Positions 1 through 64,000 of a stretch of 64,000 nt of DNA are shown here, piece by piece; the first letter of the stretch is position 1; each line of letters starts with the position of its first letter. Location of the stretch: positions 21,638,001 to 21,702,000 of the forward strand of contig CM022677.1 of NCBI GenBank assembly GCA_012295275.1. Reading direction: 5' to 3'. The notes under the pieces were generated by a model. It saw only the letters and a program-made list of their open reading frames with translations. It searched no databases and had not been told where the DNA came from. A program made the translations under genes and the position numbers. The DNA comes from Chrysomallon squamiferum (lineage: Eukaryota > Animalia > Mollusca).

Positions 1-299
1 ATTTTATTTACTGGCCACGTGTCGCAGTTAACATCTATCGTAAAATGTTTACTAAGGAAAGGTTTTTGAAAAACGTCCCCGATTTCTGACAGCTGGGTCT
101 ACGTTTGTGTAAGAGAATGCCGGGGATTGAAAGGATCGTTTGTGTTAAATTTGTAAGCACTTCAAATTTATTTAGATTACCATCTGCAATTTTACCAAAT
201 ATTTGAATAAATGTTTACGAACCATTTATGTTTACTGATAACACATCCTTTCGTAAGTTAAATGCAACATTAAAATAATAATAATAATAATAATAATAA

Positions 300-339
<40 letters not shown>

Positions 340-479
340 CATAATAAGCAAAGAAAGAAAGAAGAAAGCAGAAACAATAAAAATAAATAAAAATAGGAAT
401 AAAAATACATTATAGTCGTATATATCTCCACATTTGTTTTTATTTATGTATTTTCTTTAGAACCGTCTTTCATCGTATA

Positions 480-560
<81 letters not shown>

Positions 561-740
561 GATAATCTGTCAAATCTATAATTTAAAATTATATATTCTA
601 ACATATTGCTTCGTAAAACTTTCGAATGCCCCTGAATATACATTTATATAGAGATGGAAGGATGAATGGGTGGGCAGACAGATGCCAGAAACACAGACAG
701 AGACATAACCGGGTAGAGAGATAGATAAAAAGTTGGTCAC

Positions 741-908
<168 letters not shown>

Positions 909-1011
909 AGATGGATGGATGGATGGATATACCGTGAGATGGAGAGCTAAACTATTTTAAGTAATGTCCTTGTAAATCGCTTGATCATAAATGTAAGACA
1001 AACACAAAAAC

Positions 1012-1105
1012 CTGTGCCATGTTTTGATTCTGCTGGTGTTGCAGAAGCCGCTAATTTCGATGTTATCTGCAGCAAATAGACCTGGACTGATTTGCAGAAG
1101 TCCTA

Positions 1106-1171
<66 letters not shown>

Positions 1172-2007
1172 CAAGGTGACAACAAAAAACAACATTAATA
1201 TTAGTAGTACCAATGAAACAACAATAATAACAAAAAGGTTTCATTTTATCACTTCTGCCTTAGTACTGTGTCTTTGATAGTATGTCTTTACTAAATTGTA
1301 TATTACTTCTATGTCTTTACTAACTTCTATATTAGTATATATGACATTTAATCACTTGTATGACACTATGTATGTCTAGTGACTTGTAGGTCAATATGTA
1401 TGTCATTGATAACTCGTTTATCAGTATTTGTATATTTTTTAATCCCTGGTATGTAAATGTGCATGTTTAAAAGCTAGTAATCTTTCATACATTGTATATC
1501 AGTATACATTACCACTGCTTCCAACCTGGTAGTAGGAATCTTTTTCGGAGAAACCCAGCGACATCCGTCTTTTGTAGGAACGAAGCCATCCGTGCAGCGT
1601 TCTGCGTCTACATCACCAAAATATTTTTAGTTTACAAAAAAAGTAGCTACGCAGTTACAGAGACAGAGTGATGGTTAAATGAAAACACCTATAGAGAAAC
1701 AAACATTCTATATGTGGGTTTGTCCATGTATCTGTTTCTCTGTCTATCTATCTATGTAATCTACCTATCTATCTTTCTATCTATATATCTATCTATATAT
1801 CTATCTATCTATATATATATATACACACACACTCATCTTGTACACACATATACGCACATACGCACACACGCACACACTCGCATATATATATAACGACAAC
1901 AAGACTGACAAAGAGATTCCGCTTTGGGACATAAAAGCTGCTAAACACTTACTTGCATCATTGCAGATAGAAGAAAGAAGAACACAGAGAAAATAAATGA
2001 TCTTCAT
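1012..2007 (-). CDS. C-type lectin (perlucin-like) copy A, exons 1-3; exon 4 lies beyond the left window edge
   Basis: Exons 2007-1953 (MKIIYFLCVLLSSICNDA), 1607-1513 (NAERCTDGFVPTKDGCRWVSPKKIPTTRLEAV) and 1102-1012 (DFCKSVQVYLLQITSKLAASATPAESKHGT). All are GT-AG with phases 1/0/1 as in copies B-G. Bases ~115-270 match intron 3 of copy E (~30165-30330). Confidence 0.8.
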
Positions 2008-2743
2008 TTCTTCCTGGTTTTGCAAGAATTTTTAAACGGTAAAACTTTAACAGATGCAGACACCAACTCTCGACTGGTTTAGGAAATGTTCTGATAATTT
2101 CTTCCAGTCAGTGAACAAATATATTTTTCAGTTTTAAAAATAGTTGGCTGGTTATAATAATTCATCATTATAGTAATTTATCATAATAGTATATTGTTAT
2201 GGGAAACTTGCAGTGTAATGTAGTTTATACAGATCTGTTATTTTATGGTACAAAAGAAAAAAGTACGAAACATACAATGGCGATAATTATGTTGAAGCTG
2301 ATAACGATGATGATGAAATAGAGATCTGCGTACAGAGAAAGATAATTATTATGATGATGATAAGAGTAATGATCATGATAATGATAATAATTGTTAAAAT
2401 AATTCTGATGATGACCATTTTCTTTTCTGTTCCACAGATTCAATGTATATCCGTCTGTCTGTCTGTGTTTGTTCTTTTCTTTCTATGCATCTGTTTAGCT
2501 ATCTGTTCTTCTACATTTTCATCAAAAGGCTACATGTACAATACTTACAGATTCTCACGTACTTTATTCCATATAATAATCAAAAGTACATAATAAATAA
2601 AAACTGGACATACAAATGTCAGCATTATATATATTCTGAATTTTGAAAGGTGTTTCAGATATCTAGTTAGTAAAAATCACAAAATATTATATTAATATAG
2701 TTATGTAAAAATGTGTGCATGTGTATGTGTGTGCGTGTGTAAT

Positions 2744-2920
<177 letters not shown>

Positions 2921-3559
2921 ACCCTGAGAAACTGGTCTTTGACTAACCCCGATTATGTGTACCCCATGTTTTATCTGATAAGGTTGGGGTGAAATATTTT
3001 TCTTTTTTTTTCTTTCTCTCTTCATTTTTTTTTCAGGTGTTTTTTTATAAATATTTTTTATTTATTTATTTTTTAATTAATTGATTTCATTTATTGTTGT
3101 TTCTGTGTATGTGTGTATGTGTGTGTGTGTGTGTGTGTGAGTTATTGTCAAAGTGTAACCACAACAGGAAAATAGTGCACAAAATCGCTGAAGAAATACA
3201 ACTGAGTTCACTCAAATTAATTAGAATATTATAAACTGATGATTTTAAAACCTAATCCAGTGAGGAAAAAATACATGTTCACCATTTCCAGATAATTCTT
3301 TTTTGTATTAGTAAAATAAATGTGTTTTGTATTTTATGACCAACGTAAGTTTTATTCATGTACATCCAAATGACCAATTTTATGTCTCATTTTATAATCA
3401 CACCAGGGTGTTCATGATTGCAAATGAACTTAGTTTTATTATTCTATTTCCATGCCATTGTAATATACTAAAATATTCACGTTTATAATGTATGTCACCT
3501 GTAAAAATAGCTAAGCCTTTTGTTGAATGTGTGCGCGTGAGTCTCTGTGAATGTGTTTA

Positions 3560-3614
<55 letters not shown>

Positions 3615-5599
3615 TAGAGAGAAAGATAGAGAGAGGCAGCAGGGAGGGAGGCTTCCTGCAGATTTTACTTCATTAATTTTATATTTATTATTATTCTTGT
3701 CTTTTAGATAAGTATCAAAGTTACATCCGAATGAAATAACAACCCTTAACCAAAAAAGAAAAAAAAAAAAAAAGAATGAGGTTATTTCAGATAGTCCTAG
3801 GAGTCACATCATTTTACTTCCTTTCAATTCATTTAATTATTTATTTATTTATTTATTTGTTTATTCAAAAATATTATTGCAAGTTTAAAATGTCGATACA
3901 TTTTGTTTGGTTTTTGCCTAGTGATTTTCTGCACTGTTTTTCTCTTGTGATTATAAGCTGACAATAATCTTAGCTTTTTTAATCTTCGATGCCGATTAAA
4001 GTAATTAACTTGCTTTTCAGAATTATATCTACATTAAAAATTGCAATTAAGAAAGAAACCTATAAATAGATAACTGTGACTGGAGAAAGCAGGCTGCTAG
4101 TAATCATGAAAAACACAATGAGAATAAATCTTTTGTTGAATAATTTGATCACTTATTGTACGAGGCTGTAAACAATATTTTATTAAAGGCCTGTCTTATT
4201 GAAACAGAATGTCGATGTATAAACGTATATTTTTAACTCTATATTTATAATGGTTTCCTTATGTGTTATTATCTTATTTGCCTTTGCAAAAGCTCACCTC
4301 GGCGTAATGTTCTAAAGGGAGACAGAATACAAGTAAATTTCAGATATTTCTTGAAAACTTAGATGATTCGCTAATATATTCTAGATATTTTAAATGCTTT
4401 TTTTTTTATCTATATTCTTAAAATCTTAGACGCTTATACAAATACATTTTGGAAATGATATAGAGTCGTTTTATTTTTCTCGTCTCAAACTGTAAGATGA
4501 TATGTCAGTTTTGGATATATTACATCTCGTTTTTCTATCAAAATTCTTTTTTTTTTTTTTAAAATATAAGATGGTATTTCAAGAATATTTTAGATATTAT
4601 AAAATGGTGGTTTTACATCAACCGTTTCAAAACGTAAGGTGATGACATAAATGCAGTTTGGATATTTTCAGATGTCGATTCCACTCTGTCGTCGTAAAGT
4701 GTATGACGGTGCAACAAACACATATAATGCACATTTTAAGTGGTTTTTTTTATATATATATCATCTTGAAATATAACTTAGTTCACACAAATTCATTAGA
4801 ATATTATAAAGTTTAGCTTTTGAAACCTAACGTATTGATGAGAAAATGCGTTTTGACCATTTCCAGATAATTCTTTTTATGTATTAGTAAAATAAATGTG
4901 TTTGTATTTTATGGCCAATATTAGTTTTATGCATGTACATCCAAATGACCATTTTTATGTTTCATTTTAAAACCACACCAGTATGTTCATTACAAATGAA
5001 CTTAGTTTTATTATCCTATTTCCATGAAATAGTAATGTTTTATAACAGTCTTGATAATAAAGCTTGTGAAAAATGCACTGTGGTTTTTGCTGAGCCTTTT
5101 ATTGTGTGTGTTCGTGTGTGTGTGTGTGCGTTTGTGCGTGTGTGTATGTGTGTGAATGTGTGTGTATGTGTGTGAATGTGTGTGTATGTGTGTGCATGTG
5201 TGTGTATGTGTGTGTGCGTGTGTGCATGTGTGTGATAGAGAGAAAGATAGAGAGGAGGAGCAGGCAGGGGGAGGGAGGCTTACTACAGGTTTCACTTCAT
5301 TCGTTGTTTTTTTGGGTTTTTTTTTTTGTTTTTAGCTTAGTTTCAAAGCCTTACATCTGAATGAACTATGCAGCCCTTAACCAAAACAAGAATATTAAAT
5401 ATTAATCAATGAAAACAAATCAGTTAAATTGACCTAAAGTAATTACTGACGAAGTGATTTCAGATCATACAGGCAGTAGGAAACGCCACATCATTTTACT
5501 TCATTTCACTGCATTGTTTATTTAATTGCTTTGTTTATTTAATTTGTACACATTATTTCGTTCACACAGCATTTCTGAATGTAGCCAGCAGTAACACGT

Positions 5600-6450
5600 T
5601 GTCACGGCGTCAACGTCTTTACTTTAACGACAACAGACGGGATCTGTTTTACCTCAACCATGAATGCTGCCCAGACCACGAGGTTGTCACCGCAGTATCG
5701 TTCACCACGTCGCCTCCACACACGTCGCCTACCATCCGCAAAGTGAACACGAAAGCTGGATTTGTCTGTGAGTGATGTCTGATCCCATTGTCTGCGTCAC
5801 CACTGTTGGTGAATTCTGGCACATCTCGGACTTTGCTGAATGTGACGCGCTGTCAGGTGAACATCAAAAACGGGGAGACGAGCTTGTAATCCAGGAGAAT
5901 GGAGACTGAATACTTTGAGACGGTTGCGGACAGTTTGAGCATGAAATCTTGCGGCTCTAGTTTGCTGCAAAGTACGGGCTAAACGTGGAGCACATTCGGA
6001 CCTTTGACGTCAAAATGACGTCACTGAATACTTGGAGACGGTTGCGGACAGTTTGAGCATGAAATCTTGTGGCTCTAGTTTGCTGCAAAGTACGGGCTAA
6101 ACGTGGAGCACATTCGGACCTGTGACGTCAAAATGACGTCACTGAATACGTATCTTCCCTTGGAGTGATTAGTCATTGTTTTCTCGCCCTGGCCTTGTGT
6201 ACGCGTTGTCGGAGTCGTGATGTGGTAACGTCATCAACACGAAAGTACTGACTGACGTCGTGTACGCGTTGGCCGACGTTAATCCGCACCATTGCTTCAT
6301 ACCGTTGATTTTCCGTTAAGCCTGGACGGCGACCCGTTATAACAGGGTAAATTCTCCCTTTTGCTTTAGGATAATCCTTTTTCAGAACATCTGCAACAGC
6401 AACAGCACAGAGCGTTTGCACGTGCAGTAAACCCATCGGTGAGCTATGTG
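5600..6450 (-). mobile_element. Degenerate Tc1/mariner transposase relic
   Basis: Minus-strand translation gives GRRPGLTENQRYEAMVRINVGQRVHDVSQYFRV..TTSRLRQR (HTH), ITPREDTY..AQTVRNRL, and LTDKSSFRVHFADGRRRVWRRRGERY..VVWAAF (cf. Tc1 FSDESRF, DGRxRVWRR and VMVWG motifs). It carries stops and an internal 118-bp duplication (5905-6140). Confidence 0.85.
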
Positions 6451-6773
6451 ACAAATGCTGTTATTTTCATGGCACATGACACTAACACATCCATCACTTT
6501 ATCTGGAAGCAGCAGTCGTCTCTATAAATTAGCTAATCTTCTTGTTAAGTGTATACAAATATATGTCCTGAAATTCATCTCTACCAAAAATTTTACTGCT
6601 AACAATATTTTTAATTCAGAAACATTTTCTCCGCTGGAGAAACTATTCTGGTTTTTGACAAGGACCATTACTGAAATTGAATAAAAAAAAAAAAAAAAAA
6701 GACTAGTGCAGCATTAGTTTTTAATCATAGTTTATTTCTTTTGTTGTTAAACAAAAATCTCAGACAAATCTCT

Positions 6774-9714
<2,941 letters not shown>

Positions 9715-9943
9715 TTCTTCCTGATTTTTGCAATAACTTGTAAACGGTAAAACTTTAACAGACACAGAGACAAACTCTCGACTGCTTTAAGAAATGTTCT
9801 GACTGTTTCCTGCAATCGCACTCAGATAGAGTTACCTCGAATGAATAAATACACTCTTCAGCTTTAAAAACAGTTGGCTGCTTGTATTAATTTATCGTAA
9901 TGATATATTGTTAAGGCACACAAGCATTGACAGTTTAATGTAG

Positions 9944-9949
9944 TTTATA
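9944..9949 (-). promoter_or_regulatory. Candidate TATA box of lectin copy B (conserved in paralogues)
   Basis: TATAAA about 220-235 bp upstream of the ATG within a conserved block in A (2224), B, C, D, E (32121) and F; G has AATAAA at this position. TSS unknown. Confidence 0.35.
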
Positions 9950-10133
9950 CAGTTTGTTCTTTTATGGTATATTTTTTCAGTCGTCTTGAATAACATTAAA
10001 AAAAAGTAATAATAATAAAACGAATATTCAGGATTATAAAGAAATAGCCATGATAACTCAGTGGCTCAAAAAAACATTAATGTAGCATGTTTATTTTATG
10101 AAAAACAAAATAAAGTGAAAACAGTAAAAAACA

Positions 10134-10173
<40 letters not shown>

Positions 10174-11319
10174 GTAATAATAATAATAACAACATTATTT
10201 AGGTGAAAAAACAACAAACAAACAAACTGAAAAAAACCTCCAATAACCCCAGAACAAATGACGCAGAAATTATAAAAGGATTCTTTACATATTCTTTACA
10301 TATATTTTTAAAATAAATATAGAGTATATATTCACTTAATAAGAATGTTTGAGTGTTTGTCAGTGTGTTCGCAAAAATATTTGACACGAGAGTCTAACAT
10401 GGCTATCTGTCTGACTTTGCTAGGGTCCTAGATCGGCGATGTCCCCGACGTTGGCGACATGCATGCACGTCAACGGCGTCCACATGTCAGCGGTGTTGAT
10501 GACGTCCGCAACGCCCATCTAACGTATTCGGTCAAAAAGAGTGCAGATTGTAGTCACTCGCACATAAGACAGACAACAGTGATTCTTAAATACGTACCTA
10601 ACAATGCCTGGTTTCCCACGAAAACAAAACGGACTTAAAAAAAGACGAAAGACCAAGAAAGGAGAGCAATAACAATAACAATAATAATAATTATAAAATT
10701 AATTGTAATATTGATAAAGAAGAAGTAGCTGCAAAAAAGAATAATTAAAAATTACAATAATACAAGTAGTAGCAAAACAGCAAGACCAGTACTACTACTG
10801 CATCTACGAATAATAACAACTACATCAAGAGTAGTAATAATAATACCAAATATAACAATAACAGCACAAACAACAACACCAGTACTACTATTGCATCTAC
10901 GAATAATAACAACTACATCAAGAGTAGTAATAATATACCAAATATAACAATAACAGCACAAACAACAACAATAACAATAATAAGCAACGATAACAATAAT
11001 AATAATTACAACAACACTAGTAATAGCAACGAAACACAATGAGCAACAACTTTAATCAGCTTGTCTTTAATCAACTGTATATTAGAACAATATATTTACT
11101 AACTTGTATATGAATAGTTTATCTTTAATAACTGTTATAATATTATATATCTCTACAGTGACTTGTGTATATCAGCATGTATATCTAATAATTATATATT
11201 AATATTTATGTCTTTAATAACTCGTATGTCAGTATTCGTATTTGTTTAATAACTGGAAAGTAAGTGAGTATCTTTGAAAGCTGAAATTCTGTCATAAATT
11301 ATATTTCGGTATGCATTAC

Positions 11320-11414
11320 CATTGCTTCGATCGAGCTAGCGGAAACCTTATTTGGAGAAATCGAGTAACAGTTGTTGTATAAAGGAACGAAGACATCACT
11401 ACAATGGTGTGCAT
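11320..11414 (-). pseudogene. Orphan C-type lectin exon 2 (splice sites intact, both conserved Trp changed to Ser)
   Basis: 95-nt AG..GT exon reading AHHCSDVFVPLYNNCYSISPNKVSASSIEAM. It is flanked by intron-1-like and intron-2-like sequence, with no exon 1, 3 or 4 of its own. Confidence 0.8.
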
Positions 11415-11517
11415 CTACATTGCCAAAATATTACTTTTTTAAAACAATAGTAGATACCCAGTTACAAAGAGATACAGATGGACAGGGAAACAAATATTTT
11501 GTATATGTAGTGTTTGT

Positions 11518-11577
<60 letters not shown>

Positions 11578-11605
11578 GGACACTGACACACATACACGCA
11601 CATAC

Positions 11606-11637
<32 letters not shown>

Positions 11638-13536
11638 GTATATGTATATGTGTGTATGTGTGTGTATGTGTGTGAGTGTCCGTGTGTGTGTGTGTGAGAG
11701 TGTGTTATTGTCAAACTGTAATCACAGCGTTAAAACAGTGCAGACAATCGCTGAACAAAATACATGCAAAATGTACAGGTATTTTAATCCTCCAGTGATA
11801 TATTTAAATAAAGAAAAATAAGAAATAATGAATTTATGAAAAAATGAAATTATGAAATAATGAAATAAATAAATTATGAAATAATGAAACGAGTTCAAAT
11901 GAAGTAAAATGATCATGTGAAATCATCTCCTCCAAAATTATTTTAGAGACATTTAATTACTTTCTTTTGACTTACAAATATTTACTCTTCTAGTTTTGGT
12001 TAAGGGCTGTTATTTCATTCGAATGTAACTTTGAAACTTATCTAAAAAATAACAATAATAATAAAAATAAAATTAACGAAGTAAAATCTGTAGGATGCCT
12101 CCCTCCCCCTGCATGCCTGCTCCCCCTCTCTATCACACACACACACATACACACACATACACACGTATACACATACATACACACACATTCACACACACAT
12201 TACACACACAAACACACACATACACACACAGACAAACATACACACACACACAAACACACACAAACACACACATACACACACACGCACACACAGACAAACA
12301 CACACCCAGAAACACATACACACACAAACGCACACACAGACAAACACGCGCACGCACACACACAATAAAAGGCTCAGCAATTTCTATACAGTATATTTTT
12401 TAAATACCTCATAACCGTGAATATTATAATATATCACTATTGTATGGAAAGAGGATAATACAACTAAGTTCATTTGTAATGAAAACCCTGGAGCGGTTAT
12501 AAAATGAGACATAAAAATGGTCATTTGAATGTACATGAATAAAACTTACGTTGGTCATAAAATACATTTATTTTGAAAAAGAATTATGTGGAAATGGTCA
12601 AAACGCATTTTCTTTTCACTACGCTAGGTTTTAAAAGCATCACTTATATAATATTCTAATGACTTTGTGTGAACTAAGTTATGCTGCATTAATTTTATTT
12701 TTATTATTATTGAATTGTGATAGAAAAAGATTACATTTTAAATCGGTAAATATAAGATCGTCATTTTATAATATCTAAAATTTACTAGTATCACCATCTT
12801 ATATTTTAGAAAAGGAATAGTGATAGAAAAAGTAGATTTAAAATATCCAAAATCTATTTGTGTAAGCATCTCACCTTTTAAGAAAATAGATAAACAAACA
12901 AAATTTAAAATACCCCGAATGTACGTGCGTATCTTCTAACATTTCAAGACGTTAGATTTAAAGCCACATTTAACGATATCCAAAATGTACATTCCAAATG
13001 TAGCTGCGTACCATGTCACATCTTGCAAGATACAAAACACCAGTTTTAACCAAAATTTATTTGTATAACCACAGGATGCATCAACATATCTGAAATTTAC
13101 TTGTATACTGTCGTACACTTTAAGACGATAGACATAAAAACAATATTTTTAATTTCTAAATATTTACTAGTATAACCATTTTACTTTTCTAGAAGAAAAT
13201 AATGAAACCACATTTTAAAAATATAAAATGTACTTTTTTTATCATGTTAGTGACCCTTGATTTTGATATTGGCTATTGCTAATCAGGATGAACTAGTTAA
13301 GCAGTCAAGCTTAAGATTGGGTAAAGTATTCTCAACTTCTCAAACAATAGGATAAATATGTCTTGGTACACTTTTGAAAAACATATTGTAACACTATGTA
13401 TTAGAAATGCTAAAGAGGTTGAAAGGACAAACTCAATATATAGAGTGCTATTTCAAATAGTTGCTACAAATTAACCAGTCTTTGACACCCTGCACATTTC
13501 AAAACATACTTATGATTAAGTACCTGACGCTTCCAA

Positions 13537-13800
13537 ATGGAAGAGACAGAGTTTAACAGGGTCTTGTTCTGTGTAACTGAAGGTAAATACCCTGAGGATT
13601 TCTCCAAACAGCAGAAAAAAACACTTCATGACGTTGATTTTCCGTTAAGCCTGGACGGCGACCTATTATAACAGGGCACATTCTCACTTTTGCTTTAGGA
13701 TAATCCTGTTTCAGAACATCTGCAACAGCAACAGCACAGAGCGTTTGCACGTGCAGTGAACCCAGAGGTGACCTATGTGACAAATGTTGTTGTTTACATG
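13537..13800. mobile_element. Fused relics: Ginger/GIN-like integrase 5' end (+, 13537-13627) joined to Tc1 5' end (-)
   Basis: Left part matches 27288/35094 and right part matches 6295-6480; they join at a shared CTTC (13624-13627). Confidence 0.75.
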
Positions 13801-14083
13801 GCATATGAAACTAACACATTCATCACTTTATTTGGAAGCACCTCTCGTCTCTATGAATTAGCTAATCTTCTTGTTAAGTATACACAAGCATGTCCTGAAA
13901 TTCATCTCTACCAAACATTTTGCTGCTAACAATATTTTTAATTCAGAAACACTTTCTCCGCTGGAGAAACTATTCTGGTTTTCACAAGGACCATTCCTGA
14001 AATTGTATAAAAAGACTAGTGCAGCATTAGTTTTTAATCATAATTTATTTCTTGTCGTTAAACAAAATCGCAGACAAAACTCT

Positions 14084-16844
<2,761 letters not shown>

Positions 16845-17543
16845 TTCTTCCTGATTTTTGCAATAACTTGTAAACGGTAAAACTTTAACAGACACAGAGA
16901 CAAACTCTCGACTGGTTTAGGAAATGTTCTGACTGTTTCCTGCAATCGCACTCAGATAGAGTTACCTCGAATGAATAAATACACTCTTCAGCTTTAAAAA
17001 CAGTTGGCTGCTTGTATTCATTTATCATAATGATATATTGTTAAGGCACACGAACATTGACAGTTCGTTGTAGTTTTATAGCCTTGTTCTTTTATGGTAT
17101 ATTTTTTCAGTCGTCTTGAATAACATTACAAAAAATAATAATAATAAAACGAATATTCAGGATTATAAAGAATGTGATACCATAGTACAACTCGGTGGTT
17201 TACAAAAACATTAATGTAGCATGTTTATTTTATAAAAATAGTTTCATTTTCCCTGAAAAACAAAATAAAGTGAAAACAGTAGAAAACAAATAATAATAAT
17301 AATAAAAAAAACATTATTTAGCTAAAAAAACAAACAATAAACAAACAAACTGAAAAGGACCCTCCAATAACCGAGAAAAAATGACGCAGAAATTAAAAAA
17401 GGATTCTTTACATATATTTTTTTAAGAAATATAGAGTATATATTCACTTAATAACAGGCAGATCAGGACAGATAGTACTGTATGACAAATACAGACACAA
17501 ACCTACACACACATAGACAGATTTAAATACATATATATATATA

Positions 17544-17611
<68 letters not shown>

Positions 17612-18250
17612 CTTAATAACAGGCAGATCAGGACAGATAGTACTGTATGACAAATACATACACAAACCTACACACACATAGACAGAATTAAATATATATA
17701 TATATATTCACATATACATATGGCCGTTAACAGTATGTTTAGTACTCTTTGTCGTGATCTGCATATATATGTATACATATATATATGTATTCAATTCTGT
17801 CTATGTGTGTAGGTTGTGTCTGTATTTGTGATGGTGACCCATGAGACCCCAGGCCTAGTCCCCAGGGAGACTGACTTAACATGACACCGAATACTTCTTC
17901 TTGTACACAAATACAAAGAATGTTTGAGTGTTTGTCAGTGTGTTCGCAAACATATTTGACACGAGAGTCTAACACGCTTATCTGTCTGACTTTGCTAGGC
18001 TCCAAGATCGGCGACGTCCCCGACGTTGGGGACATGCACGTCAACGACGTCCACATGTCGGCGGTGTTGATGACGACCACAACGCCCATCTAACGTATTC
18101 GGTCAAAAAGAGTGCAGATTGTAGTCACTCGCACATAAGACAGACAACAGTGATTCTTAAATACGTACCTAACACTGCCAGGTTTCCCACGAAAACAAAA
18201 CGGACTTAAAAAAAGACGAAAGACCAAGAAAGGAGAGCAATAACAATAAC

Positions 18251-18291
<41 letters not shown>

Positions 18292-18886
18292 TAATAATGA
18301 TAAAATTAATTGTAATATTGATATCGAAGAAGTAGCTGAAAAAAGAATAATTAAAAATTACAATAATACAAGTAGTAGCAAAACAACAAGACCAGTTCTA
18401 CTACTGCAACTACGAATAATAACAACTACATCAAGAGTAGTAATAATAATACCAAATATAACAATAACAGAACAAACAACAACACCAGTACTACTACTTC
18501 ATCTACGAATAATAACAACCACATCAAGAGTAGTAATAATAATACCAAATATAACAATAACAGAACAAACAACAACAATAACAATAATAAGCAACAAATA
18601 ACAATAATAATAATTACAATAATACTAGTAGTAGCAACGAAACACAATGAGCAACAACTATGTCTTTAATCAACTGTATACTAGAACAATATGTTTAGTA
18701 ACTTTTACATTAATATGTGTCTCTTCGGTGACTTGTATATACAGAATGTATATCTAGTAACTTACAGATTAATATGTATGTCTTTAACTCATATGTCAGT
18801 ATTCGTGTCTGTTTAATAACTGGTAAGTAAGTGAATATCTTTAAAAGTTAAAATTCTCTCATAAATTATAAGTCGGTATATATTAC

Positions 18887-18915
18887 TACTGCTTCGATCG
18901 ATCCAATGGTGTACA
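18887..18915 (-). pseudogene. Internally deleted orphan lectin exon 2
   Basis: The 3' end (GATCGATCGAAGCAGTA|gtaat) is joined directly to the 5' end (ATGTACACCA); same position in the repeat unit as 11320. Confidence 0.65.
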
Positions 18916-20652
18916 TATTAGTTCTTTACACAAATGTAGATACGCAGTTACAAAGATATATAGATGGATAGAGAAACAAATATTTTGTATATATAATGTG
19001 TGTGTGTGTTATTATAAAACAGTAAAATAGTGCAGAAAATGTCTGAACAAAGTTCATGAAAAATGTATAGATATTTTAAACTTGCAATGATATATTTAAA
19101 TAAATAAATTAATAATGAAATTATGAAATAATGAAATAATGAAATTATGAAATAATGAAACGAGTTCAAATGACGTAAAATGATCATGTGAAAGCATCTC
19201 CTCAAAAATTATTTTAGAGACATTTAATTAATTTCTTTTGACTTACAAATATTTATTCTTCTAGTTTTGGTTAAGGGCTGTTATTTCATTCAGATATAAC
19301 GTTGAAACTTATCTAAAAGATAAAAATAATAACAAAAATAAAATTAATGAAGTAAAACCTGTAGGAAGCCTCCCTCCCTCTGCCTGCCTGCCTGCTCCCC
19401 CTCTCTATCTTTCTCTCTATCACACACACGGACACACGCGCACACACACATACACAGACGCGCGCACGCACACACACACAATAAAAGGCTCAGCAATTTC
19501 TATACAGTGTGTTTTTTAAATACCTCATAATCGTGAATATTACAATATATCACTATTGTATGGAAAGAGGATAGTAAAACCAAGTTCATTTGTAATGAAC
19601 ACACTGGAGCGGTTATAAAATGAGACATAAAAGTGGTCATTTGAATGTACATGAATAAAACTTACGTTGGTCATAAAATACATTTATTTTGAAAAAGAAT
19701 TATGTGGAAATGGTCAAAACGCATTTTCTTTTCACTACGCTAGGTTTTAAAAGCATCACTTATATAATATTCTAATGACTTTGTGTGAACTAAGTTATGC
19801 TGCATTAATTTTATTTTTATTATTATTGAATTGTGATAGAAAAAGATTACATTTTAAATCGGTAAATATAAGATCGTCATTTTATAATATCTAAAATTTA
19901 CTAGTATCACCATCTTATATTTTAGAAAAGGAATAGTGATAGAAAAAGTAGATTTAAAATATCCAAAATCTATTTGTGTACGCATCTCACCTTTTAAGAA
20001 AATAGATAAACAAACAAAATTTAAAATACCCCGAATGTACGTGCGTATCTTCTAACATTTCAAGACGTTAGATTTAAAGCCACATTTAACGATATCCAAA
20101 ATGTACATTCCAAATGTAGCTGCGTACCATGTCACATCTTGCAAGATACAAAACACCAGTTTTAACCAAAATTTATTTGTATAACCACAGGATGCATCAA
20201 CATATCTGAAATTTACTTGTATACTGTCGTACACTTTAAGACGATAGACATAAAAACAATATTTTTAATTTCTAAATATTTACTAGTATAACCATTTTAC
20301 TTTTCTAGAAGAAAATAATGAAACCACATTTTAAAAATATAAAATGTACTTTTTTTATCATGTTAGTGACCCTTGATTTTGATATTGGCTATTGCTAATC
20401 AGGATGAACTAGTTAAGCAGTCAAGCTTAAGATTGGGTAAAGTATTCTCAACTTCTCAAACAATAGGATAAATATGTCTTGGTACACTTTTGAAAAACAT
20501 ATTGTAACACTATGTATTAGAAATGCTAAAGAGGTTGAAAGGACTAACTCAATATATAGAGTGCTATTTCAAATAGTTGCTACAAATTAACCAGTCTTTG
20601 ACACCCTGCACATTTCAAAACATACTTATGATTAAGTACCTGACGCTTCCAA

Positions 20653-20916
20653 ATGGAAGAGACAGAGTTCAACAGGGTCTTGTTCTATGTAACTGAAGGT
20701 AAATACCCTGAGGATTTCTCCAAACAGCAGAAAAAAACACTTCATGACGTTGATTTTCCGTTAAGCCTGGACGGCGACCTATTATAACAGGGCACATTCT
20801 CACTTTTGCTTTAGGATAATCCTGTTTCAGAACATCTGCAACAGCAACAGCACAGAGCGTTTGCACGTGCAGTGAACCCAGAGGTGACCTATGTGACAAA
20901 TGTTGTTGTTTACATG
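20653..20916. mobile_element. Second copy of the Ginger-like/Tc1 fusion junction
   Basis: Near-identical to 13537-13800 at an offset of 7116; CTTC junction at 20740-20743. Confidence 0.75.
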
Positions 20917-21200
20917 GCATATGACACTAACACATTCATCACTTTATTTGGAAGCACCTCTCGTCTCTATGAATTAGCTAATCTTCTTGTTAAGTATACA
21001 CAAGCATGTCCTGAAATTCATCTCTACCAAACATTTTGCTGCTAACAATATTTTTAATTCAGAAACATTTTCTCCGCTGGAGAAACTATTCTGGTTTTTG
21101 ACAAGGACCATTCCTGAAATTGTATAAAAAGACTAGTGCAGCATTAGTTTTTAATCATAATTTATTTCTTGTCGTTAAACAAAATCTCAGACAAAACTCT

Positions 21201-23758
<2,558 letters not shown>

Positions 23759-24446
23759 TTCTTCCTGATTCTGCAAGAATTTTCTAAACGGTAAAACTTT
23801 AACAGACACAGAGACAAATTCTCGACTGGTTTAGGAAATGTTCTGACTGTTTCCTGCAATCGCACTCAGATAGAGTTACCTCGAATGAATAAATACACTC
23901 TTCAGCTTTAAAAACAGTTGGCTGCTTGTATTCATTTATCATAATGATATATTGTTAAGGCACACGAACATTGACAGTTCGTTGTAGTTTTATAGCCTTG
24001 TTCTTTTATGGTATATTTTTTCAGTCGTCTTGAATAACATTACAAAAAATAATAATAATAAAACGAATATTCAGGATTATAAAGAATGTGATACCATAGT
24101 ACAACTCGGTGGTTTACAAAAACATTAATGTAGCATGTTTATTTTATAAATAGTTTTATTTTCCCTGAAAAACAAAATAAAGTGAAAACAGTAAAAAAAC
24201 AAATAATAATAATAAAAAAAGAAAACATTATTTAGCTAAAAAAAACAAACAATAAACAAACAAACTGAAAAGGACCCTCCAATAACCCAGAACAAATGAC
24301 GCAGAAATTAAAAAATGATTCTTTACATATATTTTTTAAATAAATATAGAGTATATATTCACTTAATAACAGGCAGATCAGGACAGATAGTACTGCATGA
24401 CAAATACAGACACAAACATACACACATAGACATATTAAAACACATT

Positions 24447-24504
<58 letters not shown>

Positions 24505-24529
24505 ATACATACATACATACATATACATA

Positions 24530-24579
<50 letters not shown>

Positions 24580-25374
24580 TATATACATAATATATGTATA
24601 TATTTATATATATATATACAGATACATACATATATATATATAAATACATACATACATACATACATGCATATATATATATACACATACATACATTATATAT
24701 ATATATATATATAGATCACACATACATACATACATACCGTATATATATATGTTTAGTACACTTTGTCGTGATTGCATATATGTTTATACATATATATCTG
24801 CGTGTGTGTTCATTTCTGTCTACGTGTTTAGGTTTGTGTCTGTATTTGTGATGGTGACCCACGAGGCCCCAGCACTAAGTCCCCAGGGACACTGACTGTA
24901 CCTTAACATGACACTGAATACTTCTTCTTGTACACAAATACAAAGAATGTTTGAGTGTTGGTCACTGTGTTCGCAAACATATCTGACACGAGAGTCTAAC
25001 ACGGTTATCTGTCTGACTTTGCTAGGCTTCAAGATCGGCGATGTTCCCAACGTTTCCGACATACACGTCAATAACGTCTACAACGCCCATCAAACATATT
25101 CGGTCAAACAGAGTGCAGATTGAAGTCACTCGCACATGAGACAGTCAACAGTAATTCTGAAATAAATACCTAACACTGCCAAGTGTCCCACGAAAACAAA
25201 ACGGACTCAAACAAAAAACGAAAAACCAAGAAAGGAGAGCACTAACAATAACAATAACAATAACAATAATAATAATAATAATAATAATAATGATAAAATT
25301 AATTGTAATATTGATATAGAAGAAGTAGCTGCAAAAAGAATAATTAAAAATTACAATAATACAAGTAGTAGCAA

Positions 25375-25660
25375 AACAACAAGACCAGTTATACTACTGT
25401 AACTACGATTAATAACAACTACATCAAGAGTAGTAATAATAATACCAAATATAACAATAACAAAACAAACAACACCAGTTCTACTACTGCATCTACGAAT
25501 AATAACAACTACATCAAGAGTAGTAATAATAATACCAAATATAACAATAACAGAACAAACAACACCAGTTCTACTACTGCATCTACGAATAATAACAACT
25601 ACATCAAGAGTAGTAATAATAATACCAAATATAACAATAACAGAACAAACAACAACAATA
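25375..25660. repeat. ~90-bp tandem repeat (3 units; 2 units at ~10780 and ~18390)
   Basis: 30-aa periodicity in the spurious ORF 25351-25677; lies in the intron relic of the orphan pseudogene. Confidence 0.8.
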
Positions 25661-25969
25661 ACAATAATAAGCAACACATAACAATAATAATAATTACAAT
25701 AATACTAGTAGTAACAACGAAACACAATGAGCAACAACTATGTCTTTAATCAACTGTATACTAGAACAATATGTTTAGTAACTTTTACATTAATATGTAC
25801 CTCTTCAGTGACTTGTATATACAGAAGGTATATCTAGTAACTTACAGATTAATATGTATGTCTTTATTAACTCGTATGTCAGTATTCGTGTCTGTTTAAT
25901 AACTGGTAAGTAAGTGAGTATCTTTAAAAGCTGAAATTCTCTCATAAATTTTATGACGGTATATATTAC

Positions 25970-26064
25970 TACTGCTTCGATCGATCCAGCGGAAACGTTA
26001 TTTGGAGAAATCCAGTAACAGTTGTTGTATAAAGGAAAGAAGACATCCCTACAGTGGTGTACAT
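25970..26064 (-). pseudogene. Orphan lectin exon 2 (acceptor deleted)
   Basis: Reads HHCRDVFFPLYNNCYWISPNNVSAGSIEAV; the donor is present but the homologous AG was removed by a short deletion. Confidence 0.78.
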
Positions 26065-27287
26065 ATTACTTCTGTACACAAACGTAGATACGCAGTTACA
26101 AAGATATATAGATGGATAGAGAAACAAATATTTTGTATATATAATGTGTGTGTGCGTGTGTGTGTGTGTGTCCGTGTAAAACAGTAAAATAGTGCAGAAA
26201 ATCTCTGAACAAAGTTCATGAAAAATGTATAGATATTTTAAACTTGCAATGATATATCTAAATAAATAAATAAATAATGAAATTATGAAATAATGAAATA
26301 ATGAAATTATGAAATAATGAAATTATGAAATAATGAAACGAGTTCAAATGAAGTAAAATGATCATGTGAAATCATCTCCTCAAAAATTATTTTAGAGACA
26401 TTTAATTAATTTCTTTTGACTTACAAATATTTATTCTTCTAGTTTTGGTTAAGGGCTGTTATTTCATTCAGATATAACGTTGAAATTTATCTAAAAAATA
26501 AAAATAATAACAAAAATAAAATTAATGAAGTAAAACCTGTAGGAAGCCTCCCTCCCTCTGCCTGCCTGCCTGCTCCCCCTCTCTATCTTTCTCTCTATCA
26601 CACACACGGACACACGCGGACACACGCGCACACACACACATAAACACACGCGCGCACGCACACACACACAATAAAAGGCTCAGCAATTTCTATACAGTGT
26701 GTTTTTTAAATACCTCATAATCGTGAATATTATAATATATCACTATTGTATGGAAAGAGGATAGTAAAACTAAGTTCATTTGTAATGAACACACTGGAGC
26801 GGTTATAAAATGAGACATAAAAGTGGTCGTTTGGATGTACATGAATAAAACTTACGTTGGTCATAAAATACAAACACATTTATTTTACTAATACATAAAA
26901 AGAATTATCTGAAAATAGTGAACATGTATTTTTTCCTCATTTGATTAGGTTTTAAAATCATCAGTTTATAATATTCTAATTAATTTGAGTGAACTCAGTT
27001 GTATTTCTTCAGCGATTTTCTGCACTATTTTCCTGTTGTGGTTACACTTTGACCATAACACACACACATACACACAAAGGAACACAAACACACTCACACA
27101 CACATACGAAAATATCCAAAGTATGCATTTGAAATGTACTGGAGTAACTCAATATATAGAGTGCTATTTCAAATAGTTTCTACAAATTGTCCAGTCTTTG
27201 ACATCTTGCACATTTCAAAGCATACTTATGATTAACTTCAGTTATATTTTGCTATAAAGTGGACTCCCAGTTACCTAACGCTTCCAA

Positions 27288-27640
27288 ATGGAAGACACAG
27301 AGTTCAACAGGGTCTTGGTCTATGTAACTGAAGGTAAATATCCTGAGGATTTCTCCAAACAGCAGAAAAGAACACTTCGCAAGGAGGCCCAGTGCTATTT
27401 AGTAAAAAAACGGACTTCAACATTCGAGTTACTCTGTTGATGCTATCAGAGTGCAGAAGGTCAAGGTGTCACAGGAGGCCAAACTTCTTTAGTTTCTCCA
27501 TGATGACAAGTTATCTGGAGAACGTTTTGTCTGGGAGAAAGTGTGGCAGAAGTCAAGCAGTCGTTTTTTCTCTGGAAGGTCGTCAGTGTTGATTGTAAGG
27601 ACAATTGAGCACATTTCGAAGAATGTCAACAGCAGAATAA
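27288..27640 (+). mobile_element. Degenerate Gypsy-integrase-like (Ginger/GIN-type) N-terminal relic
   Basis: MEDTEFNRVLVYVTEGKYPEDFSKQQKRTLRK followed by frameshifted LHDD..GERF..EKVWQK..LWKVVSVDCKD..EECQQQN, resembling the integrase H2C2 zinc-binding region. Confidence 0.6.
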
Positions 27641-27700
27641 TTTAGCCAAAACAGTATTGAGTTAGTTAACAGAATTATTTTATAATGTTACACTTTATAT

Positions 27701-28061
27701 GTCCCCAAGTCTAGTTCCCAGGTCTAGTTCCCAAGTCTAGTTCCCAAGTCTAGTTCCCAGGTCTAGTTCCCAGGTCTAGTTCCCAGGTCTAGTTCCCACG
27801 TCTAGTTCCAAGGTCTAGTCCCCAGGTCTAGTTCCCAGGTCTAGTCCCCATTTCTAGTTCCCTTGTTCAGTCCACAGGTCTAGTCCCCAGGTCTAGTTCC
27901 CAGGTCTAGTTCCCAAGTCTAGTTCCCAGGTCTAGTTCCCACGTCTAGTCCCCAGGTCTAGTTCCCAAGGCCTAGTTCCCAGGTCTAGTTCCCAGGTCTA
28001 GTTCCAAGGTCTAGTTCCCAAGTCTAGTTCCAAGGTCTAGTTCCCAGGTCAGGTTCCCAGG
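27701..28061. repeat. 13-bp minisatellite (CTAGTTCCCAGGT)n, ~27 units
   Basis: Directly visible tandem array. Confidence 0.95.
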
Positions 28062-28719
28062 GAAACTCACTGCTTCTTTAACATGCCACTGAATATTATT
28101 TTCTTCTCCTAGATAATAAAAAGTATGTTTGTATGTTTGTCAGTTTGTTCTAAAAAATGTCTGACAAAAGAGTCTAACAGTGGCTTCAGTTTGACTTTGC
28201 TGTGGTCTAAGAAGTCGGTGGTGACGGCGACGTTGGCGACATCCGCGTCAACGGTGTCCACCACGCCAATCTAACTTATTTGGTTAATCAGAGTGCAGAT
28301 TGTAATCTCACGTACGTAAGATGTACATTCGTTTCCTTTACTGAAACATGGTTTTATTTCTGCTCAGCGGTTTATCTGCAACATTTCCACATATATAATT
28401 ATCTTTGTGTACTATTGTCTACCAGACTGCGTTTCCCCGCGTAGATAGATATAAGCAAATATCTGACAGGTGACCAAACATTTCTCTGTAACCGCTCTCA
28501 CATGGCAAGATGTCCTAAATTTCAAGTCTACCGAAAGTTTTTCTACCAATAATATTTTTAATTCAGAATTATTTTCTCCGCGATAAGTGATTCTGTCACA
28601 AAAAAAAATAAAAAATAAAAAAAAATCAAAAACATAAAAAAAAACATTGTAATTTTAAAAGATTATAATTTAATTATAATTTATTTCTTTTCATAGAACA
28701 AAATGTCGGACAAATTTCT

Positions 28720-29004
28720 TCACGCGGAATATTTACAGATAAAACCCTTTCTGGTGTTGCAATCAAGATCATTCCACTCGAAATTATATTCTCCACGTAA
28801 TTCCAAACAGTTCTGGACTCTGTCGTGTTTGTCGGGTTGTCCTTTGTGAAAATGTGTGTAGTTAATTGGTTCGGCTAGCACTCTTGACAACCAGGCGAAT
28901 TTTCCTTCTACCTGCAGATCGCTGGCGCCGATCCAGTATGTTTGAGCTGAAAGCAGAAGCAGGAGAACAGCAGTATAGTAGTTGAAATAGTTGTTGCAAT
29001 AGGA

Positions 29005-29061
<57 letters not shown>

Positions 29062-31891
29062 TAGTACGGGAGGTAGCAGTAGGAGTAAAGTACAAGTAGA
29101 ACTACTGCAGCAGTAACAGTAACCGCAGTAGTAGCTGTTGAAGTAGTAGTTGTAGATCTCCCTCTGATTGCTTCAGTAGTACTGGGAATAGTAGTAGTAG
29201 TAGCAGCAGTAGTAATGAGAGCAATAGAAATCGAAAAACTTTAGTAATAGTTCTGACTGTAGAAATGATAATAGTACTAGTATGACTGGTTATCTAGTTA
29301 GAATAGTTGCTTTTCCTGAAAAAGTAGAAGTAGCAATACTATACAGTTACACACACATATACACAGACACAGGCACAATCGCGAGGTAAAATAAATAAAT
29401 AAATAGGTAAGTAAGGAAATAAACAATAAATATGTATATTAATTAATTAATTAAATAAATAAATAAATTATCGATGTCCACTTGTGCCTACCGACCCCAA
29501 TGTTACTGGGAAAAATGACAGTTTCGTTTGCTTATGAAATCGGCGTGAACGAAAGAAGGACAGATGGGTCGTTCGCTCGAATTTGTTCGTGTTACAAATA
29601 TTGTCTTAACGGAGTAGCTTTCCTTGAAAGCCTCAGCGCAAGCGGCGAGGAAGATACGAAGTGACACAGGATTAGAGGAAATTAAAAGTTTCTTTTCCAC
29701 TGAATAGTGCGAACTACGTCACGAATGTGTTCCCACTGTGCGTTTCGGAAACTTCGGCCAGCTAATACAGCGCAAAGATGGTCAATAACACGCAAGATAA
29801 ACAAAAAAAAGAATAAATAAATAAATTTAAGAAAAAAAATTCAGTAACCAATAAAATAAAATAAATCGGTCACAGCATTTGCAGACGAAACAATTCTGAC
29901 GTCAGAGATTCCAACTGACGTATTTTACGTAATAACGATCTTGTAAACGTAATTATTTTAACTAACGCGTAGAATGATTCAGTTTTAAGATACAATATTA
30001 ATATCAGGAAAACAGAATTAAGTTTTCAGTTCAAAAACACGTAACAACAGATTTTATATTCAATCTCAACGTGTCACCATTATCATGTATCGTCAAAAGT
30101 TTATTAAAAGACTTTCGAAACATCCGCCATTTTCTGAAAGCTGAGTCTCTGATTAACCAACAAAATGCCGGGGATTGAAAGGAGCAGTAAAAAGTGTCGT
30201 TTTTCTTAAATTTGTAAGACATTCAAATTTATTTAGGTTACAATCTGCAATTTTACCAAGTATTTGAATAAATATTTAGATATGATTTATTTTTACTAAC
30301 TGCACATCCAGTAAAACGTTAAGTAGACCATAAAAAGGTAATAATAAATAAATTAAAAAATAATTAATAAATCGAGAAAGAATGAAAAAGAAAAGAAAAA
30401 AGAAACAAAAAATAGAAAACAAGAATACTCAAATTCAAATTATAAATTTCACACAAAGCTGTTTCCGAAAACCCCCCACTTCCCCTGAATATACACTTAT
30501 GGAAGGATGGATGGATATCGGAAGCACACAGAGAGACAAATGCGTGGAAAAAGATATGCACACACAGACAGGTAGATCGACAGATATATAGATGGACAGT
30601 GAAATAGATAGACAGACAGACAGACAGATATATTATTATAACTGATAGCCATGCTATTCGTATGATCGTTAATAGAGAAGAAGATAAACATAAAAACCTT
30701 TGGGTCTTCCTTTAACTGCTGTAAGGATTGCACGATTTTCTGAATCCGATCTAATAGTCACCAAAGAGGCATTCATTAACTTGCAGTACTCCTAAATAGC
30801 AACAACAACAAAAACAATAACAACAATAATAATAATTATAATTATAATTATAATTACAATAATACCAGTAGTAGCAATGCATCAGTAACAACAACAACAA
30901 CAACAACATTAATAATAATAAAGTTTGACTTTAATCACTTCTGCCTAAGTATTATTTTTAGTACTATGTCTTTACTAAACTGTATAATACAACTACATCT
31001 TTACAAACATGTATATTAGTAGTACGTGTTTACAAACTGGTATAATAGTTACATATCTTTGGTAACTTGTATAAAAGCATGTATGTCTTCAGTGACTTGT
31101 ATATATCAAAATGTATGTCTAGTAACTTATAGATCATATATATATACATATGTCTAAAATATCTCGTATAGCAGCATTCGCGTTTGCTTAATAACTGGTA
31201 TGAAAGTGAGTATCTTTAAAAGCTTGTATTCTCTCATAAATTATATATATTACCGCTGCTTCGATCCAGTCAGCAGCAATTTTTGCTCGGGAAATCCAGT
31301 AACAGTTGTTGTGTAAATACACGAAGCCATCCGTGCAGGTGTGTGCGTCTAAATTGCCAAAATAATATTTGTTTACAAAAATGTAGACACGCAGTTACAC
31401 AGACCGATAGATGCTTAAATGCAAACATGGATAGAAAACAAATGAACTCTATGTATGTGTGTGTTTTGTGTGTGTGTGTGTGTGTGTGTGTATCTATCTA
31501 CTTATCTGTTTAACAGTCTCATCTTCTCCTAATATCTGTCTTTTTTTTAAAAAGAAAAAAGAAAAACGTAGGCAAAAGTTAGACAGACACATAAAACTGA
31601 AACCCAGAGACAGACAAATAGACGAAGACATAGAAACAGCAGATATGTTGTATAAGTTCACGTCATATGTTTGCATATATCTACATCTATATCTATATCT
31701 ATATATCTATCTATCTATCTATGTGTGTGTATTTAGACACACACACACACACATATAGAAAGATAGGGAATCAGACAGCCAGAGAGACATACAATGAAAT
31801 ACCAGACCTGGGTTTTAATAGCTGTAATATACTCACATGCATCGTTGAAGACAGAAAAAAGAAGAAAACTGAGAAAATAAATAATCTTCAT
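28720..31891 (-). CDS. Secreted C-type lectin copy E, QPD/WND type, 156 aa
   Basis: Exons 31891-31837, 31348-31254 (YAHTCTDGFVYLHNNCYWISRAKIAADWIEAA), 30791-30698 (EYCKLMNASLVTIRSDSENRAILTAVKGRPK) and 28946-28720 (AQTYWIGASDLQVEGKFAWLSRVLAEPINYTHFHKGQPDKHDRVQNCLELRGEYNFEWNDLDCNTRKGFICKYSA*). Confidence 0.92.
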
Positions 31892-33129
31892 TTCTTCCTG
31901 ATTTTGCAAGAATTTTCCAAACGGTAAAACTTTAACAGACACAGAAACAAACTCTCGTCTGGTTTAGGAAATGTTCTGACTGTTTCCTGCAATCGCACTC
32001 AGATAGATTTGCCTCGAATGAATAAATACACTCTTCAGCTTTAAAAATAGTTGGCTGCTTGTATTAATTGATCATAATGATATATTGCTATGGTAGCCGC
32101 GTGCTGACAGTTTAATGTAGTTTATACAGTCTTGTTCTTTTGTGGTATATTTTACTCATTCATGTTAGATGAGAATTACAACTATAAAAAAATACAAAGA
32201 TAGAAATATATGAAACTCATAATGGCGATGATTATGAAGATGATGAGAACGATGATGAAGAAATACTCAATTGCGTAGAGAGAGAAAAATAATTTTGATG
32301 ATGATGATGATATGAGCAATAATCTTCACGATGATAATAATTATTAGAATGATTCTGATGATGACATTACTCTGTTCTTTTCTACGTTTTCGACAAATAG
32401 CAGTATATCTTTCTTCTAGTCTATCTATATATGTGTCTAGCAGTCTGATCATCTGCTAATATCTGTCTATCTGTCCATCTGCTTGTGTGTCAGTCAATCA
32501 GCTGTCTATATACTTTCTTTTCATTTAGTGATATTTAGTAATCTTATTTTGGCTAAGGGCTGTTATTTCATTCGGATATCACTTTGAAACTTACAGTCAG
32601 TATGTGTCTCTTCACTCAGTTTATATTTATGTATTTTCTTAATAAAAAATTATAATAATGCAATTAATACCAAATACAACTACTACTTCTAATAATAATA
32701 ATAATAATATTAACAAAAATAATAATGACAAATATAACAACATTAAGCAAAAATACCAATAATAATAATTACAATAATGCTAGTAGTAGCATCGAAACAA
32801 AAAGGAGGACAACAACAACAACAAAAATCATAATAATGTTTGAGTTTAATCACTTTTGCCTCAGAACTGTCTTTGTACTATGCCTTTACTAAACTATATA
32901 TTACAACAAAAAATATCATTACTAAGTTGTATATTAGTAACTTCTGTAAAGGTATGTACCTCTTCAGAGACTTGTATATATCAGAATGTAGATCTAGTAA
33001 CTTATAGATTAATATGTATGTCTTTAATAACTCGAATGTCGGTATTCGTATTTGTTTAATAACTGGTAAGTAAGTGGGTATCTTTAAAAGCTGAAATTCT
33101 ATCATAAATTATATGTCGGTATACATTAC

Positions 33130-33224
33130 CATTGCTTCGATCGATCCAGCGGAAACGTTATTTGGAGAAATCCAGTAACAGTTCTTGTATAAAGGAACGA
33201 AGACATCCCTACAATGGTGTACAT
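33130..33224 (-). pseudogene. Orphan lectin exon 2 (acceptor deleted)
   Basis: Reads HHCRDVFVPLYKNCYWISPNNVSAGSIEAM and has the same acceptor deletion as 25970-26064. Confidence 0.78.
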
Positions 33225-33795
33225 ATTACTTCTTTAGACAAACATAGATACGCAGTTACAAAGACCGACAGATGGATAGAGAAACAAATATTTTGTATAT
33301 ATAATGTGTGTGTATGTATATGTGTGTGTGTGTCCGTGTGCGTGTGTGTGTTTGTGTGCGTGCTTTGTGTGAGAGTTATTGTCAAACTGTAACCACAACA
33401 GTAAAACAGTGCAGAAAATCACTGAAGAAATACATGCAAAATATATAGATATTTTAAACTTGCAATCATATATTTAAATAAATAAGTAAATAACTAAATA
33501 AAAATAAATAAAGAAATGAAAAGAAACGAAGTAAAATGATGTGGCATTTGCTACTGCCTGGATTATCTGAAATCACCAATCAAAGAATACTTTAGAGACG
33601 TTTAGTTGCTTTCTTTTGATTTACTAATTAATTACTTTTCTTGTTTTGGTTAATGGCTGTTATTTCATTTGGATGTAACTTTGAAACTCATTTAAGAAAT
33701 AACAATAATAATATTAAAAATAATAATGAAGTGAAACCTGTAGGAAGCCTCCCCCCTGCCTGCCTGCCTGCTCCCCGTCTCTGTCTTTCTCTCTA

Positions 33796-33846
<51 letters not shown>

Positions 33847-35093
33847 AAAAAGGCTGAGAAATTTCCACAGTGTATTTTTCACAAGCTTTTTTGTCATGAA
33901 TATTATATAACATTACTCTGGCATGAAAATCGGATACTAAAATTCAGTTCATTTGTAATGAACACACTGGGGCGGTTATAAAATGAGACATAAAAGTGGT
34001 CATTTGAATGTACATGCATAAAACTTACGTTGGTCATAAAATACATTTATTTTAAAAAAGAATTATCTAGAAATGGTCAACATGTATTTTCTCATTACTA
34101 ATTTAGGTTTTAAAAACATCACTTTGTAATACTATAATGAATTTGTGTGAACTAAGTTATATTTCAAGATGAAATATATGTGTATAGATAGATATGTAGA
34201 TAGATACATAGATATATAGACCACACTTACAATAAGCAAAATATTTGTTTGTTGCACCATCATACACTTTAAAACGATGCCGTTGAATCCACATTTGAAA
34301 ATATTCAAAATGTACATTTCAATTTTCATGTTACATTTTAAATCGGTAAATATAAGATCGTCATTTTATAATATCTAAAATGTACTAGTGTCACCATCTT
34401 ATATTTTAAAAAGGGAATAGTGATAGAAAAAGTAGATTTAAAATATCCAAAACCTATTTGTGTAAGCATCTCACCTTTTAAGAAAATAGATAAACAAACA
34501 AAATTTAAAATACCCCGAATGTACGTGCGTATCTTCTAACATTTCAAGACGTTAGATTTAAATCCACATTTAACGATATCCAAAATGTACATTCGAAATG
34601 TAGCTGCGTACCATGTCACATTTTGCAAGATACATTTAAGACGATAGATATAAAAACACTCTTTATAATTTCTAAATATTTACTAGTATAACCATTTTGC
34701 TTTTCTAGAAGAAAATAATGAAACCGCATTGAAATTTTTTTTATTGGCACTTTTATATCATGTTAGTGACCCTTGATTTTGATATTTGATATTGCTACTG
34801 ATGATCAGCATGAACTAGTTAAGCAGTCAAGTTTAAGATTGGATTAAGTATTCTCAACCTCTCAAACAATAGGATAAATATATCTTGTTATATTTTTAAA
34901 GAACATATCGTAACAGTATGTATTAGAAGTTCTAAAGAGGTTGAAAGGACTAACTCAGTATCCAGAGTGCTATTTCAAATAGTTACTACAAATTAACCAG
35001 TCTTTGACACCCTGCACATTTCAAAGCATACTAATGATAAACTTCAGTAAGATTTTGCTATAAAGTGGACTCCCAGTTACCTGACGCTTCCAA

Positions 35094-35445
35094 ATGGAAG
35101 ACACAGAGTTCAACAGGGTCTTGGTCTATGTAACTGAAGGTAAATATCTTGAGGATTTCTCCAAACAGCAGAAAAGAACACTTCGCAAGGCAGCCCAGTG
35201 CTATTTAGTAAAAAGATGGACTCCTAAACTGAGTTACTCTGTTGATGCTATCAGAGTGCAGAAGGTCAAGGTGTCCCAGGAGGCCAAACTTCTTTAGTTT
35301 CTCCACGATGAGGAGTTAACTGGAGAACGTTTTGTCTGGGAGAAAGTGTGGCAGAAGTCAAGCAGCAGTTTTTTCTCTGGAAGGTCGTCAGTGTTGATTG
35401 TAAGGACAGTTGAGCACATTTTGAAGAATGTCAACAGCAGAACAT
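35094..35445 (+). mobile_element. Degenerate Gypsy-integrase-like (Ginger/GIN-type) N-terminal relic
   Basis: ORF 35094-35297 (MEDTEFNRVLVYVTEGKYLEDFSKQQKRTLRKAAQCYLVK) followed by frameshifted KDGLL, LHDEELTGERF..EKVWQK and WKVVSVDCKD..EECQQQN. Confidence 0.62.
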
Positions 35446-35497
35446 TGTTGACAAAACAATACTCAGTCAGTTAACAGAATTAAATTATTACATAAGC

Positions 35498-35548
<51 letters not shown>

Positions 35549-35836
35549 GATATTTATTATTTCAAAATGGAGCCTTTAACAAGATATTGTCTTCAGAGTC
35601 CTGCAGTAAGTGATCAAATTATTTAATAAAAGTTTTATTCGTATGTTTGTTCATTTCTTCATGATTATTAGCAGTCTGCTCTCTCGAGTCTTCAACCTCT
35701 ATTTAAATGTCTTTTGTGAGTTTCACTCTTTAATGTACATGCAGTTCTGTACCGCCATTTTTAATGTACATGCAGTTCTGTACAGTGCACAAAATCGCAG
35801 AGCAAAATACAAACAAAAGTATCGATAGTTTCATTT

Positions 35837-36036
35837 GGTCTAGTCCCCAGGTCTAGTTACGAGGTCAAGCTCCCAGGTCTAGTCCCCAGGTCTACTCCCC
35901 AGGTCTAGTCCCCAGGTTTAGTCCCCAGGTCCAGTCCCCACGTCTAGTCCCCAGGTCTAGTTCCCAAGTCTAATTCCCAGGTCTAGTTCCCAGGTCTAGT
36001 TTCCAGGTCTAATTCCCAGGTCTAGTCCCCTGGTCA
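35837..36036. repeat. 13-bp minisatellite (CTAGTCCCCAGGT)n, ~15 units
   Basis: Same unit as 27701-28061, at the paralogous position. Confidence 0.93.
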
Positions 36037-37143
36037 GGCCTACATTAAAGACATGTAGTACTAGTAGTAGTAGTAGTAATAGCATATCAGTAAACTAGTA
36101 TTGTTAGTATTAGTAGTAGTCATTGGCATAGTAGTAGAAGATGTAGAAGCAGCAGTAGTATCAAAACACTCGTAACGCATACAATAAATATTCTGCATAT
36201 TGCTATAGATTCTTCAGATGATGTAATAACCGGCATCTTGTCTGTACCTTAACATGACACTGAGTATCTCTTCTTCTATACAAATAATAATAATAACAAA
36301 ATAGTATTAAAAATAAAATAATACGGCTTGTGCGTTTGTCAGCGTGTTCAAAAAAATATCTGACAAAACCCGGCGATGAATATGATTTTGCTGTTGAATA
36401 AAATGTTGACGATGACGATGACGATGTTGGTGACATCCACGTCAACGGTGTCCACATATCGGCGGTGTCCATCACCTCGACCTCGCCCACTTAACGGTTT
36501 TGTTTAATCAGAGTGCAGATTGTAATCACAGAGAAGACAGGGAATGTTCACAGCTAAATACATATACCTAATACTGCCAAGTTTCCCACAAAAACAAAAT
36601 GCACTGAAATACTGACGACAGAACGTCGAAAGGAGTGCAAAGTCAGAACTGGTAATTACCCTCGGTTACTGAGTAAAGCTTGCGTCAGTGGTGAAATTGT
36701 TGCATTTGGAAAGGAATAGCAAAAGAATGTTCGGTTTCGAGAGAATGCGGGTTTACAGAGTGTTCGGTTCTGAGTGGTTTCTCTACGTTAGTTAATACTT
36801 TATTGAAAATTTCTTTTAATTGTGCTCAACAGCTTATATGCAGTATTTCCTCAGATTTAATTATCAACCAAACTGCATTTACCCCCGTAGATGTAAGCAA
36901 ATATCTGACAGTGAACCAGACAATTCTTTGTAACCGATTTGACATGGCTCGATGTCCTAAATTTCAACACTACCAAAAAATGCTGCTAGCAATAATATTT
37001 TTAATTTAGAATTATTTTGCTCCACTGTGCATGATTCTGGTTTAACAAGCACCAGAAATTTGTAAATTTTAAAGACAAGTATAACATTATTAAAATTGAA
37101 TTACAATTTATTTCTTGTCGTTAAACAAAATCTCAGACAAATT

Positions 37144-37542
37144 TCACCACGGATAATATTTACAGATAAAACTCGACCTTTTGCTGCACGGAATATCATT
37201 CCAGCGGTCTCCGTGAACTAATACCAGACAGTTCTCTATTCCGCCAGAATTGTTAGGTTCACCTGGAGCGTAATTTGTGTAGCCCACTGGTTCAGGTCGC
37301 TCCCTTGACATCCACATGTATTTACCTTCAACCATGACGTCGCTGGCGCCGATATAGTGTACATAACCTGAAAGTAGCAACAGTTGTTGTAGTAGTTTTA
37401 GTAGTAGTAGTAGTAAAAGTAGTAAGGATAATAGCAGTAGGTGTAACAGTAGTTGTGGTGTTTACAGTACAGTAGCAGTAGACCTGTTGTAGAAGAAGCA
37501 GCAACGGAGGCAGTGGTTGCCGGTGAAACATCCCGGATAAGA

Positions 37543-37573
<31 letters not shown>

Positions 37574-38117
37574 ATTGATGTGAACAAGTGCCTGCCAACC
37601 CCAAATGCCCCGACGTTACTGTGAAAATGACTGTTTCGTTTCCTTATCAAATTGCTATGAACGAAAGAGAGACAGAGAGACAACTCGCTCGAATACATTC
37701 GTGTTCAAAATATATTCTTAACAGTGTTGCTTCCCTTAATACTTGACGAAGGATTAAAGCAAATCAAAAGTTTCTTTTCCACTGCAAGTCAAAGAAAAAT
37801 TTAAAAAAATTAAAAAAAAAATAGAAAAGAAGATAAACATAAAAACCTGATGCAACTTTCTTAAGTGCTGTATGTATTGCCGAATTTTCTAATTTCGACG
37901 TAATAGTCACCAAATGGGCATTCATTGCCTTGCAGTACTTCTGAATAGTAACAATGACAACATCAACAACAACAACAACAATAATAATAATAATAATAAT
38001 AATAATACAAATAATAATAATAATAATGCAAATAATAATAATAATAATACAAATAGTAATAATGATAATAATCAAAGCAATAGTAATAATAGTAGTAGTA
38101 GTAACAATAACAACAAC

Positions 38118-38151
<34 letters not shown>

Positions 38152-40027
38152 CAAGAATATCAAGAACAATAGTAATTATAATAATACTACTAGTAGCAAT
38201 AAAGCAACAACAACAATATTAATAACAATAAAGTTTGAATTCTGTCACTTTTGCCAACAACAAATGTATTTGTACTATCTTTAATATTTTGTATATTACT
38301 ATGTCTTTACTAACGTGTATATCAGTACTACGTCTTTACTAACGTGTATATTACTAATATGTCTGTACTAACTTGAATGCGTATTATGTCTTTACTAAGT
38401 TGCATTTTAGTAGTTTGTCCTTACTAACCTGTATCTTGGAGTAAATGTGTGTAACTACATGTATGTCAGTATGTATGTCATTAATAACATGTTACATGAG
38501 AATGTATGTTTAGTAACTTGCAGATCAATATGAGGTATCTTTATCACCTCGTGTATCTTTTATAACTGGTATATAAGTGTGTATCCTTAAAAACTTGTAC
38601 CTCGCTATGAACACTATGATAACCGATGTATCAGCAAGTCTTACCGATGCTTCTATCCAGGTACCAGCAACCTGTCTCGGAGAAAACCAGTAGCAGTCTT
38701 TGTGTACAAGAACGAAGCCAGGCCTACACAGTTCTGTAAACGCATCGCCTAAAGAGTAATTTGTTAACAAAATATGTAGATAGGCAGCTACAAAGACAGA
38801 CTGGTGGTTATATGGAAACACTGACAGACAAAAAAGCTATTCTGTATCTGTGTGTGTGTCTGTGTAAGTGTAAGTGTGTGTATATATATACATACACATA
38901 TACATACATACATATATATATATATATATGTATGAATGTATGTATGTATCTATTTATGTATGTAAGGTTGACCAACACAAAACAAAACAGAGAGAAAGTA
39001 GACGAACAGACAAAAGAAGGGGTAAAACCAAAAGAGAGACAATGATTAACATACAGATAAAGTTAGACAGACAGAAAAACCGGATGAGCAGATGAACAGA
39101 AGATATCTTGTACAACTTTCGTGAACAGATGAAACAGAGGATATCTTGTACAAGTTCATGGACAGATGAAACAGAAGATATCTTGTACAAGTTCACGAAC
39201 AGATGAAACAGAAGATATGTTGTGCAAATTCACGAACAGATGAAACAGACGATATCTTGTACAAGTTCATGGACAGATGAAACAGAAGATATCTTGTACA
39301 AGTTCACGAACAGATGAAACAGAAGATATGTTGTGCAAATTCACGAACAGATGAAACAGACGATATCTTGTACAAGTTCACGAACAGATCAAACAGAAGA
39401 CATCTTGTACAAGTTCACGAACAAATGAAACAGAAGATATCTTGTAGAAGTCCACGAACAAATGAAACAGAAGATATCTTGTACAAGATCACGAACAGAA
39501 GAAGCACAAGCTATGTTGCACAAGTTCACGAACAGATGAAGCAGAAGTTATGTTGAACAAGTTCACGAACAGATGCAACAGAAGATATGTTGTGCAAATT
39601 CACGAACAGATGAAACAGACGATATCTTGTACAAATTCACGAACAGATGAAACAGAAGATATCTTGTACAAGTCCACGAACAGATGAAACAGAAGATATC
39701 TTGTACAAGTCCACGAACAGATGAAACAGAAAATATGTTGTACAAATTCACGAACAGATGAAACAGAAGATATATTGTACAAGTTCACGAACAGATGAAA
39801 CAGAAGATATTTTGTACAAGTCCACGAACAGATGAACAAGTTCACGAACAGATGCAACAGAAAATATGTTGTGCAAATTCACGAACAGATGAAACAGAAG
39901 TTCACGATCTAGGACGTCGTAAGTCTGTCTATACGATACACAACTGCGTCTTAAAAACGTCATCATATTTACATCTATCACTTTTCACAGAAGAAAGAAG
40001 AAAACTGAGAAGATAAATAATCTTCAT
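37144..40027 (-). CDS. Secreted C-type lectin copy F, EPN/WND type, ~158 aa
   Basis: Exons 40027-39973, 38748-38645 (shifted acceptor), 37940-37847 and 37367-37144 (GYVHYIGASDVMVEGKYMWMSRERPEPVGYTNYAPGEPNNSGGIENCLVLVHGDRWNDIPCSKRSSFICKYYPW*). Confidence 0.88.
39085..39905. repeat. 37-bp minisatellite (GAACAGATGAAACAGAAGATATCTTGTACAAGTTCAC)n, ~22 units, in intron 1 of copy F
   Basis: Contiguous tandem units with no spacers; variant units recur at 111 bp (3 units). Confidence 0.95.
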
Positions 40028-41802
40028 TTCTTCCTGATTTTGCAAGAATTTGAAACGGCAAAAATTTTGCAGACGCAGAGACAAAATCACTGTGAGAGAG
40101 ATTTAACTCGAATGAATAAATATTCTTCTCCGTTTTAAAATAGTTGGCTCGTTGTATTTGATTATCATAAAGATGTTTTGCTATGGCAAACGCGCACTGA
40201 CAGTTTAATGTAAGTTTATACAGCCTTGTTCTTTTATGATAATTTTTTGTTTTTGAGTCATCTTGGATATCAGTTACAAAATAAAAAAGTAAAATACTAA
40301 ATTTTCTGTGGTGTGATGATGAAATAAAGAACTGCATGCAGAGATAAAACATTAAGGTGTTGAAAATTATAGTAATCATCATGATGATGATAATAATCAT
40401 TATAATGATCATGACTTTATTCTTTTCTGTTCTACATTTGTTTTGACAAATATCAGTATATCCTATATATCTCTGTCTGTATTCATATCTACGTATACAT
40501 CTGTTTAACTGTCTGCAGATACATAAGCTAATATGTATCTATATGTGCACCTTTTGTCTCTCAGTGAATCCGGCTCTCTGTATAAGTATCTGTCTTGTGT
40601 CTGCCTGCCTCGCTATACATCTCTGTTTCTCCATATAAATCAGTCTGTCTATCCGATCTATCTAGTTTTTACCCGATGTATATCTGTCAGGTTGTCTATC
40701 TCTTTCTCAACCTCTCTGCAGTCTGTCTTTCCATCTGTCTGCCTTTTTGTCTGTCTCTTTATCTATCTATCTGTCTCTGCCTGTCTATCACTCTGTCTCT
40801 CTGATATATTGCCGTGTGTGTATTCCAACTTACATAAGCATATACCTATGCATATACATAAACATTTACACACACATAAGCAGACCTATAGTGAAGAGCT
40901 GTAGTTGAGTAATACTAATAACAGTAATAGTAGATATAATGGTAATGGTAGAGATATTTGTATTAGTAGTATTAATAGGTGTATTACAAATAGTATAAGT
41001 AGGAATAGCAGCAATAGGTATAGTAGTACTATTAGAAGTAGTAGTAGTAGTTGTAGTAGTAGTAGTAGTAGTAGTAGTGTAGTATAGTGGTGGTGTGGTA
41101 ATTGAGACGTTTGTTTATTTGTCTTATATTTACGTTGTAGTATAAAGCAGTAGCAGTTGAAGCAGTAATAATAGTAGTAGTAGTAGTAGTAATTCTAGTA
41201 GGGAAATGGGAAGAAGTCAATTCCCCATCTAGACACATTAGTGCGAAGTGGGTGTTTTTTGGGTTTTTTTTTGCAAACGCAAATGAGACTGTGTGAAATA
41301 AACAAGCCATTGTCATAAACAATTAAACATCGACATTTATATATCGGTGTTCTGTTTGAAATAAAACAGGGTCTTTAATAAAATATTGTATTCAGAGTCT
41401 TGCATCAAGTGATCAAACTGTTATTTAACAGAAGATTTGTTCTTGTTTGTTCATTATTAGCATCAGCCTGCTTGCTCGAGTCTCAGACATCTGTTTATAT
41501 TTTGCTTTCTTAATTGAAGTCTTTAATGTACATGCAGTTCTGTGCCACCAGTTAATTATAATTAATTTTTATGTAAGATTAAAAGAACTGAGTTTATTGT
41601 CCAACTCTAATCATTGGCCAGTGCATTTTTGCAGATAATAAAACTACTGCTCATAGAATTTAGCTATCGCAAAATATGTTCATGTGATCGCTGGTGAAAC
41701 GTCAGGGTGGAAAATGTTTTATAACACTGTTTCCATGCTAAAGCAATTTATTATAACATTCGTGATGATAAATACACTTTGTTGCCATTGCTGGAGCCTT
41801 TT

Positions 41803-41946
<144 letters not shown>

Positions 41947-42220
41947 TGTGTGTGTGTAAAACTTGGTGATAAGCAAATTCATATTCAACCACTTCCAGAT
42001 TTTTTTTTCTGTTACAGTAAAATGCATTGTGTTTTATGACCAGCATAGGTTTTACACATCTACATTGAAATGACCTCTTTTATGTTTCATTTCACCAGTA
42101 TGATGATTACAAATGTTAGTAAAAATATTTTGTTACACATTTTTCCATGCACGTAGTAATTTATTTTAATATTCGTGATAATAAAAAAATGTGTTGCTAT
42201 TGCTGGAACCTTTTATAGTA

Positions 42221-42271
<51 letters not shown>

Positions 42272-42504
42272 GAAGGAGGGGGAAGCAGAAAGTCACGCAT
42301 GTCACATATTTTTTCTTTCTTTTTTTTAAAATATTTTTCCAAACCTTATGTCCGAATGAACTAGATCAGGAGAGAGAAAAAAACAAAAGAATATTAAATA
42401 ACTTAAATAAAATTTGTCAAAAGAAATAATCAAGGAGATGATTTGAAATATTCCAGCCTATAGGAAACCCTACATTATATTATTTCTTTTCATTTCATTT
42501 CATT

Positions 42505-42715
42505 CAGATCATATCATATCACATCATATATCATATCATATCATATCATATCATGTCTCATATATCATATGTCATATCCTATCATGTCTCATATATCATA
42601 TGTCATATCCTATGATATCGTATTGTATCACATCACATCATATCTCATATCATATCATATATCATATCATATCTTATCACATCACATCATATATCATAAT
42701 CGTATCCTATCATTG
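42505..42715. repeat. (ATATC)n pentanucleotide microsatellite
   Basis: Directly visible. Confidence 0.9.
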
Positions 42716-43831
42716 CATGAAAACCCTTCTATTCATTTCGCTTCAGAAAGTTCTATAAGTAGCCCTTGTTTTTGTGGGAGTTTTTAGATCGCTCTGCCAA
42801 TTCGATGAAAATTCAGTAAGACAATGCATAAAGTCCACCAAACGTAACAGACCAACGATAACTGGACGGGACTTTAAAATTGTGCCAGTGTCAGAGAAGA
42901 TTTGTTCCCCACGAATATTCATTCATCCAAGGAACAAATATTCAGAAAGATAAAGTACATGATAGTCATAGTTCCACTCGGTGGGGCTAAACATTACCAT
43001 AGCGTGTGTATTTTTGAAAAAAAAATGTTCTCTGTGTCTAAAAAAATAAAAAAAATAAAAAACAGATAATCATGTTTTTTCTTTAAATTTGCAAAATTCA
43101 AGATAATTTAAAAAACTATAATAGAAAAACTAATTGACAAAAGAAAAAAAAAATTGAACTAAAGCTATAACACCAGAACAAATGAAGAAAGAAATGAAAA
43201 AAAATATTATATATATATGTTTTATATTTATATCTATGTATATATTCACAGAATAAGAACCAGATGAAAACAGAGAGATGGGTGGGAGGGGGCAATATGT
43301 ATTATCTGTATAACCAGTAATCATTAAATAAAATATCGTCACTCAGTTATCATATATTTTCTCAGCCTGTGCACATACACGTAATGAAAGTATATCATTC
43401 TCGTTTATTTATCATTTAGCTTTAGGACAATCAGTACTTTAAAGAAGGAAAGTTACCCACCCAGGTCTCGATAATCTCTCTTCACACCCACACCCACCCC
43501 ATCTGGCATCAGCAGCTTATGAATTAATTTTTATAATTTTTATTTCCAGTTCTCAAGATATTCAGGACTGTTATTAGTACACTGGTAAGAAAATATTGAG
43601 GAAAATGATATTATAAAAAAAATTTGTCGACGTCTGAAAACTTCACCCTAATACTATATCATTAACAATGGGAATACAGTATTCCCCAAATATTATGCAC
43701 GCGGCGAACAAATACTCGTTGCCCTAGTGGTACAAATATTCGCGGGATCAAATATTCTTTTACACCGGTTTAAACAGATATGCGCACAAGTCAAACGTAA
43801 ACAATAATCTATAATTTCTTTACCTATCCAG

Positions 43832-43864
<33 letters not shown>

Positions 43865-44477
43865 CACGCACACAGAAAAATATTCCACACACATATACAT
43901 AATTACAGTAATATAATCTTTTTGGGGATATCAGTAACTAGATATTTAAAATAAATAAAAATAAAACAAAAAATTATATTCACAACAAATTTAATTGTGG
44001 CATTTTTATGTCCATTTTTCATTGATAATGTACTTTTTATTATTATACAGAATAAAGTACGTGAGAATCTGTAAGATTTGTACACGTAGCATTTTGTTGA
44101 AAATGCAGAAAAACAGAAAAGAATAACGATCATTATCATCATGATAATCATCATCATCATCGTCATAATTATTTATCATTTTGTGCAGTTCTGTATTTAA
44201 TCATCTTTCTCTACCTGTACGTCTGCCTCTATCAATACATGGCCTACCTCTCTCTATTTCTACATGTTTGTGTGTGTATGTGTGTGTGTGTGTGTGTGTG
44301 TGTCTGTGTTTGTTTGTCATTTGTCTCTTTCTGTCTATTTATATATGTAGCTGACTGTCTGTCTTTCTATGTTATATATCGACACACACAAACACATACA
44401 GACAAACATACACATGTTGGCAGAGAGATTATAGTTTTTACACCTACTAATTATACAGTCCTAATTGTTATTAAACA

Positions 44478-44531
<54 letters not shown>

Positions 44532-45964
44532 GTAATAATAATAAATTAATAATAAATTAATAATAATAATAACAAGAAAAATTATAATAACAACAACAAC
44601 AAACATAATGAATCGTGCAGTATATTTGTAATACTACACAATATATCTATGTTAAACTCATCAGGAATTCATGTCAAGTTCAGCCTATATTGTAATACAA
44701 GCATAATCATAATTAAAACAAACATTTAGTGCATGGTGTGTCAGCTGTAGTTACTACTACTTCTGCTGCTAGTATTACTACTCTACTACTGCTACTACTA
44801 CTGCTACTACTACAACTATTACTATGACTTCAGATACAACGACTTTACACTTCAGTGTAAATACAGAACAAATAATATATCAACAATACCCTACTGCTAC
44901 TACCACTGCTACTACTATTGTTACTACTACTACTACTACTTCTACTACTGCTACTACCACTGGTACTACTATTGTTACTACTACTGCTACTACTGCAGCT
45001 TCTACATCTTCTACAACTAAGCCAGTGACTACTACTAACAATACTATTATTACTGTTATGCTATTACTACTACTACTACTACTACAACTACTACTATTAC
45101 TACTACTACAACTACTACTACTACTACTACATGTCTTTACTATACGCCTGCTTTTATATGTATGCATGTATGAATGTGTGTGTATATCTATCTATCTATC
45201 TATAGATAGATAGATAGATAGATAGATAGATCTGTACATGCATTTTGCAATTCATAGACACAGTGTGATTTGTTAGTTACAGAGAGATAATTATAGAGAC
45301 AGTCTGATGGAAACATGCAGATGAACATAGAGTTAGGTATTATCATATATATCAGCAAACCGCTATACAGACACACAGATACACGGATATATTGATATTT
45401 GTCGACAAATGTAGAACAGAAAGCAATAAAGTTATCACCAGAATGATAATAATAATGATTATCATCGTCATGATGATTACTCTTATCATCACCGTCATAA
45501 TCATTTATTTGTCCATGCAGTTCTAAATTTCGTCATCATCATAATCAGTATCATTGTAACTTTAGTATCTTTCATTATTTTTTCTTTCCCAGTTTCATTT
45601 TTTTTTTTTTTTTTTTTTTTCAATTTTTTTCTCTTTATTTTATTTTTTTTATTTTATTTTTATTTTTTTTTTTGTAACTGATATCCAAGATGACTGAAAA
45701 AGATATATCGTAAAAGAACAAGGCGGAATAAACTACATTAAACTGTGAATGCACGTTCACTATAACAATACATCTTTATGAGAAATTAATAGCACCAGCC
45801 TAATGTTTTGTGAATTTGAAAAGTATATTTATTCACTGGAGGTAAATCGCTGTTACAGTGATTGGGAGAAATTGTCAGGAACATTTTGCTAAACCAGTCG
45901 ACAGCTTGTCTCTGTGACTTGCTAAAGTTTTGCAGTTTACAAATTATTGCAAAATCACGAAGAA

Positions 45965-46089
45965 ATGAAGATTATTTATTTTCTGAGTTTTCTTCTTTCT
46001 TCCGTCCACAACGACGTATGTAAGTATGTTACAGTTTTTAAGACCAGAACGCGTATCTCGTTCTTTGTCTGTCTATCTGTCTATCTATC

Positions 46090-46122
<33 letters not shown>

Positions 46123-46924
46123 GTATCTGTCTATCTATCTGTCTATCTATATATATATTTACGCATATACTTATATATATATAAGTACAGTAACTGAGAC
46201 ATTATATTAGTGTCTTATATTTACGTTGAAGTATAAAGCAGTAGTAGCTGAAGTAGTAATAATAATACTAGCATTTATCTCTGTGATATTTGTCTTTGTA
46301 ACTGCCTACCTACATGTTTGCTAACAAAGAATATTTTGTCTATGTAGATGCCAAACGCTGTAGGTCTGGCTTCCATCGCATACACAAAGCTTGTTACTGG
46401 ATTTCTCCAACAAAATTTACTGCTAACTGGATCGACGCAAGGGTAATACTTAGTGGTTTGCATGTTAACAAACAGTTTATAGTAATTTACAGGTTTTTAA
46501 ACATACACACCTGGATACCAGTTATTAAAGACATACAAATTCTGATATGCGAATTATTAAAGATGTACATATTGATACACAAGTTACTAACCATACATTC
46601 TGATATATACAAGTTATTAAAGACATACGTAGTAACATACAAGTTAGTTGAGACACATTACTAACATACTAGTGAGTAGACATAATACTCATACAAGTAA
46701 GTAAAGATATGGTACTAATAAAAACGTTCGTTAAGACATAATACTAATAAATAATTTAGTTCAGACACAGTACTAATATTCAAGATACAAAAGACAGCAG
46801 TAATGTACAAGTTAATAAAGCTATAGTACTAATACACATCTTAGTAAGGACATGGTTAAAATATAGAAATAAGTAAAAGCAGTACAGATATAAAAATTGT
46901 TTGCAGAAGTCATAAATTTAGACC

Positions 46925-46968
<44 letters not shown>

Positions 46969-47129
46969 GTTGTTGTTGTTGTTGTTCTATTGCTACATAT
47001 AGTATTATTTTAATTATTATTATTCTTGATATTCTTGGGGTTTTTATTATTATCGTTAATATTATTACTACTACAAGTACTATTATTATAGGAATGCTAT
47101 TAATGTTATTATTATTATCATTATTATTA

Positions 47130-47186
<57 letters not shown>

Positions 47187-47548
47187 TAGGAGTATTGCAA
47201 GGCAATGAATGCCTATTTGCTGATTGTTACATCGTCTTCAGAGAATTCTGCAATACATAGGGCACTTAGGAAATTTCACACAGGTTTTTATGCTTATCTT
47301 TTTTTCTATTAATGATCAAGTGAATAAAATGGATATTATTTATAATAATATATATGTCTATCTGTCTATCCATCTATCAGTCTCTCTATCTATCTACACA
47401 TTTATCTCTCTCTGTCTTTCTGCTATCCACCTGCTCTCATACAATCCATCCTTCCATCTATGTAAATATTTATTCAGATGGAGAAAGGAGGGATTTTCTC
47501 AAACAATATGTGAATACTTATTATTTAAAATTGGTGATTTTACAGATA

Positions 47549-47587
<39 letters not shown>

Positions 47588-47693
47588 GGAAAGACTGAGA
47601 GAGAAGAAGATAGACAAAGAGAAACAGTGTGAGGAAAGATGCATAAGAAGTGACAATTATAATTAGTTATTATTACATAGTGATTATTATTAA

Positions 47694-47733
<40 letters not shown>

Positions 47734-47927
47734 TCTTCTTGGTTTTTCATCTTTTTTTTTTTTTCTCTTTTCTTTTTTTTTTTTTTTTTTAACTTTTTAT
47801 TTATTTATTTATTTATTTATGTTAAATTGAACTTATCGCAGGATGTGCAATTAGTAAAAATAAATCCTACATAAATATTTTTACGTAAAATACGTCAGAA
47901 CTGTTTCGTGTCCAAACGCTGTTACGG

Positions 47928-47984
<57 letters not shown>

Positions 47985-48655
47985 ATGTGTGTATGTGTGC
48001 GTGTCTGTGTGTGTGTGTGTTACTGTCGTTGACTATCTTTCCGCTGGCCGAAGTTATAAAAACGCATAGAGGGATTAATTTCGTAGCATAGTTAGCAGTC
48101 TCGAGTATCTTCTTTCTTTTTATGTGAACAGAATCTTGTACAGAACAAACTATGCAGAAAAGAGATGTTTCAAAAAAAAAATTAGACGATCTATATCGAA
48201 GATGATTAAAGTTTTTCTTCAAACCTTGATAGAACTTTTAGTTAAGACATTTTTCTTGAAAGTTCGTGTCAGCTGCTTTGCGAGAACAAGCCTTTATTTA
48301 ACAGAGAATTCCAGTAGATACAATATAATACTTTCCGCCATTAACAACCTACCCGTGTTCCTCTTATTTAGCTGTTCGTCGGTTTAATATTATCCAGAAC
48401 AAAAACATTTCATCAAAAATCTGTCGCGCTCGAACTGGACACTAAATGTATCTGTGTGCAAAACGAGCGGGTTTTCCTACATTTTGAAACATTTCCGCCA
48501 TTTTCAGTTATTTTCAGTTTGTTACGTGGTTTTTATTCTTTAATAGCTATGATTACTTTTACTGCCTATCTACCAGAAAATGGTCTCGCTTTTCCTTATA
48601 CATTTGTATTAAAAAATAAATAAACAAATAAATCAAATGCCCGGATTATAAATTA

Positions 48656-48726
<71 letters not shown>

Positions 48727-49397
48727 AATTATTGTATCGTTTCTTTTCTATCTTTTTGTGTGTGTTGTTTTTGTTGTTGGGGGTTTGTTGGGTTTTTTTT
48801 TTTTTTTTTTTTGCTGTTTGTTTTGTTTTTTGTTTTTTGTTTTTTTATATATAATTTATTTTAGATGTATTTTTCGTAAAATAACAAAATTAAAAAATTC
48901 TAAAAAAAAAAAAGGTCTAGTATGAACGACGGAAACAGTAAATAAGTACAAATGGTACATACAATTTTCGTTTGAGCTTGATCACCTTGCAGTGGAAAAG
49001 AAACTTTTAAATTCCTTTAATCCTTCGTCGTGTAACGCAAGGAAAGTAGTACATTTTGCCATCTTGCTCATCGTCTGCGCTCAAACTATTAAGGGAAGCT
49101 ACTCCGTTAAGAATATGTTTTTTTAACACGAACGTATTCGAGCGATGTGTTCCTCTGTCTGTCTTTCGTTCATAGCAATTTGATAAGGAAACGAAACAGT
49201 CATTTTCACAGTAACGTCGGGGCATTTGGGGTTTGTAGGCACTTGTGCACATCAATTTATTTATTTATTTATTTATTTTAAACGGGATGTGTTTCACTCG
49301 CAACTACTACTGGTGTTACTGCTACTACTACAATAGGTCTACTGGTACTGATGGGTTACTAGCCCAGCTACTGTTACAACTATTGCTATTACCGATA

Positions 49398-49435
<38 letters not shown>

Positions 49436-49687
49436 ACCACTGTTTTTGTCTTGCTTCTACTTTCAGGTCAGAACCACTATATTGGTGCCTCTGATATGCA
49501 GAAGGAAGGACATTTCATGTGGATGTCAAGAGGCCGACCCGAAGCAGTTAGATATTTTAATTTTGAAAAACACGAACCTAACAATCATGGTGGAAGAGAG
49601 GATTGTTTGGAAATGTGGAAGAGTGGCAAGTGGAATGATCTTCCGTGCCATCGGACCAGCGGTTTTATCTGTAAATATTCTCCGTGA
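45965..49687 (+). CDS. Secreted C-type lectin copy G (inverted), EPN/WND type, 154 aa
   Basis: Exons 45965-46019 (MKIIYFLSFLLSSVHNDV), 46348-46442 (YAKRCRSGFHRIHKACYWISPTKFTANWIDAR), 47190-47283 (EYCKAMNAYLLIVTSSSENSAIHRALRKFHT) and 49467-49687 (GQNHYIGASDMQKEGHFMWMSRGRPEAVRYFNFEKHEPNNHGGREDCLEMWKSGKWNDLPCHRTSGFICKYSP*). Confidence 0.93.
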
Positions 49688-51189
49688 TGAAATTTGTCAG
49701 AGATTTTCTCTAATGACAAGAAATAAATTGTAAATCAATTTTAATGTTATAGTAGTCTTTGAAAAAAAAACTTACAGTGGTGTTTGTCAAACCAGAATCA
49801 CGCTCAGTGGATGAAAATAATTCTGAATTAAATATTTTATTGGGTGGCAAAACATTTGGTAGAGTTGAAATTTAGGACATCTAGGCATGGCAAAGCTGTG
49901 ACAAAGAATTGTTTGGTTAACTGTCAGATGTTTTCTTACATCTACGAGGGTGAGTGCAGTCTCGTATATAAAACTATACAAAGATGGTTAAATTTGAGGA
50001 AATATTGCAGATAAGCTGTTCAGCACAATTAGAATGAAGTTTAAATAAAGTAGATGAATAAATTAACACAGCTAAACCCCTCAGAACCAAACACTCTGTA
50101 AACTGGAATTCTCTCGAATAACGAACATTTTTGCTATCCCTTTCCAAATATAACAATTTCGGCACTGACGCAATCTTTACTCAGTAACCGAGGGTAATTA
50201 TCAGTTCCAAATCTGCACTCCTTTCATTGTGTTGTGTCATTGTTTTCAGTGCATTTTATTTTTGTGGAAAACCTGGCACTGTTAGATATGTATTTAGCTA
50301 TGAATGTTCTGTGTGATTACAATGTGCACTCTGGTTCAGCAAATAAGTTAGGTTGTCCTGGTGGAGGTGACGGACACCACCGACATGTGGACACCGTTGA
50401 CGCAGATATCGCGAACGTCGTGGTCATCGCCGACAACTTAGTTTCAACATTGTCATAATTCATGGCCGTGTTAGAGTTTCTGTGAGATATATATACTTTT
50501 TTCATTTATTCAGAAGAAGAAATATTCAGTGTCGTGTTAGGCTAGAAGCAGGATCGGCGATGTTTTGTTTTGTGTTTTTTATAATCCACGAGTTTTTCTG
50601 TAGAATCACGCACATACGAAACCTTCAGTTTGCCTCTAAAACGAAACCAAGGCCGATAACTCCTTATTTTAAGGCTATAAACTAGAAAAGAAATGACCTT
50701 TATCCGGTATTTAAACGTCCGTGACAAAGAAAAAAATCTTGCCTCTAGAGATCGCTAAAGATGTTCAAAAATAAATGTTTTAAAAATATTATTTATACAT
50801 TTTGAAACTGATATTTTCCTTGTCGTCCTAGAATCTAACCTTGCCTAATAATTATTATTACCACAGTAAACTCGTAGTTATTTGGGCAGAATGTGGGAGT
50901 AACCCTCTGAAGTACAGCAGTGGGTGGCTTTTAAGCTTGTAATGTAATTATTTTTAACTCTTCATTAATATGTGTTGTAATTTATAATATAAAATCAAAA
51001 GCTCCAAATTATCTCATTCTGCTTTAGCAAATGCTTTTCTTTTATTTCCTAATTGAGCTTGGCATGGCGTGTGTTTATTTTAAAAGATTTCTGATTAGAA
51101 ATCAATCCATAAGTATATAAGAAAAATATAAATAAAAATATAAATAAAAAGTTATTATTGTAAAAGACGATAGTATACTGGTTGTAAAA

Positions 51190-51349
51190 TAATAATGGCG
51201 GAATTTACAATAAAGAAAGAGAGCTTTTTTTTTCTTCTTCTTCTTTTTTTTAATGCTTGCGTACTAATCCAATTTCCGGTTGGAAGAAGCGTCTGCCTGA
51301 TCTTGTAGGAGCCAAGTTTTGCCAGATTTCTTTCTCTGGGGACAGAAAA
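51190..51349 (+). promoter_or_regulatory. Probable promoter/5'UTR of the small membrane protein gene
   Basis: YY1-like AATGGCG (~51194) and ETS-like ATTTCCGG (~51272) immediately upstream of the first ATG exon. Confidence 0.4.
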
Positions 51350-51437
51350 ATGGTAGAATTTGGATCTGGTCCGATAAAAGAGACAATAGACAATACCGTA
51401 TTTATTGTGCCTGGAATCATCATTGGCGTTTTAGTTC
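51350..51437 (+). CDS. Small single-pass membrane protein, alternative first coding exon a
   Basis: AAAAATGG Kozak context; MVEFGSGPIKETIDNTVFIVPGIIIGVLV + C|GTAAGT, 88 nt, phase 1; paralogous to the exon at 55311. Confidence 0.72.
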
Positions 51438-51632
51438 GTAAGTAAAAACACAGCTGGAAAGAATTTAAAAACGTTCACATTTGTTCCATAGCCACCTGCA
51501 GACGTCATTTTAGTATCGTGATATGGTATTAACAAGCATAATACAATATCCTTCATCTTTTTTATTTATTATTATTAGATAGATAGATAGATATACACAC
51601 AAATAAATATTACATCCGTTATATACTTAAAT

Positions 51633-52502
51633 TACTTTGTTTCACAAAATTAGCACTTAATAGGTAATCTTTAGGTCAACCCTTGTTACCAGAAGTTTTA
51701 TTCTATATTTATTGACAATATTTTGTTTTGTTTTATTAACAGTGTGAAATGAAACATTTCCAGAAAGCGCATATAAAACAAATTCTACCAGTCGAACTTG
51801 TCATCAATTTTGACGTAATCGAAACAACATCTCTCTATCTACATATTATTATTATTATTATTATTATTATTTCACTGACTTTAAAGAAGAACAAAATATA
51901 TATTATATAAAATACCATTTTTGTGCAGGCGTCCAGTTACTGGGCAAAAGAATTTACTGAATTGAAACTTGACAGAAATAATCTTCTTTTGTTACAATAA
52001 AATAAATAGTAGTTTATTTTTTTATATGACAAATGGTTACTTTTATATTTGGCTTTTTTAAAACAATATTACAGTACCCCATTTCATAGCACCTTTCCAA
52101 CCGAGACAATATGTATATATCATTCAAACTGCTGGGGTTCATCATAGACATGTATCACTACAAAATAACAGAAATAACTTAGTCTTTGTTTACATACTTA
52201 AAAAGAAATAATTTTAAAAATATATATATATTGAAACAAAAAAGTTGTATAAAGTTTTTAAAATATATATAGTATGTAGATAGATTCTAAGATAGAGAGG
52301 TAGAGGCTGTTTTGGTTACATCCAAGTTGATGACACGTTCCACAGGTTGAATTTGTTTTATATAAGCTTTCTGGGAATGTTTCATTTTATACAATTAATA
52401 AAACAAAACAAAATATTGTCAATAAAAATGGAATGAAACTTTTGGTAACAAGGGGCTGACCTAAAGATTACCTGTTAAGTGTTAATTTTGTAAAACAAAG
52501 TA
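51633..52502. mobile_element. MITE-like fold-back element with ~210-bp imperfect terminal inverted repeats
   Basis: 51633-51840 is the reverse complement of ~52289-52502 (TACTTTGTTTCACAAAATTAGCACTTAATAGGTAATCTTTAGGTCA... / ...TGACCTAAAGATTACCTGTTAAGTGTTAATTTTGTAAAACAAAGTA), with TA at both ends. Confidence 0.8.
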
Positions 52503-52928
52503 TACATGTGTGTGTGTTCCAAATTTGGAAACTCTAGCAAAAGTAGTGTTCATACAGCATATTCCCAAAAATGTTAGGACTGTACAAAAAAAACAAAAAA
52601 ATAAATAAATAAATAAATAAGGTTTTTAAACCATATTTCCATTTACTATAGGTAAAAGGTAATGTTATATATTATTATTATTATTATACAATAGTGTATA
52701 TACACTTTCTTTTTGCAAAAAAAATGGAAACATTTATCTGATTGATTAAATTTTTGATGTATATTTTCTAAACAGTCATGCGAAAAACTTTTTTTTTTTA
52801 ATTCAGTTTTTATCATTTTTCACCTAGCATGTCCCCTTGTGAAAGATGGTTATCAGTGTAAAATGTTCCTTGTTTTTAAAAGGCCTAATACTATAGTTAA
52901 ATTATTAGGGGGGAAAAAAATATATATA

Positions 52929-53210
52929 TTTATAGATAGTAATTATACTTACTGTATGAATTGGTTACCTTTATAGATAGTCAATATGCTTACTGTATGA
53001 AAATATCACATTTATAGATAGTAAATGTACTTACTGTATGAAAATATTTACATTTACAGATAGTAAATATACCTACTATATGAAAATAGTTAAATTTATA
53101 TATAGTAAATATGCTTACTGTGTGAAAATATCACATTTATAGATAGTAAATATACTTACTCCATGAAAAGTTACATTTTTATTATTGTAAATGTCCTTTC
53201 TCTATGAAAA
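52929..53210. repeat. ~40-41-bp minisatellite (TTTATAGATAGTAAATATACTTACTGTATGAAAATATCACA)n, ~7 units
   Basis: Directly visible degenerate tandem array. Confidence 0.85.
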
Positions 53211-53859
53211 CATGTGCGTTGATGTACACCTAGCAACATTTATGTTCATCAAAACTAGACATATCTGTATAACACTATAAAAAAAATGGTGATTTTGAAC
53301 TGGCATATGTTACCACCATGGTCGTGTCAAAAAGTATTTTGTAATACGTACTGCCATTTGAAAGTTTGTAATGTAAATGTTAATGATGCCAAAATAGTTT
53401 GTATTTAAACTTTGTCTGGAAAGAAACGGAAATGACTGTATAATACATTTATTTTTATTTATTATTTATTTTATTTTATTTATTTATTTATTTTTGCTTT
53501 TGTCATTGTAGTAGTAGTAGCAGTAGTAGTAAGAATATTAGTAGAGATACTAGTACTACAACTGGTAGTAGTAATAGCAATGAGAGTACTATTAGGATTA
53601 CTATTGTAGTAGTATTTGCTATTATTATTATTATTATTCATTTATTTGTTTATTTTATTTACCTTTTTTTATTATTATACTGTCTTTTTAATTTTCCCCA
53701 TATCTTTTTTGTTGTTGTTTCTGTTGTATGTGTCTTTTGCTTTCTTCAGATTCTTGATGACCAATGGGTAATAAAATTTCTTATGTAATAATGGAAAACC
53801 TAAGCAAACAATGCCTGCTATAATTTCTTCTTTATTACAAATTACCTTGCAGTGTTATA

Positions 53860-54668
53860 CCGCATATACTTGTGTACAAGTCGAATTTTTGGGAGACTAT
53901 ATTAAGGTAATATTTTGGGGGTCGACTTATACATAGGTAATGCTTTTGTAGCTGTTGCTGAAGAGTCGCCATTTTGACTATTTTTTGCTACAGGATGCAT
54001 CTAAAATAATCGCGGTCTTTCAGCTTTTCAAAAATATAATTTTATCGTATAAAAAAATTTGAAAAATTAAATAACAAAACCAAATATGAATGTAAAACAT
54101 GATATTCTTCCGTTTAATGACATAAAAATACATTTTAAAGCGAGAAAACTGTCACTACGGCGTTATGCCTTACGGCGTCTTGCAATGATCTAGGAATGCA
54201 GACTTCTCTGCCAAATTGCACTAAATATCGGTCCTAATTTCATAAACAAAACTCACTTGTGTAATTGTAAAGAATTTGGTGAAATAATATTGCAATCGTC
54301 ATTAATATCCACTACCGACAAATTTTGTAAATCATAGAACGGCTAAATATAACGGTAAGTTAGGTCTCCATGTTAGACCTATTATATTAAAGAGATACTG
54401 TTTTTGATACATTTAGGCTATAGCTTGTGTAATACATGCATTTACGTTATTATGGTATGTTCGTGCAAGTTACAGCTCGTGCAAGTTATGTTACAGTAGG
54501 CGTACAGTGTAGGCCTTCATGGCACTGTCACACTGGTCTAAAAATAGTGACGGTGCCTGGAATCTACAGTCGACTTATACACAAGTAATACCTTGAATGA
54601 TGCAATTTTTGGTCTTAAAATACACATCGACTTATACATAAGGTCGCCTTGTACACAAGTATATACGG
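53860..54668. mobile_element. Non-autonomous Tc1/mariner-pogo-type MITE with TA target-site duplication
   Basis: TA|CCGCATATACTTGTGTACAAGTCGA ... TCGCCTTGTACACAAGTATATACGG|TA, with internal sub-terminal TCGACTTATAC repeats at ~53922, 54570 and 54627. Confidence 0.85.
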
Positions 54669-55310
54669 TATATATATTTAAATGAATTGGGTTCACCCAA
54701 ATTTGATTGGATGATATCACTTTCTCTGGATCTGGAGGATTAGGAGTGGATTCCAAAGAAGATGATGAAGATGATTAATTTCTTGATGCTGAAAATGTTC
54801 AATTTCAGTTTTCAAAATGTTATAAATAAAAAAAAAAAAACACACACACACACACACAGATATATTATTTACAGAATAAAGGTTGACAAAATACAAATTA
54901 AAAAAATGATAATAAATAAAATAAAATAGAAATGTGTGAATGTTACAGTTAAAACAAACTATTTCAAAAAGTCAAAAAAAAAAAAAAAAAAAAAAATATA
55001 AAAAAAAAATATATTAATTTAGAAAGTCCAGTGAAAATGTATGTATTTGTGTTCATTTTTACTCTGGATGTATCAGTAATGTTAACAGTAAGTCAGTTTT
55101 TAAACAGAGTAAGTGAACTTCGTGATTTTTTTATACTACCCCTGCGGTCCTGCCAACACTGTCAACTACATCACCCACTGTCACAGATGGTTTAGCAATT
55201 ATATTTACCTGATGCTGCAGCTAGCTTTACACACCTTTTTTTCTTTTTTTCTCAATGTTTCCTGACTTCTCATAGATTTTGTAAATGTTTGGACGTTGAG
55301 TGTTGACAAA

Positions 55311-55398
55311 ATGGTGGAGTTTGGAGATAAAGTTGTAAAAGAAGGAATGCATGATGCCGTTTTCATTGTACCAGGAATTTGTGTTTCTGTGTTGTTTG
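55311..55398 (+). CDS. Small single-pass membrane protein, alternative coding exon b
   Basis: CAAAATGG Kozak context; MVEFGDKVVKEGMHDAVFIVPGICVSVLF + G|GTAAGT, 88 nt, phase 1; polypyrimidine tract and acceptor (ctcatag) end at 55275. Confidence 0.72.
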
Positions 55399-56040
55399 GT
55401 AAGTGTATTTAGTGGTTAACAGAAAAAGTTGTGTTTCTGTGTTGTTTGGTAAGAGTATTCAGTGGTTAACACAAAAAAAATATGTTTCTTTGTTGTTTGT
55501 TGGCTGATTAACATGTTGTTTGGTAAATGTGTTTAATGGTTAATAGATAAATTTGTGTTTTGTAAGTGTGTTTTTTGTTGTTGTTTAGTGGTTAACTCTA
55601 GAAATTTGTGTTTCTGTTTTCCTTGTTGTCTGATAAACATATAAATTGTGTTTGTTTATTATTTGGTAAGTGTGTTGGGTAACATATAATTTGTGTTTTC
55701 TGTGTTGTTTTGTTAGTGTCGTTAGTGGTTAACACATAATTTTGTGTTTTGTTTGTTCAGTTGTTAAATACATTTTTGTTTCTGTGGTTTTCTGTGATTA
55801 TGTTCAGTTGTTAACACATAATTTGTTTTGTGTTCATGGATTAGTGGTTAAAATTTATGTTTCATCTTATTTGTTCACTGATTAATATATAATTTGTGTT
55901 TCCATGTTGTTTATTAAGTGAGTTTAATGTTAACATGTAATTTGTGTTATGTTTGAAACATAAATTTGTATATTAAGTTAATTTGTGTTTATATGTTTAT
56001 TGTGAGAGTTTAATCTTAACACATGATTTGTGTTTTTGTT
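55378..56040. repeat. Degenerate ~45-50-bp tandem repeat derived from the exon b/intron junction
   Basis: TTTGTGTTTCTGTGTTGTTTGGTAAGTGTATTTAGTGGTTAACA reiterated with progressive decay. Confidence 0.75.
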
Positions 56041-57400
56041 TCATTAGATACTTTGACAAGAAACACCAGTTCATTGGTTCAGTGCCTAATACTGAAATCT
56101 TTGATGTGTTTACTAGTACTAATACATATTTTGTGTTTCCTTGTTAATGATAACAAGAAGTATCATGAAGGTATAATTATGAATGATCATATTTTGAAAT
56201 TTGTTAAAATTATTATTATTATTATGTCAAAAGAAAATAAAAAAGAAGAGAGATGAGATGATACTTTTACAGGTGAAAGGTGCAAAACTGAATATTCATT
56301 TACACATTTATTTGGTTAATCGATTTCAGAAGGTTGTGAAGTAACAGATCCCTTTCATTTTCTTAAAACTCATTACTGTTAACATCTTTCAGACAATTCT
56401 TTCATAGAACTAGAAGTTCAGTGAGCATGTGTGTCTGTGTATGTAATTATTACTATTATTTCATTTATTATATTCATTTTTTTTTTCCTGTGTCAGCACT
56501 CAGTGATAAGCTGATATATAATATGAAAAGTATTTTGTAAAAAGAAAAAAATAATTTTAAAACACTGAAAGAAATTATTACAAATTTAAAGAACAGTGAA
56601 ATGGAGTTAATCGTTGTTATTCAGGCTGGTGTTAGGGAGAATGCGTTTTCTTAACATCATAAACACTGAGGATATTTTAACCTTCCGAGATACCCAGAAA
56701 ACACTGCAGAAAAATAAACTATCACTGTTATATTTCATATATAATATATATATTGTGATAATGAATTATCTGTCAAATCATTGTTATCTAAGCATTGTTT
56801 AATCACTCACTGTTGTTATACTGCTATGTCATACAAACGAAATGATGAGTCGGGTAGGCAGGAACATTGTATACATACATGTACATCAAAAGGTCTCATA
56901 TAATATTAATTTAGTTTACAAACGTTAGTAATGTATATATATATGTATATATCTATATTTCTCTGTATGTTTATGTGTGCATGTGTATATCTGTATGTGT
57001 GGATAGATAGACAGATTGATGTATAGATAGATATACAAACATACGTGTACATACATACACAGACATTCATTCATTCACACATGCATACATACACACACAC
57101 ACACATTCACACACAAACGTACATCAATCTGTCTTTCTACCATATACATTTATTAATAACAACAACACATACTAATAAATACACATCGTGATGCGACATA
57201 CCACCGGCCTTGCTTGACCTACTTTACACGTTCTATATATAGCCAAATTAGTAATGACTTCATCAGCATAGGCCATGACAGCTGTTGTCGTAGCCAGCCA
57301 CGTGGGTTGGTCAGGGTTATCAACAACAACAGCATATGTTAGTGTTTGGGAGATTCTCACACCGTGAACGTTGTAACTGAAAAAAAAAAAAAAAAAAAAC

Positions 57401-57515
57401 ATGGCTTCAGAAAATATTTCACATCATCAGAAAAGTAGTGGAGAGGCCATTATGAGCAATTATTACAGTCTTGTTTTGTTGTTCATTTTTGCCAGTATCT
57501 CAGGAGCAGTTTTGG
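57401..57515 (+). CDS. Small single-pass membrane protein, alternative coding exon c
   Basis: AAACATGG Kozak context; MASENISHHQKSSGEAIMSNYYSLVLLFIFASISGAVL + G|GTAACT, 115 nt, phase 1, hydrophobic 3' end. Confidence 0.6.
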
Positions 57516-59428
57516 GTAACTTATGTTTTTAATATCTGTTATTTATTTATATATTTATTTATTTATTTATTTATTATTAGTAAGTAGCATTAGTAGTAAT
57601 AGTAGTAGTAGTTGTAATGGTTGAAGTTGTAGTATTAATTTTTATTATTAGTACTATTACTAGTACTACTGCTGCAACTACTGCTGTTGTTATTTTCACG
57701 TGTTATTATTATTATTATGAATCTTGTCCTGTATGTAACCACTTTGGGATTTATCATTCTTAATTAGTATTAATGAATATTATTTATTATTATAAATATG
57801 TTCTTTCTTTATTTCTTCTCATGGGTATCAATTTTTTATTACTATTTATTTTATTTATTTTTTAATCCTTCTTACATTATTATTTGTATTTTTTGGTATT
57901 TTTATTATTATTATTATTATTATGATTATCTTTCAAAATTTATCTTTTTAACAAAATAAACAGCTGGAACTGATAATTTTAGTTTTAAACTGAAATTCTT
58001 TTATTCAATTATTCATTTATATATGTGTGTGCTTATTGGACAGTACTTACATTAGTATTAATTACTGTCTGTTTTGATAATGTGTTTGTCATTTATGTGG
58101 AATGAATATATACATAAATACTTTTGTTTGTGTGTGTATGTGTGTGAGATGTTTCTCTTATTTTCATCCTTTCTTTTCTTTTTGTTCCTCTCTCCATCCA
58201 TTATTTATTTATTTATTTATCTTTTAATTAATGATACTAAAACAATAGTTGTCTGTTTCTGTTTATTTTGTTTTGGAAAAACTAAATGCTTCCTTGGCCA
58301 ATTATTTTATTTTATTTATTTATAAGTTCATTTATATATTTATTTATAAGACTGTATATATCAGAACACTTTATTTGTATTTATTGGTTTGCCAAATTCG
58401 TGTATAAATTATCATTTGTTTTTATTCGTATACACTTTAACATATTTGGTTCAGTTGAATAAACAGTGAGGGGTGACAGAAGTGGAACTGCCAATTTTAT
58501 GAAACAATTTATTAACTTTTTATTTTTATTTTTTCCTTTCCTTATTTATTATTTTCTTTCTTGTATGATAAACGAAATAATCAAGAATCGATTTTTAGAC
58601 ATTTTACAGCACGACTGGTAATCGTTTGTATTACGCTTTTCCGAATTTGCACACATAATAAATAATCCACGGGTACCAGTGTCGGCTTATAAATGGGGGG
58701 GCGGTGATGAGCGGGAAATTGCAACGTCTGCTAACGTAATCAGATTTGAATAAAAGCAAATCGGTATTTAAATATAGGTTTAGGTTTTAAATAATTCATG
58801 ATAATAGACCTAGCAGTAAATATGTATCACTTTCCGCATCTCATAAACATATTTATTTTTCTCCACGTGTCGGGGCAGAGGCAAGTAAGTAAAATGTATT
58901 ATTATTGTTAATTTTATTCGCATGAATTGATTAATTATAATGAGGAACGTGATAATGAGCATATATAAACCGCCGACAAGATTCTGCATTCCACTGTATT
59001 CTAGTAAGTCACTATGTTGTATGTATGAGTAATAAAAAAACATTTTTCATGATATTAATTAATATAACGACTGTTTAAGTAAGTATTTATAAACGTTAAA
59101 ATTTTTTTTTTTTTTAAAAGAATACGCTAACCTTATTTTTCCAAACTACACTGGAAAATTTGTATTACTATAATTATCTGTAAACTATGTTTAAACACTT
59201 TTTTTTAATAATTTATTTATTTATTGTTTTTATGACCTTTTGGTGCTTTTTATTTCATTTTTATTTAAAAAAAAAAAAATAATTTCTATATTTTTCTTCA
59301 TTTCTTTATTTTCTGATTTTTATTTAATTAATTTAAGTTTTTATTTTTATTTTATTTTTATCTCCTAAGTGTGTTTGATATGTTTTTATTATTATATTAT
59401 TGTTCTCTATGTTTTACTTTGAAATAAA

Positions 59429-59476
<48 letters not shown>

Positions 59477-60136
59477 GAAAAAAGAGTGATAATTTTTTCT
59501 TGCATTAGACTAAGTGTTAGCTAGGTGAAAGGAAATCCTGTCCACATTCAATGATTCAGAAAGTAACTTGAATCATTTCTTTACTGAAACAACCATAGCA
59601 TAAATATGTTGTCTTTTTTATATGCTGTTTTACTTATTTTTATTTGAAATTAGTGTCAAAAATATTTTTTCTTCTTTTTGTAAAATTAGTAATTATTTGA
59701 GAAGTGCAGTATTAATTTATGTAATTACAATTTATTGGTATTGTTGTAATTCTTTACAATACATGATAGTTTTGTGATGTTCTGCACTGTCTGGAATAAT
59801 AATAGTAATAAATAAACAAATAAGTAAATAAATCTGTCATGTTGTTAAAGTGTACCCATAGCTCATGATGTTGTCCTGCAGTCAAAAATATTTTCAGGCA
59901 AATTTGTGAAGATCTCTGATTTATGATAATGTATTATTAATATGACATTTATTATTTCTGTTGCTTTTATTATCTTTATCCATATCATTATATTATTATT
60001 AATATTTACTACTTTAATTATTATTGTTATTGTTGTCGTTATTATTTTTATCATCGATATCATTATTTTAGAAGATTGTGAAACTATTTTAGCTTTTTAC
60101 TTTTTCAAAACTGTATTTATATATTTTATTTTTCAG

Positions 60137-60258
60137 TTTTTTTCTCCTACAAACTAATAGCCAGTTTACGAGAAAAGGAGAGAGCAAGAGAAGATAAGAA
60201 GAAATTAAAGCAGCAGAGAAAAGAAAAAGAACTACAGAAGAAACAAAAAAAGAAATAA
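60137..60258 (+). CDS. Small single-pass membrane protein, common terminal coding exon (TM end + Lys/Glu-rich tail)
   Basis: Strong acceptor ttttatttttcag; phase-1 reading (L/V)FFSYKLIASLREKERAREDKKKLKQQRKEKELQKKQKKK*. Possible 3'UTR intron from GTAAGA at 60265 to ttttacag at 62388. Confidence 0.75.
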
Positions 60259-63200
60259 GAATGTGTAAGATTTGTTTTGTTTACAGCAGAGTGCATTTAA
60301 GCAGAAGTTTGAATTGTCTTTATTCAAGTGGAACTTAGTATTATTTTTAAGTCACTTTCACAAAAATCTCAAATACCTTTCTTGGTTTTTTCCTGGCAGT
60401 TTTGTATTTCCACCTTAAAGTACACTTGTGGTGATACGTATAAAAAGGATGAAATACATTTTGCAGCTTGTCAATGTAGTTTCAGCATACTGTATAGCTT
60501 AATCCTAGGATTGAAATTATTATCAGGCAAATAATTTTTAATTTAAGAAAAACAAATTGTTTTTATTTCTGTTTGTTTTATTTTTGGGGGGTCAGGGGTT
60601 GCCAGTTACTTATTATCAGACAGTTCTGTGATTAAGTAAAAAGTTTGGTTTGGAGAGGTACATGGTATAATTAGGTTTTATAGTTAGATAAATCTGTTAA
60701 GACTTGGGACTGCAGAATTTGTTTCATTTTAGGGTAATTCTATTTCGAGAAGTTGAATTTATATATTTCTTACACTTAATTATTAGTAATGGTTAGAAGT
60801 TTAATAGTAAGATGACAGGATTTAACTGAGAATGTACCCAGAGTAAATGAAATAAGGATTTAAAAAAACACAAACAAAATGTAACATTTTCTGTTACCAT
60901 CTAAAAGTATGAAATAATTTTTTTGTTTTTTTTTTTTTTTTTTTCTCACTTAGTGTAATACCACTGCACAAATAAAAATGTTTAAAAAAAAAAAAAAAGT
61001 AGAAAAGAAAGGAATATTCCAGTGTTGATCAGAAATTCAGAATATTGTCTATTCGGTCTTACTTTGTAGTTGTATGCTCATCTCGGTTTTTTGAACTTTA
61101 TTTCATGAGCAATACTTTATTATTTGTTCACTGTAGCACTAAGTATTATAGGACAAAACCTGATACATGAAATGAAATGTTCATTTAGCCAAAACAAAAA
61201 AAGGAAAAAGTGTCTGTGTGTATGTTATATATTACTTGCCACGCTGCATTTAGAAAACAGACAAGAAACAAAAGAATTATACTTATTCAGAAGAAAATAT
61301 TGATTTAAGCTGTTTTTGTGTTTAAAAAATAATAATAATTATAATAAAATTAAATGTATTAATCATTCATTGGTAATAAAGTAAACAAAATAAAGTGGAA
61401 GAACTATTAATCAATTTACAAAATGTCATTAAGCACATACTTCATAATGCAATAAGCACTTGTTAATAAAAAGTATTTCCAGGATAAGATTGAAATGGTC
61501 TGTTTTATGACTGTATGACACTGGACAAAATAATTAACTGTTATGACAGTGAAATTCTCTACCCATTCCATGACCTCGTGTTTCCAATTACTGCAAGAAA
61601 TCTTTTTTAAAACACCATCACTCAAACAGCAGTATTCGTATCATGGCCCTTTTGCACTAGTTGTGGAGTAGATGCTGGAACAAGAAATCGGTTGAATGGT
61701 CATATGAGTGGGATAATCCATCACACTTCGACCATGACCTCTGTCCCTGAGATAAATTCCAATTTTGATTATTAGGAAGTGCAGAAAGTGTATTCAGACT
61801 TTTTGTTCGTGTCACACCACCTGTTAAGATGTATTCATTAAAACAATCATAGAAAAGAATCAAATTTAATTAAAAAAAAAAAAAAGTGGTTTTAATAAAA
61901 AGATCTTGTTAACTTATTATCTGAAAAATTTAAGAAAGGTTTAGCTTAAATGCACTTTACTGTATTTATTTATTTATTTTTCTGTTTCTTTATTTCTTTT
62001 TAAAATATTTCTTTTCATTATTGTTATGAAAGTTAACTAGCACTATACGTTTAATATAAGAACGAAGTAAAACATTTAAATTTCTTATATTATAATCAAT
62101 TGTTTTCTAAAAATGTGTTTAAAGTATAACAGTTTAAATTATTATTATTATTATTATTATTATTATCATCATCATCATAACTTTTTTGACATACCGATGG
62201 ACTATAGAATTTTATTTATAATATAAAAATTGAATTTACACTATACTATATCATAATGACAACAGGAAATATGTGTTCAGTTTGTTAATGGTTGTGTTAT
62301 TCTTTACTGTTTATTCATGTTCATTTGTTTATTATGTTAATTATTGTTCTTGTTCTTGATTTTTAGTTTTAGTTTTTTTGTTTTACAGGAGACTTTAAAC
62401 AATTCATAAACAACACTGGCTCAAAATTGTGAAGTTAAAAACTTATTTTTTTTTATGAAAAAGAAGAAGAAGAAAGAAACCTGTTTGCTGTCATCTTTGA
62501 AAGAGGAGACAGCTGCTTCTTGGGATGATAACTGAATAACATTAGCAGGGAGGATATATGATAATATTCAAGGGGGGAAACGTAAAATTCATGGCAGGCA
62601 TCACCTAGTATTGAATAATGGTTGTGAATGTGGGAAACAATAACTGTAATGGAAGCAGAAATTGATGATTTGAAGGGGAGGTAACTTAATTGCAACGGGG
62701 AGACAACTGGGAGAGGACAATGTGCCTGTTTGACTATGTTGATAGTGTAAATGCCTATGTTGAAGGATTTTCATAACGAAGATTTTGAATAGATAAGCAT
62801 AAATCTTCTTTTCTTTTTTTTTTCTTAATAACTCATCAGAATATTTATTATGACATATTTATGGTGTGTCCATACATTTATTTATAAAAATGTTTCATAT
62901 ATAAAATGTATCAAGGGGTCAAAGTTTAGTGTGTATTAATTATGGTTTACAATGTTTCGTGTCGGATGAGGTTCAAATTTAGTTCAAAAAGTTGGTAAAC
63001 TGAACTTGGTTTCACATAACATAAATAAAATTAAAATAGTTTCTGTGTGAAGGGATCAATATTTGATACATTTAATAAACTGTTTATGGTTTAACAAAGA
63101 GAATACAATATTTATAATGTATATAAAAGGCTGGAATCAAAATTTAGTTTATATAGAATGCTGTTTTTGTAAATTGATGATCATTTGATAAATATATTTG

Positions 63201-64000
63201 TAATTTTTATAAAGGCATGTCTCAGTATTCTTTACATAGCTCTTTTAGTCAATGAATCGAGCATGTTATAAATATTAGAATATGTACTATATAATAATGA
63301 ATATCTAGATGAGTTTAAAAGTTATAATAAACAAGTTAGACATTCTTGTTAGACATAAATATTAGAATATCTGGAATTTTTCATATAGCCAAATATGAAA
63401 ATTCATTTTAGTATGTGAATCAGTATCTAGACTATTTCTGACTTCTTGTATATGGATGTGTGAGGATTGATTTAAAGTAAAATGTCACTTTAGTCAGTAA
63501 TTACTGGTTTCAGATTCATTTTGTGTAAAATAAGTCCTGGTTTGATGCCTAATATTTATAGTATATCAGTACTACATATGGATGGGTTTAAAAATTCTGT
63601 TATTAAATGATGTTTTCATTATAATAGATGTAAACAATAAAATACTTATATGAACCAAATCAAAATTAGGTAGTTAGATTCAGAGATGTAAACACCAGAA
63701 GATAGTAATATTTTATCAAAACATAACTTTCAGAACAAATATGTCATTTGTATAAAAGGCAATACAAATACCAGAAAATACCATGGCATGAAAATATAAT
63801 TCATGCATAAATACTTTATTTGTCAAAAATATGATTAAAAATACTATAATTTACCTTTGTATCATATAAGTATACCAAAATACAGCAAATGATAACAACA
63901 GTATCAATAACAGAAAACATCACAGTATGAAATACCAGAATAGAAAGCTGTATGAATTGTAACATACCAAAATTTCTTAATAAATAATAATGTGACCAGA

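Follow-up and report, generated by a model that had tools for sequence, protein, structure and literature searches.

The window analysed here, a stretch of 64,000 nucleotides of Chrysomallon squamiferum DNA, very probably holds one gene with three alternative front exons and one constant exon. By sequence conservation, the gene is real, its frames are conserved in relatives, and it belongs to an ancient, uncharacterised protostome family. The three front exons, spliced one at a time to the constant exon, would produce three small single-pass proteins. These would be oriented with the N-terminus out and the C-terminus in, the luminal head being exchangeable and the basic cytosolic helix constant.

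Exon layout and splice signals

All features described here lie on the forward strand. The coding parts of the variable exons a (51350-51437, 88 nt), b (55311-55398, 88 nt) and c (57401-57515, 115 nt) end in phase-1 donors, which read GTAAGT in a and b and GTAACT in c. The coding part of the constant exon, including the stop, spans 60137-60258 and follows the acceptor TTTTCAG. The lengths of exons a, b and c are all 1 modulo 3, and all three read in frame into the exon at 60137. The recomputed products with the constant exon are 69 aa for a, 69 aa for b and 78 aa for c, the stop ending at 60258, so the three ATG-started phase-1 exons of the first-pass annotation hold. Its good Kozak context is likewise found: A at -3 is combined with G at +4 in 3/3 exon ATGs versus 11/195 ATGs in 50300-60137.

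Donor strengths were compared among 676 GTs with a scoring matrix. The exon a donor has a poor exon side and falls at the 91st percentile, the exon c donor is without the +5 G and falls at the 96th, and the exon b donor is the strongest of the three. A repeat copied the exon b donor further downstream. Intronic ATG...GT candidates at 57523, 58499 and 59622 were rejected as low-complexity.

A possible 5′ part of exon b (55276-55310) is preceded by a pyrimidine tract and a TAG acceptor, and may be used. Exon b may also be an internal exon, because this upstream acceptor is in frame with exon a; by the frame check, a spliced to 55276 stays open through b and the constant exon. The TAG acceptor is outside the 22 best-scoring acceptors.

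Ahead of exon a (51194-51279) are candidate promoter elements of the housekeeping type: YY1-like at 51194, CCAAT at 51269 and ETS-like at 51274. They are consensus matches only, and the YY1-like 8-mer of 51194 is present 5 times in the window. A weak TATA-like box in AT-rich sequence (57234-57242) lies about 165 nt before the exon c ATG. The probable 3′ UTR (60259-61470) has its first AATAAA at 60971 and a cluster at 61343-61465. Of the words sampled from 51000-60990, four RNA runs contain a fraction of 0.07-0.17, which gives no evidence on junctions.

Origins of the three heads

An N-terminus profile built from 44 homologous N-termini was run on the 3199 six-frame peptides of the window. Its two best matches were exon a (E 4.8e-15) and then exon b (E 4.6e-08), the next best being at E 5. 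The head of exon a consists of 15 polar residues and the outer two thirds of a membrane helix. It is identical to those of six named molluscs at 22-26 of 29 residues and keeps 16/16 invariant columns. The luminal motif of the a-types, G-P, N, F and P, is conserved at 89-98% (n=45).

Exon b keeps 10/16 invariant columns and has lost the other 6; it retains the membrane motif, and the luminal motifs SGP and IDN are gone. The two exons are identical at 53/88 nt, and their 29 codons comprise 6 identical, 10 synonymous and 13 non-synonymous ones. With dS 2.4 and dN 0.39, the dN/dS is about 0.16 (Fisher p 0.0035), which bears out the purifying selection proposed earlier for this pair. By these comparisons, exon b is a diverged duplicate of exon a under purifying selection.

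Exon c fits a second type of mollusc head, one with an N-glycan sequon. Scored at the exon boundary with five c-type homologues as reference, it ranks 1 of 2935 phase-1 GT-ended frames. Its score of 25.8 falls in the leave-one-out range of 20.75-38.5 and has a shuffle p of 6e-5. An unanchored profile search of the window does not single it out (E 2.1, fifth). It is absent from the matches listed for the a-type profile; a and b are paralogous by the same profile. An in-frame stop lies 27 nt upstream of its ATG. The N-I-S sequon noticed in the first pass, at residues 5-7, proves to be kept in 5/5 c-type references versus 2/44 a-types.

No a-type and c-type proteins were found in the same named mollusc. 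Their co-occurrence is seen in the window, in P0026 and in the pair P0045/P0024.

One alternative is that the working alternative starts are limited to a and c, while b is either a duplicate in decay or is spliced internally after a, with a two-helix product. The six lost columns, the repeat-copied donor and the lack of any b-type head among the 224 proteins retrieved speak for it. So do the open a, b and constant frame from the upstream TAG acceptor and P0026, a protein from a 942-nt contig in which an a head is joined to a c-type head. However, with synonymous sites near saturation, b has kept its ATG context, length, frame and donor, and that donor outscores those of a and c. Only 5 of 200,000 neutral simulations, which modelled no indels, kept all these and at least 16/29 residues. 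This alternative is improbable, and exons a, b and c are probably all in use.

The family, its tail and its possible partners

Homologues occur across molluscs, annelids, nemerteans, chelicerates and insects, the searches giving 31, 127 and 156 relatives. A word-based search with the constant exon alone returned no candidate, and the relatives were found by exhaustive search. Among the matches listed (120 of 127 and 120 of 156, word-limited), there was no Drosophila or deuterostome member, which does not imply absence. The first-pass annotation had staked its reading on conservation in related species, and the design is indeed conserved across protostomes.

Its central claim, that variable front exons share one constant exon in a gene for a single-pass microprotein, agrees with the profile matches and with the homologue pairs. 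In 11 of the 12 pairs checked, unrelated N-termini are joined to the same tail at the same mid-helix point. Nine of these 11 are RefSeq isoforms under one locus number, all same-locus pairs being annotation models from arthropods (insects, mites). Five database proteins have an a-type head, then a second head, then the tail, in the same order as the window. A butterfly carries a duplicated head pair (P0120/P0129). Insects also have long acidic heads of 60-120 residues, some insect heads have signal-peptide-like starts, and the family products span 63-165 aa.

Family orthologues include Pinctada KAK3094353.1 and the RefSeq isoforms X1-X3 of, for example, Leptopilina boulardi LOC127279214, Brevipalpus obovatus LOC141852087 and Nicrophorus vespilloides LOC108562878. 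They share the tail, the join point and the a-type head with the window gene. The RefSeq loci differ from it in that the exon b type is not seen and the non-a heads vary by lineage; they are uncharacterised. A metagenome scan (5 of 64 parts) gave at least three loci, each with the constant exon only, and no a- or c-type head in the 2-3 kb around them. At the related loci L001-L003, the acceptor position and the intron phase are the same as in the window (3/3).

In Pfam, no family reaches its cut-off for the window or the homologues, which have weak matches only. Any membrane helix followed by lysines draws such matches, here to 51 and 57 weak Pfam families. Among the open-access literature listings searched, none described the family or its isoforms.

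The constant exon encodes the inner end of the membrane helix (FFxYKL), a basic helix with an EEKKKxK-type motif and a KxKxx end, and it stands out among the six-frame peptides in the tail profile (E 4.2e-18). The variable exon supplies 14-15 of the best 19 membrane residues, so the junction is inside the membrane helix and most of that helix is swapped, as had been proposed. The conservation of the columns has a helical period, its peak lying at 110 degrees for the membrane part and at 100 degrees for the tail, where sizeable peaks also occur at 80 and 120 degrees. The predicted structure of the homologue P0049 is one continuous helix over residues 16-71 (mean pLDDT 83), and a model of an insect long-head isoform has low confidence in the head (mean pLDDT 66). 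Foldseek with the a-type model gave 0 matches.

The dilysine rule of ER retrieval calls for K at -3 plus K at -4 or -5 at a cytosolic C-terminus. The window tail end agrees with it, predicting retrieval. The pattern is present in 132 of 144 distinct tails, with 57 expected from shuffles, although this count may overstate the signal because the tails finish in poly-lysine. Insects dominate the 144 tails. The first-pass annotation had coupled this end to a basic coiled coil, and that part did not stand: the last 29 tail residues contain 3 hydrophobic ones and no heptad, so a coiled coil is unlikely. A charged single helix seems the better description of the tail.

The charge is -1 to -2 in the head and +11 in the tail. 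This asymmetry, together with the sequon in c-type heads and the signal-peptide-like starts of some insect heads, suggests the N-out/C-in orientation. The KxKxx end would keep the protein in the ER. There, a single conserved partner would bind one face of the part encoded by the constant exon, along FFxYKLxxSL and then EEKKKxK. Such an ER adaptor on a conserved partner is a reasonably likely prediction from sequence features.

The partner would most likely be the ribosome-Sec61 assembly; the analogy is with FKBP11, which likewise has a membrane helix and a basic helix at its C-terminus. The positively charged C-terminal helix of FKBP11 adjoins uL22 and 28S rRNA H24 (PMC12804085). In the alignment of our profile with residues 164-200 of FKBP11 (PDB 9n9j), a 3-residue gap brings GYxL and KKKLK into register. 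At E 0.31 the match is not significant; it came third after two MFSD2A chains and was not repeated with the insect profile. Shared with FKBP11 are a single pass with a luminal N-terminus (predicted here), GYxL where the helix reaches its inner end, the KKKLK basic helix and a lysine-rich end. Unlike FKBP11, the products here have no PPIase domain, and their heads of 29-38 aa have no FKBP-type prolyl isomerase Pfam match. The FKBP11 architecture, a basic C-terminal helix after the membrane helix, is present here, and ribosome binding is proposed by analogy. The ribosome-translocon is a tentative choice of partner. An ER-resident N-out protein with swappable heads and a tail docking on it is the best overall explanation by this analogy, and is itself held tentatively.

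The same gene design could instead yield subunits that regulate or assist a single pump, channel or enzyme of the membrane, like FXYD proteins, phospholamban or sarcolamban. The constant half-helix would bind the target and the swapped heads would tune it by tissue. The small size, the single helix with one conserved face and the strongly conserved short luminal motif of the a-types fit this, and FXYD2 has alternative N-termini. Yet there is no significant match to a solved chain (best E 0.075 and 0.044, nothing below E 0.04 in the PDB sequence search) or to a Pfam family. Such regulators are also not known to have so long a basic tail or, as in insects, acidic heads of 60-120 residues. A subunit role is possible, if rather unlikely.

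Another candidate is an inner-nuclear-membrane protein like plant S1Fa, whose basic helix would serve nuclear targeting or nucleic-acid binding while the heads face the perinuclear space. The second ESM Atlas match of P0049 is an S1FA cluster (language-model score 0.90, 193/256 features common). Plant S1FA, too, has about 70 aa with a membrane helix and then a basic stretch. However, the window's own stretch scores 0.76 in the Atlas, and PF04689 is neither in the Pfam matches of the window tail (E up to 10) nor among the 25 families listed for 45 homologues. The dilysine end suits ER retrieval instead, and plant S1FA is not known to have alternative heads. Rice OsS1Fa1 is located at the inner nuclear membrane with OsSUN1 as a partner (PMC11633190), which favours this candidate. 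It is nevertheless quite improbable.

The loose resemblance to SMIM15/UPF0542 (PF15086) suggested in the first pass stays below the Pfam gathering cut-off of 27, the window stretch scoring 8.3 bits and P0028 18.2 bits. The family could still be a diverged protostome counterpart of SMIM15, a homology compatible with any mechanism. Both have about 70 aa, one membrane helix and a basic tail, and UPF0542 is the commonest weak Pfam match in insect members. At E up to 0.05 it matches 13/45 a-type members (best 5.2e-4) and 30/42 insect members (best 2e-4), such E-values being about 21 bits in the P0028 Pfam search. Some members carry the name in UniRef and the Atlas, but it appears automatic, and the Atlas cluster so named has no common Pfam family. 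Moreover, the unrelated LapA_dom, TRAP_alpha and RIC3 score alike, and composition is therefore suspected. This kinship is unlikely.

Gene design and implications

Clusters of variable first exons before a constant exon are described for vertebrate UGT1, GCNT2 and the clustered protocadherins (PMC1885805; PMC3325998). The Ugt1, Gcnt2 and Ugt2a organisations are termed vertebrate-specific in the former (PMC1885805). The window gene is built alike: variable coding exons of one phase stand in tandem before a common constant exon, and variable exons come from lineage-specific duplication (a/b here and the butterfly pair). It differs in its product of 63-165 aa, where the others encode large enzymes or receptors, in a join within the membrane helix, in having about three exons and in its protostome lineage. 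Also, the heads are partly unalignable and not all paralogous. The alternative-first-exon design is already known, and the isoforms are already in RefSeq, unremarked.

What the analysis defines is a highly conserved protostome microprotein family without a Pfam model. Its database entries, as fused models, intron-derived N-termini and the SMIM15 label, conceal one modular gene. The junction fixed in the membrane helix divides a predicted constant docking half from exchangeable heads. This is a natural experiment that could reveal the binding partner of the constant part and the effect of each head.

Exon a would be the ancestral default isoform. Exons b and c, like the long acidic heads of insects, would be lineage-specific additions. 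The added heads would probably be driven by their own promoters and would alter what is displayed on the luminal side. It is conceivable, though on balance doubtful, that the family is a protostome-wide translocon adaptor that has kept one ancestral head for more than 0.5 billion years while new luminal heads were invented or duplicated in each lineage. If so, the new heads would be glycosylated in molluscs and acidic, helical and sometimes signal-peptide-bearing in insects, and one tiny gene would exert cell-type-specific control of secretory protein biogenesis.

Front exons and the constant exon

The front exons a (51350-51437), b (55311-55398) and c (57401-57515), each predicted to code for an alternative N-terminal head, and the constant exon coding for the shared tail (60137-60258) lie exactly where the first-pass annotation put them. 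All three ATGs have A at -3 and G at +4, a context found at only 11 of the 195 ATGs in 50300-60137. The front exon lengths are all 1 mod 3, and their GT ends are GTAAGT, GTAAGT and GTAACT in the order a, b, c. Joined in silico across the TTTTCAG acceptor to the constant exon at 60137, the front exons give the claimed 69, 69 and 78 residues.

In the three joined products, the best 19-residue hydrophobic stretch has a mean hydropathy of 2.3-2.6; 14-15 of its residues are coded by the front exon, the others by the constant exon. The charge is -1 to -2 ahead of it and +11 behind. The exon layout resembles that of the UGT1, GCNT2 and protocadherin clusters (PMC1885805), and the front exons may be spliced separately and have promoters of their own.

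The intron after exon a holds a MITE-like element (51633-52502) with terminal inverted repeats of ~210 nt, 85-92% complementary. Other repeats are a minisatellite at 52917-53209 (41-nt unit, ~7 copies) and a dispersed repeat at 50307-50472, with inverted copies near 10500, 18100, 28300 and 36450. A strong acceptor and then a GC-richer stretch with broken frames at 62389-62780 may represent either a UTR exon or the decayed remains of a mobile element. At least six terminal exons with a WND..C..FICKY motif occupy ~6770-49690, five on the minus strand and one on the plus strand, the latter ending ~1.7 kb before exon a. From the motif, we take them to be C-type-lectin-like and to form a tandem lectin gene cluster.

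Homologues and head swapping

Judged by sequence comparison, the gene with the constant exon at 60137 is real. An exhaustive search with this exon found 31 relatives, profiles built from them gave 127 and 156 matches (the best 120 of each listed), and the searches totalled 224 distinct family proteins. Named members among the matches listed are from bivalves, gastropods, annelids, nemerteans, chelicerates and insects. One member, P0164, is labelled 'Protein orai-2' by its source, which looks like misannotation. Over 29 residues, exon a shares 22-26 with six named molluscs, 14 with two annelids and 9-13 with four arthropods, which marks the window as molluscan. The acceptor position and phase of the constant exon are identical in three metagenome loci, and the odd N-termini of many database entries look like read-through into the intron before it.

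The head-swap design is conserved in relatives. Twelve homologue pairs were chosen from the profile matches listed by common locus number or species; 11 share at most two residues at the start and have an identical end beginning 0-2 residues before FFxYKL, the Helicoverpa pair being the one that does not fit. In nine of the 11, both members are RefSeq isoforms annotated at a single locus (wasps, mite, beetle, moths and butterflies), all of them arthropod annotation models. Maniola hyperantus X2/X3, excluded from the 12, has similar but non-identical heads on a single tail, a pattern suggestive of a head duplicated recently.

Five of the 54 proteins with a-type heads, those resembling exon a, have a second head before the tail (an annelid, three insects and one other), in the same order as the exons of the window. 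No named mollusc among the family proteins had both a and non-a heads. At least two types of long acidic head occur in insects. Six long forms (P0108, P0118, P0134, P0140, P0143 and P0161) have a signal-peptide-like start by a crude test and an acidic helical hairpin, P-x-x-EELL...LS-EE-K...LR. These long heads had no Pfam match, and their predicted fold is of low confidence.

Exons b and c

In the window, a profile of 44 a-type heads found exon a at E 4.8e-15, exon b at E 4.6e-08 and the next best at E 5. The suggested purifying selection on a and b held up (pS 0.72, pN 0.31; dS 2.4, dN 0.39; Fisher p 0.0035), and only 5 of 200,000 neutral simulations retained the start, reading frame and donor together with 16 or more of the 29 residues. 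Exon b retains 10 of the 16 columns invariant across 12 mollusc-type heads. The six missing are all in the luminal SGP and IDN motifs, so the membrane part of b is kept and its head altered.

Against exon b, no b-type protein was found among the family proteins, and a TAG acceptor situated 35 nt 5' of its ATG would keep the frame of exon a. Also against it, a degenerate 50/126-nt tandem repeat (55379-56040) starts within its 3' end. This repeat duplicates the donor downstream as TTG|GTAAG at 55448 and 55665, and read-through to either hits a stop.

Exon c was not singled out by an unanchored seven-sequence profile search of the window (E 2.1). Its final 20 residues ahead of the donor were scored against five references, the non-a heads of Sinanodonta, Littorina, Pomacea and Patella and the homologue P0026. 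It ranks first among the window's 2935 open phase-1 frames (shuffle p 6e-5), with a score inside the leave-one-out range of the references. A sequon lies upstream of the membrane helix in 5/5 references vs 2/44 a-types. Hence, rank and sequon mark c as a second head type conserved in molluscs, and its probable glycosylation implies that the N-terminus is luminal.

The tail and its possible role

Among 144 distinct tails, conservation is 99% at F1, 94% at Y4, 97% at K5, 100% at L6, 91% at S9, 93% at E19, 100% at K20 and 97% at K24. By this alignment, conservation of the constant exon is tied to particular positions and goes beyond charge alone. The column conservation peaks at helical periodicity, and the model of the homologue P0049 is a single helix over residues 16-71. 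The coiled-coil tail first proposed gives way to a charged single helix, which the final 29 residues of the window tail fit instead (16 basic, 6 acidic, 3 hydrophobic). The proposed dilysine-type end is borne out, with KKxx or KxKxx in 132/144 tails vs 57 expected.

The positional conservation, the helical periodicity and the dilysine ends together point to an ER protein binding one conserved partner along one face. None of the searches named this partner. The membrane helix and tail of FKBP11 align with the family profile at E 0.31, and its positively charged C-terminal helix adjoins uL22 and 28S rRNA H24 at the translocon (PMC12804085). By this analogy, FKBP11 is the only mechanistic lead for the tail. 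Tentatively, and at less than even chance, the family protein would be an adaptor at the ribosome-translocon whose luminal heads can be swapped. We infer every step of this mechanism from topology onward. A regulator of a pump or channel ranks next, at only slightly lower odds. Ranked lower is an S1Fa-like nuclear-membrane protein, an improbable reading (PMC11633190). As identities, FKBP11 and S1FA were both rejected.

Membership in SMIM15 (UPF0542), which the first-pass annotation had loosely suggested, falls short of the Pfam cut-off; UPF0542 is a frequent weak match of the family, and databases use the SMIM15/UPF0542 label. No paper on the family was found in the main texts of openly accessible journals, and work may exist under the name of the Drosophila gene. 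The gene design is already known; the constant-exon family is ancient and uncatalogued.
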